Source of the DNA: Nitrosopumilus sp.
GTDB taxonomy: Archaea; Thermoproteota; Nitrososphaeria; Nitrososphaerales; Nitrosopumilaceae
Length of the DNA stretch: 64,000 nucleotides
Direction of reading: 5' to 3'
Assembly (NCBI GenBank): GCA_965207445.1
Contig: CBDBLX010000002.1
Location: forward strand, 640,001-704,000
Shown here: in pieces, positions 1-64,000 of the stretch
Layout of the letters: the number at the start of each line of letters is the position of its first letter
Position numbering within the stretch: position 1 is the first letter of the stretch
Notes under the pieces: model-generated
The model's database searches: none
Told to the model about the DNA's origin: nothing
The model's input: only the letters and a program-made list of their open reading frames with translations
Translations under genes and position numbers: made by a program

Positions 1-164
1 CGTAATCCTGAGATCATGCAACGGGATGAGAAATTACACTTGGCTTTTCTACTTTGACAAAATACCGTTTGAATACGATCGAACCGGGAAAAACAAGAGT
101 GCAATGCCGGCATGACCCGCCACAACATCCCGACGGATCCTGCGCGTCCTGGGCACCGCTGCAC

Positions 165-439
165 TCATGCGGTATAATAGTCGTGAATCTTTACTGTCGG
201 AATCGTCTTTTTCCTGACGGCGGCCCTGATTCTCCTGCGCACATCCGCGGCGTCCTCCATTATGATGCCCGACAGTCTGCCCTTGATGCCGTCCCACTGC
301 GTCTCGATGGGGTTCAGCTCCGGGGTGTAGGACAGAATGAATTCAAACTGCATGTACACGTCTGTGTCCTTTGTAAACTACCTGAGCTTTGCCTTGCGTG
401 ATAGGCATAGACGTCGTTCTCCATCACGTCCAGTTTCAT
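165..439 (-). pseudogene. IS630-family transposase C-terminal remnant (frameshifted)
   Basis: ORF 165..359 has FILSYTPELNPIETQW..IK, matching the IS630/DDE_3 LPxYSPELNPIExxW motif. The upstream frame (MKLDVMENDVYAYH) resembles the DN..YH motif but is out of frame. Confidence 0.7.
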
Positions 440-488
440 GTCCACACTTCTATTAAGAGGTTGGGATTATTTGAGTCACTAAAATAGG

Positions 489-503
489 GTGGGCCCGAAG
501 GGC
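489..503. repeat. Distal att site (15-bp copy of the tRNA 3' end)
   Basis: Identical to 3755-3769. Confidence 0.88.
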
Positions 504-643
504 CCCGGTGTAGCTGTAGGAACGAGCTCATACAAGTAACAACGGCAGAAAGCGAACCGGGACGCTTACAATATCTCTGCCACTCTTTTTTCTCCTCAGA
601 GCTCCGCTTAGATGACTGGGAACGAACTTGGGCATGCAGTCAT

Positions 644-1996
644 CTATTTGGCATCGGATGCCGAAAAGCGCCCTATGAATAGAATAGTACCGCTCTCATC
701 GTCTTGTATGACAAAAATGAATGGGTGATCCGCCGTGAATCTGACTGGTTCTGGCCTTTCCCCTTCAGTCATAATCATAATGGTGGTGACTGCGGCGGCT
801 TCCGTTCCCTCCTCGTTTATGTCGACAAACGCATCCTGAAATGCGCTGGAGACGAACAGATTTCCAGTCATCGCAAGATCTGCCATGCCCGAAAAGTCTG
901 CGCTGTTTGGATCAAAGACGCGCGGAATTCCAAGGTTACTGAGATATGTACCGAGCGGATAATGGGTTTCTGCCTTGAACTTGGGCATCAAGACTATGAC
1001 CTCCGCAGGATGCAGCTGCTGCCGCCATGCGTCAATCTTTTCTGCAGATATTGTCTTCTCCAGTTGTTCTATGGTGTTTCTCTCCGACGGCAAAAACACC
1101 AGCATTGAGAGCCTGTCGCCCTCATAGGGCATCTGCAGGACCTCCACCCCGTCTGACTCGACATAGTTGAAAAAGTCGTGGTTTTGCATAAAGTCTATCT
1201 CGGCCGTAGCTGTATCGTTTTTCCAGAATGTGTCTGTCCCGGTGCTGTTTGGATCAAATTGCGTCACCCACGTTCCTTTGAAGTATATGGCGTTGTTCAG
1301 CACGGCCACAGTGAGCGGACCGAGGTCACTTGCCTCCACTACTTCGGTTATCTTGTCGTCCGTCTTGTCGGCCGCCCAGCCGTTTATGCGCTCCGCGCTC
1401 CCCTTGGGATCACCTGCAAAATCAAGCGTCTCAATGTCTGCCAGATATACATCACGCACAACATCCGTGTACGTGTCGTACGGAACGAACCAATTGGCAG
1501 GCCACAAGGCGTTTGCAGTCTCGAGGGTGGCATTGGGATCGTCGCGGTTAATTGAGGATATTGTCTGGACGACGTGCTCGTGACGGGCTTCCACATTCGA
1601 ATAAAAGCCAAACATGCGCTCCATCTCGGCGGCAGTCTCGGCCCGCGCGCCCTCGTACAAGAATGAAAAGGCCATGTACATGCTAAAGGGGGAAAAGAAG
1701 ATGGTCTCTTCCTTGTGGTCCGGATCCCCCGCTATCTGGTTATACATGTCTATTGCGAACGCGTTATGGCGCATCGTGGCCTCGCGTGGGGTCGCGGGAT
1801 CCGAGTATGGTGTGTCCGATGGTGCATGTGTAGGGACAGGCGGTTCTGTGGTCTGGGCTGCAGGAATCTCTGCTTGCTGCAGTGCGCCCGGATCGTCCTG
1901 CACGGGTGCGTTCAATGTCAATCCCACGTACGCGACGGCGACCACTACTACGGATACGGTGACTATGGCAACTGCCAGCATTCGGCGTCTGCTCAC
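644..1996 (-). CDS. Serpin (serine protease inhibitor) with N-terminal membrane anchor
   Basis: Motifs FFSPFS, NAIYFKGTW, hinge EEGTEAAAVT and FTADHPFIFVI; N-terminal hydrophobic helix followed by a Pro/Thr-rich linker. Confidence 0.96.
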   Translation of the reverse strand: MSRRRMLAVAIVTVSVVVVAVAYVGLTLNAPVQDDPGALQQAEIPAAQTTEPPVPTHAPSDTPYSDPATPREATMRHNAFAIDMYNQIAGDPDHKEETIFFSPFSMYMAFSFLYEGARAETAAEMERMFGFYSNVEARHEHVVQTISSINRDDPNATLETANALWPANWFVPYDTYTDVVRDVYLADIETLDFAGDPKGSAERINGWAADKTDDKITEVVEASDLGPLTVAVLNNAIYFKGTWVTQFDPNSTGTDTFWKNDTATAEIDFMQNHDFFNYVESDGVEVLQMPYEGDRLSMLVFLPSERNTIEQLEKTISAEKIDAWRQQLHPAEVIVLMPKFKAETHYPLGTYLSNLGIPRVFDPNSADFSGMADLAMTGNLFVSSAFQDAFVDINEEGTEAAAVTTIMIMTEGERPEPVRFTADHPFIFVIQDDESGTILFIGRFSASDAK

Positions 1997-2352
1997 TGTA
2001 TGATCACCGTGTACATGGCGCGCTCCAAGTTCTGGCCGTCATGGCCTGTGATCATAAAGGCGTACGTGCCGGGCATCATGCTGGACGTGCTTATCGACCG
2101 GGAAGTCTTGACTATAAGCGCCATGATGCTGTCTTGTTATGGGACACTGTTTTTAAACGCTGTGTTTGCTGGCTTAAATTAAGATATCTTTATATATGCA
2201 GGAGTATAATAAGATAGCATGGAAACACACAAGAGGACGGCGCGCGGGACGCTGGACGCGTACTGCGATCTGCTTGCAAGGAGCGCCGAGGTGTTATAAA
2301 CAAGTACGTCAGCACTATATCCAAGGATGAAGTCGCCGAGAGGCCGACCGAT

Positions 2353-3633
2353 ATGGGAAACAGTACAGACACAGAGAATGACACTGCCAAATACAACAAT
2401 CGCAAACGGACCGCAAAGACATCAAACAAGGCTAGGATGCTAAGCAATCCGGAGGTAAGCAGGTGGCACACCAACATGGCAAGAGGATCTGCCATTACAG
2501 CGGACATCACGCTCAGGCGCCTTGACGTGTTCTGCAGGACCCACCAGATGAGTCCCATGGAACTGGCTGGCTTGGGCATGAAAGATGTGCGCACCGCAAC
2601 AAACCTGTTGGAGGACCACATAACGTGGATGGAGGACAAAAAGTACGCCCCCAGCTACGTCAACAGCTACGTAAAAGCGGTAAAGTCATGGCTGGCGCAC
2701 TTTGACGTCGAGATAAGGCGGAGGATCAAGGTCAGGAACATGAACCAGACCCCGACGCTGCAGGACGAGCGCGTCCCGGACGCATCGGAGATTGCAGAGG
2801 TCTTTGCAAGGGCGCCACTGCGAACCGCGGCGATGATCTCGCTGATGTCAAAGTCAGGCGTGAGGCCAGAGGTGATGGGAAACCATGACGGTACGGACGG
2901 ATTGAGCATGCGCGATCTGCCAGACGTTGTAATACATCAGGGCGTGGCAAAGTGCATCAGGATGCCGTGCCAGATTGTGGTACGGGCCGATCTCTCAAAG
3001 ACTAGGCACCAGTATTTCACGTTCCTGACCGCATCTGGCACGACAAAGCTGCTTGCGTATCTGAACGACAGGCTGGCGTGCGGCGAGCCGCTGCACGGCG
3101 AGTCGGCTGTGATAGCGCCCGACCACAGGCACCTGCAGCACCGCACCAGACATGCGCTCAAGACGTTCATCACGACGCTACAGATTGGCAAGGAGATCCG
3201 CAAGACATTCCGCCCTAGGTTTCAGTGGAGACCGTATATACTGCGGGCCTACTTTGACACGCAACTGCTGATCGCAGAGTCAAAGGGTAGGATTGCACAC
3301 GACTTTCGCGTCTTCTTCATGGGCCACAAGGGAAGCATGGAGGCAAGGTACACGACCAACAAGGGAATGCTGCCGGAGATGCTGACCCAGGAAATGCGCG
3401 AGTCCTTTGTGAGATCCGAGGAATTTCTGGACCTGGAGGATCACATGACGCACGAGCAGCACGACATGATGCAGAACCACAAGCAGGAGCTACAGGATGC
3501 AATACAGAGCGCGACGCCAGAACAGCTGGGCCTGATGCTAGAGGCGCTTAGAAAGAGCGCCGGCAATATGCAGAGTCCGGCTTGCCACCAGCAGAACAGA
3601 CCGTTGCAGACGCCGATGCCGCAGAGCGCCTGA
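2353..3633 (+). CDS. Tyrosine recombinase / site-specific integrase
   Basis: Catalytic pattern SGVRPE (R), LSKT (K), RPYILRAYF (Y-x-x-R), MGHKG (H), ARYT (Y); ends ~120 bp from the tRNA att site. Confidence 0.9.
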   Translation: MGNSTDTENDTAKYNNRKRTAKTSNKARMLSNPEVSRWHTNMARGSAITADITLRRLDVFCRTHQMSPMELAGLGMKDVRTATNLLEDHITWMEDKKYAPSYVNSYVKAVKSWLAHFDVEIRRRIKVRNMNQTPTLQDERVPDASEIAEVFARAPLRTAAMISLMSKSGVRPEVMGNHDGTDGLSMRDLPDVVIHQGVAKCIRMPCQIVVRADLSKTRHQYFTFLTASGTTKLLAYLNDRLACGEPLHGESAVIAPDHRHLQHRTRHALKTFITTLQIGKEIRKTFRPRFQWRPYILRAYFDTQLLIAESKGRIAHDFRVFFMGHKGSMEARYTTNKGMLPEMLTQEMRESFVRSEEFLDLEDHMTHEQHDMMQNHKQELQDAIQSATPEQLGLMLEALRKSAGNMQSPACHQQNRPLQTPMPQSA

Positions 3634-3755
3634 TTGTACAGCACGGATGGCGGTACGCGGGCACGTTGCCAAACGGCAAGGTCGTGCTACAGCGCCAGCG
3701 ACAACAACCATCACAGCAACGACAACCAACAAGGAGCTCGTTCCAGATGTAGGAG

Positions 3756-3829
3756 TGGGCCCGAAGGGCTTCGATCCCATGGCTCACCGGTTATGAGCCG
3801 GTTACTCTACCAAGCTGAGTTACGGGCCC
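3756..3829 (-). tRNA. tRNA with CAT anticodon (probably tRNA-Ile2; Met not excluded)
   Basis: Cloverleaf GGGCCCG/CGGGCCC-A with anticodon arm ACCGG-CTCATAA-CCGGT; the GGGCCC acceptor is typical of archaeal Ile tRNAs. Confidence 0.92.
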
Positions 3830-4059
3830 TCATCAAATGTACTTTATACCGAGGTATAAAATGTTGCTAGGTGATGTACGTAATCAATTTCAATGTACAA
3901 AATATTAACACTAATCAATAACAACTACGTATAAAGTTAAAAAATAATATATCATTATCAACAACATGTCAAAAAAACATAAAACACATCAGTTAAAATT
4001 AAAGGGGATATAGACACATCAGTACAAATCAAAGTAAAAAATTAAAATAAAAAGTGGTG

Positions 4060-4731
4060 TTACTTGCAGTATTCTTCATAGCATGAATCAAGCAACAAAT
4101 TTTGTGCAGAGACTGATTTTGATGCAGTGTCAAGTAGTAAAGATGCAGATTCACCACTAGGGTTCAACACAACATCATCAAAGTCCTCAATTATGTGCTG
4201 CCACAATGCTGCATGTCGAATATCTGCCTCTGTATGTAGATCAAAGTATCGCGTAGATTGCTCATCCACAATGCCATAGAATGATTCTAGTCCATCAAGT
4301 TTGGTCTGACTTACTTTTGGAATCTGTTTCTCAAAAGCATACATTGCAGAAGCTCCGGCATAAAAGCCAGATGCACTCATCAAACTCCCAAGATCGTTGA
4401 CTGCTTGTGATGTCTTTGGTAACCCCTCGTAACTTGTCAGTTCTGACTCAGATACGCCCAGCCGATCTGCAAAATCAATCCACGGTGATATGTGATCTGA
4501 CTCTTCTTGACGATTCTCTTCTAATTCAGCAACAAAAGGTGTAGATTCAGGAGCAGATTCAATTATCGCGTCCATGAATTTTGGAACAGCTTTTACTAGC
4601 TGAAAGTACTCTTTAGAGTATCCTGCAAGAGATGCCATTGATAGTTCACCAGCAGACCACATCTCATAAAATGGATGTTTGAGGAGGCTTCGTTGTTCAA
4701 TTACCTCATCGATGTACCTTACAAGGCTCAT
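4060..4731 (-). CDS. PqqC/TenA/CADD-like heme-oxygenase-fold protein (possible pABA synthase)
   Basis: LLKHPFY..W..GEL, EN..EE..H..W and YF.LH..AD..H metal-binding pattern. Confidence 0.8.
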   Translation of the reverse strand: MSLVRYIDEVIEQRSLLKHPFYEMWSAGELSMASLAGYSKEYFQLVKAVPKFMDAIIESAPESTPFVAELEENRQEESDHISPWIDFADRLGVSESELTSYEGLPKTSQAVNDLGSLMSASGFYAGASAMYAFEKQIPKVSQTKLDGLESFYGIVDEQSTRYFDLHTEADIRHAALWQHIIEDFDDVVLNPSGESASLLLDTASKSVSAQNLLLDSCYEEYCK

Positions 4732-4919
4732 ATTTGGACTCTCAAATAACACTAAAAAAATCTTTGGAGTTATTATTTAAAAACAAGAGGAAACTTTCGT
4801 ATTTGTGAATACTGAAATTGATCATGCATATAATGCACCATAATATCATAATAACTCATTTCACATTGAAATGATGAAAGTGCATCATGCTGTATGAATT
4901 ATAATAACATGGTAGTATA

Positions 4920-4990
4920 ATAATCATTAATAATAATAGTAATAATAATAACAATAATAACAGTAATAATAATAACAGTAATAATAATAA
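4920..4990. repeat. (AAT)n-type microsatellite
   Basis: aataataat runs with interspersed aac/agt. Confidence 0.8.
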
Positions 4991-5011
4991 CGTCGTATAA
5001 TCCGATGATCG

Positions 5012-5923
5012 TCAGCGTTGTTTGTCAATAACATCTCGCAACGAATGTATATGATCTGGTGTCGTACCACAACACCCACCTATAATTCGAATGCTACGAT
5101 ATTTTTGTATGATATCTGACATTATATTTACCATCTCTGCAGGTTGCAACGGATACTCATCGGCATTGTCCATATCAGGTATGCCTGCATTTGGAACAAC
5201 TAGTAATGGATGACTACTATTCTCATCACGCCATTGTATAGAATTTATCATCTCTTCAGGTCCTGTGTTACAATTCAAGCCAAATACATCGATTCCCATG
5301 CCAGATATAGTAACATAAGCAGATTCAGTAGATGTACCCATCAACATCTTGTTTGCTTGTGCAAGTGTAATATTAGCAAAGATAGGAATGTCAGTGTCAG
5401 TGCGTTTTATTGCACTCATCGCAGTTTTTAACTCTAGTATATCTTGACTAGTCTCTAAAACTAAAGCATCAACACCACCACGTATCAATCCCGATGCTTG
5501 CAGATAAAACGCATTTTCCAGATCATCAAGTGACATCTCTACTTCTGGTGGGTTTTTCATAGTTGGCATATAGCCAGACGGTCCCATACTACCAATCACA
5601 TATTTATTATCAAATAAGTCGGCCACCGTTCTTGCCAAACTAGCAGCATTTTTGTTAAAGTCTGCTGTTTGATCACCAAACCCATACTCATCGAGTTTTA
5701 TCTTATTAGAACCAAAAGTGTTAGTAGTTATACAATCAGCACCGGACTCTAAATAATTTCGATAAACTACTTGTAACCATTCTGGGTGTGTGACATTCAA
5801 GCCATCATTGAATCCTTGCTTGTTTCCTGGAAAGTCACTATCTACAGGGTTGTGTTTTTGTAGTTGTGTATCTATTGCGCCATCAAACAACAATATCTTG
5901 GACTTTAGATCATCTCGTAGCAT
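5012..5923 (-). CDS. Homocysteine S-methyltransferase (N-terminal module of split B12-dependent methionine synthase)
   Basis: GAD.I.TNTF, GLNC, PNAG.P and GGCCGTTPDHI zinc motifs. Confidence 0.92.
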   Translation of the reverse strand: MLRDDLKSKILLFDGAIDTQLQKHNPVDSDFPGNKQGFNDGLNVTHPEWLQVVYRNYLESGADCITTNTFGSNKIKLDEYGFGDQTADFNKNAASLARTVADLFDNKYVIGSMGPSGYMPTMKNPPEVEMSLDDLENAFYLQASGLIRGGVDALVLETSQDILELKTAMSAIKRTDTDIPIFANITLAQANKMLMGTSTESAYVTISGMGIDVFGLNCNTGPEEMINSIQWRDENSSHPLLVVPNAGIPDMDNADEYPLQPAEMVNIMSDIIQKYRSIRIIGGCCGTTPDHIHSLRDVIDKQR

Positions 5924-6365
5924 AAAGAACAAACAGACAATACAGCATCTTAATATATGTTATAGTGCAAAAATATTACAAATACCAATTAAATTAATAT
6001 AAAAGATCATTTATTTTAAGTAGAAATAAAAATCACAAACAAAAATACAGATCATAAATTACATGTAATTATAATACGAATAATTTGATAACATATTTAC
6101 AAAATCATAAAATGATTTTTATATATATCCAGAGTTTTCTGATATGTTATGTTTATTATATGCACTTGTAACTAGTCACCAAGATGTCTACAAGTAAAAC
6201 CACCTGTTCACTCAAACAACAACATTAACCACAACAACAACCACCACATCAAAACACTGCAATTCAGGTGTGATCAATGATTGCAAATTTAAATCTCTTT
6301 ACCAAAACATGCATCTAGATGCATTAACAAAGGATTTTATGCTAAAATATTAGAATATTGATGTT

Positions 6366-6459
6366 GTTCCAGTGGTGTAGACCGGTCAAGCATACTGCCC
6401 TTTCAAGGCAGTGATCCCGGGTTCAAAATCACACGATGAAAGTCCCGGCTGGAGCACCA
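6366..6459 (+). tRNA. tRNA-Glu(TTC) with 15-nt non-canonical T-loop intron (6428-6442); CCA encoded
   Basis: Acceptor GTTCCAG/CTGGAGC, anticodon loop CTTTCAA; T arm interrupted by a bulge-helix-bulge motif. Confidence 0.93.
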
Positions 6460-6504
6460 AGATTTAATTAGTTGAGATGTAATTTTTAATATAGGCAGAC
6501 CTTT

Positions 6505-7356
6505 ATGGAAAGCGAGAAAGTAGAGATTAATCCACTTGCAGAGGCTTATGGAGATTACATAAAGAGAATTAATAGTGCACTTAACTATGAGCTTGCACTA
6601 TACAAAGAATCAGAGTTCATAGAGCCACTAGAATACTCACTTGAAGGCGGTAAGAGAATTAGACCTTTGATATTGATACTAGCTGCGGAGTGTGTAGGAG
6701 ATGTAGATGAGAATGCATTCACAGCATCATGTGCAGTAGAATTTTTGCATATGGAGTCCATAATACATGACGACATTATAGACAATGAGACGGTAAGAAG
6801 ACAAAAGGATCCATTTCACATAAAATATGGGTATAATACAAGTATACTTACAGGTGACTTTGTTCTAGGACTCATACTAGCAATATGCTCTAGGCTAGAC
6901 AACTCTAGAGTGACAAAAGATTTAGCTACTACTGCAATGTTGATGAGCGAAGGTGAGATGATAGAGGGAATGCTAGAGACAAGTCAAGATGTGACGTTTG
7001 ATGACTATCTAAAGGTCATAGAATACAAGACAGCAACAGCATTTGAGGTTGCATCTAGGACAGGTGCCATAATGGGCGGAGGTACAGAAGAGCAAATAGA
7101 GGCTCTCACAGAGTACGGACGAAATATCGGAATTGCATACCAAATAAGAGATGATCTTCTTGATTGGAAGAACGAAGACAAACTGTTTAATCTCTTGATA
7201 AAACACAGCTCTGATCCAAGACACGTGTTTGACAAGATGGAAGAACTGTTAACACAGTACTCTCAAAAAGCAACAAATGGACTGAGAAAGATTCCAGACA
7301 GCTCTGCAAAGGAGGGTTTGGAGAATCTAATAAGGCTCACATCATACAAAATGTGA
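6505..7356 (+). CDS. Polyprenyl diphosphate synthase
   Basis: GGKRIRP, IHDDIID and QIRDDLLD motifs. Confidence 0.93.
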   Translation: MESEKVEINPLAEAYGDYIKRINSALNYELALYKESEFIEPLEYSLEGGKRIRPLILILAAECVGDVDENAFTASCAVEFLHMESIIHDDIIDNETVRRQKDPFHIKYGYNTSILTGDFVLGLILAICSRLDNSRVTKDLATTAMLMSEGEMIEGMLETSQDVTFDDYLKVIEYKTATAFEVASRTGAIMGGGTEEQIEALTEYGRNIGIAYQIRDDLLDWKNEDKLFNLLIKHSSDPRHVFDKMEELLTQYSQKATNGLRKIPDSSAKEGLENLIRLTSYKM

Positions 7357-7481
7357 CAAAAATTTCAAAACAAAATTAATTTCATTATTGTGTCCAAAGA
7401 GCTTGGCTCACACGATTTATTGTATAGTGGTCATCCAACTGATCTATTTAATTTTTAAAGTGGTGTTTGGAAGAGATGTTG

Positions 7482-7541
7482 CTGCGATGAAGAATCAGAG
7501 TTAGTCTGAGATTGATGATGTAAAGGCATTTGTCTGAGCAG
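7482..7541 (+). ncRNA. C/D-box methylation guide sRNA, probably targeting 23S rRNA H69-H71
   Basis: Terminal stem CTGC/GCAG; C box ATGAAGA 7487; D' CTGA 7506; C' TGATGA 7513; D CTGA 7534; TTTAAA upstream and a T-run downstream. Confidence 0.85.
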
Positions 7542-7641
7542 ACCATTTTTAAATAATTATTTTTTAATTTTAATAATCCTTGACACTTGTAATCTTTTTA
7601 CAAAACCACAGAAATTTATTTTAGATCATATCAATAAATTT

Positions 7642-9018
7642 ATGCCTGAAGTATGGCTCAATTATGGTAAGACCGAAGTTGCTTTGGATATTATGGCCGA
7701 GAATCTTGATGTAATACTTGGATCAAATACTGTCTTAAATAAACCCACATTGCAACCGGTTGAGGGTGATGTCAACTCACATACTCTCGATGATCATAAT
7801 GATGATAATTCTCAAAATTTTGATACTGTTGATGACGCCGCTAAAATTATGGATGATACTATTGAAACTACACCTGACCCCACACCTGACCCCACACCTG
7901 ATACCGCACCTGACCCCACACCTGATACCGCACCTGACACTCCAAACACCATAAACAACACACTTGACACTTCTAAGATCGTAGAACGATTAAGTACGCT
8001 TGATATTACAAAACCACTTGACCTAGTTTTAATGCACGACACCCATGCAATCCGGCAGATAGTATCAACATTGTTTGATATGTGTGAGCAGCGTTCTGTT
8101 CCGTTCCCAAAGATACTGGCAGATCGAGATGTGTGGCTGAGCCTCAAATCCGGACTACCAGAAGGTAGTGTTGTAAGTGAATTTGTATTACAATCACTGC
8201 ATCGTATGTCTGGTGACAATCCTGTTGACGAAGATCATGTCGACACACAACATACCGACTCCAATCATCGTAATTTGATCTTTGTAGCAGAAGCAGAATT
8301 TGATGGATTATTCGGATATGAGACTGTTGCAACTAGACTAATACGCAAGTTTGGACGCGATGAGATGCTTGTAGCATATACAAAGCGAAATAGCAACACA
8401 CCATCTCCAGGACAGCACACAAAATGCCTTGATGAAGCTATTGAATTTGTTGACTGTTTTGAGATTCAAGGAATTGACATTGTTGCCAATTTAAATGGGA
8501 TATGTGACATTTTCATAGGACACCCATCAAAAACCACTTTACAGGCTTGTGCATCATTAGAATCAAATTCTATAATTGGTATTACGGGGCATCAAAAGAG
8601 TGCCATAGTTAGTACTGGCAAGACCTCTAGTAATCTGACACTTGGTAATGCACTCTCATCTATATGGAATAGTCGTGTTGCCGTGCGCAATAATGGTTTG
8701 TTTGTATTGGTTGCAGAGTGCTCTAACGGACTCGGTTCTGCTGCACTGCAAATGTATGTGGAAGGAAGACTGTCAATTGATAATCTACTTAACCCGTCTA
8801 CATACATTGACGGAATGGAAGATCTGTTATTTTTATCAGAAATCAAAAAGAATTTTCAAATAGCCCTGATCTCCGTACTACCTGAGGTATACACAAACAA
8901 GCTTGGATTCGTATCGATGATGGGAATGAAACACGCACTTGAATACATGCACAAGACTCAGGGTGCTCGTCACAAATCCATTGTGGTGATCGATGGATCT
9001 CGTTTGTTGTTACGATAA
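7642..9018 (+). CDS. Lactate-racemase (LarA)-like domain protein with Pro/Asp/Thr repeat insertion
   Basis: N-terminal LNYGKT and C-terminal LVAECSNGLGS resemble the LarA family; catalytic motifs not recognised. Confidence 0.55.
   Translation: MPEVWLNYGKTEVALDIMAENLDVILGSNTVLNKPTLQPVEGDVNSHTLDDHNDDNSQNFDTVDDAAKIMDDTIETTPDPTPDPTPDTAPDPTPDTAPDTPNTINNTLDTSKIVERLSTLDITKPLDLVLMHDTHAIRQIVSTLFDMCEQRSVPFPKILADRDVWLSLKSGLPEGSVVSEFVLQSLHRMSGDNPVDEDHVDTQHTDSNHRNLIFVAEAEFDGLFGYETVATRLIRKFGRDEMLVAYTKRNSNTPSPGQHTKCLDEAIEFVDCFEIQGIDIVANLNGICDIFIGHPSKTTLQACASLESNSIIGITGHQKSAIVSTGKTSSNLTLGNALSSIWNSRVAVRNNGLFVLVAECSNGLGSAALQMYVEGRLSIDNLLNPSTYIDGMEDLLFLSEIKKNFQIALISVLPEVYTNKLGFVSMMGMKHALEYMHKTQGARHKSIVVIDGSRLLLR
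7870..7941 (+). repeat. 12-bp coding tandem repeat (PDPT/PDTA)
   Basis: acacctgacccc / gcacctgatacc-type units. Confidence 0.85.
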
Positions 9019-10119
9019 AAATGGTATTGAGGATGGAATAGGCGTACATATTACTGCAAGCCCCACCACTACCACGTATGCAATTTTTCTGTTCTTTGGA
9101 AGTGGTGTTACCTCATCAAGTGGTGTTGCACTTGGATTTCGCATGCTCATAAACAGTATCAAAACTGCCATTATCCAGTATCCCAATATGACTAGTATTG
9201 CCATACTACCATATGTGGCATATTTGTGCATATTTGGACTCATAAAAGTTCTTGCCATATGCCCACCATCAAGCTGCCATGCAGGCAACAGGTTCAAAAA
9301 TGTAATCAAAAAACCCACCCATGCTGCAAACATCACTGGTGTCATTATAACCTCGTGTCCCTCACCACCTTTGCCAAACATGGCCAAACTTGCAGTTAAG
9401 AGCAAGGGCTCTCCATGATTCCATTCACTTAACATTCTACTCTCAAACATGCCTGCTGCAATCTCGTCTCCTATAGTGGGTGCAGTGTATGCGCCATATA
9501 CTGACACAATAATGGCAATGGCTAATCCTGCAACGGGTCCTGCAATAGCCACATCAAATAGTATGGCACGATTAATTGTAAGCCCCTTTGATTGGATAAA
9601 TGCACCAAATGTGGGAATTCCAATTACGGGCAAACCGGGTATAAAATATGGCCACGTGGTTTTGAGTCCATGTATTCGTGATGCTATAATATGTCCTGCT
9701 TCATGCACACCGAGTATTCCTAGTAATGCTACTGTGTATATAATGGCAATCTCAAGTGGATCTCCGATCTCAATTATATTATTTGTACTTGATGTGCGCC
9801 AAAATCCATCTATCATAACAAATGCAATTACCACACCAAAGAGTATTCTTGGGGTCCATGCTGCATCAAGAAGTCTATGTGGTTTTTGTTTTTGGAATTT
9901 TTGTACTATGATGTAAAGTGAGTCGTGCACCTTTGTCATCTTTGCCATATACTCTGTGCCCTCTAATGTTCTTGCAAGTTTCTCAAAATTGGATGATGAT
10001 TCAAAACTATTATCGTTTATCCTAAACTCTAGTGTAAATTCTGTTTTTATGATTTGCGTCACATCAAATAACGACTCTATTGTCTGTATGACATCTGTAT
10101 GTGGTTCTACATCTTCCAT
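9010..10119 (-). CDS. Site-2 protease (peptidase M50)
   Basis: HEAGH, AGP and NLLPAWQLDGGH motifs; multiple TM helices. Confidence 0.93.
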   Translation of the reverse strand: MEDVEPHTDVIQTIESLFDVTQIIKTEFTLEFRINDNSFESSSNFEKLARTLEGTEYMAKMTKVHDSLYIIVQKFQKQKPHRLLDAAWTPRILFGVVIAFVMIDGFWRTSSTNNIIEIGDPLEIAIIYTVALLGILGVHEAGHIIASRIHGLKTTWPYFIPGLPVIGIPTFGAFIQSKGLTINRAILFDVAIAGPVAGLAIAIIVSVYGAYTAPTIGDEIAAGMFESRMLSEWNHGEPLLLTASLAMFGKGGEGHEVIMTPVMFAAWVGFLITFLNLLPAWQLDGGHMARTFMSPNMHKYATYGSMAILVILGYWIMAVLILFMSMRNPSATPLDEVTPLPKNRKIAYVVVVGLAVICTPIPSSIPFLS

Positions 10120-10192
10120 GACTTACAATACCTATAATGTTTATTGTCTCTTATGTGCTTTGAATTAAATATAAAGTGTCTGATATGCACAT

Positions 10193-10690
10193 ATGCAAGA
10201 TGTCTTAAGAAGTGTGGGAGATTGCACCATAAGACGCGCAGACACTCTTGATATTATTTCTGTAATGGAGATAAATCTTAAGACATTGCCAGAACATTAT
10301 TCTGATTATTTTTATGAGGCTATACTTGCAGAGATGCCAGAAGCATTTTTGGTGGCACAAGTAGATGATAAGATAGTCGGATATATCATGTGTAAAGTTG
10401 AGCATGGATTTTCAAACTTTCGGAAACTTGGATTTGTCAAAAAAGGTCATATGGTATCAGTTGCTGTATTAGATGAGTATCGAAGAGGTGGAATTGGACG
10501 TGTATTGGTAGAAGAGTCGATAAAAGGAGTGGCCATGCGTGGATGCGACGAGTTTTATTTAGAGGTGAGATGTAGCAACATGTTAGCTGTCCGGCTATAT
10601 GAGCGACTCGGTTTTGAGGTAAGACAGAGACTTGGTGCGTATTACAAGGATGGTGAGGATGCGTACTTGATGTCAAAAGAAATAAATTAA
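10193..10690 (+). CDS. rimI: RimI/Ard1-type N-terminal acetyltransferase
   Basis: LPEHYS, YRRGGIG, LEVR.SN..A..LY and YY.DGEDAY motifs. Confidence 0.9.
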   Translation: MQDVLRSVGDCTIRRADTLDIISVMEINLKTLPEHYSDYFYEAILAEMPEAFLVAQVDDKIVGYIMCKVEHGFSNFRKLGFVKKGHMVSVAVLDEYRRGGIGRVLVEESIKGVAMRGCDEFYLEVRCSNMLAVRLYERLGFEVRQRLGAYYKDGEDAYLMSKEIN

Positions 10691-10781
10691 AACTATATGT
10701 ATATACATCTATTTTTATTTGTTTTTATGTGATGAGTAATATATACAAAATCTAAAATATACCACATTTTGTCTTTATTTT

Positions 10782-12488
10782 GTGAAAGTCAAAGTCATAA
10801 AATCGACTTCTGCAAAGTCCAATATTGACATGATCTGTGGATTTGTCTTTTCTGATGATAAAAATAAACTGCCTTTGTTTCTTGTTGATATGTTTGATCA
10901 TGATGATGATGATGATAATAATAATGATGATAATAATGCTCTATTATCTGCCCTCATATCTCAGTCTGTCTGTGATATGTCAGGTAAACGTGGACAAATT
11001 ACACTAATCCCAACATCTTTAAAAAAACCTGCAAAGCGTATACTGCTTGCTGGCCTTGGCGAGCGCACAGAACTTACACTTGACACCATACGACACGTAT
11101 CTGGGATAATTGCAAAAAAGGCAAAAGAGTTAAAGCTAGGCGAGTTTATTGTTGTGCCCCCAACTGAAACTGATCTCTTGTACAGTGATATTGCATCTGC
11201 TATTGCAGAAGGATCTGTTATGTCTACGTATGGATTCAACAGTTTCAAAAGTAAGATTGACAAGTTTGATGATGATGATGCTCTTATTGTCGGCAAGATC
11301 CCAAAAGACAAACTAGCAGATGATAAATCTTCTATTGATGCTATACTGTCTGAGATACTAGCCACATCCAAAAGATCAGAGTTCACACAACGACTACCAA
11401 TTCCACACCCAAATCTTTCCATTTTAATATATAATGACAACAAAATAGAGCCAATTAACACCATATCTGATGCAGTACGCACATCTGTCATTACATCTTA
11501 TGGGAACTTGTTTGTTCGTGGTGTGGCTAATCTACCTCCTAACATATGTCCACCAAAAATGCTTGCAGATATTGCACGTATACTTGCAAAAAAGAACAAC
11601 CTAAAGTGTACAATAATCCCAAAGTGTAATCTCAAAGATCGTGGCTTTGGTGGAATTACAGCAGTAGGACAAGGAAGTAAAAATGAACCCTATTTGATAA
11701 TACTAGAACATTCTGGTTCTAAAAAGAAAAGCACTAATAGCAAACCCATAGTTCTTGTTGGCAAAGCAGTCACATTTGATACGGGTGGAATATCGATAAA
11801 GCCTGGTTCGGGTATGGATGAGATGAAGTTTGACAAATGTGGTGGATGTACTGTCCTTGGTATAATGAAGACTGTCTCTGAGTTGGGATTGCACAATAGA
11901 GTAATTGGCATCATACCTGCAGTTGAGAACATGCCTGGAGGTGAGTCGTATAGGCCTGGTGACATAATAAAGTTGTACAGTGGTAAAACTGCAGAGATAC
12001 TAAACACTGATGCCGAAGGACGATTAATATTAGCAGATGCCTTGTCGTATGGTGAACAACACTACAAACCAAGTCAGATAATTGACTTTGCCACATTGAC
12101 TGGCGCCTGTATTGTCGCACTTGGCACAAATGTGGCCGGTATGATCTCAAATGATCAAAATTTGGCAGATCAAATAAGAAAGTCCTCACAACACACCTCT
12201 GAATTAGTATGGGAACTTCCACTTGACCAAGATTATATGGATATGATCAAATCTTCTGTTGCTGATATGAAGAATATGGGCATTGGGCGTGCTGCTGGAA
12301 CTATTGCCGCTGCTGCATTTTTAAAGAATGCCATTAATGATGATACTCCTTGGGTGCATCTTGATATTGCTGGTGTGGCGTGGATGCAGACTGCAACCAA
12401 ATCGCGCTCTTACAAATCAAAGGGTGCAACAGGATTTGGCTTGCGATTAATAATTGATCATTTACTTAAGATTGATCGCAAAAAATGA
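10782..12488 (+). CDS. pepA: Leucyl aminopeptidase (M17)
   Basis: GKAVTFDTGG, MKFDK and NTDAEGRL signatures. Confidence 0.95.
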   Translation: MKVKVIKSTSAKSNIDMICGFVFSDDKNKLPLFLVDMFDHDDDDDNNNDDNNALLSALISQSVCDMSGKRGQITLIPTSLKKPAKRILLAGLGERTELTLDTIRHVSGIIAKKAKELKLGEFIVVPPTETDLLYSDIASAIAEGSVMSTYGFNSFKSKIDKFDDDDALIVGKIPKDKLADDKSSIDAILSEILATSKRSEFTQRLPIPHPNLSILIYNDNKIEPINTISDAVRTSVITSYGNLFVRGVANLPPNICPPKMLADIARILAKKNNLKCTIIPKCNLKDRGFGGITAVGQGSKNEPYLIILEHSGSKKKSTNSKPIVLVGKAVTFDTGGISIKPGSGMDEMKFDKCGGCTVLGIMKTVSELGLHNRVIGIIPAVENMPGGESYRPGDIIKLYSGKTAEILNTDAEGRLILADALSYGEQHYKPSQIIDFATLTGACIVALGTNVAGMISNDQNLADQIRKSSQHTSELVWELPLDQDYMDMIKSSVADMKNMGIGRAAGTIAAAAFLKNAINDDTPWVHLDIAGVAWMQTATKSRSYKSKGATGFGLRLIIDHLLKIDRKK

Positions 12489-12492
12489 CAAT

Positions 12493-12624
12493 CTAATATC
12501 CTCGACTATTTCGGTCAGGTTTATCTACATTTGGATTTCTCCATCCGTGTTTCTCCATCATGTGGTTTAGTAGTCTTATGTCATTGTCAAATTTTTGGCC
12601 GCATATAGCACAGATTGAACTCAT
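12493..12624 (-). CDS. Small C2H2 zinc-finger protein (start uncertain)
   Basis: CAICGQKF..L.NHMMEKH. The longer 87-aa ORF starts inside the IS66 end, so the Met at 12624 is preferred. Confidence 0.55.
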   Translation of the reverse strand: MSSICAICGQKFDNDIRLLNHMMEKHGWRNPNVDKPDRNSRGY

Positions 12625-12762
12625 AATATCTGTCTTATACCATACTATTAATTTTGTATCATCTGAATTACCGCAGTAATTACATTTGAATTTTTTTGTG
12701 TGTGTTATTGAAATTTTGGTGTGAACCAACCTATTTTGGCATAATAACAAGATCATATATTT

Positions 12763-14742
12763 TTAAGATGCATCATCAGATGGTGGGCCAATGATTTTAC
12801 ACAACTCCTCCCAGACATTTAGTCCACGCAGCTTCCACGTCTCAACACAACTGAGCATCACACAGAGATTTTCTGCTCCCTTGTCACTCTTCAACTGCAG
12901 ATGACTGTTCCTCTGACCTATTACAGGTTTCATTGACTGTTCTCCAATATTTGTGGTAGAGTAGACAAATGGATACAAAACAAATGTAAAAAGTTCGGGC
13001 GCTGCGTTTTTTAGTGTGGTGCCAAACTTTTTCATTATTTCATATCTGCTTTTTTTGTATCTAGATATTATACCACATAACCATTTTTGAAGTTTTGTAA
13101 CATATGAACGCCTACTCTTTAAAGAGCGGTCGCCACGAGTCCATTTGCGCAACGCGATAAATTTTCTGTTCAACTCATTGTACAGATTGGTAGCAGATTC
13201 AAGTTCACTACGATTTGAAATAGTTCTACTCTCCCGCACAATGTGTTGTGTGCAGCGCTGTTTTATGTGATTTGGAAATACAGTATCATATCCACGGTAT
13301 CCATCTCGACTTATTGCACCAATACAATTTTTGGCCTGTGCTATGAGATCTGTTGCACTACGATTCTGAGCGTACATGTACGCTACAGTGTCATCGTTTC
13401 TAACTGCCATTATCCATCTTTTGGGCTCACCTTTGTATTCGGTCTCATCCATGATTACTGATCGTGATTTTTCTAATTCTGCCATGAAACCATCTCTTAT
13501 GGGTTTTAGCATTGCAGTTTGACGGTCGTATATATTGCGAATTGTCGTATCAGAAACATCTAGTTTGAACAGATTCTTTAAATCTTCTGAAACCATTTTA
13601 GGGGTCTTTCTGTGCGTGGATTGATATGTTACATAGCGAATTACAGAGTAATCGAACTGACCTTTTGGTGGAAGGTTATTTTTAGCTTGAAATTTTGCAC
13701 CACAGTCAAGACAATTGTACTGGGCAGTTTTGTGTAGTGTGACAGTGTGAGGGACAAATTCAGGTATCGAAACTATTGTCCGTTTTTTATCCTTGTGGAG
13801 GTCTTGTATGTTGTTTTTACCACACTCTGGGCAACATGTAGCAATATGTCTCTTTTTTTCTGTTGGTTTGAATATATGAGTGCCACCATTATGCCCTAAA
13901 ACACCACTTCGTTTGTTGGGTTTAGCCTTGTCAGTCTTTGCACCATTTGTGTTGTTTTTGTTTTGTGCAGATGTTTTTGACTTATTATTTTTTGATTTAT
14001 TGTTTTTTGATTTATTTGGATGTATGGCGCCCTGCTTTGATGATGGTGTATGGGCATTCTCATAATAGTTGAGCTTTGTCTCATAATTTTGTATGGTTGT
14101 GTCTTTTTTCTGACTTTGTTTTTTTATAGCAGTGTTATTCTTTTCTAGGTTTGAGTTATCTTCTTCTAATGTATTGACACGGCTCTTTAATGTATTTATG
14201 ATATGATCTTTTTTCTTTAGCTCTTCATCTTTTTTCTTTAGCTCTTCATCTTTTTTCTTTAGCTCTTCATCTTTTTTCTTTAGCTCTTCATCTTTTTTCT
14301 TTAGCTCTTCATCTTTTTTCTTTAGCTCTTCATCTTTTTTCTTTAGCTCTTCATCTTTTTTCTTTAGCTCTTCATCTTTTTTCTTTAGCTCTTCATCTTT
14401 TTTCTTTAGCTCTTCATCTTTTTTCTTTAGCTCTTCATCTTTTTTCTTTAGCTCTTCATCTTTTTTCTTTAGCTCTTCATCTTTTTTCTTTAGCTCTTCA
14501 TCTTTTTTCTTTAGCTCTTCATCTTTTTTCTTTAGCTCTTCATCTTTTTTCTTTAGCTCTTCATCTTTTTTCTTTAGCTCTTCATCTTTTTTCTTTAGCT
14601 CTTCATCTTTTTTCTTTAGCTCTTCATCTTTTTTCTTTAGCTCTTCATCTTTTTTCTGTTCAAGTTGCTGAATTTTCTTTTCATATTTTATTTTTAATTG
14701 AATACATGCATCGTCTGCTTTGTTTGGTCTTTTTTGACTCAT
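12763..14742 (-). CDS. IS66-family DDE transposase with expanded N-terminal coiled coil
   Basis: Zinc finger CPECG..CLDCG; MDET, SRDGY, QRC.QH..R and TTN.GEQ motifs. Confidence 0.92.
   Translation of the reverse strand: MSQKRPNKADDACIQLKIKYEKKIQQLEQKKDEELKKKDEELKKKDEELKKKDEELKKKDEELKKKDEELKKKDEELKKKDEELKKKDEELKKKDEELKKKDEELKKKDEELKKKDEELKKKDEELKKKDEELKKKDEELKKKDEELKKKDEELKKKDEELKKKDEELKKKDEELKKKDHIINTLKSRVNTLEEDNSNLEKNNTAIKKQSQKKDTTIQNYETKLNYYENAHTPSSKQGAIHPNKSKNNKSKNNKSKTSAQNKNNTNGAKTDKAKPNKRSGVLGHNGGTHIFKPTEKKRHIATCCPECGKNNIQDLHKDKKRTIVSIPEFVPHTVTLHKTAQYNCLDCGAKFQAKNNLPPKGQFDYSVIRYVTYQSTHRKTPKMVSEDLKNLFKLDVSDTTIRNIYDRQTAMLKPIRDGFMAELEKSRSVIMDETEYKGEPKRWIMAVRNDDTVAYMYAQNRSATDLIAQAKNCIGAISRDGYRGYDTVFPNHIKQRCTQHIVRESRTISNRSELESATNLYNELNRKFIALRKWTRGDRSLKSRRSYVTKLQKWLCGIISRYKKSRYEIMKKFGTTLKNAAPELFTFVLYPFVYSTTNIGEQSMKPVIGQRNSHLQLKSDKGAENLCVMLSCVETWKLRGLNVWEELCKIIGPPSDDAS
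14206..14657 (-). repeat. Perfect 21-bp tandem repeat, ~21.5 copies (KKDEELK)
   Basis: Unit ctcttcatcttttttctttag repeated head-to-tail without mismatch. Confidence 0.98.
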
Positions 14743-14936
14743 AGTATTGGTAAAAACCTTTGATCATATAAGTGTATTTATTATTTCCACTGATTTAGAT
14801 AGATTAATTTAAATATGAGAAAAAATATTATCGTAAAACCTTAAAATCTAAATTATTTTATTTATTCATATTCAAATTTTAAATGAATATATCAGTCAGG
14901 GAGGTTGGTTCACACAAATTTTGTAATAAAGTAGAA

Positions 14937-15055
14937 AATGCCAGCACTGTTGCTTCCCAAGGGCTCTCGCATCTTAGTAGCACAACAGCGACATCAGGTT
15001 TGACTTCCAAGTTCGGAACGGGATTGGGTCGCACCCTGACGCTATGGCCGGCTTG
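14937..15055 (-). rRNA. rrf: 5S rRNA (stand-alone)
   Basis: Reverse complement GCCGGCCATAGCGTCAGGG..CCCGTTCCGAAC..GAAGTCAAACC..GCTGGC matches archaeal 5S consensus; ends approximate. Confidence 0.92.
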
Positions 15056-15267
15056 TTATGTTATGTCTGAGACTTGCCTATTAACGTAACGAATTTTTAA
15101 CTTGTGCAAACTCGTCAATCATTCTATAATATTTGGTATATCAGAGTTACAATAATGTCAAATATGATCTTCATTAAAATGATAATATTGTTGATAGTGT
15201 GATAGTTTTATAATATTTCGTAAAAAAAACTATTTTATACCTTTGATGTGGAGGGTCATTGGTTTAC

Positions 15268-18249
15268 ATGAAAAAAATCATCAGTGTATCCTTGTTTAGT
15301 TTGTTGATTGTATCATCTTTGATTGGTTTTGATATGGCAAATACACAAGGCGGCGATTCAAGTACAAAGATGTCTATCAAAGAGGCTAGTGCTCAAAAAC
15401 CCTACCCGCCTGAACAAATAGGACGCCTCCCAACCTCAGACATGCTACCTGTATGGACACCTAATCAACCAGCACAACCAACTGGAATGCCAGCTGACAT
15501 GAGTAACGTAAATGTTGTGTTTAATGTGGTTATACCATATCTTGGAGGTTGGATACATGAAGATGTCTCTCCATACTTTGCAGACCCCTCTGTTTCATTT
15601 CGCTATGTTACACTTATTCTAAATGTTGGATATGATGCCAGTGCACCCTATCACCCAACTGCAGTAGGTGTATACTCTAATATCGAAAATAGACCTGCAG
15701 CCGAATATGCCGATGATGAGAACATCAATGTAGCTGTAATGCATGCTCTATACCATCTTGCACTAGAACTTGATTCGAACAAAAAGGATCGTTGGGATGA
15801 AATGCTAACTAGTATAGGACTTGATCCTACTGATAGACGTGGTCTTGACCTTGACTGTAGCACCACTCAGACGATATCTGATCCAGTTGTAATTGGTAAC
15901 TTTGCTGGAAAATGTGTCATCGAAGGACGTCAAAATGATGGATTTAACTATGGCAACACGTACTCTTACTCTGGAACTTATCCTATCATACCTAGTACCG
16001 TTAACTATACTCCTGTAAATACTGCTACCAATCTAGTAGACCCCTCAAAGTGGCAACCACAACTAGTAACCAAACATAACACACAGTTTGTACAACAGTT
16101 TGTAACCCCACAATGGGCAAATACAGAGCCATATGCAATAGGATTTAACCCTCGAGACATTAGAACACCTTCTCCTGTAAATAGTGACTATGCAAACAAT
16201 ATGGCCGGCTACAAGGCACAAGCAGATGAAGTAATTAATGCAGTTGCAGGTTTAACAGATGAGCAAAAGATGATTATCGAATATTTTGACAACAAGGCTC
16301 GTGAAGTATTGTTCTTTCCAGCAGTAGAGGCAATCAACCCTGAGACTGGCATGCCACACAGAACAGCAGACTTTTTCCGACTAGACTTTATGTTGCACAT
16401 TGCACAGTTTGATGCAGGTATATTCACATGGCAAGAGAAAGCCATACATGATGCAGTACGCCCAATAACTGCAATTCAGACAATTTACGGTGACCAGATG
16501 ATTCGTACATTTAACGGACAGATGGTATCTGGAAATGACTGGACATCTTATGCTGATGTCGGAGACCACCCAGAGTATCCGTCTGCCACTGCTTGCTTTT
16601 GCGCAGCACAAGCTGCGGCATGGAAACAGTATCATGGTGGTAGTGATACAATTCCAACATTCCAACATCCTCTGTTAGGTCCAGTACCTGGATTCACTGG
16701 TGTCCTACCTGCTGGCTCTTCAATATATGAGCCTGGCATAACTCCTCAAAACAACGTGACTGTAAACTTTGCTACATGGTCTGATTATGTTGATACGTGT
16801 GGTGAGAGTCGTATATGGGCAGGACTGCACTTTAGAGATGCAGTAGATGCATCAATTGAGGTGTGTGATGATATAGGTAATCTTGCGTTTGCATACTTTG
16901 ATACTTTGCTAGATGGTACTGCACAATCGCCTAGAACTCCTGCTGTGGCACTAACCCCTGATTCGGGTGTACAAGAAACGATACGAATAGGTGCATTTGT
17001 TCAATATACAACTGCGATCGATGATACTCACAACTTGAGGGCAATGCAACTCTCAGTTGATGATCTTAACAGTGACTCTAGAATAATGACTGAATATAAT
17101 GTACAACTTGTACCAATAGACATTACAGAGAACATCAACAATGCAAACTATGCTGGTATATCTACAATAATGCAAAATGCAGTTATCAACCAAGGTATCA
17201 CGAACTTTATAGGCCCCGGTGACAGTGTAGCACTCGTGCCTGCAAAACTTGTCTCTGATCAGATTCCAAATACTGTATTGATATCTGCTGGGTCATCTGC
17301 ACCTGTGATACCACGTCTTAATGCTCCTCCGATTTATCTCAATGATACTAGTGATGGCGTATTTAGACTAGTACCAAGTGACACACATCAGTCTGAAAAT
17401 CTTTTAAATTTTATAGTGAGTGAAGGAAAAGAAAAGTTCATTATACTAGTTAGAGATGAATGGACATCAATTGTAACTAGTTTGATTCCAGATTCTGCTA
17501 GTGAATTGGTTGATTATCCTCTGATACCTTTTCCTAGAGCAGAAATCTTTGCAAATAACGAATCTGTTGCCATTGCAAGCCATTTAACATTTGCACAAGA
17601 TCTTGACAACAGATTAAGTGGCTTGATAACATCTCAAGGTGACGCGGATGATGTGGCAGTCTTGTTTATAGGATATCCACTTGACTTTGAGTATAGTGCA
17701 AAAGCTATCTTGTCTGATAACAGTTTGCAGAATTTACGTAATGTGAAATGGTATGGTGTTTCTACAATGATAGGTGAGTCTGCAACATTACGTGATGCAA
17801 GTGTAGCATCTTTTGCTAATAGCGTTGACTTGACGGGAACCAGATATACAGTTCAAAGCAACGACGTTAATGAAAATCTGTGTTATAGATTGCAACAACA
17901 AGGTACCATGTGTAGTCCATATGAATATGAAATATTTGCTTCGTATGATGCAGTACATTTGTTGGTAGATGCTATCATTTTATCTGATCATCGCAACAGT
18001 GATGCGGATCTGACAAACAACTTGTCTGTAAGAGATGCTGTATATCGTGTGGCAGCAGGACAAGACCAGCATCATTTGGCTAGTGACAGAAGAGCTGTTG
18101 GTTCTGGTGCTTTGGGTGACTATGTGCTTAACTCTGCAGGTGATTTGGAAAAACCTAGACCACTAGAGTATTCAATATTGAGTGCAACTATTGATCCGTC
18201 AAATCCATGGACCAAATTATTATCATCATCATCTCCAATATGTCGCTAG
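15268..18249 (+). CDS. Secreted vanadium-haloperoxidase/PAP2-like protein fused to a type-1 periplasmic-binding-protein-like domain
   Basis: Signal peptide; K-x6-RP (WQEKAIHDAVRP), HPEYPSAT and SRIWAGLHF; C-terminal TIRIGA..FIGP..S..LISAGSSAP..VFRLVPSD..YDAV.L resembles LIV-type binding proteins. Confidence 0.78.
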   Translation: MKKIISVSLFSLLIVSSLIGFDMANTQGGDSSTKMSIKEASAQKPYPPEQIGRLPTSDMLPVWTPNQPAQPTGMPADMSNVNVVFNVVIPYLGGWIHEDVSPYFADPSVSFRYVTLILNVGYDASAPYHPTAVGVYSNIENRPAAEYADDENINVAVMHALYHLALELDSNKKDRWDEMLTSIGLDPTDRRGLDLDCSTTQTISDPVVIGNFAGKCVIEGRQNDGFNYGNTYSYSGTYPIIPSTVNYTPVNTATNLVDPSKWQPQLVTKHNTQFVQQFVTPQWANTEPYAIGFNPRDIRTPSPVNSDYANNMAGYKAQADEVINAVAGLTDEQKMIIEYFDNKAREVLFFPAVEAINPETGMPHRTADFFRLDFMLHIAQFDAGIFTWQEKAIHDAVRPITAIQTIYGDQMIRTFNGQMVSGNDWTSYADVGDHPEYPSATACFCAAQAAAWKQYHGGSDTIPTFQHPLLGPVPGFTGVLPAGSSIYEPGITPQNNVTVNFATWSDYVDTCGESRIWAGLHFRDAVDASIEVCDDIGNLAFAYFDTLLDGTAQSPRTPAVALTPDSGVQETIRIGAFVQYTTAIDDTHNLRAMQLSVDDLNSDSRIMTEYNVQLVPIDITENINNANYAGISTIMQNAVINQGITNFIGPGDSVALVPAKLVSDQIPNTVLISAGSSAPVIPRLNAPPIYLNDTSDGVFRLVPSDTHQSENLLNFIVSEGKEKFIILVRDEWTSIVTSLIPDSASELVDYPLIPFPRAEIFANNESVAIASHLTFAQDLDNRLSGLITSQGDADDVAVLFIGYPLDFEYSAKAILSDNSLQNLRNVKWYGVSTMIGESATLRDASVASFANSVDLTGTRYTVQSNDVNENLCYRLQQQGTMCSPYEYEIFASYDAVHLLVDAIILSDHRNSDADLTNNLSVRDAVYRVAAGQDQHHLASDRRAVGSGALGDYVLNSAGDLEKPRPLEYSILSATIDPSNPWTKLLSSSSPICR

Positions 18250-18424
18250 TTGTCTCAAATACTATATTTACAGTACAATAAAGATACCATTAAAAATATA
18301 ATCAAAAGTACTTGTAGTATGTCTATGATATTTTTTGATTAAAATAATTTTGCAAAGCAGTATTTGTAAATAAAATATATGATTAAACTACTTTAACCTG
18401 TCAGTGGTGCTATTGACGTTATTG

Positions 18425-18572
18425 ACGTGAACCAATATCCATAAATAATATAATCATTTAAAAATAACTACTAGCCAAATGCATCGCATGTACGATACTC
18501 GATATGCAGAAAAAATGTGAGCAAATACACGTATGTGATTTTATTATTATATCCAAAGAGTTTGGTTCACAC
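18425..18572. mobile_element. 148-bp MITE with ends matching the IS66 at 12719
   Basis: Ends acGTGAACCAA / TTGGTTCACAC; 8-bp TSD CGTTATTG (18417-18424 / 18573-18580). Confidence 0.8.
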
Positions 18573-18585
18573 CGTTATTGATATT

Positions 18586-18683
18586 GATGCTATTGTGGTG
18601 ATGCTATTGTGGTGATGCTATTGTGGTGATGCTATTGTGGTGATGCTATTGTGGTGATGCTATTGTGGTGATGCTATTGTGGT
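18586..18683. repeat. 14-bp tandem repeat x7 (GATGCTATTGTGGT)
   Basis: Seven identical adjacent units with no spacers. Confidence 0.97.
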
Positions 18684-18808
18684 GATGATGGTGTTATTGT
18701 TTTTATTGTAATTTTATTTACAAATCTACAATCTACAATTAAACGATTATTATAATATCATTTAGACTTATGCACCACGTATAAAACGAGTATATTTTAG
18801 CACAATAC

Positions 18809-20605
18809 ATGACTCATCGTGTTGCGGTACTTGACAAAGACTTGTGTCAGCCTAGAAAATGTGGTCTAGAATGTATTAAATACTGTCCTGTAAACAAATC
18901 TGGTGCTGATTGTATAGTCCTTGATGAGACCTCAAAAAAGGCTACTATTGATGAGAATATATGCAATGGATGTGGCATATGTGTCAAGGTATGTCCGTTT
19001 GATGCCATTACCATAGTAAATCTTGCAGAAGAGCTTGCAACTGACAAGATACACCAATACGGACCAAATTCGTTTCGACTGTATCGTCTACCTGTGCCAA
19101 AAAAAGGTGAAGTTATGGGATTGCTTGGACGAAATGGAATGGGAAAGAGCACCATAATCAACATACTGTCTGGTAGTATGCCGCCGAATTTGGGGCGCTA
19201 TGATGACCCTCCACAATGGGATGAGATTTTACAATATTACAGTGGCACTGAACTCAAACGACACTTTGAAAAGATAATGAACAACGAGTTGAGATCATCT
19301 ATAAAACCGCAACAAGTCCAGATGATTTCATCTGCATTTGATGGAACTGCATCAGAGTTAATTGAGAAATATGATGAACGCAATGTTTCACAAAAGATGA
19401 TCACTGATCTGAATCTTGAAAACTCCGTTGATCGTATGGTACAAGAGTTGAGTGGTGGTGAGCTACAACGTGTTGCAGTTGCAGTTGCTGCATCTCGTGA
19501 TGCTGATTTTTACTTTTTTGATGAGCCTTCTTCTTACAATGATGTCTTTCAGCGAATGGCAGTCGGACGCGTCATACAAAATTTGGCCAAAATAGGAAAG
19601 AGTGTGATGGTAGTTGAGCATGATTTAACACTACTTGACTTTCTAAGTGATTATATTGATGTAGTATATGGTGAGCCTGCCGCATACGGGATTGTATCTG
19701 GTGTACTCTCAACTAGAGTGGGTGTTAATGTCTTTCTTGATGGATATCTGCCTTCTGAGAATGTCAGATTTAGAGAAAAAAAGTTCTCATTTGATGCATC
19801 TTCTGCAACTACACCTGATGATGTTTTTGATGCAGGTGATGTGATCGTATCGTATCCACAAATTGAAAAAAAGTATGATTCTTTTGATGTTTCAATAAAT
19901 GCTGGTCGTGTACGAAAGGGTGAGATATTGGGTGTGATGGGTGCAAATGCACTTGGCAAGACTACTATGATGAAGATGATTGCAGGTGTGTTAAATCCTG
20001 ATTTGGGACATGTTGATTCTAAATTAAAACTTGCATACAAACCACAATACTTGGATAACTCAAAAAACCCCAATGTTGATGTCGTTTCGTTATTATCAAA
20101 GGCAAATGATAATCAGATCGAGGGCAGCATTGAGGAAGAGCAGGTAGTGGACCCGTTGCGCATAAAAAAGTTGTATAACAAATCCGTATCCACACTATCT
20201 GGTGGTGAACTGCAAAAGGTGGCAATTGCTACATGTCTGTTACAAAAGGTTGATTTGTATGCGCTAGATGAACCGTCTGCATTTTTGGATGTAGAGGATA
20301 GAATAACTCTTGCAAAGTTTATTCAAAAGTTTGTTCGTTCATTTGGCAAATCCGCAATTATAATTGATCATGATTTACAGCTTATGGATCTTGTCTCTGA
20401 TTCAATGATTATATTTGAAGGGCAGCCAGGTATTCGTGGTACTGCCACAAGTCCATTACCAAAAGTAGATGCAATGAATAGATTTTTGAGATCACTTGAT
20501 ATGTCATTTAGGCGAGATGAGAAAAGTATGCGCCCCCGCGTAAACAAGCCTGAAAGCAGACTTGACAAGACACAAAAGACAGCAGGCACATTTTATTATA
20601 CATGA
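18809..20605 (+). CDS. ABCE1/RLI ribosome recycling ATPase
   Basis: Two N-terminal Fe-S Cys motifs and two ABC domains (GRNGMGKS, GANALGKT, LSGGELQ). Confidence 0.97.
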   Translation: MTHRVAVLDKDLCQPRKCGLECIKYCPVNKSGADCIVLDETSKKATIDENICNGCGICVKVCPFDAITIVNLAEELATDKIHQYGPNSFRLYRLPVPKKGEVMGLLGRNGMGKSTIINILSGSMPPNLGRYDDPPQWDEILQYYSGTELKRHFEKIMNNELRSSIKPQQVQMISSAFDGTASELIEKYDERNVSQKMITDLNLENSVDRMVQELSGGELQRVAVAVAASRDADFYFFDEPSSYNDVFQRMAVGRVIQNLAKIGKSVMVVEHDLTLLDFLSDYIDVVYGEPAAYGIVSGVLSTRVGVNVFLDGYLPSENVRFREKKFSFDASSATTPDDVFDAGDVIVSYPQIEKKYDSFDVSINAGRVRKGEILGVMGANALGKTTMMKMIAGVLNPDLGHVDSKLKLAYKPQYLDNSKNPNVDVVSLLSKANDNQIEGSIEEEQVVDPLRIKKLYNKSVSTLSGGELQKVAIATCLLQKVDLYALDEPSAFLDVEDRITLAKFIQKFVRSFGKSAIIIDHDLQLMDLVSDSMIIFEGQPGIRGTATSPLPKVDAMNRFLRSLDMSFRRDEKSMRPRVNKPESRLDKTQKTAGTFYYT

Positions 20606-20624
20606 TGTGATTGCAGTGACGCGA

Positions 20625-21497
20625 ATGCTCAAAAAAGTGTTATACGATACATTAAGTGAGTCTGAGGCAGGTGAGTTTGTATCTGCATTTGATCAAATAG
20701 GTAGCATTGTTGTGGTACGCATTCCTGATTCGTTGCTTGTAAAGAGGTATGAGATTGGGCAGGCGCTACTTGATGAGATCAAAGTAGCAAAAAGTGTGTT
20801 TTGCCAATCATCTGCTGTAAGTGGTGAGTATCGTACGCGTAAATTACAAGTTATCGCAGGTGTTGATGATACAACTACCGAATACAAAGAATCTGGATGT
20901 AGGTTTGTAGTGGATGTTGAGAATGCATTCTTTTCACCTAGACTATCTCATGAGCGTGAGCGAATAGCAGACGTGACATGTGATGGTGATGTAATGCTCA
21001 ACATGTTCGGCGGCATTGGTATGTTCTCTATAATTACTGCCATGCAAAATATGTGTACTGTATACAATATTGATTCAAATCCAATTGCTGCTGCACTGTG
21101 TGACAAGAATATTGCGCTAAACGAGTATACACGTAAAAACAAAAAAAGACGACGCAAGATGGCAGGTACGGTATATTCAATATGCGGTGACGTGTCTCAA
21201 GTTATACGGGATAAATTCTCTACTAATATGTTTGATAGAACATTGATGTTGTTGCCAGAGCGATCTGATGAATTTTTAGACTCTGCCATACATGCAACAA
21301 AGAGTGGTGGTGTAATTCATTATTATATGCATATTCATGCTGACTCTAAAAAAGATGCACCTGGACTATCTGAAGAACATTATCTTGATGTCACGTCACA
21401 TCGTGTGCATTCTGACGTACTGCACTCTCGGATCGTCAGAGCAGTTGGTCCTAGATACTATCAAACAGTAGTTGATGCTAAAATTCACAAGTTTTAG
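20625..21497 (+). CDS. Trm5/Taw2-family tRNA methyltransferase (Met10+-like)
   Basis: FDQIG.I, KESGC.F.VD, FFSPRLS.ER.RI, NMFGGIG.FS; start uncertain. Confidence 0.88.
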   Translation: MLKKVLYDTLSESEAGEFVSAFDQIGSIVVVRIPDSLLVKRYEIGQALLDEIKVAKSVFCQSSAVSGEYRTRKLQVIAGVDDTTTEYKESGCRFVVDVENAFFSPRLSHERERIADVTCDGDVMLNMFGGIGMFSIITAMQNMCTVYNIDSNPIAAALCDKNIALNEYTRKNKKRRRKMAGTVYSICGDVSQVIRDKFSTNMFDRTLMLLPERSDEFLDSAIHATKSGGVIHYYMHIHADSKKDAPGLSEEHYLDVTSHRVHSDVLHSRIVRAVGPRYYQTVVDAKIHKF

Positions 21498-21718
21498 ATG
21501 TCATCATCTGATGTAATTGTAGCCGATGTGGCACGTGTAGTTGCAGTCACGTATCCAATCCATGCTATGACGCCGAGTATTCCGCCTACTATCATGAGCA
21601 TTGTGAGTTGTTGTATTATGGGGCTCCATTCTGAGAGCATTAAGAGATATGCATACACAAAGAATCCTATTATGGCAAGTAGAAATATCATTACACCTAC
21701 ATTTTTACGCTTGCTCAT
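21494..21718 (-). CDS. Small two-TM membrane protein
   Basis: 74-aa ORF with two hydrophobic helices and a WIGY..ATT motif. Confidence 0.7.
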   Translation of the reverse strand: MSKRKNVGVMIFLLAIIGFFVYAYLLMLSEWSPIIQQLTMLMIVGGILGVIAWIGYVTATTRATSATITSDDDI

Positions 21719-21906
21719 GTCGTGTGAGATCTACAATAGTTATTTAATGGTAATACTTTATCACTTGTCGTTGGGTTCATGTCAAATCATTGGACACGAC
21801 TGAAAATACATATGACCTGTAATTATATGTGACTTTATTTACTTAATTGTGATGTGCGATGAAAGGTGGTGTGTATGATTCGTGTTTTGTAAATAATTGA
21901 CCCTTG

Positions 21907-23154
21907 TCACTTTACATCCAACTCGTGTGTGTCGGTAGTATCATTGATACTGCTACTATTACTGTTGGTAGTATCACTGATATTACTATCACTATTACTG
22001 TTGTTGTTGTTACTATTGCTGTCTCTATTGTTATTTTGAACCCTTGTAGATAAAACAAATGCAACTATAATTACGGCAATTGCCCAGTACATGACTGCTG
22101 TATACCCGTACACAAGTGCTATTGTACCTGCTGAGATAGGTCCTATCACAGTTGCAATCGATATCGTACTACTAAAGATTCCAGTACTGGTTGATTTTGG
22201 ATTATTCTCCATAAGATGAAAACTACCTCCAATGTACAAAAATGCCCATGAGAACCCTACGAGTGCCATAAATGGCATCGTCTCCCACCACTGATTTATC
22301 ATTGAGAGTCCTACAAATACAAACGTAGTAATTCCAATCCCTATCTTGAATTTCGTCACATTCGATATATTTATGCGCACTGCCATCAGATTCATTACAA
22401 CAAATGCAGTCAGAGTATTTGCAACATAGATAACTGAGATCTGCCAGATCTCTGCTCCCATTTTATCTAGTAATACAAGAGGCAGAATGGTCCAAACCGA
22501 AACTGCACCGATATGTCGAAACAATAATGCTAAAAATAGAAATTTGTTATCTAGTATGATGTGTTTTATTGTTCCTGATGCAGTCACCTTTTGAGCGTTG
22601 GTATCGGAAAGTCTTGCAGAGCATAACAATCCAATTACAAAAAATCCTGCACTGATCAAAAATATGATATTTGTATCATTTGCAATACCTGCTGCTGCAA
22701 TACCTGCAAGCCATCCAAGTGCGTGAAATGATACCACTGATGCTACCTTTTTCTTGTTTTGACCTGCCTCATATGAGTATGCAAGCATCGCAGGAATCAT
22801 CAAACCTGTTGTGATCCCGCCTGCGATCCTGGCAACTAATAGCAGTACTGCATCATCTGCAAAATAATGTAGTGCAAATACGATCGCACATGATGTGAAT
22901 CCAATTCGTATAAACAATAATCTTTTACCATATCTATCTGATAACCTCCCAAAGTAAACCTCTGATACTATCTGCGCTAGACTAAATGATGCTACTATAA
23001 TGCCAATCTCAAATACCGTCTCTGTGACATCTTCTGCTATAATTGGCATAAAGACAAGTATGGACGCAATACCTGCATGTTGAAAAAATGTAATAGTTCT
23101 GATACGATTATCAATTCCTGGTGCTATATGTGGCAGTAGCATAAAACATGGCAC
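21907..23154 (-). CDS. MFS transporter
   Basis: GRLSDRYGKR motif A; ~12 TM; Asn/Ser-rich tail. Confidence 0.9.
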   Translation of the reverse strand: MPCFMLLPHIAPGIDNRIRTITFFQHAGIASILVFMPIIAEDVTETVFEIGIIVASFSLAQIVSEVYFGRLSDRYGKRLLFIRIGFTSCAIVFALHYFADDAVLLLVARIAGGITTGLMIPAMLAYSYEAGQNKKKVASVVSFHALGWLAGIAAAGIANDTNIIFLISAGFFVIGLLCSARLSDTNAQKVTASGTIKHIILDNKFLFLALLFRHIGAVSVWTILPLVLLDKMGAEIWQISVIYVANTLTAFVVMNLMAVRINISNVTKFKIGIGITTFVFVGLSMINQWWETMPFMALVGFSWAFLYIGGSFHLMENNPKSTSTGIFSSTISIATVIGPISAGTIALVYGYTAVMYWAIAVIIVAFVLSTRVQNNNRDSNSNNNNSNSDSNISDTTNSNSSSINDTTDTHELDVK

Positions 23155-23255
23155 AATATCAGTTTAATTTGAATATGTGTATTACACGATCTCATACGTG
23201 AATACATGCATAACTAAAATGAATATGTGATTCAAACGATTTACTCGTTCTTTTT

Positions 23256-23564
23256 CTATCTTGTGGCTTGATAAATCTCATCAAGACACTTTATCACTTT
23301 ATGTCCTCTCTCATTGACCCTGTATCCTGTTCGTACTGGACGGTCTTGTGTTATTTTTCTCTCTAAAAGTTTCATATTTGAGAGATCAGTTATGGTCTTG
23401 TGTATGGATGCCCTACTTGCAACAATTTTGTTGGATGTGACGTGTTTGAGTATGGCATTATAACCAATATACTCATTGTCTTTGATGTACAGTAGGGTTT
23501 CGTACGTACCCTTTGTTGCCAACATGCGCAATGTCTTGTCTATGTCGTGTTTGTCTGGTTTCAC
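23256..23564 (-). CDS. HxlR-like winged-helix transcriptional regulator
   Basis: L...LLERKI...RPVRTGY.VNERG pattern. Confidence 0.75.
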   Translation of the reverse strand: MKPDKHDIDKTLRMLATKGTYETLLYIKDNEYIGYNAILKHVTSNKIVASRASIHKTITDLSNMKLLERKITQDRPVRTGYRVNERGHKVIKCLDEIYQATR

Positions 23565-24325
23565 ATCAAAAACAATGTAAACCTATCTCAAAAAGTCTAA
23601 ACATATTAATTTCAAGTTAAACTCTGTTTTTATAAGTAAGACTCAACTTTTATGAGTCGATTTATAATGTGCCTAGTTGTTGCTATCATATATGTCGGTG
23701 ACAAATCAATGATGAAAAATGTCTGGCAATCCTGTAAATTCAGCGATGAGATTATCTCAGGAAACTTGGAATTACACAAATTTGCCGTAGAGTTGCATGA
23801 TGTACTCTCTGGTGGAGCTGATCCTGTGTATCAAGACCCGCGGCAATTTCTTGAAAAGACATATCTCACATCTCAGATGCAAGGTATACTCAAAGATACA
23901 CTCAACAGACTTGAGAAATCACAGGGTGTACCTTGTATAATAATTGACACTGGATTTGGTGGTGGTAAAACTCACACACTTATGTTACTGTATCACGTAT
24001 TCTCAAATCTTGCAATTGGTTTTGATTATATCAAACAATATAACCTTGAGAAGGAACTGGGATTAAGCAGTATATCAAAGACCCGCGTAGTTGCAATTGA
24101 CTGCCGAGATATCAAGAAAAATACGTTATGGGGTGAGATTGCACACAAGATTGGCAAATACGATACGGTGCGCGAGTATGATGAATCATCCAAACCGATA
24201 TCTGACATGGACTTGATAAAAGATTTTTTTGATGAACCTACACTTTTAATGATAGATGAACTTCCTCATTATCTCAGTGAGACTCTTGCAGAAAAGGTTG
24301 GTGATACCACAAAATCAAAACTTAC

Positions 24326-25651
24326 TGTGCTATCCTGTAAGTAGTTCCACTTATGATTTGACATATGCATGACTCTCCATTTCTTTTGCTGTTATGTCTT
24401 TTGGTGCTTGTTTGCGTTTATAGGCTTCTATAGGCGTTTCTTTACCGTCTTTTAGTGACATATGTGGGAGATTATTGTACCAGTTGACGAGTCTTGTTAT
24501 TGGGTCTGTTATACCCCTAGTATGGAATGGATTCCCCACATGGTCGCCGGGTTTGGAACCACGAACTGTATTACATACAGACTCTTCTTCAAATGATTTT
24601 AGATGTTGTTCAATCTCAGAGTGGAATCGTTCTAATTTACCGTTGGTTTGAGGGTGTTTTATACGTGCCATGACTTGTTTGATACCAAGCTCGACTAACT
24701 TGTTCTCAAATACTGCCACACCGCGCTCAGAGTTCTTTTTCTCATTTGCATAGAACTGAGATCCATGATCCGTTAGTATTTGGGCAGGTTTACCGTATTT
24801 CTTGATGGCGCCCTCAAGCACCTTTATTGCATGATCACTTGTAGGTTCATTATACACTCCAAAGCCCATAATCATCCTAGATGCATCGTCCTGATAGGAC
24901 ACAAACCATCTACCATCGTAAATCTGCTTAAAATCCGTATGCCATAAAGAATTTGAGAATCTTCTCTCATATCTAACCCACTTTCGCTGCTTTGCTTTTT
25001 TTGGTTGGTTTTCTACTAACTCCTCATCTTTCAATATCTTATATATGATATTGTGAGAAATATGGATTCCGATTTCTTCTTCTATTATAGTCTCGAGTCT
25101 GACTGCCATACGTCTGTTCTGCTTGCAACAAGATATCACTGCAGAATGTTCTCGACGGCCTGGTAATCCATTAGAAGGACGTCCCATTTTTAGAGGATAT
25201 GTGATATCTTTTGGCTGTAAATGACCATATCGTACGAACAATTTTCTAACCCATCGTGCAGATACACCCACTAATTTTGCAATCTGGGTGTCACTCATCT
25301 CATCATTGTGCTTTTGCTGAACTATCCACCGTACCTGTTCCTCATCAAGTTTATGTATTACACGAAGTTTTTTACCATTTTTGAGCCTAGTTTTGATCTT
25401 TGTACGAGGATCATGATTTGACCCACACACCTTCATTTCCACTCCGCACACGGATATATGAGGATCTACACCACTAGTAGCCAATTTTCTTTTCTCTCCA
25501 AGTGGGCATAAAAGCTAAACTCATCATACGCTTCATATTAAATATGATTATATCTAGGCGTGCACTCAAGGCGGAACTACTTACATTGACGATTATTCCT
25601 ATGATCATATCTAGGCGTACACTCAAGGCGGAACTACTTACAAGACAACTT
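24326..25651 (-). mobile_element. IS481-like insertion sequence with 15-bp TSD
   Basis: AAAATCAAAACTTAC at 24311-24325 and 25652-25666; subterminal IR TGTAAGTAGTTCC / GGAACTACTTACA. Confidence 0.9.
24351..25436 (-). CDS. IS481-family transposase (HTH + rve integrase core)
   Basis: LWHTDFK, DDASR, ILTDHGSQF and HPQTNGKLERFH motifs; start uncertain. Confidence 0.93.
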   Translation of the reverse strand: MKVCGSNHDPRTKIKTRLKNGKKLRVIHKLDEEQVRWIVQQKHNDEMSDTQIAKLVGVSARWVRKLFVRYGHLQPKDITYPLKMGRPSNGLPGRREHSAVISCCKQNRRMAVRLETIIEEEIGIHISHNIIYKILKDEELVENQPKKAKQRKWVRYERRFSNSLWHTDFKQIYDGRWFVSYQDDASRMIMGFGVYNEPTSDHAIKVLEGAIKKYGKPAQILTDHGSQFYANEKKNSERGVAVFENKLVELGIKQVMARIKHPQTNGKLERFHSEIEQHLKSFEEESVCNTVRGSKPGDHVGNPFHTRGITDPITRLVNWYNNLPHMSLKDGKETPIEAYKRKQAPKDITAKEMESHAYVKS

Positions 25652-25974
25652 AAAATCAAAACTTACAGAGTCTTTTTTATACAAGCTAATATCTGCAGCA
25701 TCATCTAGTAAGAACTCTGTATTTGTCTTGACACTCACAGAAAACCAGCAACTGTACAAAGAAAACGTCGATAAAATAAAGTCTACATTAAGTGACTTTG
25801 TTATAGATGATGCCATTGGAGATTTAAAAGAGACTCTGTCGCGCCAAACTTCGATAAAAAACCCAGTACAAAAAAAGTCTCCGAAATACCGGAGTGTCTA
25901 TTATACGCGTCTCTATTTCGGACAGATCTATAAAACCATATAGTGGATCTCGTATGGATTTGAAACGAAAATAG

Positions 25975-26523
25975 TCATCTGGATACCGTGACAAGTTCTA
26001 GTCTCTCCAGTAGTTCCGCTCCCTGTCCTACATTGCATTCGGACACTTTCCATTGAAGCTTTTTGGCGTATTCTACAGCATCTGGAAATGACATGCCCAC
26101 GCTAGATTCGTGTGAATTAAGCAGGTAGTGAATCTTGGATGCATACGATAGAGGGGCTGACTTTAAATCGCAGAAATCACGGCATACTTTGACGATCTCT
26201 GCAATCCTTTCAAACATGTCACCATTTTTTTCCTTTGATATTTTTGCAATTTCCTGTCCATCTTTTGTAAGCCTGTATTTGTATCCCTCATACATAGATC
26301 CTGGGGGGATGTCTTCATACAGAAAGTAGCACGAGACCATTGTCTCTAACGCCCATCCCAGTCCTCTGCTGAATGGTCCGTAGTAATGTGCCTTGTATGG
26401 TGGCACATCAAGATTTGGAATCTTCTTGCTGGAGAGATAGACAATCTTTTGAATCACGGTTCTACCTCTTATGGTGTTGTCATTTGCATCCAATATGGCA
26501 TAAATCGTATCATAAACGTCCAT
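25975..26523 (-). CDS. YwgA/Panacea(SocA)-like winged-helix protein
   Basis: GRTVIQKIVYL..YKAHYYGPFS..L..Y.YRLT..G pattern. Confidence 0.65.
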   Translation of the reverse strand: MDVYDTIYAILDANDNTIRGRTVIQKIVYLSSKKIPNLDVPPYKAHYYGPFSRGLGWALETMVSCYFLYEDIPPGSMYEGYKYRLTKDGQEIAKISKEKNGDMFERIAEIVKVCRDFCDLKSAPLSYASKIHYLLNSHESSVGMSFPDAVEYAKKLQWKVSECNVGQGAELLERLELVTVSR

Positions 26524-26835
26524 GCGATAAACCCTGGCATGTAGAATTAAATTCCTTTCTATTATTATGGCGTGTTGCATAATTAGTAAATTTATACCCC
26601 TCCGGGTCGTGGTCATGTGGTCTGAGCTGCGCAACCTACGTTACACGATTCGAAGTCACTCAAATGCTCTGTAAACTGGACAGGAGGACTGTCTGCCTCA
26701 AGATATGCTGCCAGTGGGTGTGTCAAGTCACGCCTACAACAAGTCATAAGCGGGTCGTGCTTCCAAGCCTACAAAGTGTACGCGCAAAACATGGCGTGGG
26801 ATACGCCTTGGCATTTTGTGAGTACATACACATAT

Positions 26836-26916
26836 GTAACTGTTCAACCCCCGTACCTGTACTAGATGTTAGGCGGCGAGTCCGTGTCTAAATTTGGGAA
26901 GAGGTTGAACGGTTAC
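26836..26916. mobile_element. 81-bp MITE family B, copy 1 (inverted relative to the others)
   Basis: TIR GTAACtGTTCAACC / GGTTGAACGGTTAC; homologous to 35471, 38965 and 56943. Confidence 0.88.
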
Positions 26917-27134
26917 ATTTTTTCCTCGAAAAGTTTCATATTTAAGAGATCAGTTATGGTCTTGTATATGGATGCCCTACTTGCAACAATTTTGTTGGAT
27001 GTGACGTGTTTGAGTATGGCATTATAACCAATATGCTCATTGTCTTTGATGTACAGTAGGGTTTCGTACGTACCCTTTGTTGCCAACATGCGCAGTGTCT
27101 TGTCTATGTTGTGTTTGTCTGTCTGGTTTCACAC
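26917..27134 (-). pseudogene. Truncated, frameshifted duplicate of the HxlR-like gene
   Basis: Near-identical to 23353-23566; carries an extra GTCT; cut off at the MITE. Confidence 0.88.
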
Positions 27135-27183
27135 ACCAAAATTTCAAGTAGATTTTTATTCAATTTCCGAGTCAATTAATTCT

Positions 27184-28857
27184 ATGGGTTTAGATTATTG
27201 TGCAATTCGATCAAAAGTTCTTCACGCCCGCAAACTCGTAATTAGAGGCACATCTACTGCTGGTTCTGGCCATCCTGGTGGTTCATTTTCAATGGCAGAG
27301 ATACTAGGATGTCTATTTCACAAACACCTTCGATATGATCCACACAATCCGAGTTGGGATGAAAGAGACCGACTAGTATTATCAAAAGGACATGCTGCAC
27401 CTGGTCTGTACTCTAACATGGCAGTAGCTGGCTACTTTGATGAATCCGAAATTGACACCCTACGTGCATTTGGAAGTCGTCTACAAGGCCACCCTGACCT
27501 AAAGTGTCCTGGTGTTGAGTTTTGCGGCGGCTCACTTGGAACTGGTTTATCATATTCAATTGGAATCGCACTTGCAATGAGGCTTGATTCTAGAGATTCT
27601 CGCGTCTATACCATAATTGGAGATGGTGAGTCTGATGAGGGCCAGATATGGGAGGCGGCAATGACTGCTGCCAAGTACAATCTTGATAATTTGACTGTCT
27701 TTCTTGATCGTAATTTCATTCAACAGGACTCTTACACTGAACGAATAATGCCACTTGATGATACACTTAAAGATAATGATCATATTTCAAAGATGTGGCT
27801 AGAATCTGATAGATGGCAGACTGGCGACAAATGGCGTGCTTTTGGATGGAATGTTTTGGAGATTGATGGGCACCGTATAGAGCAAATAAATGATGCAATT
27901 TTATGTGCACAAAAACACAAAGATAAACCCACCATTATAATATCACGTACCATAAAGGGCAAATCAGTCGAGCATATGGAAGATAATCCACAGTGGCACG
28001 GCAAGGCACCTAATCTTGATATGGTTCCGATAATAAATGCCGAGCTAGAGTCACAGTCAGTAATTGCACCCTCTATTATTGCAGGGGATATGACTAATCT
28101 ACAATCAGAAGTGATCCGATGCTCACAGGGACGCGCCGATTACATTCATCTTGATGTGATGGATGGTGTGTTTGTCCCAAACAAGACATTTGGCCATGAA
28201 GTGATCCGATCCCTCCGACCTATTACTTTGATACCATTTGATGCACACTTGATGATAACTGATCCCCACAAACACATCAGAGAGTATGTAGATGCAGGAT
28301 GTGATATAATTACTGTCCATGCAGAAGTCACTACTGCTGATACGTTTGGTGAGATATCTGATGTCTTGCGTGAAAACAATGTTAGTGTGGGGTTAGCAAT
28401 CAACCCTGCCACTGATCTGCCAGATTGGTCACTAGAATTTTTACCAAAGATAGATCAACTTATTGTAATGTCTGTTGTACCTGGCAAGTCTGGTCAAAAG
28501 TATCTCGAATCAACACACCAAAAGATGGCCCAACTCAAACCAATCCTTACTGCAAACGGATTTGCCGGCTATGTAGAAGCAGATGGTGGAGTAAATTTGG
28601 AGAATATTGGCTCTGTCTTTGCAGATGGCGCACGCGCATTTGTAGGTGGTGGTGCTATTGTATCTCAGCCTGATGTACGTGTTGCAATACGTGAGTTTCG
28701 AGGCGCACTTGCAGCTGCAAAGAGACGCGCACTACTTGAAATGGCATCTCAATTGGGCGGTGAGCAACTAGTAGAGCGTTGGATAAATCTACATGTTGTG
28801 GGTGCAAGGCCCAGTGAGGTTCGAGCAATTGCACAGGAGGCAGGGTATGTCAGATAA
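27184..28857 (+). CDS. Transketolase N-terminal subunit fused to ribulose-phosphate 3-epimerase
   Basis: SGHPGGS, LSKGHAAP and GDGE..EGQIWEA, followed by IAPSI, HLDVMDG.FVPN and DGGVN. Confidence 0.93.
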   Translation: MGLDYCAIRSKVLHARKLVIRGTSTAGSGHPGGSFSMAEILGCLFHKHLRYDPHNPSWDERDRLVLSKGHAAPGLYSNMAVAGYFDESEIDTLRAFGSRLQGHPDLKCPGVEFCGGSLGTGLSYSIGIALAMRLDSRDSRVYTIIGDGESDEGQIWEAAMTAAKYNLDNLTVFLDRNFIQQDSYTERIMPLDDTLKDNDHISKMWLESDRWQTGDKWRAFGWNVLEIDGHRIEQINDAILCAQKHKDKPTIIISRTIKGKSVEHMEDNPQWHGKAPNLDMVPIINAELESQSVIAPSIIAGDMTNLQSEVIRCSQGRADYIHLDVMDGVFVPNKTFGHEVIRSLRPITLIPFDAHLMITDPHKHIREYVDAGCDIITVHAEVTTADTFGEISDVLRENNVSVGLAINPATDLPDWSLEFLPKIDQLIVMSVVPGKSGQKYLESTHQKMAQLKPILTANGFAGYVEADGGVNLENIGSVFADGARAFVGGGAIVSQPDVRVAIREFRGALAAAKRRALLEMASQLGGEQLVERWINLHVVGARPSEVRAIAQEAGYVR

Positions 28858-29851
28858 TAATTATGATAATGTGAAGATGACTGATATGCGTACAGAATAT
28901 GCAAAGTCATTGATACGTGAAGGTAAAGCAAACCAAGATCTAGTGGTACTCGGAGCAGATACTACTGACTCACTCAAAATTATACAGTTTGGAAAAGAGT
29001 TTCCAGATCGTTTCTTTAATGTGGGTATAGCAGAAGGCAATCTGGTGACTATATCAGCAGGTCTTGCTGCATCAGGCAAAACTGCTTTTGCAAGTACTTA
29101 TGCGATATTTCTACCAGGACGTGCAGTAGATCAGATACGCAATAACGTTGCATATCCGTCTCCTTGTGGTAAACAGGGATTAAACGTCAAGCTTGTGGCA
29201 TCCCACGGAGGACTCTCAGTAGGTCCTGATGGTGGCTCTCATCAGCAACTAGAGGATATATCCATAATGAGAACCATTCCAAACTTTCGAGTACTTGTAC
29301 CTGCTGATACTGTTGCAGTCTCAGAATTGACACACATAATGGCAACTCAGTATGGTCCATTTTACATGAGAATGGCACGCTCAAAGACTCCACTCGTATA
29401 CGACATACATGACAATACCATAACAGAAAAATTCAAAGTCGGCAGTGCACCTGTATTACGTGACGGCTCTGATTGCACGATTGCAGCTTGTGGTATTACA
29501 GTGAATATGGCACTAGATGCTGCGCAAACACTACGGCGTGAGAAAGATATATCGTGCCGTGTACTTGACATGTTCTCTATAAAACCCATCGATGATCATG
29601 CACTTGAAAAGGCAGCTCGTGAGACTGGTAGAATACTTACTGCTGAAGAGCACAACATGGTAGGTGGAATGGGATCAGCTGTTGCTGAATCTGTCTCATC
29701 ATCGTCGTACCCTGTACCTATCCGGCGAATCGGTGCACTTGATGCATTTGGAGAATCGGCACGTGACAAGGAAGTTCCACTATTGTTGCAAAAACATGGC
29801 ATCACATCCTTTAATATGGCACAGCAAGTAACAAAACTTGTAGAGGTATAA
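28847..29851 (+). CDS. Transketolase C-terminal subunit
   Basis: FNVGIAE, GPDGGSHQ..ED and EEH..GG.GSAVAE motifs. Confidence 0.94.
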   Translation: MSDNNYDNVKMTDMRTEYAKSLIREGKANQDLVVLGADTTDSLKIIQFGKEFPDRFFNVGIAEGNLVTISAGLAASGKTAFASTYAIFLPGRAVDQIRNNVAYPSPCGKQGLNVKLVASHGGLSVGPDGGSHQQLEDISIMRTIPNFRVLVPADTVAVSELTHIMATQYGPFYMRMARSKTPLVYDIHDNTITEKFKVGSAPVLRDGSDCTIAACGITVNMALDAAQTLRREKDISCRVLDMFSIKPIDDHALEKAARETGRILTAEEHNMVGGMGSAVAESVSSSSYPVPIRRIGALDAFGESARDKEVPLLLQKHGITSFNMAQQVTKLVEV

Positions 29852-29856
29852 TTGCC

Positions 29857-30510
29857 ATGAAGATATTTCTTGATACTGCCAACTTTGATCTCATCAAAAA
29901 GTATAATGATATGGGTCTTGTAGATGGTATTACTACAAATCCGTCTTTACTTGCAAAAGAGAACGGCGATCCTGCTGATGCAATGAAAAAGATAACAGAG
30001 ATCATAAAAGGTGATGTCAGTTTAGAGGTCGTTGCTACTACCTATGATGGTATGTTAGATGAGGGACGAGCACTTTATCGCACATATGGTGATAATGTAG
30101 TGGTAAAGGTACCTATGACACCTGCTGGCCTTGGAGCATGCAGGCAACTGACATCAGAGGGTATACCTGTAAACGTTACGCTGATCTTTTCTGCAAATCA
30201 GGCTATCCTTGCTGCAAAGTCTGGTGCTAAATATGTCAGTCCATTTATTGGCCGTATTGATGATACAGGACACGATGGTATGCATCTGATAAATGATTTG
30301 ACTAGGATATTTCAAAATTATCAATTCAAGACGCAAATTCTAGTTGCAAGTGTACGTCATCCTGTACATGTCAAAGAAGCTGCTCTATTGGGTGCTGATG
30401 TGGTGACACTTCCACCTGCCGTACTTGAAAAAATGTTACATCACCCACTTACTAAAATAGGATTAGATAACTTTCTTGCAGATTGGGACAAGATAAAAAA
30501 TAGATCCTAA
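29857..30510 (+). CDS. tal: Transaldolase / fructose-6-phosphate aldolase family
   Basis: IFLDTAN, GITTNPSL, VVKVP and YVSPFIGR motifs. Confidence 0.94.
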   Translation: MKIFLDTANFDLIKKYNDMGLVDGITTNPSLLAKENGDPADAMKKITEIIKGDVSLEVVATTYDGMLDEGRALYRTYGDNVVVKVPMTPAGLGACRQLTSEGIPVNVTLIFSANQAILAAKSGAKYVSPFIGRIDDTGHDGMHLINDLTRIFQNYQFKTQILVASVRHPVHVKEAALLGADVVTLPPAVLEKMLHHPLTKIGLDNFLADWDKIKNRS

Positions 30511-30728
30511 TCCTTATCACACTTGTAGTTGTGTCATGTGGGTTTGATATAATAATTGCAGTGTGATTAATTTTTTTAGATTATTAATTATATGTATTTA
30601 TTATTTTGTGCACTTGTGTCATGTCACTTTGTGATGATTTTTACAAATATCATTGAGCACATTTTATTTATAAATTAAAACCATACATAATAACATGTTA
30701 ACAAAAACAAATGATGAAAAAATTTTAA

Positions 30729-30977
30729 TTATTTTGAGGATTTTGTTCCTCGACCACTACTTAGTTTGCCTTTGTATTTTGGTCTATCTTTTGGCTCTGG
30801 CACGTCTTTGAGTTTTCTAGATCCTGTTCCTCTACCTGATGTGATAGTTCTCTCACCTGATTCACGTTTACGTGCCTCTTGGATCTTTTTGAACTCTTCA
30901 CCAGACCATTTTTTGGGATCATTGTCGACTTCTATGGTACTTGTTCCTCTACCTGTTCGAATTCTTACTTTTGCCAT
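30729..30977 (-). CDS. Small basic protein with three (S/T)GRGT motifs
   Basis: 82-aa Lys/Arg-rich ORF with a TATA-like element upstream. Confidence 0.7.
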   Translation of the reverse strand: MAKVRIRTGRGTSTIEVDNDPKKWSGEEFKKIQEARKRESGERTITSGRGTGSRKLKDVPEPKDRPKYKGKLSSGRGTKSSK

Positions 30978-31125
30978 ATGATGGTTTATACCTACTTGTA
31001 TTTATCATGTTCTATGTGTGATTGTTTATTCAAAAACATATAATAATATAAACATATGGTCATACTAACAAATTATCGATTGTTTGTTATTAATTTGATT
31101 ACTCTCTTGACTTTTGTATAATAAT

Positions 31126-32295
31126 TCATGATATTTGCTGTGCCTGATTCAGTGACAAATCCTTTCTATATTTGGCAGCTAGTATCGATACTGCAACTCC
31201 TGCCACACACAATCCAATGTACAATGTAGTATCTCCAAATACCTCTGCTACTAGACCTCCTATTGCAGGGCCTATTATCCACCCGATTCCAAATAATGCC
31301 TCATATGCTCCTATTATTGGGCCCGTGGATCTCATTTTCGTTCTGATCAATATTGCTTCTAGTGTAAGTGGCAGATACACACTAAGAACAAAACCGATCA
31401 GCACAAGCGCTATTACAAATGCTGCAAAACTCTCTGCAAACGCTGATATTGCAAAGCCGATTGCTACTCCTGCTATACCGATTGATTGGATCTTCCATGC
31501 ATGCTTTGCAATCCTACCTGATATCACAAGCGCACTGACTCTGGCAATTCCCAAGATAAAATACAGGATCAATATCCCTCCCTCACTAATACCTCTATCA
31601 TTGAGGTGGGCGGGATATATTGTTAGCATCAACCCAAAGGCAATTGTACAAAATAATAGCACTGATGTTATGCCTGGAAACTTTACAATATTAACAAGTG
31701 CTGAGAACTCTAATCTGCGTTGTTCTCCTTGTTGTATTTTTATGCGATATTTTGAAGTCATTATTGATGAGATTAGTGCTGCTGCCATTACTAGTGCAGT
31801 TATCTCAAATAACAGTACATATGTTATGCCCATTCCATCAAGTAGCCATGCGCCTACGAGTGGCCCTATCATAAACCCTGTTACAAAGCATATGACGAAC
31901 TTTGAGATGTTCTTGACGCGTTGGCCCTTTTCACTATGATCTGATATTATTGTCTCACAGGGAGGCCAAAAGAACGCATGCGCCACACCTGATACAAGTC
32001 GAAATGCTATGATCTCTGGTACAGATTGCGCTATTGATAACAAATACACTGATACAGAGTTGATCACAACACCAATAGATAACAGATATCCACTACTGAA
32101 TCTGTCAAGCAATATCCCTACTAAGAGTGGAATTATCATATATGGGAGAAAGTTTGCTATGCCTATGAGACCTAGATCTGTATATGTGGCTCCTGCAACA
32201 TTTATTGCAAATATTGGTAATATTGGGCCATGTATGCCATATGATATTCCTATTATTACTGCTGTAATGTAAACTAGCAGTAGCGGTCTCTTCAT
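31126..32295 (-). CDS. MFS transporter
   Basis: G.LLDRF motif, FRLVSG; ~12 TM. Confidence 0.9.
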   Translation of the reverse strand: MKRPLLLVYITAVIIGISYGIHGPILPIFAINVAGATYTDLGLIGIANFLPYMIIPLLVGILLDRFSSGYLLSIGVVINSVSVYLLSIAQSVPEIIAFRLVSGVAHAFFWPPCETIISDHSEKGQRVKNISKFVICFVTGFMIGPLVGAWLLDGMGITYVLLFEITALVMAAALISSIMTSKYRIKIQQGEQRRLEFSALVNIVKFPGITSVLLFCTIAFGLMLTIYPAHLNDRGISEGGILILYFILGIARVSALVISGRIAKHAWKIQSIGIAGVAIGFAISAFAESFAAFVIALVLIGFVLSVYLPLTLEAILIRTKMRSTGPIIGAYEALFGIGWIIGPAIGGLVAEVFGDTTLYIGLCVAGVAVSILAAKYRKDLSLNQAQQIS

Positions 32296-32512
32296 TGCGA
32301 ATATTTCTTAATTTTCTGCTTATCACTGTTATCTTGTAACTGATATGTGCATAATTCTTTGATCATCTCAAATGAAATCCGATGTTGCGTGTGTATGGCC
32401 CCCCTGAGGCTTGTAGTAGATTTACAGAGATAAAAGGCATTCAGATAACAGATAATTGCTTGACTTGTGTGGTAATTCTGACTAAAGTACAGACCATTTT
32501 CACCTTTAAATC

Positions 32513-32625
32513 CATAGTAATTAAAACAATGATCCGAAAGTTTTTGGTCTTTTATGTCCATTTTTTGTTTCTGATCCATCGATGCATGTCTATGAAATTT
32601 TCGATTCTTTATTTGAAACACTATT
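32513..32625. mobile_element. 113-bp MITE-like repeat family C, copy 1
   Basis: Homologous to 38781-38893; ends CATAGT..ACTAT(T). Confidence 0.7.
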
Positions 32626-32905
32626 CAGATACGTATTTTGTATTTTTTGTATTTCTTGTCTTTTTGAGATGTTTTTGCAATTACATGCTGTATTACATGC
32701 TGTATTACATGTGACAGAGTTATTAATTATTCATATAATTAAACATGTCTAAATACACCACATTTTTTGTCACAAGACTGTCTATACAAAACCCCAACTC
32801 CCCCAAAACCATGCATAACTCAATCTTATTTTACACGCGTCGTTGTGTTGTACTGGTTTTATTGTAGGTTTTTGCTTGATATATGCCAACTTTCCAAATA
32901 GGTAT

Positions 32906-33760
32906 ATGAGACGCATCTTGTATGTCATAATACCTGCTACGATCCTAGGACTAGTCATATTCAATGCATTTTTTGGAGATACACTGTTGAGTTCAATGTA
33001 TGATCGCTCAATAAACAAGTATTCTATCTATGTCCATCTACAACCTGAATGGAAGAGTTATCCGGGCAACATTTTATATGATGTGACGAATGTTTGGTCT
33101 GGGTATGGTAATGTTGATCCGTCTTTACATGAAATCAATCCTGATGACATTTCACCTCTGAGTACATATAATAGAAACCAACTCGAATATCAAAACTCAA
33201 AGTCATACGTAGAGTTAAGACATGAATTCAGTGCCTGTGAGAATGATTGGAAACCAATTTCTTATCGATATGTAGCAGACAGTATTCGAAATTGGGTTGA
33301 GATTGTACAAGGAGTGCAGATTACCGGTGATGTGAATGTTGATGCATCATATCAGAATGCTGCACAAAATGATCCGTATGTGTGGATATTCCCAAATATT
33401 CATAATTCTGCGTATGATACAAGCTTGCAAGATGTGTTTGTATCTCAAGGTTATGCCCAGTTCATCCCAATATGCACTGCTTCTGTAAACTCTACTACTT
33501 ATGACTATTCAATAATGATAAATGACCCTGAAATAGGATTTGATGCATACTTTGTAAAGTCCGAATCTGATGCAAATGCATATGTGTCTGGTTTAGAGTT
33601 TGACTTTTATCAACAGGACGGATGCTATATCACAAATCACAACAGCTTTTCTGGAACTTGTTATGATGTACATCCTGATTCTGGACTATTAATCGTAATA
33701 CCTGACAGACTTGATCTGTCACTGACAAAGATTCGCATCAATCTACACGAGCATGCATAA
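32906..33760 (+). CDS. Hypothetical membrane-anchored/secreted protein
   Basis: Long ORF with an N-terminal hydrophobic helix; start uncertain. Confidence 0.75.
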   Translation: MRRILYVIIPATILGLVIFNAFFGDTLLSSMYDRSINKYSIYVHLQPEWKSYPGNILYDVTNVWSGYGNVDPSLHEINPDDISPLSTYNRNQLEYQNSKSYVELRHEFSACENDWKPISYRYVADSIRNWVEIVQGVQITGDVNVDASYQNAAQNDPYVWIFPNIHNSAYDTSLQDVFVSQGYAQFIPICTASVNSTTYDYSIMINDPEIGFDAYFVKSESDANAYVSGLEFDFYQQDGCYITNHNSFSGTCYDVHPDSGLLIVIPDRLDLSLTKIRINLHEHA

Positions 33761-33832
33761 TGATGGTGATAATGTGGTTGTCTTTTTACCCCGTACATTT
33801 TATCATTTTTAATGTACATGTTTACTGTAATG

Positions 33833-34885
33833 TCAATTTGTAGTCCACCCGTTCTTTTTAAAGTATATGAACATCAACGCTGCTGGAATTGCAGATGCAA
33901 GTATCAATATTATAAATGGCGTAAATGCGTCTAGTTCTGATGATACTGCAGAGTCGTTTATTCCTCCAGGCAACATAATATTCATCCCATAAAATGTTCC
34001 AACTACTGTAGCAGGTATGGCAAGTGTAAATATTATGGTAAGTATACTTAGTACCTTGTTTGTCTTTTCTGTGCTTAGTACATAATCTGTATCTTTGTAA
34101 ATCTCCATTGTCTCTTTTGATTCTTCTAGTGTTTCGATGACTTTATCTATATGATCTATTACATCATTATACATGAAGATAATGTTCTCGTCTTTGTCAT
34201 CTGAGAATCTCTGTACACCCTTTACTATCTCTTGTACTACTTTTTTGAGAGGGTTGGCTATCCTTCGAAGCCTGTTAATCTCTCTTCTGAGTAGTGCAAT
34301 ATTTCTTGCAGCCGATATCTTGTCATCAAACACAATGTCTTCTAACTCATCAAGGTTGGCAATTATCTTTCTTGATACGTGCATCAAATCATCTACTAAC
34401 TCGTCAATTATGGTGTGCATTAACACACTTGTGTGGGAATTCAAAAAATCATTGCTTTCATATTTATCGAGACCATTACTCTTTGATATTTTTACCAAAT
34501 CCGTCAACGGTTTGAGGTCGCCTTGATGTACTGTAATTAGAAAATCTTTACCTACAAACATTGAGAGTTGACTGTTCTTTGAGATTCCTGATTTTTGTGC
34601 TAGTGGTGGAAAGTGCAATATGACGAAAAAGTGGTCATCATAACTGTCAAGTTTTGGAAGCTCAAACTTTGTAAGACAGTCCTCTATGTTGAGATCATTG
34701 AGCTCGTACTCTTTTAGTAACTTTTCTAGGTGTTCTCTGTCAGGATTTTCTAAATCCACCCACACCAAGTTTTTACCTTGAATCTTTTCTATTTTTTGAA
34801 CGACTTTACCCTCATCGATATCCGTCTTGCCTCTTTTACCCTTTAGTCTGCTTGTTATGAACTCTCTCTTCAAATTACAATGCAC
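33833..34885 (-). CDS. corA: CorA-family Mg2+ transporter
   Basis: WVDLENP, PKLD.Y and YGMN signature with two C-terminal TMs. Confidence 0.94.
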   Translation of the reverse strand: MHCNLKREFITSRLKGKRGKTDIDEGKVVQKIEKIQGKNLVWVDLENPDREHLEKLLKEYELNDLNIEDCLTKFELPKLDSYDDHFFVILHFPPLAQKSGISKNSQLSMFVGKDFLITVHQGDLKPLTDLVKISKSNGLDKYESNDFLNSHTSVLMHTIIDELVDDLMHVSRKIIANLDELEDIVFDDKISAARNIALLRREINRLRRIANPLKKVVQEIVKGVQRFSDDKDENIIFMYNDVIDHIDKVIETLEESKETMEIYKDTDYVLSTEKTNKVLSILTIIFTLAIPATVVGTFYGMNIMLPGGINDSAVSSELDAFTPFIILILASAIPAALMFIYFKKNGWTTN

Positions 34886-35077
34886 TATGTAAGATCAAAT
34901 TTAAAGCGATCGTCGAAATATTTGTGTGTAGCAATCATTTGTCCTATTTGCAAGCTTGTTTTTTGACATGTTTTATGAAAAAGCGCGTCTAACTGTTTAT
35001 TATTATGATGTGATGTATACATTTGTGGGCAAAAACCCACTACTGTCTCAATTTTTTGTTCATATTATGATTGATGA

Positions 35078-35158
35078 TTACTTGAATGGTAACAGATAAT
35101 TCATACCATACCATGTTATTGCAAGCGCGATTCCCATCCCGATCCACCAATAACGCAT
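35078..35158 (-). CDS. Putative 26-aa single-TM microprotein (MRYWWIGMGIALAITWYGMNYLLPFK)
   Basis: Clean ATG-to-TAA hydrophobic ORF, GC-richer than the surrounding intergenic DNA. Confidence 0.5.
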   Translation of the reverse strand: MRYWWIGMGIALAITWYGMNYLLPFK

Positions 35159-35470
35159 AAACTATGTGATTTGTGCCCGATAATAAATCTACAGTACGTG
35201 ATCAGCATATTTGACATTTTATGATATCTTTGTGTTAATTGTGAGCAAGTTACACCTTATCTATGCATCCTGTCACCACAATACATGATTTAATTCACTG
35301 ACACACTTGACTAGTCATCCAGAGTGTCAATAAAACTCATTGAGAATAGATGTGAGTTGCCAACAGGTCGCCTTACTATGTCACTGCATCAGCATATGAA
35401 AAAAAGGGATCAGTACTAATGGTGGTTATACAAAAAACCCCCTTAAATTAACTGTCGGCTAGTCGGAATG

Positions 35471-35551
35471 GTAACCATTCAATCCATTCTCAAATTTAGG
35501 CACAGACTCGCCGCCTAACATCTGGTGCAAGTATGAGGGTTGAACGGTTAT
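35471..35551. mobile_element. MITE family B, copy 2
   Basis: Degenerate TIRs; flanked by GTCGGAATG / GTCAGAATG (possible TSD). Confidence 0.85.
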
Positions 35552-35672
35552 GTCAGAATGCTCACAACAACTCATCTAGTAAGTTGCATAGAACAATGAT
35601 ATGGTAGCATTCTATTGGTGTGTATTTTTTACATCTCAAGGATTAATTATGGTTGATGTTTGCTAACTACAT

Positions 35673-35745
35673 GGCCTTTGTAGTACAGTGGTTAGTATAG
35701 AGGATTGTGGATCCTCGGACAGGGGTTCGATTCCCCTCAAAGGCC
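35673..35745 (+). tRNA. tRNA-His(GTG) with encoded G-1
   Basis: G-GCCTTTG/CAAAGGC-C acceptor; anticodon arm GAGGA-TTGTGGA-TCCTC; GGTTCGATTCC T arm. Confidence 0.95.
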
Positions 35746-35802
35746 TCCTCTCTTTTTGTTAATAATTTTGCTGTTTGATTGTGAGAAATATGTGCACATT
35801 AG

Positions 35803-36162
35803 TTAAAATATGCCAAATTTACTTGATTCCATCTCTTCTTTAATGGCAAGTTTAACTCTTGATGCGTCCTTGTCTTGTATGTTATTTGAGAGCCATGTGA
35901 GAAATTTCTTCTCAATTCCTTTACCTTTGAGTCCGTCATAATCTACGGGGCCCATTATCTCTCTTAGTTTTTGTATCAATGAGTGATTTACACTCAACAC
36001 GAAAAAGTGCCACCCGAATGCAAATTCTGAATCTGTCATGGTAAACTCATCTTTTGTATGAACCATCTGCTCTAACATCACAAGTTGTTTTGTCAACACC
36101 TTATTTGCTTTTTCATAGTCTACTGCTGAGACGTTGATATGCAATCTTCCTTCTGCCATCAT
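35803..36162 (-). CDS. Hypothetical protein
   Basis: 119-aa ORF co-oriented in a run of minus-strand genes. Confidence 0.75.
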   Translation of the reverse strand: MMAEGRLHINVSAVDYEKANKVLTKQLVMLEQMVHTKDEFTMTDSEFAFGWHFFVLSVNHSLIQKLREIMGPVDYDGLKGKGIEKKFLTWLSNNIQDKDASRVKLAIKEEMESSKFGIF

Positions 36163-36200
36163 GATTTTTGTATGTCTATATGAAATAAAAAGATTGCACG

Positions 36201-37046
36201 TTATGTACTTTTTATCAAATACTCAAAGTCAATATCAAAGTTCATCTTCATCAGTTTCACATAAGTTGAGATTGACTCTGGTATTTTATCACCACATGCC
36301 ACTCCAATATTCCATGCATTTATCCATATTGTCAGAGTTTGTATAATTGTCAGAAATCTATCATTCTTTGTATCCGGCGGTCCTAATGCTTTTGTGTATC
36401 TTTCTGCGTATTCCCATGCAGTGACAAAATCTATACATTTCTTACCAAATATTGCTTGCAACTGCTCACGTGTATCATTTGCCTGTCTAAAAGGAGCCTT
36501 GCACATGACATATGGAAAATCTATTGAATCTGGCAGACAACCTGGCAATGGACTCCACACGGTAATTATTCTTGCGCCATTTAATTCTCTGAACTTGTCT
36601 GTCATTATATCTATTAACTCTGTATCGTTTACAAACCAGAACAAGACTACTGTTGCATCTGATATGTCTATGTGTTGTATGTTATTACATATTAGTTTGT
36701 ACTTGCCATTATAATTATTCTGTTCATTTTTATCGTTGTTGTATTTTGAATATTTGTCAAGTTCATTATGATTCATTAACGCATCTCGCGTCTTTTCTAT
36801 TTTTGAGCAATCCGAATCTACCCCTATTGCGAATTTGACATCAAATTCTGACAATGCAATTTTAATACCATCACCATTGCCGCCACACCCTAGATGATAA
36901 AACACGTCATTTTCGCCAAGACCCACTAACCTGAACATATCTCTAAGAGATTTTTGACTCAACTCTGCATCCTTACCACTCATTATATCCTCTGGTAATG
37001 TCTGCAAGTACTCTTCTATCTTCAACGAGTCACCACCACTACCCAT
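36201..37046 (-). CDS. Class I SAM-dependent methyltransferase-like protein
   Basis: DVFYHLGCG, IGVD and DISDATVV motifs. Confidence 0.75.
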   Translation of the reverse strand: MGSGGDSLKIEEYLQTLPEDIMSGKDAELSQKSLRDMFRLVGLGENDVFYHLGCGGNGDGIKIALSEFDVKFAIGVDSDCSKIEKTRDALMNHNELDKYSKYNNDKNEQNNYNGKYKLICNNIQHIDISDATVVLFWFVNDTELIDIMTDKFRELNGARIITVWSPLPGCLPDSIDFPYVMCKAPFRQANDTREQLQAIFGKKCIDFVTAWEYAERYTKALGPPDTKNDRFLTIIQTLTIWINAWNIGVACGDKIPESISTYVKLMKMNFDIDFEYLIKST

Positions 37047-37070
37047 ATCACCTGTTAATTATTGATGGTG

Positions 37071-37340
37071 TTACTCTCTGATACTTTCAAGCTTTGAGAC
37101 TGCCTGCCAGAGTTGTGTTCTTACATATGATGGCATATTTGGATCTTGTGTAACATCATCAAGTATACTTATTGCATTTGCTGCTCTAACTGACATTGAA
37201 TACTCTGTTCCTTTGAGTTCTGTTACGAGATCAATAATTGATTTTTTTATCGTCTTTGGCGTAGTACTACTCTCTATTATCTGATTGAGTGTTGCAAGCG
37301 CGTCTCTCATAGATTCTTGATTTTGTTCATTGTCTGTCAT
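37071..37340 (-). CDS. UPF0147 family protein
   Basis: VRAANAIS.LDD..QDPNMPSY.RT.LW..VS.LESI pattern. Confidence 0.9.
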   Translation of the reverse strand: MTDNEQNQESMRDALATLNQIIESSTTPKTIKKSIIDLVTELKGTEYSMSVRAANAISILDDVTQDPNMPSYVRTQLWQAVSKLESIRE

Positions 37341-37450
37341 ACATTATCTCTCTTTTTAGTCCGTAATATAGTTAAAGATGAATACTCCCAACTTCTTTAT
37401 GGTTATATAATGTTGACAATATGATATAGTTGAACTTTGTGTTGTTTGAG

Positions 37451-37765
37451 TTATGTCTCCACAAACACATTTCCTGACTCTACACTAGTCTTGTAAGATC
37501 CCAAGTTTCGTATTGGGGCGGGAAATTTTGCAAGATTTCCTGTCTTACAATCAAACTCTGCTTTGTGCCATCCACAAGTTATTGTACAGTTGTCGTCTTT
37601 TAAGGTGCCCTCTGAGAGAGATGCTCCTGCATGTGTACATGTGTCATCTACTGCATAGTATGTGTCGCCTGCGTTGACCACTAGTATATCTAACCCATTT
37701 ATTGTAAACTTTTTCATTTTGCCTTGTGCAATCTCTGATTCGTTACAGATCAAATGTCTTCCCAT
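37451..37765 (-). CDS. Rieske [2Fe-2S] ferredoxin
   Basis: CTH..LSEG..CGWH.AEFD motif. Confidence 0.92.
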   Translation of the reverse strand: MGRHLICNESEIAQGKMKKFTINGLDILVVNAGDTYYAVDDTCTHAGASLSEGTLKDDNCTITCGWHKAEFDCKTGNLAKFPAPIRNLGSYKTSVESGNVFVET

Positions 37766-37803
37766 GCTATTGTTTTTAACTTTGAGTTTTAATATCTTAC
37801 TAG

Positions 37804-38727
37804 ATGGAGTCCATTCGAAAGGTATGTGAGTCTGACAAAAAATACGTCTTAGAATATTGTAAAGATACGTTTAGCTGGGGTGACTATATCAGTTATGTAT
37901 GGGATGATTGGATAACTGATGGTGATTTTTTAGCATATGATGATTGTATATCTTCTGATACGTCAACTACCTGTATGCGTCCTGTTGGTATATGTCACGT
38001 ACACTCATCTGATAAACAGATCTGGGTGGAGGGCATACGTGTTCACCCTCTATATAGGCGTCGTGGCATTGCAACTAAACTTGTAATGGCAGCAGAAGAA
38101 AAATTGATACTATTACATAACACCCCTCATACAGACAAATCCGCAACATTTTACGATAAATGCACTATGGCATCTCGTATGCTCATTGATGCCAAAAATG
38201 ATTCGTCACTATTTATGGCAGATAATCTTGGTTATAATATAATTGGCACTTGGTCATATTATAAACTACAACCAAAACAGTATTCATCAGATCAGATACA
38301 TGTGATGTTTACTATAATTGACACTGTTGATTCTAATGTGTATGAATATTATGTGGATTCTTGGAGATGGTTTCAGACTCGTACACTATACGATACATTA
38401 TCTAAAAGCATGATCGTGTCAATACCAGAGTCATCTGATGTTGATACATGTCTTGATGGACAAAAATTACCCCCACTCACAGCAATAATCGTAATATCAA
38501 AGTCAGTTGAAGGAAATGGACTTTGTATGTACGTTACATTATACTCTACTAGTTCTTCAAATTATACAAAAACACTGATCAAATATTTGCGTAATGTGGC
38601 ATTTGAGCATAACTGTGAACATATTTGTGTATTCGCACAACAACATGATGTATTGCCTCTTTGTGATGGACTCGAGAAGAGTTTTACATTTCATCTTGTG
38701 GAAAAAATGTTTGCCACATTATCATAA
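37804..38727 (+). CDS. GNAT-family acetyltransferase
   Basis: WVEGIRVHPLYRRRGIA acetyl-CoA motif. Confidence 0.85.
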   Translation: MESIRKVCESDKKYVLEYCKDTFSWGDYISYVWDDWITDGDFLAYDDCISSDTSTTCMRPVGICHVHSSDKQIWVEGIRVHPLYRRRGIATKLVMAAEEKLILLHNTPHTDKSATFYDKCTMASRMLIDAKNDSSLFMADNLGYNIIGTWSYYKLQPKQYSSDQIHVMFTIIDTVDSNVYEYYVDSWRWFQTRTLYDTLSKSMIVSIPESSDVDTCLDGQKLPPLTAIIVISKSVEGNGLCMYVTLYSTSSSNYTKTLIKYLRNVAFEHNCEHICVFAQQHDVLPLCDGLEKSFTFHLVEKMFATLS

Positions 38728-38780
38728 TTGTATTCGTTTGAGTTGTAAACGAAATATTTTGGTGTGGCAAGTAACTGACT

Positions 38781-38893
38781 CATAGTAGTTAACACAACGA
38801 TCCGAAATTTTTTGGTCTTTTATGTTCATTTATTATTTCTAATCCATCGATGTTTGTCTATGGAATTTTCGATTCTTTATTTGAAATACTATG
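38781..38893. mobile_element. 113-bp MITE-like repeat family C, copy 2
   Basis: Terminal IR CATAGTA / TACTATG; homologous to 32513-32625. Confidence 0.72.
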
Positions 38894-38964
38894 CACGTGC
38901 AGTCTGAAATTTGTCTGCATAACCACACTTGCTTTGGTCAACGATTAACGCAACAATATCAATT

Positions 38965-39045
38965 GTAACCGTTCAACCTTTTCCCAAATTTAGGCACAAA
39001 TTCACCGCCTAACGTCTGGCGCAGGTACGGGGGTTGAACGGTTAC
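38965..39045. mobile_element. MITE family B, copy 3
   Basis: Perfect 14-bp TIR GTAACCGTTCAACC / GGTTGAACGGTTAC. Confidence 0.9.
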
Positions 39046-39098
39046 GTACATATCCTCTATTATGATTGTATATTTGATTATAACTATTTTATTATAGT

Positions 39099-40007
39099 CT
39101 ATATGTCATCTTCATGTATAATCTTTACTGTATTGTATATTGTACCTAACCCTTCAATTTCCATCTCTATTTTGTCGCCGTCTTTTAGATATGGCACACC
39201 TGGATTATTCAATGCTACTCCTGCTGATGTACCTGTTGATATGATATCCCCTGACTCTAGTGTCATGACTTTGGACAATTTTGATATTATTTGTGGTATC
39301 TTTAACAACATTTGACTAGTTGATGAATTTTGCCTTGTCTCTCCGTTGATCTTTGTAATTAATTTGAGGTTTTGAGGATCGCTTATTTCATCTGCTGTTG
39401 TAATCCAAGGGCCGCACGGTGCAAAACTATCAAAACCCTTTGCTCTTGTGAACTGTTTGTCTTTGAATTGTATGTCACGCGCAGAGACGTCATTTAGTAT
39501 CATATATCCAAATATATGCTTGTATGCACTCTCTACTGTCACGTTTTTACATTTATTGCCTATGATGACTGCAAGTTCTATCTCATAATCTAACTGTTTT
39601 ACAAAGTCTGGGCATCGTATCTTTGAGTTTGTTCCAGTCAGTGTGGTTCTTGGTTTTATGACTAGTACTGGATCTTGGGTTCTCTCTTCTTCTTTTTGTT
39701 CTATTGCATGATCTAAATAATTATACGCCAAACATATGATCTTACCTGGGTTTGGAAGTGGAGCTAGTATTTTGTATTTTTTAATTGATTTCTTGTATGG
39801 AATCTCACTGCCTGTTACTCTTTGGTACCATCCATCAAAGAGAAATTCTTCAATGTTCCTTGGTATTGGCACTCCTGTGGCAAATATGATGTCTTCTTTT
39901 GTTGCAATCTTGCCTTTTTTTTCATCTATGAATCCATACGTCTCGATTTTCTTTGCCTTGCTACCCTTTTGTCGTCTTTTAAGCCGTACTATTTTCATTT
40001 TAATCAT
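39099..40007 (-). CDS. Fumarylacetoacetate hydrolase family protein
   Basis: KIICLAYNY.DH, DYEIELAVIIG, NDVSARD and GDIISTGT motifs. Confidence 0.93.
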   Translation of the reverse strand: MIKMKIVRLKRRQKGSKAKKIETYGFIDEKKGKIATKEDIIFATGVPIPRNIEEFLFDGWYQRVTGSEIPYKKSIKKYKILAPLPNPGKIICLAYNYLDHAIEQKEEERTQDPVLVIKPRTTLTGTNSKIRCPDFVKQLDYEIELAVIIGNKCKNVTVESAYKHIFGYMILNDVSARDIQFKDKQFTRAKGFDSFAPCGPWITTADEISDPQNLKLITKINGETRQNSSTSQMLLKIPQIISKLSKVMTLESGDIISTGTSAGVALNNPGVPYLKDGDKIEMEIEGLGTIYNTVKIIHEDDI

Positions 40008-42129
40008 GTGTAAAGATTACTCGTCTGCCGGTATCTTTTATACAATAACCGAATCTGACAAATTGTATCTCTTCACCCTCCTTTATTGATTCAAAATGTG
40101 GTTCTGTATAAACTTCTATCTCCTCTAGACTATTCTCATCAAAGTTGTCGTTTTTGTCAAATGGCTTTTTTGGTATTGCAAGTCTTATCCGCACTGCTGT
40201 GTCTTGTGAGACCCATTGAGTTTTTACATCCTCTTTTATCTCTTTTTTACTCTTTTTTTCATTTGTGTGACTGTTGCTATCATTATTGTTGTATGTTGAA
40301 CTGTTGCCTCTTTTTTCTGAATATGGTTCTGTATGTTGCTGTTGTTCTTGTTCTTGCATGCCAATTTTTTCATAAAACTCTGAGACCTCTTGTGCATCAA
40401 AAGTATTGTTTGTGCCTGTTATATGGTCTGCATATGCTGATATTGTCATTGTTGCATAATCATCATGTTCATTAGATGCATATCTTCGATATCTGTTGGT
40501 TTTGTGATTGTTATCTTTACTCTTGCTAATATCTGCTATTCTCACATATCCTAATCCTAATAGTTTGATTATTGATCCCACTTGTAGTTTCTCAAAGTCT
40601 GTTCCTGGTATGTATATATCACCACTTGCAGGGACGCTTCTCATGCCCATCTTTTCGTATAGTGGATGACTTGGCATTGTAACTGTCTTTTTTACTATTT
40701 GATTGCCATCTGTATTTCTTATAATGATTCGTCTTGGATCTCTTACCATGAACAGTCTTGTGCTTGCCGAATCGATCAAATGACGGTTTATTGACTCTAG
40801 CGTCTCAAACGGTGCTATCGTATCTGCTTTTGTTAGGCCAAGTGACTCTATGAACTTTCTTACTGCCTCTGGTTTGATGCCTCGTCGTTTTAATCCACCT
40901 AGTGTGGGAATTCTGGGGTCATCGTATCCGAGTATTCGTCCGTCCTCCATCAGCGGTTTTATGAGTCTCTTTGATGTTGGCATTCCATCAAATGCAAGTC
41001 TGGCAAAATAGTGTTGTTTTGGTTTTCTCATATTTAGAACATCTAATATGTCATTTATCAGCTCCGCCCTTGATTCGAACTCTTTGGAACGAAATGCATG
41101 TGTGATGCCGTGTATGCTATCTTCTATTGCTACTGACATGTCATAACTAGGCCACACTCTGTACTTTGAGCCCTGTCTATAGTGTGGTGTACTTGTAATG
41201 CGAAAGAGTATGGGGTCCCGCATCACTGCATTGTCCGCTTGCATGTTTCCGCGGAATCTTACAACTGCCTCACCTGATTTTATCTTTCCTGCATGCATCT
41301 TGCCCCATTTTTTATAGTGCTCATCTATGTCGTCTTTTTTGCGACATTTACACTCTATTCTATCTCTTCTACCATTACTAATGTCGTCTTTTTTACACGT
41401 GCAAACATATGCACGTCCATTGCGTATCAATTCTTCTCCTTTTTGATAGAGGGTATCCATATCATCTGATGTGTATATGATGTTTTCTTGTTTGAACTCG
41501 AGGCCTAGCCATTCTAATCCGACGTTAATTCCTGCTATGTACTCTTTTCTCTCTGCATCTGGATTAGTATCATCTATACGTAGTATGCATTTGCCGCCGT
41601 ATCTTGTCGCATAATCTGCATTGATTATGACTGCTTTTGCGTGGCCTATGTGTGGATATCCGTTTGGCTCTGGTGGGAATCGTGTAATTACTTTGCCGTA
41701 TTCGACATCTTCAAGTGGTGGTAGCCATGCACCTGGTATGTTATTATTATTATCACCACCACCCTGCGTATCTTTGTCTTTTTGTTTGTGTTTGTTCATG
41801 GCGATACTACTTGAACCTGTGATCTCCTCTAGTCTCTTTTGTTGATCTTGTAAAGACATGTCATTTACTTGTGATACAACATCAGATACAACATCAGACA
41901 CCATTGGAACTGAGCCACGAAGGTCTTGTCTTGCACCTAGTATCTTACCTAGTATCTTTTTGTTGTCTGTCTGTCCATTATATGTCACTGCATTCTCAAG
42001 GGCTAGTTGTAGTATGTGCTGTCGTATATCATTTACATTGTCATCGTCTTTCACTATGCCCTCTTTCACTATATCCTCACCACTGTTTTTCTTTTGATTA
42101 TTTGTCGTACTGTCTGGTGGTGCACTCAT
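40000..42129 (-). CDS. gltX: Glutamyl-tRNA synthetase
   Basis: RFPPEPNGYPHIGH, DDTNP, YVCTC and QFVRFGY motifs. Confidence 0.96.
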   Translation of the reverse strand: MSAPPDSTTNNQKKNSGEDIVKEGIVKDDDNVNDIRQHILQLALENAVTYNGQTDNKKILGKILGARQDLRGSVPMVSDVVSDVVSQVNDMSLQDQQKRLEEITGSSSIAMNKHKQKDKDTQGGGDNNNNIPGAWLPPLEDVEYGKVITRFPPEPNGYPHIGHAKAVIINADYATRYGGKCILRIDDTNPDAERKEYIAGINVGLEWLGLEFKQENIIYTSDDMDTLYQKGEELIRNGRAYVCTCKKDDISNGRRDRIECKCRKKDDIDEHYKKWGKMHAGKIKSGEAVVRFRGNMQADNAVMRDPILFRITSTPHYRQGSKYRVWPSYDMSVAIEDSIHGITHAFRSKEFESRAELINDILDVLNMRKPKQHYFARLAFDGMPTSKRLIKPLMEDGRILGYDDPRIPTLGGLKRRGIKPEAVRKFIESLGLTKADTIAPFETLESINRHLIDSASTRLFMVRDPRRIIIRNTDGNQIVKKTVTMPSHPLYEKMGMRSVPASGDIYIPGTDFEKLQVGSIIKLLGLGYVRIADISKSKDNNHKTNRYRRYASNEHDDYATMTISAYADHITGTNNTFDAQEVSEFYEKIGMQEQEQQQHTEPYSEKRGNSSTYNNNDSNSHTNEKKSKKEIKEDVKTQWVSQDTAVRIRLAIPKKPFDKNDNFDENSLEEIEVYTEPHFESIKEGEEIQFVRFGYCIKDTGRRVIFTHD

Positions 42130-42133
42130 ACAT

Positions 42134-43144
42134 CTACACGCTTCTTTTTACAACAAATCCTAATAGGGATTCTATCTCTTTTTTTGTATTACTTGTGTAA
42201 GAGTTGATCCTCTTGTCTGCTTTGTTTGCGTATGTACATGCTATCTCTCTGACCTTGGTCTCTATTCCAAGCAATCGTATGGATTCTACTGCTTTGTTTA
42301 ATTTGGATTTAGAGCTTTTATGATTACCAAACACATCCAAAATATTCTTGTAATGTATAGTATCCTGAGCCGCATCTATTGCCATCAAGATTGGAAGCGA
42401 CTTTTTACCTTCTCTAATGTCGTTTCCAACAGGCTTTTTTGTAACTGTGGGATCACCCATCACACCTATCAAGTCATCTGTTATCTGAAATGCAATGCCC
42501 AAGTTTAACCCAAAGTTTGAGAGGTTTGAAATATCATTTGGTTTACCATTGGCACAAATTGCACCCATTGCGCAAGAGACATCAAATAGTGCTGCTGTCT
42601 TTTTTCTTATCATTGTAATGTATTGATTTCGAGTTGGTATGCTATCTGATTCTGCCATTTTAATATCGAGCATCTGTCCCTCACATACCTCTACACATGC
42701 AGACGCAAGTCTTGATACCATGTTTTGCACTGCGTCTGCTTGATGCTTTGTCTTTACTAGTGTCTGGTATGCTTTTGAAAACAATATGTCGCCTGCAAGT
42801 ATTGCTACTGGCTCACCGAATTTTTTGTGAACTGTTGTCACACCATGTCGCATATCATCATTGTCCATTATGTCATCATGTACTAGAGTAAAGTTGTGTA
42901 CCATCTCTATTGCAGATGCTGCCCATTTTGCATCTGTTGTTTTACCCCCTAACATTTGACAGCTCTTTATGACCATGTATGGTCTCAACCTTTTCCCTCC
43001 ATTTACAATCAAATGTCTTGCGGCCTCGTACAGGCCGTCTGGCTCTCCTTTGAGGTTTTGTATCAAATGCTTGTTTACTATATCTGATGTCTTTTTCATA
43101 CTATCCTTGTTTGCTGTGGCATTCATTTTACCAATAACCTCCAT
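42134..43144 (-). CDS. idsA: Geranylgeranyl diphosphate synthase
   Basis: GGKRLRP, HNFTLVHDDIMD and FQITDD motifs; lies in the mevalonate cluster. Confidence 0.93.
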   Translation of the reverse strand: MEVIGKMNATANKDSMKKTSDIVNKHLIQNLKGEPDGLYEAARHLIVNGGKRLRPYMVIKSCQMLGGKTTDAKWAASAIEMVHNFTLVHDDIMDNDDMRHGVTTVHKKFGEPVAILAGDILFSKAYQTLVKTKHQADAVQNMVSRLASACVEVCEGQMLDIKMAESDSIPTRNQYITMIRKKTAALFDVSCAMGAICANGKPNDISNLSNFGLNLGIAFQITDDLIGVMGDPTVTKKPVGNDIREGKKSLPILMAIDAAQDTIHYKNILDVFGNHKSSKSKLNKAVESIRLLGIETKVREIACTYANKADKRINSYTSNTKKEIESLLGFVVKRSV

Positions 43145-43815
43145 GCACTAGTTGGCATGTGTTTTAATATTGATTCGTATAATATGTTTTTTACATCTTG
43201 TGTTATCCACGGCTTTAGAATATCTTGATAATTTTTGAGTGTTGCAGTATCTGATCTGTCAATAAAATATAGTGCTGCTAACATCCATGGGCAGTACTGT
43301 GATGGCTTTTCTTTGATGTCTTGTACAAGCGTTTTGGTTGAAACTGTCTTGATGTCTTCTATCTCATCTTTAATGTATGCTAGATTTGATATGTTCTGAA
43401 TGGTTCCAATCAATGTGGCACATATCTCGTTTTCAGAACCAATGTCTTTGTACTGTATGTGATACTCAAATTTATGCAGATACTCGAATCTTGCTTGCAC
43501 TCCAAGCTCTTCAGGCATCCTTCTCTCACATGATGATACATATGTCTCTGATTCTCGTGGATGGCTTGCAAATGTGCCGTCCCAGTATTTGGGCCACAAC
43601 ATTTTTTGACTTGCACGTTTTGCCAATATCAAATTATGGGTGTCCTCTTCAAACAACAAGGCGGTAAATGCTCTGTGTAGTTTACCCTCTGGCATATGAC
43701 ATCTCACTTTCTCTTCTCTACCGATGGGATTGTCATTTTCATCTACTAAAATCACAAATTCTTGATGTCTGTCTATTTTTTCATCTTTGAGTGTTTTTGC
43801 GTCAGTTGACATCAT
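43123..43815 (-). CDS. idi: Type 1 isopentenyl-diphosphate isomerase
   Basis: VILVDEND, LHRAF, WP..W..T.ASHP and ENEIC motifs. Confidence 0.92.
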   Translation of the reverse strand: MMSTDAKTLKDEKIDRHQEFVILVDENDNPIGREEKVRCHMPEGKLHRAFTALLFEEDTHNLILAKRASQKMLWPKYWDGTFASHPRESETYVSSCERRMPEELGVQARFEYLHKFEYHIQYKDIGSENEICATLIGTIQNISNLAYIKDEIEDIKTVSTKTLVQDIKEKPSQYCPWMLAALYFIDRSDTATLKNYQDILKPWITQDVKNILYESILKHMPTSAWRLLVK

Positions 43816-43835
43816 TATCCATGGCCCCTACTTTG

Positions 43836-44684
43836 TTATGTTGAATTGTTTTTCTCTTTTAAGTTACACGCCTCAAATAACGTTCCTTTGAATCTATTGT
43901 TTGTTGCAGTTGTGTATGTTGTAGATGTGGCTGCATCTTGTATTCTCTTTGGATAATTACCATTTACAAATGCTACTGATGTGCCATATTTTGTTATAGA
44001 CTTGGCCTCATTAACCTTGCGTGTCATTCCACCTGTTACGTCCATGACATTAGTTTTCATGTTTTTAGTGTGACTTTTGGTAACGTTTTTTGTAGCTGGT
44101 ATATGCTTGATCAATTTCTTTGACTCTAAATCAATATACAGTCCATCTTCACTGAGCACAAATATACACAGTCTTGGTTTTAGTATGTGTGCCAAATGAG
44201 TCATAATTTTATCACCTGACAATATGTATGTCTTGTAACTATTGTCTTCTTTTTTGTTATTGTTATTGTTGCCATACCACATAGCATCGCCATATGTGAT
44301 GGGTGTCATATCTGATAATGTAGCTATATTATTCATTTCTAATATTTTTGAGGGTATGGGTTTGTTTCCTGACATGAATCCTGCTGGCGCCACTGTGTAT
44401 GGCCTCATTCCTCCTTTGAGTAGTTGTTCTAGTATTATCGTGTTGAGTTGTATCATGGATTCTTTTACTATTGCAACTCCTTTTGTGTCATAGTTGTGTG
44501 CTTTGGTATGCATGTCGTATTTTACTGACCAATAATGTCCAAAAGAGCCTCCCCCATGAACTATTATGACTGGCTCTGTTATCTTTGTAATTGACCTTGC
44601 CATTTTGAGAATTGATTGTCTTGATGCGCAAAGCGGTTTTGATTTATCTGTTATTACAGAGCCTCCGAGCTTTATTAGAATCAT
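43836..44684 (-). CDS. ipk: Isopentenyl phosphate kinase
   Basis: IKLGGSVITDK, VHGGGSFGH, SGD and DVTGGM motifs. Confidence 0.93.
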   Translation of the reverse strand: MILIKLGGSVITDKSKPLCASRQSILKMARSITKITEPVIIVHGGGSFGHYWSVKYDMHTKAHNYDTKGVAIVKESMIQLNTIILEQLLKGGMRPYTVAPAGFMSGNKPIPSKILEMNNIATLSDMTPITYGDAMWYGNNNNNKKEDNSYKTYILSGDKIMTHLAHILKPRLCIFVLSEDGLYIDLESKKLIKHIPATKNVTKSHTKNMKTNVMDVTGGMTRKVNEAKSITKYGTSVAFVNGNYPKRIQDAATSTTYTTATNNRFKGTLFEACNLKEKNNST

Positions 44685-44709
44685 GATATGATTTACACAA
44701 TATGATAGA

Positions 44710-45939
44710 TTAAAAGGTATTCAGTCCTGTCTTGTCTATATCGGCGACAAAACATTCGTAACCTTTTTCAGATATGTGTCTGAGAGCTTTTAGTTGAGAT
44801 CGTGTATCGGTTTGTGTGAATGATGGTTCGGATGACTGTGATTGTGTAGATGCTTGTGATTGTGTAGATAATGATGCTTGTGATTGTGTAGATAATGATG
44901 CTTGTGATTGTGTAGATAATGATGCTTGTGATTGTGTAGATAATGATGCTTGTGATAGTGATATATCAACATCTGTCTTTGATGATTCTGTATCTGTGAA
45001 TCCTATAATGCAACCACCTCCTCCTGCACCTGTAATTTTTGCACCATACGTATGCAAGTTTACAAAATTTACTATCTGATCTAATGTTTGATTTGAGACA
45101 TTTATCGTTTTTAGATATTCTTGATTAAGTGATGCCAACTGTCCCAATTTTGACGCTTTTGTACTTTGGACGTTTCCTCTATCTTTTGAGTTTCGTAGAA
45201 TATCTAAAACTGTTGATACGAGTTGTGTCTCTTTGTTGTATAATTCTCTGAACATTGATGGGTTTTCGTTTTTGAATTTTGCAACTTGGTTTACTATTGT
45301 TTTTGTATTGTGTGGAATTTTAGAGTTTATTATGACTAGTCCAAATTTTGGATCTCTATTTATTTTGATCTTTTCATATCCAGTCTTTGTGTTATATGTG
45401 ATTAAACCTCCTAGAGCCGATATTGCAGTGTCTGCACCTGATACATTTGGGAACACTGTTCTTTCTGCATCTATTGCCATGTTTATTATGTTGCTTATTT
45501 GATATGTATCCTTGTCTCCTAAAACCTTGAGTACTGCTGCTGTACCTGCAACACAACATGCTGATGATGATCCCAGTCCTGCGCCTGGTGGTATGTCTGA
45601 TCTGATTTGTAACGTGACGCCGCTATCTGATTTTGTTATTTTTCTAGTTTCTTTTATGATGTAATACAAAGGTCTCAATGTTGGATTTACATCCATGATA
45701 TCGTGCTTGCACGAATCGTATTTGAGATTGCCCAACTCTGATTGTATCTGTATATCTGATGATCTCATCGCAGTTACGTGCACATGTCTATTTATTGCAC
45801 ATAATATGGCATTTGCACCATGTACTACAAAATGCTCCCCAAACAGTATGACCTTTCCTGGTGCTGATGTAGTTATCTTGTCACTTTTATGGTGCTGTTT
45901 GTTTGCATTAAATGCGATATTGTCATTTGTATTTGACAT
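44710..45939 (-). CDS. mvk: Mevalonate kinase with tandem-repeat insertion
   Basis: APGKVILFGEHFVV, PPGAGLGSSSA and KITGAGGGG motifs. Confidence 0.95.
   Translation of the reverse strand: MSNTNDNIAFNANKQHHKSDKITTSAPGKVILFGEHFVVHGANAILCAINRHVHVTAMRSSDIQIQSELGNLKYDSCKHDIMDVNPTLRPLYYIIKETRKITKSDSGVTLQIRSDIPPGAGLGSSSACCVAGTAAVLKVLGDKDTYQISNIINMAIDAERTVFPNVSGADTAISALGGLITYNTKTGYEKIKINRDPKFGLVIINSKIPHNTKTIVNQVAKFKNENPSMFRELYNKETQLVSTVLDILRNSKDRGNVQSTKASKLGQLASLNQEYLKTINVSNQTLDQIVNFVNLHTYGAKITGAGGGGCIIGFTDTESSKTDVDISLSQASLSTQSQASLSTQSQASLSTQSQASLSTQSQASTQSQSSEPSFTQTDTRSQLKALRHISEKGYECFVADIDKTGLNTF
44837..44956 (-). repeat. 24-bp coding tandem repeat (SQASLSTQ) x4 plus partial units
   Basis: gatgcttgtgattgtgtagataat units at 44849-44944. 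Confidence 0.95.
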
Positions 45940-46294
45940 GTATTAACGGTGACGTGTGGTATTATTGATGTTGTTGTTAATGATGATAATGATGTTGATG
46001 ATGATAATGTTGTTGTTGATGATGATGTTTACATGAGATTGTGAAAATCAAGAGTCAAAACATCAATACATCATGGCCACTTTTTAAACGACTTTGTGAT
46101 AATCACATCACTAACAAGATTTGGTACAATCTACGTCTAGATAACCTGATTTTGTACTATTATGCGCACTGGCATCTTTTCTAAGACAATTGTCACGTTG
46201 TTTGTTTTTCACATATTATCCGCACAAACCAACATCAAAAAACACAAATGTACTCAAATATTCTTTAAAATTTATTCACAAATATCACATGTGA

Positions 46295-46990
46295 CTATTC
46301 AATCATATTATTTTCCCCTTCACTAATCTTGGTCTCAAAATCGTCTATCTCGTATTTTATTGTATCATTCTCACCTAATTCTCCACGCTCAATTAGGATC
46401 TGACGTACTAACAACCAGTATATGGTGGCAAGTGCTTTGCGACCTCTATTGTTTGCAGGTATTATCAAGTCGAGATCAGATGTAATGTTGTCTGTATTTG
46501 AGATTCCGATTACTGGGATTCCTGCATTTTTGGCCTCTGTTACTGCTTGTTCGTCCATCTGCGGATCTGAGACTAACACGAGTTTTGGCTCAATATAATA
46601 TGGAAGCGAAGGGTTTGTCAGCGTTCCTGGCATGAATCGTCCTGTCAACATCTTTGCATTTAGCATCTCACAGAACTTTTCAATCGGTGTTGATGCATAT
46701 TGCCTTCCCGAGCATACTATGAGGTTTTCAGTACCTAGTCTATTGATGAATTTGGCGGCAACCTTGACTCTTTGAAGAGTTATTTCTAAATCAAGCATGT
46801 ACAGTCCATCTGTGCTGGCCTTTGTGATGAAATTTTTCATAAATTTTGTCTTTACTTGCGTTCCGACCCTTATCCCTGTCACTAGAATCTTTTTTTGTAT
46901 ATCTGTTGTTGCATCTGTTTGGGGGGAGAGGTCATCTACTTGTGTTGTTGAGATTTCTGTATCTACTGAATCTGATTGTTGGCCGCTCAT
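46295..46990 (-). CDS. rps2: 30S ribosomal protein S2 (uS2)
   Basis: GRFMPGTLTNP and IIPANNRGRKAL motifs. Confidence 0.96.
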   Translation of the reverse strand: MSGQQSDSVDTEISTTQVDDLSPQTDATTDIQKKILVTGIRVGTQVKTKFMKNFITKASTDGLYMLDLEITLQRVKVAAKFINRLGTENLIVCSGRQYASTPIEKFCEMLNAKMLTGRFMPGTLTNPSLPYYIEPKLVLVSDPQMDEQAVTEAKNAGIPVIGISNTDNITSDLDLIIPANNRGRKALATIYWLLVRQILIERGELGENDTIKYEIDDFETKISEGENNMIE

Positions 46991-46995
46991 ATTCT

Positions 46996-48324
46996 CTACA
47001 ACTCTGCCATGCCTTGTATTAAATCATGCTGCATTACATTATGACTGTGATTCTCTTCAATATGACTATTGTCATTGGCATTCATCTGATCAAGTCTTAA
47101 CAACTCATTGATCTTCGATACTCTCTCGCCACCGACCACACCTACCTTGAGCATCTTGGAGCCTGTGGCTATTCCTATGTGCGATATGTGTGAATCAACA
47201 GACTCACCAGATCTGTGAGATGTAATGAGTTTAACATCATTTTGTGTTGCCACTGTGGCAAACTCAAGTGCATCATACAATCCACCTGCTTGGTTTACCT
47301 TTAGTATGGCCCCGTTGCATGACTCAGTCTCTATTGCTTTTCTTAATATGCTTGCATTTGTGACTGTGAGGTCATCACCTGTAATTAACACCTGTGAGAA
47401 TCGTTCTCTGAGTTGAGCCATTTCATCAAATGCTTCCTCATGTACTGCATCCTCTACATATATGAGCTTGTATCTTGTTATCAAATCTGACACAAATTCT
47501 AACTGCTCACCATGATCATTTTCAAAACCTGCTCTGTTGTATATGTACTTTGATCTTTTCTTGTCCCATTGAGTTGATGATGCAAAGTCTACGCCAAGTG
47601 AGACCTCTCTGCCTAGTGTAAATCCAAGATTCTCACATGTTTTGGCAGCTACTTGCAATGCTCCCTCATTATCCATTTTGGGCGCCCATCCGCCCTCATC
47701 TCCCTTACCACCTGAAAAGCTTGCATCCTGTGATTCCAAGACACGACGCAACTCTGTATGAATTTTTAAATTTATTCTTGTTGCGTCTTGTATGGTCTTT
47801 GCACCTGTGGCGCAGATTAGTATCTCTTGTATGTCTGGTGTTCCTGGACCCGCATGCGCACCTCCACCCAATATATTACCTAATGGGAATGGGAATCTGT
47901 ACTGTTTTGATCCCCATGTTGTTGTAGTGTTATTTACCAACTGCTCACGTAAAAATTTGTAAAGTGGTTGTCTGTTGTATTTGGCCGCTGCTTCGGCTGC
48001 TGATATACTTAGTGCAAATGCCAAACTACCGCCAATTTTGGGGTAGCCTGGTTCTGGATCTATATCCTTGATTACATTGTGTATTGTTAGTATGTTCGTT
48101 GGGTCGATACCCAGTATCTTTTCTTTATTTTTTTCTAGTATATTGATACTATCTGTTACTCCACCTTTGGGAAAACTTGTCGCTTCATGCACTCCTACAC
48201 TTGCGCCAGACGGCGCTGATACTCTACCTACATGTATGTTATCTACTATTACATCGACTTCTATGGTTTGACTGCCTCTACTGTTGTATGTGAGACGCCC
48301 TGTCACTGATGTTATACTTGGCAT
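46996..48324 (-). CDS. eno: Enolase
   Basis: NSRG, PSGASVG.HEA, GDEGGWAP and SHRSGES motifs. Confidence 0.96.
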   Translation of the reverse strand: MPSITSVTGRLTYNSRGSQTIEVDVIVDNIHVGRVSAPSGASVGVHEATSFPKGGVTDSINILEKNKEKILGIDPTNILTIHNVIKDIDPEPGYPKIGGSLAFALSISAAEAAAKYNRQPLYKFLREQLVNNTTTTWGSKQYRFPFPLGNILGGGAHAGPGTPDIQEILICATGAKTIQDATRINLKIHTELRRVLESQDASFSGGKGDEGGWAPKMDNEGALQVAAKTCENLGFTLGREVSLGVDFASSTQWDKKRSKYIYNRAGFENDHGEQLEFVSDLITRYKLIYVEDAVHEEAFDEMAQLRERFSQVLITGDDLTVTNASILRKAIETESCNGAILKVNQAGGLYDALEFATVATQNDVKLITSHRSGESVDSHISHIGIATGSKMLKVGVVGGERVSKINELLRLDQMNANDNSHIEENHSHNVMQHDLIQGMAEL

Positions 48325-48566
48325 TACTCTATCTCATTTTGAATCTCTATCTTTCGTCTTTGCATTTCCTCATAGAATGGAATTACTTGCTGAATTGTCT
48401 CTACTGTTGTAAGTAGGATTATTCTGCAACAATATCTCTCAACACCCAGTTCATCTAGTATCTCCTCTGGACTCTTGCCAGTTTCTTGCTCTATTTTATT
48501 TTGATATTCTCCAAATTTGTCTGCCACTAACATGCCGCATGTAAAGCACCTGACAGGGACAAGCAT
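48324..48566 (-). CDS. rpo10: RNA polymerase subunit N (Rpo10)
   Basis: MLVPVRCFTCG..RYCCR motif. Confidence 0.96.
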   Translation of the reverse strand: MLVPVRCFTCGMLVADKFGEYQNKIEQETGKSPEEILDELGVERYCCRIILLTTVETIQQVIPFYEEMQRRKIEIQNEIE

Positions 48567-48614
48567 GATTGAGCAATAATCAAGGATTATAAAAACCATA
48601 CACGAATTTTGTTT

Positions 48615-48702
48615 GCGGGCGTTGCCCAGCCTGGCCAAAGGCGCTAGCTTGAGGGGCTAGTCTCTGAGGAGTTCGTGGGTTCAAATCCCATCGCCCGCAC
48701 CA
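48615..48702 (+). tRNA. tRNA-Leu(GAG); CCA encoded
   Basis: GCGGGCG/CGCCCGC acceptor, CTAGC-TTGAGGG-GCTAG anticodon arm, long variable arm, GGTTCAAATCC. Confidence 0.95.
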
Positions 48703-48898
48703 CACATTTTTTAGATTTGTCTTGCACCCACAAATATGGCACATTATACTCAGATCCCACCACCCCCTTCTATTTCAGATGCCTACACCATACATTTTTT
48801 ACAATCATTGATTTGTGTATGATATTTGATCTTATTTAGAACCGATTCTGTGTGTCTGAAAATATATGATTCATAAGGTCTTGTATTGAATTGAATTA

Positions 48899-49573
48899 AT
48901 GCGAGGGTGGATATTTGAGATACGATCTCGTTCGTTTGTACTATTTGCAGCCTCTTTTTTGATAATTACATTTCTAGTATATGGAGGTGCAACTGCATCC
49001 CTTGATGATGCTGTACAGTCTGTATTGTATGACAGTGTTGGAGATCCTACATTTGATGGCATAATGCAGTATGTCACTGAGACCGGTGACGTGTTTAACA
49101 TGATGATCTTTGGAATTATCATACTGTTGATTCCGCGCACAAGACGAGTTGGAATCACTCTAATGATACTGATTGTGATTACTACATTGCTTGCTGGTTA
49201 TGTGAAATGTGGGGTGGATAGACTCGGACCAGAATATGAGTTTGAAGGTGTGCCATTTCCGGTTAATATAAGCAGGGACACATTTGCGCTCTTTTGTGAG
49301 GGAAGCTTTGACTCTTCATATCCTGCCGGACACGCAGCGCGTGCTATGGTGTTTGGTATAATACTTGGCTATGCACTATCTGAGCGCTTTCCTAGAGGTG
49401 CATATCTAATGCTAGCATATCCTGCATTGATATCATTTAGTCGCATGTATGTTATGCAACACTATTTGATGGATGTAGTGGGTGGTATTATCATGGGTGC
49501 CATGCTAGCAGGTGTACTGGCACACCAGACCAAATTATACAAGATATTTGAAAAGACAAAAAGTAATGATTAA
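48899..49573 (+). CDS. PAP2-family membrane phosphatase
   Basis: SYPAGHA and SRMYVMQHY..DV.GG motifs. Confidence 0.88.
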   Translation: MRGWIFEIRSRSFVLFAASFLIITFLVYGGATASLDDAVQSVLYDSVGDPTFDGIMQYVTETGDVFNMMIFGIIILLIPRTRRVGITLMILIVITTLLAGYVKCGVDRLGPEYEFEGVPFPVNISRDTFALFCEGSFDSSYPAGHAARAMVFGIILGYALSERFPRGAYLMLAYPALISFSRMYVMQHYLMDVVGGIIMGAMLAGVLAHQTKLYKIFEKTKSND

Positions 49574-49761
49574 TACTTTGATTGGCATAATGAATGAAAG
49601 ATTTGTTGGATCTCACTGTTATCGTGTTTATTTGATATCTTTTAGTCTTGTTTGATTTATAGTGTGGATATGCAATATAATGCTAAACTATTGGTATTAA
49701 TTATTTAATTTTATTATTACACTTTATATTTTTAAACATTAAAAGATCATTTTATTTACCA

Positions 49762-50082
49762 CTAATCATCAAATCCTAACTCATTGAGTGACTTGTTGCT
49801 TATTAACACGATTGCATAATGATCATTGTCATGATGATACGTCCAATACTTGACATCTCTGTGCTCATTAATCTTCCGTAGTCCGTGTGTTACACCCGTA
49901 GTTACGACATATCCGATTCTTTTTGCTATCTTTTGTTCTCCTTTTGGCATTAAAATCCTGTATCCGCCTTTCTTGTCCTTGAATCCTAGTCTTACCATGT
50001 CTTCTGCGGCTTTGGTAGCACCGTCTTCATCTTTTAGGTCGTATGTTTTTAGTACTGGTATATTTTTTGGATGAAATTCCAT
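49762..50082 (-). CDS. Hypothetical protein
   Basis: Protein-like sequence from MEFHPKNIP; the upstream extension is low-complexity. Confidence 0.7.
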   Translation of the reverse strand: MEFHPKNIPVLKTYDLKDEDGATKAAEDMVRLGFKDKKGGYRILMPKGEQKIAKRIGYVVTTGVTHGLRKINEHRDVKYWTYHHDNDHYAIVLISNKSLNELGFDD

Positions 50083-50282
50083 ATGATAATTTTTGTGTGG
50101 TGTTATAATAAGTCTGTAGCGTAATGATGTGCATAATGTTTTGTGTTGTGGTGTTTTGTATGTGATATGTTGTTTTGTATGTGATATGTTGTTTTGCATA
50201 TGATTATACTAACATGTTGCGACTAAAAGCCACATGACTAGAACTCATATTAATAAAAGCCACATGACTAAAAGCCACAAAA

Positions 50283-51278
50283 TTAGTCAACACAAAGTGA
50301 TTTTTTTAATGTATCAAATGCACCTTGTACCGTATGAACTTTTGATATTATGTTGTTTGTAATACCTGATTTTTTAAGCTCATCTGCTGTAAACGGGCCT
50401 ATTGCAACTATCATTACATGTGATAATTTGGCAAGCAGATCATCTATGCTGTAATCTTTTGACATTATCTCTAAAAATCCGCGCACTGATGATGCGCTAG
50501 TGAATACAATGCCATCTATCTTGTCTGTTGAAAAATCCTCTCGAAAGTCATTCCATTGTGTCAAATCTGTGTATGCACATACATCGTACAGGTGTATCTC
50601 TACTATCTCTAGTCCTATCTTTTCTAACAACTCTTTTAAAAATGGCGTAGATGCTCCACTTCGAGGTATAATTGCCTTGCGGCCTACTGCATTGAGTGAG
50701 GTGAACAGTTCACCTATGCCTACAGAAGAGTATGTTTTAGGTGGCATCTCGTTTACCTTTATTCCTTCACATTCAAGTGACTCTCGAGTCTTTGGACCTA
50801 CTGCTATTACTATCATGTTTGCTATTGCTAATTTCAGTTTGTCGTATGTGCTGTTTTTATTGATGTTACTATTGTCGTTACTATTGTAGTTACTATTATC
50901 GCTGTCACTATTACTGTAATTATCATTATCGTTTAGTTCTACTGTATTTTGATCATCATTATCATAATTGTGAGTATCTGCTTTTCGCTGTTTGTCATAA
51001 CTGTGTGCCATATCAAAGAGCAGTCTGACTGCTTTTGAGCTCATAAACACAACATAATCCGGCGACTCTGTTTTTATGGCTTTGAGAAACTCCTCTACAA
51101 TCTTTTGTCCCTTGCTAACAAGCTGTATGGTTGGTAGTGCGTGTGCCTTTGTCTTGTTTTTATGTGCAAGCTCCAAAAACTCTGCTGCATCATCTATAGA
51201 ACGTGTTATTGCAATTGTTTTTTGTTTATCTGTATTTTGAATATCTTTTGATTTGACACTTGTATCTGCAGTTATCAT
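50283..51278 (-). CDS. hemD: Uroporphyrinogen-III synthase
   Basis: IAITRS, VFMSS.AV, AVGPKT, FTSASSV and AIGPFTA motifs; Asn/Asp insertion. Confidence 0.92.
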   Translation of the reverse strand: MITADTSVKSKDIQNTDKQKTIAITRSIDDAAEFLELAHKNKTKAHALPTIQLVSKGQKIVEEFLKAIKTESPDYVVFMSSKAVRLLFDMAHSYDKQRKADTHNYDNDDQNTVELNDNDNYSNSDSDNSNYNSNDNSNINKNSTYDKLKLAIANMIVIAVGPKTRESLECEGIKVNEMPPKTYSSVGIGELFTSLNAVGRKAIIPRSGASTPFLKELLEKIGLEIVEIHLYDVCAYTDLTQWNDFREDFSTDKIDGIVFTSASSVRGFLEIMSKDYSIDDLLAKLSHVMIVAIGPFTADELKKSGITNNIISKVHTVQGAFDTLKKSLCVD

Positions 51279-51285
51279 CTTCTTC

Positions 51286-52041
51286 TTATCTCCATCCTAT
51301 AATACTGCTCATCTGAACCACTTTGCCTATTATGATGTTCGCAGGTGGTCTTATTTTCGCCTGCTTTGCCTTTGATGCTATATTTGATAAATTCCCTATT
51401 GTAGTTTTATGCTTTGAGGTGGTCCCATCCTGTATTACTGCAACTGGCATCTTTTCATCCATCCCACCTCTTATCAATTCGTTACATATGATCTCAATTC
51501 TTGATAGTCCCATCATTATAACAATTGTATCCACTGACTTTGCAAGCCGTCGCCATTTTACCACTTCTCTCTTTTTTTGCGGATCCTCATGTCCTGTCAC
51601 AAACACTACTGATGATGCATGTTCTCTATGTGTGAGTGGTATACCTGAATATGTGGCTGATCCTATGCCTGATGTAATACCTGGTACTAGTTCATATTTA
51701 ATATTGTTTTTTCTGAGAAATTCTGCCTCTTCTCCTCCTCTGCCAAATATTATAGGATCGCCGCCCTTTAGTCTGACAACTCTTTTTTTTGCCCTTGCAT
51801 ATTTGAGCATCATATCATTTGTCTCGTTTTGATGTGTTGTGGGATCTCCTACGGCTCTGCCCACATATGTTTTTTCAGTTGACTTTGGTATCATATTTAG
51901 AATTCCTCTACTCACAAGCCTATCATATAATACAATATCGGCTTTTTGTAACAATTCCACTGCACGTATGGTTATCAATTTTGGATCGCCGGGCCCTGCG
52001 CCTACCAAGTACACTATCCCTACTCTCACTTTTGATTCCAT
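51286..52041 (-). CDS. cobA: Uroporphyrinogen-III C-methyltransferase
   Basis: VYLVGAGPGDP and VVRLKGGDP.IFGRGGEE motifs. Confidence 0.96.
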   Translation of the reverse strand: MESKVRVGIVYLVGAGPGDPKLITIRAVELLQKADIVLYDRLVSRGILNMIPKSTEKTYVGRAVGDPTTHQNETNDMMLKYARAKKRVVRLKGGDPIIFGRGGEEAEFLRKNNIKYELVPGITSGIGSATYSGIPLTHREHASSVVFVTGHEDPQKKREVVKWRRLAKSVDTIVIMMGLSRIEIICNELIRGGMDEKMPVAVIQDGTTSKHKTTIGNLSNIASKAKQAKIRPPANIIIGKVVQMSSIIGWR

Positions 52042-53000
52042 TGTGCTAGTCCCTCTCTCCACTTTGATGCAAGTTCATTGACTCCTTTTGATATCATCTC
52101 TTCTCCTGCTTTTGTACCAATGTCATGCGGTGTTGTACTATCTTTACTCTCTTTGATCTGAACCTTGATCTCTTTACTACCATCAATTGAGAATGCATCT
52201 GCTTTTATCATTATATGTGACTCTGAACATGTGGCTATTGCGCCTACTGGAAATCTGCATCCTGAATCCACTGCATCTGAAAAGGCTCGTTCTGCATCTG
52301 TTTCTGCTCTTGATTCTATGTGCTGTATTTTTTGCAACATCTCAACTGTATCTGCATCTTCTGTCCTTGATATTATTGCAAGTGCACCTTGCCCTGGTGA
52401 TGGTAAAAACACCTCTTGTGTTAGATCATGATATGCCACATCTACTAGTCCAAGCCTTGCGATTCCTGCATATGCTAGTACTATTCCATCTATGTTCTTT
52501 TCATTACTAGTATGTTTACCATCAAGCATGTTTATTCGAGTCTCTACGTTTCCACGTATTGGCCTTACCGTAATGTCTGGTCTTGCCCTTGTAACCTGTA
52601 CTGCTCTTCTCAGACTACTTGTCCCAATCACTGCCCCCTGTGTCATCTGTTCTAGTGATCTTCCATCTGTTGTTATCAATATGTCTTTTGTATAGTTGCG
52701 TTTTGGTACACTTGCAAGTGTCAGTTCGTCTGGCAGCCTGGATGGGACATCTTTTAGACTATGCACTGCAAAGTCGGCTCTACCATCCATAACTGCCCTG
52801 TTGACTTCTTTTTCAAATATGCCCTTTTGATCAATTGCAAATAGTGGACGTGCATCAGTATCGCCCTTTGTTGTTATTGTTTTAGTATCGTATGCAATAT
52901 GTGGATTCTTTAATTTTAACTGTTCTATTACATAATTAGTTTGCGCAAGAGCCAATTTACTTGCACGCGTTGCTATAACATATCTTGTCTTATTTGTCAT
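52026..53000 (-). CDS. hemC: Porphobilinogen deaminase
   Basis: ATR.SKLALAQ, AVHSLKDVP, GTSSLRR and RGNVETR motifs. Confidence 0.96.
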   Translation of the reverse strand: MTNKTRYVIATRASKLALAQTNYVIEQLKLKNPHIAYDTKTITTKGDTDARPLFAIDQKGIFEKEVNRAVMDGRADFAVHSLKDVPSRLPDELTLASVPKRNYTKDILITTDGRSLEQMTQGAVIGTSSLRRAVQVTRARPDITVRPIRGNVETRINMLDGKHTSNEKNIDGIVLAYAGIARLGLVDVAYHDLTQEVFLPSPGQGALAIISRTEDADTVEMLQKIQHIESRAETDAERAFSDAVDSGCRFPVGAIATCSESHIMIKADAFSIDGSKEIKVQIKESKDSTTPHDIGTKAGEEMISKGVNELASKWREGLAQWNQK

Positions 53001-53014
53001 ATTTCATCTAATCA

Positions 53015-54313
53015 TTATGATTCCTGCTTGGCAATATATCTCAGTGTTGCCTCATATGCATGTGTGACTCTCTCTATGTCTTGTGTAGTATGTGCATTTG
53101 ATAAAAATGCTACCTCAAACTGAGATGGGGCCACAAACACATTGTGCTTTTGTAATAGATGTGTACTGAATGCTTGAAACTTTTTCTTGTCACATTGGAG
53201 CGCATCTGCATTGTTTTGTATCGTGTTTGTTTTTTCTGTAAAGAATATCTGCATCATGGATCCAATGTAATTTGTCACGTGCGGTATGCCATATGTTGTG
53301 GCAGTATCATCTATTGCTTTTGCCATATGCTTGCAATTTTTCTCTAGTTTTACATACATTGTATTCTTTAACTTGTTTACAGTTTTAATTGATGCTATTG
53401 CTGCGCTTACAGATACAGGATTTCCTGCAAATGTGCTTGCCTGATATACTGGACCATTGGGTGCCAAATACTCCATTAACTTTTTGTCACCTCCAACTGC
53501 TGCTATGCCAAAACCATTACTCATGGCCTTTGCAATTGTAGTAATGTCTGGTTTTACATTATAGTACTGTTGTGCTCCACCTGGTGACATTCTAAATCCA
53601 GTCACAACCTCATCAAAAATCAAAATAATCCCGTGTTGTTTTGTTATCTTGCGCAACTTTTGCAAAAATCCTTTTTTTGGCAACACAAGTCCCATGTTTG
53701 CCATTATGGGCTCTATTATCACACATGCAATATCATCTGCATTCTTTTCAATTATGTGTTCTAGTCCATCTATGTCATTGTACTCTGTCACTAGTGTATC
53801 TCTTGCAGTCTTTTTGGGAACACCTTTTGATGCTGGTATGCCATACTGTGTTGCCCCTGAACCTGCCCCGACTAGAACTGAGTCATGTGCGCCGTGATAA
53901 CATCCATCAAACTTTAGTATCTTGTCTTTTTTTGTATGTCCTCTTGCAATACGAATGGCAGTCATTGTGGCCTCCCCCCCTGTATTTACAAGCCTCACTT
54001 TGTCAATTGAAGGATAACTGTTTGTAATCAATGTGGCAAGCTCAGTCTCTTTTTGTGTAGGCGCGCAGTATAACGTACCTTGTTTTAGTTGTGCTGCTGC
54101 TGCATCTATAATCTCTTTTCTGCGATGCCCTAGCAATAATGCACCATACCCGCAACACATATCTGTAATCTTTTGTTTATCTTCAGTCCACATGTAGCAT
54201 CCATCTGATCTCTTTACAAAAAACGGATATGGCTCAAAATAACGTACAGGACTTGTGACTCCTGATGCGATGACCTTTTTTGCTTGTTTGAATCTAGCAC
54301 TTGATGTTGTCAT
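53015..54313 (-). CDS. hemL: Glutamate-1-semialdehyde 2,1-aminomutase
   Basis: GVTSPVR, FDGCYHG.HD, FDEVVTGFR and YQASTFAGNP motifs. Confidence 0.96.
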   Translation of the reverse strand: MTTSSARFKQAKKVIASGVTSPVRYFEPYPFFVKRSDGCYMWTEDKQKITDMCCGYGALLLGHRRKEIIDAAAAQLKQGTLYCAPTQKETELATLITNSYPSIDKVRLVNTGGEATMTAIRIARGHTKKDKILKFDGCYHGAHDSVLVGAGSGATQYGIPASKGVPKKTARDTLVTEYNDIDGLEHIIEKNADDIACVIIEPIMANMGLVLPKKGFLQKLRKITKQHGIILIFDEVVTGFRMSPGGAQQYYNVKPDITTIAKAMSNGFGIAAVGGDKKLMEYLAPNGPVYQASTFAGNPVSVSAAIASIKTVNKLKNTMYVKLEKNCKHMAKAIDDTATTYGIPHVTNYIGSMMQIFFTEKTNTIQNNADALQCDKKKFQAFSTHLLQKHNVFVAPSQFEVAFLSNAHTTQDIERVTHAYEATLRYIAKQES

Positions 54314-54454
54314 GTTTTTATCTTGTACATGACACTATTAATTCTAGTAGTGTGTGGCTGAACTATATTTTTCAACATTTCGTTTAATGACTAGTCATTT
54401 AGATATGTCTCATATTTTTGAATATGACATTTCAAACAATTACATTTCAAACAA

Positions 54455-55135
54455 TCATTTTGTAAACTTTTGTCTATACACCATCGCAATTACTATGGTT
54501 CCTATAAAAGGTGCACTCATGTACAACCACAAGTCTTGCACTACGCCTGATAATATGGCAGGCGCAAGAGCTCTTACTGGATTCATAGATGCACCTGACA
54601 AATCACCAAAAAGCAATATATCTAGTGCTATAATTCCACCAATGGCAACTCCACTAAACCCTCTTAATCCTTTTGTGTATACTACACACAATATTATGCC
54701 CATCAATAATCCTGATGCTAGCACCTCTACTGCAAACATCTCTGGTATCTGTATACTGTGGTTTGGTGCATTTGCACCAATATTTGCCTCGGTACCTATG
54801 AATTTCATAACAAATAGCGATCCTAACATGGCGCCCGTAATCTCTGCGAGCAGATACCATCCAATCTGTATACGTGTTATATGCCCTGTCACATAGTATG
54901 CAATTGTGACTGCTGGATTAAAATGAGCCATTGATATCTTTCCAAATGCATATACGCCTATGATCAATGCCACAAACGGTCCGGCCGCTGCTATCCATAA
55001 TCCATACACGTTTCCTATTTGTGCATCATATACAATAGTGCCAGTTGCAAGTACAACGAGAATAAATGTGCCTATTAACTCAACAATAAATATATGAATA
55101 TTAGAATATCTTGCCAACATGTCCATCTTTTTCAT
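54455..55135 (-). CDS. MIP/aquaporin channel (probable arsenite channel)
   Basis: AHFNPAVT and SMNPVRAL loops; directly follows arsC. Confidence 0.9.
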   Translation of the reverse strand: MKKMDMLARYSNIHIFIVELIGTFILVVLATGTIVYDAQIGNVYGLWIAAAGPFVALIIGVYAFGKISMAHFNPAVTIAYYVTGHITRIQIGWYLLAEITGAMLGSLFVMKFIGTEANIGANAPNHSIQIPEMFAVEVLASGLLMGIILCVVYTKGLRGFSGVAIGGIIALDILLFGDLSGASMNPVRALAPAILSGVVQDLWLYMSAPFIGTIVIAMVYRQKFTK

Positions 55136-55578
55136 TATTCATGAAATTCTTCTTTTTCGTCTGTGCCCTTTAACTCATTTATCATATCTATAACTTTACC
55201 TCTTATTGTATCTCGTATCTTGCGTACTTGTTCTATGCTCTTGTCTTTTGGATCATCAATGTCCCAATTTATGATATTGTGTTGTTTTGTTAATAGTATT
55301 GCAGGACATGAATCTGTATCAATACAACCCATATTCACCACTATGACATCTTTTGTTTGAGTGATATCTTCTTTGATCTCTTTTGGTGTGTTGTTTGCAA
55401 TATCAATATCAATCTCTTGCATTACCTTGATTACATTTGGGTTTATACATGCACTTGGTTTGGTCCCTGCACTTTGTACTTTGATGTGTGGTGCCATTGT
55501 TTTTAAAAAGCCTTCTGCCATCTGACTTCGTGCGGCATTCTCTACGCATACAAACAATACATTTTTTTGGTTTGTCAT
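55135..55578 (-). CDS. arsC: Arsenate reductase (LMWP type)
   Basis: FVCVENAARSQMAEG, SAGTKP and W.IDDP motifs. Confidence 0.9.
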   Translation of the reverse strand: MTNQKNVLFVCVENAARSQMAEGFLKTMAPHIKVQSAGTKPSACINPNVIKVMQEIDIDIANNTPKEIKEDITQTKDVIVVNMGCIDTDSCPAILLTKQHNIINWDIDDPKDKSIEQVRKIRDTIRGKVIDMINELKGTDEKEEFHE

Positions 55579-55621
55579 TTAAAATTGATATAAATACTAG
55601 TTTATATAAACTTGAATTTAT

Positions 55622-55939
55622 ATGAATAATGGTGGTATTTGGCTCTTAAAGTGTATTTGTGATGATACTCGTTTTGAGATACTCGAGTTATTGCAAGAGA
55701 GTCATGAATTGTGTGTTGGTGACTTTGTAGATTTGATGGAAAAGGACCAGCCATTAATATCACATCATTTAAAAAAACTCAAAGAATGTGGTATAGTAAC
55801 ATCTAGACGTCACGGCAAACAGATAATGTATAAAATAACTAGTCCGGATCTTGCAGAATTAATATCAGGTATTGCTAATACTGGGAAAAATATCTTACCT
55901 GCTATGTGTGGCAACACAGATGATAATTCTACATGTTAG
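55622..55939 (+). CDS. arsR: ArsR-family regulator
   Basis: ELCVGD and QP.ISHHL..L..CG.V..RR.G motifs; divergent from arsC. Confidence 0.9.
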   Translation: MNNGGIWLLKCICDDTRFEILELLQESHELCVGDFVDLMEKDQPLISHHLKKLKECGIVTSRRHGKQIMYKITSPDLAELISGIANTGKNILPAMCGNTDDNSTC

Positions 55940-56262
55940 TAGTCTGCAATGTGCCCAATTCTAATGATCTTATTTTTAATTATACAGTGCGGTACATTTA
56001 CTGTGGCAAGTAACTATCATGTTTTAATTCCCATTAAAGCAGTCTTTTGATCAATCTAACAGTTGAATCCACAAACACATCCATTGTAAATAATTTTCTA
56101 TCTAGACCCATAGTAATTTTCGTGCCTTGTCATAATATTTCCATCTGGTCATATCAATTTCAATCATACCAAATTTAGCAATATATGAATACAATTGAAT
56201 ATTAACCTAGTTTACAAGAGCGTCATTATATCTTGTAAATGAAAGCAAATAATTTCATCATA

Positions 56263-56892
56263 TTACTCTGGTTGTCGCTTGCCACTGATAATATAACTAA
56301 CCGTTCTGCTCATGTGCATTGCATGATCTGCAACTCGTTCTAAATACCCAAGCAATAATGCTTCTGCAAGTACACATTTTGTATTGGTTTCTTGCGTAGC
56401 GAGCATCGAAAACCTCTCCTTGCAAAGCTTGTCTACATACTCTTCGTTTATCTTTATCATATTGAACTTACTGTCATCAAGAAGTGCAAATGAATGCAGT
56501 GCATCCTTTGTCATCTGAAGCGTCTCATTTGATACTTGATATAGCCATTTGTTATTGCATGATGATATGTCTCCAAATTTATCTCTAACAAGCGTAATGT
56601 CATATGCATATCGTCCAAATCTATGAAATGCATATGATATCTCAATTGCTGATCTGATGAATCTAAAGTCCGATGCCATGGGTTGAAACTTTAGCATTGT
56701 GGTGAATATGAGGTCTCCTACTTTGTGATACATGTTTGTGATATTCTCTGATATCTGCCTAACTTCTATTATGGGATTGGTCCCTTTCAAATATGAATTA
56801 ATTGCATATTCTAGGCCTTGAATTGAAAGATCTCCCATCTCTGACATTGATGCTGAGAGATTGTGAAGATTTGTATCGATAAGTCTAGTCAT
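56263..56892 (-). CDS. phoU: Phosphate uptake regulator PhoU
   Basis: QPMASDFR and YLERVADHA motifs; downstream of pstB. Confidence 0.9.
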   Translation of the reverse strand: MTRLIDTNLHNLSASMSEMGDLSIQGLEYAINSYLKGTNPIIEVRQISENITNMYHKVGDLIFTTMLKFQPMASDFRFIRSAIEISYAFHRFGRYAYDITLVRDKFGDISSCNNKWLYQVSNETLQMTKDALHSFALLDDSKFNMIKINEEYVDKLCKERFSMLATQETNTKCVLAEALLLGYLERVADHAMHMSRTVSYIISGKRQPE

Positions 56893-56942
56893 TCACATTG
56901 TTTGGTATATGGTTCTACTTTAATTGTATTGAGAATTGGCGG

Positions 56943-57024
56943 ATAACCATTCAACTTATTCCCAAATTTAGGCACAGACTCGCCGCCTAACATCTGGTGC
57001 AGACATCGGGGGTTGAACGGTTAC
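56943..57024. mobile_element. MITE family B, copy 4
   Basis: Right TIR GGTTGAACGGTTAC; conserved core CAAATTTAGGCACAGACTCGCCGCCTAAC. Confidence 0.87.
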
Positions 57025-57226
57025 TTTATTCTTTGGTGTATGATTGTGCATATTGCAACATACTGCCATAATTTTGAACATAAAAATAGTCATATTGTGA
57101 TCTCCTGTAACGTTTTCACAATTGGACTTTGCCACATGTGATTATTTCAGGCACGAAATCACAAAAATCCACTGTACAGAAACTTATGCTCGTTGCTATA
57201 TGTTGTCAATTAAATTAATGTCACAT

Positions 57227-58081
57227 TTAACCAAATTGACCTTCAACATACTTGGCGGTAAGCTCATTCTTTGGATTTTGAAATATGTTATCTGTTTTTC
57301 CATGTTCTACTAGTTTGCCCAAATACATGAATCCCGTATAGTCTGAGCATCTTATGGCTTGTTGCATGTTGTGGGTGATAATAATTATACAATATTCATT
57401 TGAGAGAACTTTTATCGTCTCTTCTATCTTTTGTGTTGCAATTGGGTCCAATGCTGATGCTGGTTCATCCATTAATAATACCTCTGGCTGTATTGCAAGA
57501 GCCCTTGCGATACAAAGTCGTTGTTGTTGCCCCCCTGATAGTTCAATTGCAGGTTTCTGTAACTCATCTCTTACCTCATCCCACAAATATGCCATCTTTA
57601 GGCAATCTTCTACTATCTCATCTAGTATAGAAGAGTTTTTGACACCATTGAGTTTTACACCAGATACAACATTGTCATATATTGACATGGTTGGGAATGG
57701 ATTTGGCTTTTGAAAGACCATCCCTACCTTTCTTCTGTGGTATATTGGATCTATGGCTGAGTCGTACAGATCAGTCTGATCTATCATAACCTTTCCCTTT
57801 ACATGTGCATCTGGTGTCATGTCATGCATTCTATTCAGACAGCGCAAAAATGTCGTCTTGCCACAACCTGATGGTCCTATCAAAGACGTGATAGAGTTTT
57901 CAGGAAATTTCAAACTTACATTTTTTACTGCAAGCGTGTCTCCATAATGAACACTTACATTCTTTGCAATCATCTTGAATCGTTTATTCTCAAACAGTTC
58001 ATCATCGTACCTATTTGTGGTGTATGTTGTATCTTGATGTGTCGGTTGCGTTTGCGCTTCTGTTGTTATTGTACGGCTCAA
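57227..58081 (-). CDS. pstB: Phosphate ABC transporter ATPase
   Basis: GPSGCGKT, VFQKPNPFP and LSGGQQQRLCIARALA motifs. Confidence 0.96.
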   Translation of the reverse strand: MSRTITTEAQTQPTHQDTTYTTNRYDDELFENKRFKMIAKNVSVHYGDTLAVKNVSLKFPENSITSLIGPSGCGKTTFLRCLNRMHDMTPDAHVKGKVMIDQTDLYDSAIDPIYHRRKVGMVFQKPNPFPTMSIYDNVVSGVKLNGVKNSSILDEIVEDCLKMAYLWDEVRDELQKPAIELSGGQQQRLCIARALAIQPEVLLMDEPASALDPIATQKIEETIKVLSNEYCIIIITHNMQQAIRCSDYTGFMYLGKLVEHGKTDNIFQNPKNELTAKYVEGQFG

Positions 58082-59214
58082 TTAGTTACCCCTCCGCCCT
58101 CTTTTTGTGCCAATAAACCTTTTGACGATGATGATGATGCCGATGGTGATAACGATGACGTCAATTGTGATGATGCCGATGCCGATGATGGTGATGAACT
58201 ATGTTCTGTGTATGGTGGGGGTTGTTGTTGTTGTGATGTTGTCTTTGTATTTGATTTACCGTTGCGTCTTTTTCCCTGAAAGTAATACCTCACACCTACG
58301 TGTATGGCAAGTATTATAATCACTAGTACTAGTGCTGCACCCCACCCTGCTAACCTGGCTTCTTCATATGGTAACAATGAGAATCGCCATATACGCAACG
58401 GCAACGCATCCATGGGTGCATCTAGTGATGAAAAGAATTGACTACTTCCAAGTATGGTCATGATGAGTGGAGCAGTCTCACCTCCTATCCTTGAGATCGA
58501 TAACAATATGCCCGTTAGTAGTCCTTGTTTTGCAGATGCAAGCACAATTTTGATCGCAATGGTAGTTTTTTTGAGCCCTAGTGCGGTTCCTGCTTCACGA
58601 TATGTCCATGGCACCAACTTTAACTGCTCTTCAGTAGCTCTTGCAACTATTGGAAACATGATAAGTGAAAGTGCAAACGCGCCTGCCCATATTGAAAAAT
58701 GTCCTAGCAACAATACAATTGCCAAAAATGCAAATAACCCTAAAACGATAGATGGCACCTGCATAAAAACATCAAGCCAAAACCTAATCTGTTTTGTCAA
58801 TCTTCCTTTTGTTCCTACTTCTGACAAGTAGATGCCTGCCCCTATTCCGATCGGTATTCCAATAACTGATGAAAGCCCAATTATGATTATGGTCCCTTGT
58901 ATTGCTGGTCCAATATTTATTGTTCCAGCTCCAATGGCACCTGGCTCTTCTGTTAAAAAGTCAATTGTCAAGGCTGGCACCCCACCTACAATAAGTTGTC
59001 CTAGTATCCAAAACAGTGGTACGATGGCTATTATGGCACATGCTGTAATGCTGCCGATCATTATGCGATCTACTTTTAATCTATTGTTGACATTTGACTT
59101 GAACATTGCTCTTATCTCTGAGCGTCTTTGAGCTCTTGTTTTTGTTGCATTTGTGTCATTATTACTACTAATGTCATTGTTGCTATGAGTATACTCACCA
59201 TCTCTTTGATTCAA
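58078..59214 (-). CDS. pstA: Phosphate ABC permease PstA
   Basis: VPSIVLGLF and SRIGGETAPL motifs; Ser-rich tail. Confidence 0.94.
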   Translation of the reverse strand: MNQRDGEYTHSNNDISSNNDTNATKTRAQRRSEIRAMFKSNVNNRLKVDRIMIGSITACAIIAIVPLFWILGQLIVGGVPALTIDFLTEEPGAIGAGTINIGPAIQGTIIIIGLSSVIGIPIGIGAGIYLSEVGTKGRLTKQIRFWLDVFMQVPSIVLGLFAFLAIVLLLGHFSIWAGAFALSLIMFPIVARATEEQLKLVPWTYREAGTALGLKKTTIAIKIVLASAKQGLLTGILLSISRIGGETAPLIMTILGSSQFFSSLDAPMDALPLRIWRFSLLPYEEARLAGWGAALVLVIIILAIHVGVRYYFQGKRRNGKSNTKTTSQQQQPPPYTEHSSSPSSASASSQLTSSLSPSASSSSSKGLLAQKEGGGVTN

Positions 59215-60197
59215 TTCTTTATTGCCCCCTCTCTCATCTTTAGCATTCTAGTTACAATATAATGAGCAAATACATTAACTGCCATGGCTACTAGTAACAG
59301 CACCAATCCTACTCCTATGAGCGCAGGTAGATGGATAGATGCCGGTGACGCTTCTATGAACTCATTTGCAATAATACTTGACATTGTCTGGCTTGGATCA
59401 AACAGTGATTGTGGTATTGCAGCTATTCCTGTTGCGTTGCCAATAAGCATAGTGACTGCCATGGTCTCACCTATTGCTCTGCCAAGTCCTAGTATTGCAG
59501 CGCCCATTAATCCTGCTTTGGAATATGGAAATACTGCAAGCTTGAACATCTCCCAAGTTGTGCTGCCAAGCATGTATGCTGCCTCTTTTTGTTGATGTGG
59601 TACTGCCATCATTACCTCTCGTGATACAGCAGATATCGTAGGTATGATCATTATTGCTAAAATTATACTTGCAGAGAGTACATCTAACCCAAAGGGTGCA
59701 CCTGAGAACAAAAATATAGAGTCACCAAATGTATCATGCAATGGCTTTTCTATCCAGTCTCTAAAGTATATTCTAAATACAAACAGTCCCCACAGTCCAT
59801 ACACTACACTTGGAACTGCTTCGAGTAATTCTATTAAATATCCCATGGGACGTCCTATTCTTTTTGGGACTATCATGACAAACATTGCTATACCTATGCT
59901 AAGTGGTAGTGCAATTGTCATAGCTATGGCAGATGTAATCAGAGTACCCAAGATGTATGGCAAAGCACCAAATGACTCTCGATCTTCTACTGCATTCCAA
60001 TCTGTTCCAAAAATAAATCCGGCGACTCCTTCCTCTTGCCAAATAGGTCCTGACTCCCAGCCAAGCTGAACTACCATGATCAAAATTATGGCAAGCACAT
60101 AGACTCCTGCCATTATGGCCCCTACTTTGAATAACTTATCTATAATAGGTGGTCTACCTTCCTTTGCTACAATGTTAGACAAATATTTTTTTCTCAT
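59211..60197 (-). CDS. pstC: Phosphate ABC permease PstC
   Basis: PSVVYGLWG and GRAIGETMAV motifs. Confidence 0.95.
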   Translation of the reverse strand: MRKKYLSNIVAKEGRPPIIDKLFKVGAIMAGVYVLAIILIMVVQLGWESGPIWQEEGVAGFIFGTDWNAVEDRESFGALPYILGTLITSAIAMTIALPLSIGIAMFVMIVPKRIGRPMGYLIELLEAVPSVVYGLWGLFVFRIYFRDWIEKPLHDTFGDSIFLFSGAPFGLDVLSASIILAIMIIPTISAVSREVMMAVPHQQKEAAYMLGSTTWEMFKLAVFPYSKAGLMGAAILGLGRAIGETMAVTMLIGNATGIAAIPQSLFDPSQTMSSIIANEFIEASPASIHLPALIGVGLVLLLVAMAVNVFAHYIVTRMLKMREGAIKN

Positions 60198-60663
60198 AAT
60201 GTGACCAATGCATGTTATAATATGTAGTGCGTGTCTATATTCTATAGTTTAGTTGTATGGGGTTGTATTCTATATAGAATTAATAATTATTGTATTTTTA
60301 AATGAGTAATTTAGGTACAAATCTATCTTTAGCATAAAATAATGGTCCAAAAATTTTGTGGCTCAGAGATGTCACTTGTCATATATCGTACGTGTCATGA
60401 AAATATGTGTTTAATTCTTAGAATACTTTAGTTGGATATGTTTGATCTATGACACAACAGTAGTATGATGAATAATGGCTATACCCAACACAAAAACAAA
60501 CAACATGGCAAATATTTCAAAAAAGGCTAGTGAAAGAAGATTTGAGACATGCGAAAAAATCTCAAAATAACTCTAGTGTGTATTTTACAATGATTCAATT
60601 ACTAAATATTATGTGATGTTCAAAATATGATCTTTAATATATAATGTTATAAAATATGTAATA

Positions 60664-60738
60664 TGTGCACAAAATGTGCACAACATACACAAAATGTGCA
60701 CAACATACACACAATATACACAACATACACACAATATA
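60664..60738. repeat. Degenerate CA-rich tandem repeats between pstS and pstC
   Basis: cacaaaatgtgcacaacata x2 and cacaacatacacacaatata x2. Confidence 0.7.
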
Positions 60739-60968
60739 TGCATTAATATTTTTTATAATCATTTTTAATATATTTACATATATTTAAGTTGTTGTATAAT
60801 TTTAGAAATTGTTTTGTTGTATGCATGTCACACACCAAATAAATTGCAATCAAAAATTTTTAACAATTAATGATCAGAATCTAATAAAAATTCAGCTGTA
60901 ACAAATTGTTTCACACTTGCATTTCACACTGGCAATAAAAATAAAAAAGTGAAAAAGAAACTGATGGG

Positions 60969-62369
60969 TTATTCTATCTCAATGATTCCCTGTTGAATCA
61001 AATACTGTAGTGTAACTATTAGTTCACTATCTGATATGCCACCATTTGCATAAAACTCAAAGACTGTTTTTACCCATGCTGGAATCTTTTTTTCTGTTGT
61101 TGTATCTGTCTGTATGCTATCATCTTCAACACTCGTGGGTCCTGTGTATACCTGCTCACCTTGGTATGTGATCATTGACAATCCTTCTAACCCAATATTT
61201 TGGATTGGTTTGGATATTGGTACATACAACAGGTCTGCATTGTATTTTTGCCCATCAGTAATTATCCATGCAATAAGATCTACTGTCTCTTTTGCGTGAT
61301 TAGCATTCTTTACTGATCCTTCTAACTCTGGATGGATGACTATGTATGAAAAACTAGTAATTGGATATGCATTATCACCTGGTGCTGCAAGCAAGTCGAC
61401 ATCTCCCCAGTCTTCGTTTGCTTTTGGAAGTGTGGGTGCTGCTCCATTTGATGCATCTGATGCGCTTTCTAGTGTTGGCATTACAAAGTTAGTCTTGTCA
61501 CCGTTCTGCATTGCAGCAACAGTCATGTCTTCTTGGAATGCATATGCTAGTGTTATGTATCCAATTGCACCTTCAGTAGATTTTACTAGTCCTGCAACAC
61601 CTTCGTTTCCAGGAGCACTTCTTCCTCCTGCTGGCCATGGTACACTTTTACCTGCTCCAATATCTTTATCCCATTTAGGACATATCTTTGTAAGATAACT
61701 GGTCAACGCAAATGTTGTACCTGAACCATCTGATCTAGATGCTGCTAGAATCTGCTGATTTGGCATCTCAATGTCTGGATTGTGTTGTGTAATTTTGGGG
61801 TCGTCCCATTGAGTAATATCGCCTAGATATATCCCACAGAGCGCATCACCTGTCAGTTTTAACCCACTATCTACTCCTGGCAGATTATATGCAATAGATA
61901 TTGCACCTATCATCTCTGGTATCGTAATTGAACCTGGAGCTTTTTCATACTCTCTACTCTTCAATGGCGCATCTGATGCTGCAAAGTTTACTGTCTTTTC
62001 AATATGTTGTTTGATGCCTCCGCCACTTCCAATTGATTGATAGTTTAGTGTGATGTGTGGGTTGATTTCTGAATATTTTACTCGCCACAAATCCATCAAC
62101 GGAAATGCAAATGATGCACCTGCACCGTCTATTCTGACTTTTTCTTTACTCTCTTGTGCATGTGCCATCTGTATTGTCGTGTATATGTTATCTGATACTG
62201 TAGTAGTGGTGTCTGCGTTGTTTTCTGTTGTTATGTCTGTTGCTGTTGCTGTTGCTACTGTTGTTGCTACTGTTGTTGTTGTTGCGTATGTTACTCCTGC
62301 TGTAATTGATCCTAGCAAGAGTACGGATGCGATCATTATCATCATCCCCATCATAATTGGTTTTGTCAT
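60969..62369 (-). CDS. pstS: Phosphate-binding protein PstS with C-terminal IPxWxK domain
   Basis: GAGASF, YQSIGSGGG and RSDGSGTT motifs; tail IPAWVK..LQYLIQQGII. Confidence 0.95.
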   Translation of the reverse strand: MTKPIMMGMMIMIASVLLLGSITAGVTYATTTTVATTVATATATDITTENNADTTTTVSDNIYTTIQMAHAQESKEKVRIDGAGASFAFPLMDLWRVKYSEINPHITLNYQSIGSGGGIKQHIEKTVNFAASDAPLKSREYEKAPGSITIPEMIGAISIAYNLPGVDSGLKLTGDALCGIYLGDITQWDDPKITQHNPDIEMPNQQILAASRSDGSGTTFALTSYLTKICPKWDKDIGAGKSVPWPAGGRSAPGNEGVAGLVKSTEGAIGYITLAYAFQEDMTVAAMQNGDKTNFVMPTLESASDASNGAAPTLPKANEDWGDVDLLAAPGDNAYPITSFSYIVIHPELEGSVKNANHAKETVDLIAWIITDGQKYNADLLYVPISKPIQNIGLEGLSMITYQGEQVYTGPTSVEDDSIQTDTTTEKKIPAWVKTVFEFYANGGISDSELIVTLQYLIQQGIIEIE

Positions 62370-62503
62370 TATTTGCCTTGTAATATTGGTATACTTAGGA
62401 TTAAAGTATATACTCTATGTATGTGTATGTTGTTCATGTGTATCTATTGTGAGGCATATGTATCTGCGTCATGCTCAAATACATTTGACTTGAATCTGTA
62501 GAT

Positions 62504-64000
62504 TCAGTTACCTGCAAATATCTCACAGTTGGCTATCAGGTCTAGTCCGTCTGACTGCTCACACATATCTATTAACCCATCTCCACCATCAAGAAAGTCT
62601 CCACCTGTGCCACCATATATGGTGTCAATACCCGTATCTCCTCTAAGTATGTCGTTTCCAGTGCCACCAATTATGTAATCGTTACCTGCACCACCGTCGA
62701 TAATGTCATCATCACCGTTGCCAAGTATGCAATCATTACCATCCCCACCCCAAATTATATCCTTACCTGCTTTTCCAAATATAAGATCATCTTGTACTGT
62801 TCCATTAATTAACTCATTTCCATTATTACCATATATGACATTATATGCGGACTGCTCCAATCCACACGCCAGTACGGTGACAAACTGGTATGTCTCTTTT
62901 GTATTTTTTGCCTCATCAAATGCTATCCATGTGATGTTTGTAGTTCCTATTGGAAACTTTTCTGGTGCATTGTTCAATATTCCTATTATATTATAATCAT
63001 CTGTGGCATTTGCTACTCCTATGTCTACTATAGTTAGAATATCTGTTGCATTGACTATGATGTTTGGTGGCGCAGATATGTTTGGTGGTGTTGTATCATA
63101 AAATATGGGGTGCATGTTATTTATGTCATTTGTTTTGTTTTGTATATCATTCTCTGTTATTGATGGTTGTATGTGTTGTTGTTGCTGCTGCTGTGATGTT
63201 GCATTGTTTGTGATGGTTGTTTCGTTGTACTGTGGTGTACTATATGCATAAATTGTATGATCAAGTGTATCTATTACATACAACTGTCCATTAATTCCAA
63301 GTTCTACATCTGTGGGAAATACCAATCTGTCTACATGCAATGGACCATACTGTTCATAGATCGCAAGAGGTCTAGAACCGTCACTCAAATTAAGATACAA
63401 TACATTTTGAGAATGTGCATTTGTCACATATATCATAGAATCATCTGCTAGCTTTATGTTCTCTGGCATAAATTCAAAAGAGTCTGATCCAGTAAATTCA
63501 TATGAATTCATATATGTACCATTTGCCATATATTGACTTATGCGTTTGTTCCCACGATCAGAGACATATATGCTACCATCATTATCATCTATATCTATTC
63601 CATGTGGGGTGACAAACTTACCATATTCGATACCTGACCCTCCAAATGATAGGACAAACTCACCTTCTGTTGTGAATTTTTGAACACGATAGTTTCCTGT
63701 ATCTACTACGTATATGTAGCCGTCACTACTTGCAATCACATCATTTGGCATTGATAATGTTCCATTTGTCTTGCCACGTTCACCCCACTGTGATACGTAA
63801 TTTCCATCAAGGTCAAATTTTTGTATTCTGTTCAGATCACGATCTGCCACATATACAAAAGATCCATCAGTTGTTATTCCAGACAGATAGTTGAATTGAC
63901 CATTACCTTGTCCACTACCTCCCCATGCCATCAAAAATGTACCTTGTGCATCAAATTTCTGAACACGTTTGTTACCTAGGTCAGACACATACACATTACC
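62504..64000 (-). CDS. NHL-repeat / HYR-like / RTX Ca-binding repeat surface protein (5' end outside window)
   Basis: Repeats YV.D..N.RVQKF; DTTPP.I.AP..ATDD..FPIGTT.ITW.A.D; GGxGxD nonapeptides. Confidence 0.9.
   Translation of the reverse strand, partial: GNVYVSDLGNKRVQKFDAQGTFLMAWGGSGQGNGQFNYLSGITTDGSFVYVADRDLNRIQKFDLDGNYVSQWGERGKTNGTLSMPNDVIASSDGYIYVVDTGNYRVQKFTTEGEFVLSFGGSGIEYGKFVTPHGIDIDDNDGSIYVSDRGNKRISQYMANGTYMNSYEFTGSDSFEFMPENIKLADDSMIYVTNAHSQNVLYLNLSDGSRPLAIYEQYGPLHVDRLVFPTDVELGINGQLYVIDTLDHTIYAYSTPQYNETTITNNATSQQQQQQHIQPSITENDIQNKTNDINNMHPIFYDTTPPNISAPPNIIVNATDILTIVDIGVANATDDYNIIGILNNAPEKFPIGTTNITWIAFDEAKNTKETYQFVTVLACGLEQSAYNVIYGNNGNELINGTVQDDLIFGKAGKDIIWGGDGNDCILGNGDDDIIDGGAGNDYIIGGTGNDILRGDTGIDTIYGGTGGDFLDGGDGLIDMCEQSDGLDLIANCEIFAGN

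Follow-up and report, generated by a model that had tools for sequence, protein, structure and literature searches.

According to the accessible parts of the survey by Krupovic et al. (2019, PMC6563490), cryptic integrated elements (CIE) of Thaumarchaeota range in size from 2.6 to 98 kb, possess short att sites (median 17 bp) and target tRNA genes; they often carry no replication gene, the element NitUzo-E2 comprises 2.6 kb and the smallest element contains four ORFs. For archaeal integrases that have been characterised, the available part of PMC8371274 describes excision as independent of a directionality factor. In sponge-associated ammonia oxidisers, secreted serpins are encoded next to S08A subtilases, some of them beside tRNA genes, and these pairs were proposed to control the archaeal cells' own or host proteases (Moeller et al. 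2019, PMC6790972; PMC7848895); the accessible text of these papers treats the tRNAs as insertion sites and names no integrase or att site. A literature search, which covered mostly journals outside subscription, revealed no report placing the protease–serpin pair inside att-bounded elements.

The window, which is the whole 64,000-nucleotide stretch of Nitrosopumilus sp. DNA analysed here, contains an element of 3,266 bp (core to core). Judged by the features described in the accessible text (PMC6563490), the element fits the CIE in every feature that could be tested: a tyrosine integrase, a 15-bp att site, a tRNA 3'-end target, no virion or conjugation genes and a size within 2.6–98 kb; occurrence in tandem arrays and adaptive cargo are further points of resemblance. 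It differs in that the word 'serpin' is absent from the main text of that paper, as far as accessible, and in that the small size is traced here to a deletion; the divergent accessory gene, the inverted-repeat arms and the out-of-frame C-terminal module defined below go beyond the CIE description. The SSV-type suicidal integrases (PMC8371274, in its available part, as for the next two systems) are likewise archaeal tyrosine integrases targeting tRNA genes, but here the integrase gene is not split by integration, because the att core at 3755 lies 121 bp past the integrase stop at 3633; there is no integrase fragment at the left end. The SNJ2 integrase with its Orf2/Orf3 helpers, compared by description, is similar in having a small accessory gene beside the integrase gene, whereas the accessory gene of the present family is divergent, not co-transcribed, and has no clear fold match. 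The PYG1 island also has no replication module, and it can circularise. In the published S08A–serpin pairs both genes are present; here the pair is found inside att-bounded elements, and in the window the protease gene is deleted. The features of the locus are as follows.

489–503, forward strand: distal att core (attL-type), an exact copy of the tRNA 3' end (repeat search, genome search)
519–529, forward strand: left inner arm, forming an 11-bp inverted repeat together with the right one (shuffle test)
542–574, forward strand: conserved left-end motif of about 33 bp, common to other family members
644–1996, reverse strand: serpin of 450 aa with a hydrophobic N-terminus, a P/Q/T-rich linker and a full serpin domain
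1993–2124, reverse strand: 43-codon chimeric ORF marking the deletion, its stop overlapping the serpin start codon
2125–2218, no strand assigned: back-to-back promoter region with TATA-like boxes at 2157–2150 (reverse) and 2189–2196 (forward)
2219–2352, forward strand: frameshifted N-terminal integrase extension, one base short near 2290, with 26 codons to the stop
2353–3633, forward strand: tyrosine recombinase of 426 aa (homologue alignment, structure model, Foldseek)
3582–3752, forward strand: small conserved module that overlaps the integrase stop in the −1 frame and, in distant relatives, is fused to the integrase
3734–3744, forward strand: right inner arm, the other half of the 11-bp inverted repeat (shuffle test)
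3755–3829, reverse strand: target tRNA(CAT), probably Ile2, the 3' 15 nt of which (3755–3769) are the proximal att core

The preliminary description of this locus had proposed a tRNA-targeting, att-bounded integrase element delimited by a 15-bp repeat of the tRNA(CAT) 3' end, and this has been borne out. The repeat is exact at both sites; with up to 2 mismatches allowed, two matches were obtained where 0.02 would be expected, and no other copy at 0 or 1 mismatch is present in the 2.6-Mb genome. The perfect inverted repeat of the inner arms has a length that was reached in 0 of 300 shuffles; by their coordinates, the arms would flank the core on either side in an excised circle. Since the two copies of the 15-bp repeat agree exactly and have no further counterpart in the genome, and the inverted repeat links the inner arms, the ends are cognate att sites; the arms are probably integrase-binding sites. 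In L117, a 79%-identical relative, the arm repeat is likewise 11 bp long and spaced as in the window but differs in sequence, and the same-tRNA relative L119 has a 12-bp repeat; among the att pairs tested for arm repeats, 8 of 24 gave a shuffle p ≤ 0.004 and the other 16 did not. The target tRNA was labelled Met by ARAGORN, but its acceptor stem resembles that of the tRNA-Ile(GAT) of the genome, which also contains a second, intron-bearing CAT tRNA; the tRNA is therefore more likely Ile2(CAU) by sequence, under identity rules that we take to apply here. The described lack of replication, conjugation and virion genes also stood: the span contains two genes longer than 160 aa with no PHROGs match, capsid, terminase, casposase and conjugation genes were not found in it, and the ORF list, Pfam and PHROGs revealed none of the virion, packaging or replication genes characteristic of a provirus or virus satellite. 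The reported GC-rich interior was confirmed (0.49–0.59 versus 0.396 for the genome), but the GC step is sharp on the right side only, and positions 1–400, left of the element, also have a GC content of 0.52 and contain a weak IS630-type fragment. The names of homologues indicate a thaumarchaeal host.

An extension of the element to the left past 489 was considered and rejected; the genome contains no further core copy, and the left flank consists of IS remnants followed by nuoN. The block around the target tRNA is rearranged in comparison with relatives, and IS debris borders attL; because of this, a native empty-site flank has no direct match. The genus is represented by 29 loci of this tRNA region, of which 25 contain the tRNA and 19 of these have the same housekeeping gene, presumably pyrE-like, directly beyond it. 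None of the 29 loci matched the integrase or the serpin. The 15 joints listed for contigs of three runs (X1, X3 and X4, all from one sample, from which the assembly may derive) include neither the 3769-to-504 joint nor an empty-site joint, and contigs drop rare forms. Sequencing depth across the element is similar to that of the flanks; run X5, with no cover over the serpin or flanks, was left out of the evidence.

The history of the element can be read from the region between its two main genes. Codons 1–9 of the chimeric ORF (2124–2098) correspond to the start of the accessory gene, and the rest (2097–1993) continues in frame as the C-terminus, about the last 34 codons, of an S8 subtilase (E 2e-7, 72.7% identity over 33 aa). 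In another study, a contig has two differences from the window over 2214–2098 (117 nt) and then leaves it, and since this independent contig departs at that point, the breakpoint is fixed at 2098. The undeleted order is provided by locus L113 of genome G410, which gave the best serpin match among 401 genomes (64%), the serpin gene being divergent from an integrase gene of about 68–69% identity and 5.6 kb away from it. In L113, tRNA-Val(CAC) is followed by the integrase gene, a divergent gene of 102 aa, a gene of 1,643 aa containing S8, P-domain and Ig domains, and the serpin gene, the far end of the element being marked by another core copy at a distance of 18.8 kb from the tRNA. The window is 71% identical to L113 over 659–2097, past the serpin start, and the overlap of the stop with the serpin start codon is the same in both; measured against L113, about 5 kb is missing from the window. 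Going by these remnants, the small size is due to deletion of the accessory gene and the gene for the 1,643-aa S8 protease. The serpin had been described as the only cargo, but it is accompanied by remnants of two deleted genes at 2124–1993, and the idea of a minimal one-gene cassette is not supported. Nor is a new class of element established, since elements from 2.6 kb upward without replication genes have already been described for Thaumarchaeota (PMC6563490, accessible parts).

The accessory protein has 80–115 aa across the family and is encoded divergently from the integrase. Its predicted structure (pLDDT 84.8) combines three strands with one long helix. Searches revealed no Pfam match and no Foldseek match at E 0.001, and the first Atlas match had a value of 0.87; in fold comparison the best Z-score was 4.4, and an integrase arm-binding domain scored 3.4 (rmsd 4.4, 50 aligned residues). 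A directionality or regulatory role can be guessed from its position beside the integrase gene.

A serpin ortholog rides another att-bounded element of the same integrase family at a different tRNA, and the case shows that the protease–serpin operon can travel on such elements. This offers a concrete route by which the operon, a proposed host-interaction trait of sponge archaea, can move between lineages. A further 20 loci were chosen by S8 or serpin score; the serpin gene was located directly downstream of the S8 gene in 12 of the 14 S8 loci, and in the remaining 6 of 20 serpin genes, some of them in tandem, occurred with no S8 gene of this type. This integrase was found in 1 of the 20 loci and the accessory gene in none; the operon is common, and the element is one occasional carrier rather than a dedicated operon vector. 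Locus L172, with an integrase near an S8–serpin pair, was rejected as an att-bounded carrier, as no tRNA or repeat of at least 12 bp was found. Three other loci (L114, L116 and L132) have a serpin gene within 20 kb, and no att pair around it was found. The serpin scan of genome contigs revealed 8 loci, all distant and bacterial. An association of the element with sponges is suggested by no more than nearly identical pieces of the integrase and promoter in one sponge metagenome.

The integrase had no match in Pfam or PHROGs and only a weak XerA match in NCBIfam, and a PDB sequence search with the integrase alignment returned only spurious repeat-protein matches, with no stretch passing on its own. 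The model built from 121 homologues (pLDDT 84.7, with the first 20 residues at low confidence) has a predicted tyrosine-recombinase fold; the top Foldseek match was XerA (5hxy, E 3.3e-7), followed by Cre and lambda integrase. Residues R171, K216, R298, H325 and Y333, to which we presume catalytic roles, are invariant in the aligned homologues and present in the window. Truncation at the C-terminus was rejected, as relatives with 92% and 87% identity stop at the same residues. The integrase had been called intact, which applies to the 426-aa frame from Met-2353, the only integrase frame open in the window, but not to the N-terminus: the integrases of close relatives have about 45 extra N-terminal residues, variable in sequence, and ATG-2219, the start used by these relatives, is out of frame in the window. 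The contigs of the three runs are identical to the window over 544–2350, and a relative from another study has one extra base behind 2290; because of this agreement the frameshift is not considered an assembly slip, the sample of those contigs being possibly the source of the assembly. An ATG close to the TATA-like box was detectable in 11 of 16 relatives examined and in frame in 10 of the 11, versus none of three candidates in the window. Each of the two TATA-like boxes precedes an ATG by about 30 nt, which suggests leaderless starts at both. Variation in the 24 nt ahead of Met-2353 is low, third codon positions included (0.05 versus 0.36 in a catalytic motif), a figure biased because the 24-nt motif was chosen by DNA similarity; the conserved stretch could possibly serve an internal start at Met-2353.

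Taken together, the locus is best explained as a stranded, deletion-reduced island with an expressed serpin, a reading that we hold to be probable. An element of a widespread thaumarchaeal tyrosine-integrase family would have been inserted at the tRNA 3' end, with the crossover in the 15-bp core. As the remnants and L113 suggest, it would originally have contained the standard module of the family, the integrase gene and the divergent accessory gene, then the S8 subtilase–serpin operon; a deletion of about 5 kb then joined the accessory gene, cut after its codon 9, in frame to the final 34 or so protease codons. The serpin gene would now lie behind the accessory-gene promoter via the 43-codon leader, the product being probably made by translational coupling, and the 1-bp loss uncoupled the integrase from its promoter-proximal start. 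Excisability is doubtful because the accessory gene is lost and a frameshift lies upstream of Met-2353, so that the element is most likely stranded or rarely excised. The cognate ends, the chimera, the 2098 breakpoint in the other-study contig, the L113 gene order and the S8-then-serpin order elsewhere all support this explanation, as do the accessory gene of the family (next to the integrase in 17 of 21 rows from the hand-picked genome loci, 16 of 20 distinct), the in-frame ATG of relatives, the flank-like depth and the partial integrase copies, the same genome having six more matches to this integrase, all partial.

Several observations do not favour stranding. The extension missing from the window is variable, the accessory-gene profile had no match in 4 of 20 distinct genome loci or in any of 64 metagenome rows, excision by characterised archaeal integrases needs no directionality factor (PMC8371274, available part), and L113, the only full parent-type element seen, is distant, occupies a different tRNA and contains some 10 kb of additional cargo. 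With its perfect core and arms, its invariant catalytic residues and the conserved DNA motif ahead of Met-2353, the deletion form might still be mobile, the 426-aa integrase excising a 3.27-kb circle without the accessory protein and the cassette spreading by natural DNA uptake or helper elements. A 286-bp integrase piece with 100% identity in a run from another study agrees with this, as does locus L115, where two core copies at tRNA-Lys enclose a 3.0-kb segment that contains a serpin gene but neither an integrase gene of its own nor clear arms; however, the frameshift after the promoter-proximal ATG and the loss of the accessory gene make such mobility unlikely, no second copy of the deletion form was found among the loci examined, and L119, the 87%-identical sister at the same tRNA, contains two unrelated cargo ORFs and a broken integrase gene.

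Among 21 genome-derived rows, the window being one of them, the module of about 35 residues at the C-terminal end of the integrase gene was found in 18 and is out of frame in each of these; in the metagenome rows it is in frame in 25 of 60 and out of frame in 8 of 60, with 20 truncated rows left out of the tally. Its variation is mostly at third positions (0.59 versus 0.2), a figure biased by the choice of module cores by amino-acid pattern, and a start codon is often absent. Inspection of the overlap with the integrase gene by eye revealed no slippery heptamer. The module may be a recoding product or a separate small protein. A bolder combination, in which the shortened integrase still excises the 3.27-kb form and this form spreads among sponge-associated archaea as a shield made up of the serpin alone, while the family recodes its integrase by joining the C-terminal module through frameshifting, the two forms setting recombination direction, seems rather improbable.

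Serpins are suicide inhibitors of serine proteases. The window serpin matches Pfam Serpin with E 8.7e-110, covering positions 3–368 of 370, and PDB serpins with E values down to 3e-61. Its one strongly hydrophobic N-terminal stretch (residues 6–24, mean hydropathy 2.76) suggests export, with this stretch as a putative anchor or cleaved signal. The hinge (P17–P10, residues 395–402) is composed of small residues and invariant in 12 aligned homologues; by the consensus that we take to define inhibitory hinges, it is predicted to be of the inhibitory type, and the serpin domain is complete. P1 is presumably Glu411, assuming the 17-residue rule. The complete domain and small-residue hinge are those of a predicted MEROPS I4 inhibitory serpin. 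As the GC3 of the serpin gene (0.62) exceeds that of four host genes (0.29–0.36) and the 29 genus loci have no integrase or serpin match, the view that it is acquired cargo is supported. The inhibitor may act at the cell surface on serine proteases other than its lost partner, as the properties of the serpin family suggest. This genome has a second serpin gene, likewise intact and preceded by a remnant of the same protease C-terminus, which hints at selection keeping the inhibitor; the locus would be an example, dated in order, of an inhibitor ending up without its protease, twice in one genome. Neutral decay, with the serpin gene intact simply because no mutation has struck it so far and the in-frame fusion due to chance (1 in 3), fits a genome rich in broken members of the integrase family and IS remnants and a protease gene that was a far larger target than the serpin gene, but is the least probable reading given that second serpin, the loci with serpins and no S8 protease of this type, and the complete hinge and domain.

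Of 401 related genomes, 111 have a member of the integrase family at E 1e-30 or better and 78 have serpins, tallies that include six genomes marked unpublished, used for no other claim. In 80 metagenome loci the tRNA 3' end was located just past the integrase gene in 49, and a 12–19-bp repeat was found in 16, giving sizes of 5.0–11.2 kb; no serpin match was revealed in these loci. Nine stretches of viral contigs fitted a pattern, none encoding a relative. Ammonia-oxidising archaea lack genetic tools, a need stated in the accessible text of PMC6563490, and because the family is common, escapes Pfam and PHROGs and has short att sites with defined arms, its integrases are candidate integration tools for them. 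In 20 genome regions, hand-picked because they have a close integrase or a serpin in the vicinity, att-bounded sizes extended from 2.9 kb (L119) to 15.7 kb (L117), against 2.9–19 kb for the family overall, and the cargo varied, including, e.g., type I restriction-modification or DndB genes.

The 2.6-Mb genome carrying the window contains a second, intact serpin gene (contig C2, 1286475–1288261), located behind an IS-truncated C-terminal remnant of the same S8 protease as in the window, and this locus is a second case of protease loss with the inhibitor retained. Residue 411 of the window serpin is the predicted P1 position, and the residue found there is acidic in most of 12 aligned close serpins; an acidic P1 is unusual where the partner protease is a subtilase. 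The target of the window serpin may be a glutamyl-specific protease, or the cut may fall elsewhere in the loop. At tRNA-Lys(CTT) of locus L115 (11597–16041), three att copies delimit two segments of 1.4 and 3.0 kb, both lacking an integrase, and a serpin gene is in the larger one, of 3.0 kb.

Further members of the window's integrase family are present on C2, where tandem decayed elements at tRNA-Arg(TCT) (2373607–2390070), 3.6 and 7.8 kb in size, are delimited by three att copies; an intact copy of the accessory gene, the small gene divergent from the integrase in relatives, is located beyond them. Near 469, 988 and 1005 kb, three more copies of this gene stand at the head of large ORFs that, judging by a reading of the sequence, resemble genes for restriction-modification or a helicase, and a full integrase is absent at all three. 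Near 898 and 1071 kb, the conserved left-end motif immediately follows C-terminal remnants of the integrase; this arrangement resembles an intact circle junction sitting away from a tRNA.

A conserved module overlapping the integrase stop (window 3582–3752) was compared across the genome-derived loci L113–L132 and the metagenome loci L033–L112. The module is out of frame in all near rows where it was found (18/18) and fused to the integrase in 25 distant rows, and its start codon is often absent; recoding is possible, as is a small protein of its own.

IS630-type fragments lie directly outside attL, the distal att core, both in the window (1–488) and in the sister element L119 from another genus (14703–14936). 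When set beside relatives in the genus, the block tRNA(CAT)–TenA–tRNA-Glu–polyprenyl synthase (window 3755–7356) seems to be flipped with respect to nuoN. Two short repeat families of about 120 and 150 bp (L001, 18030–18150 and 19220–19370) are MITE-like, each with dozens of copies throughout the genome.
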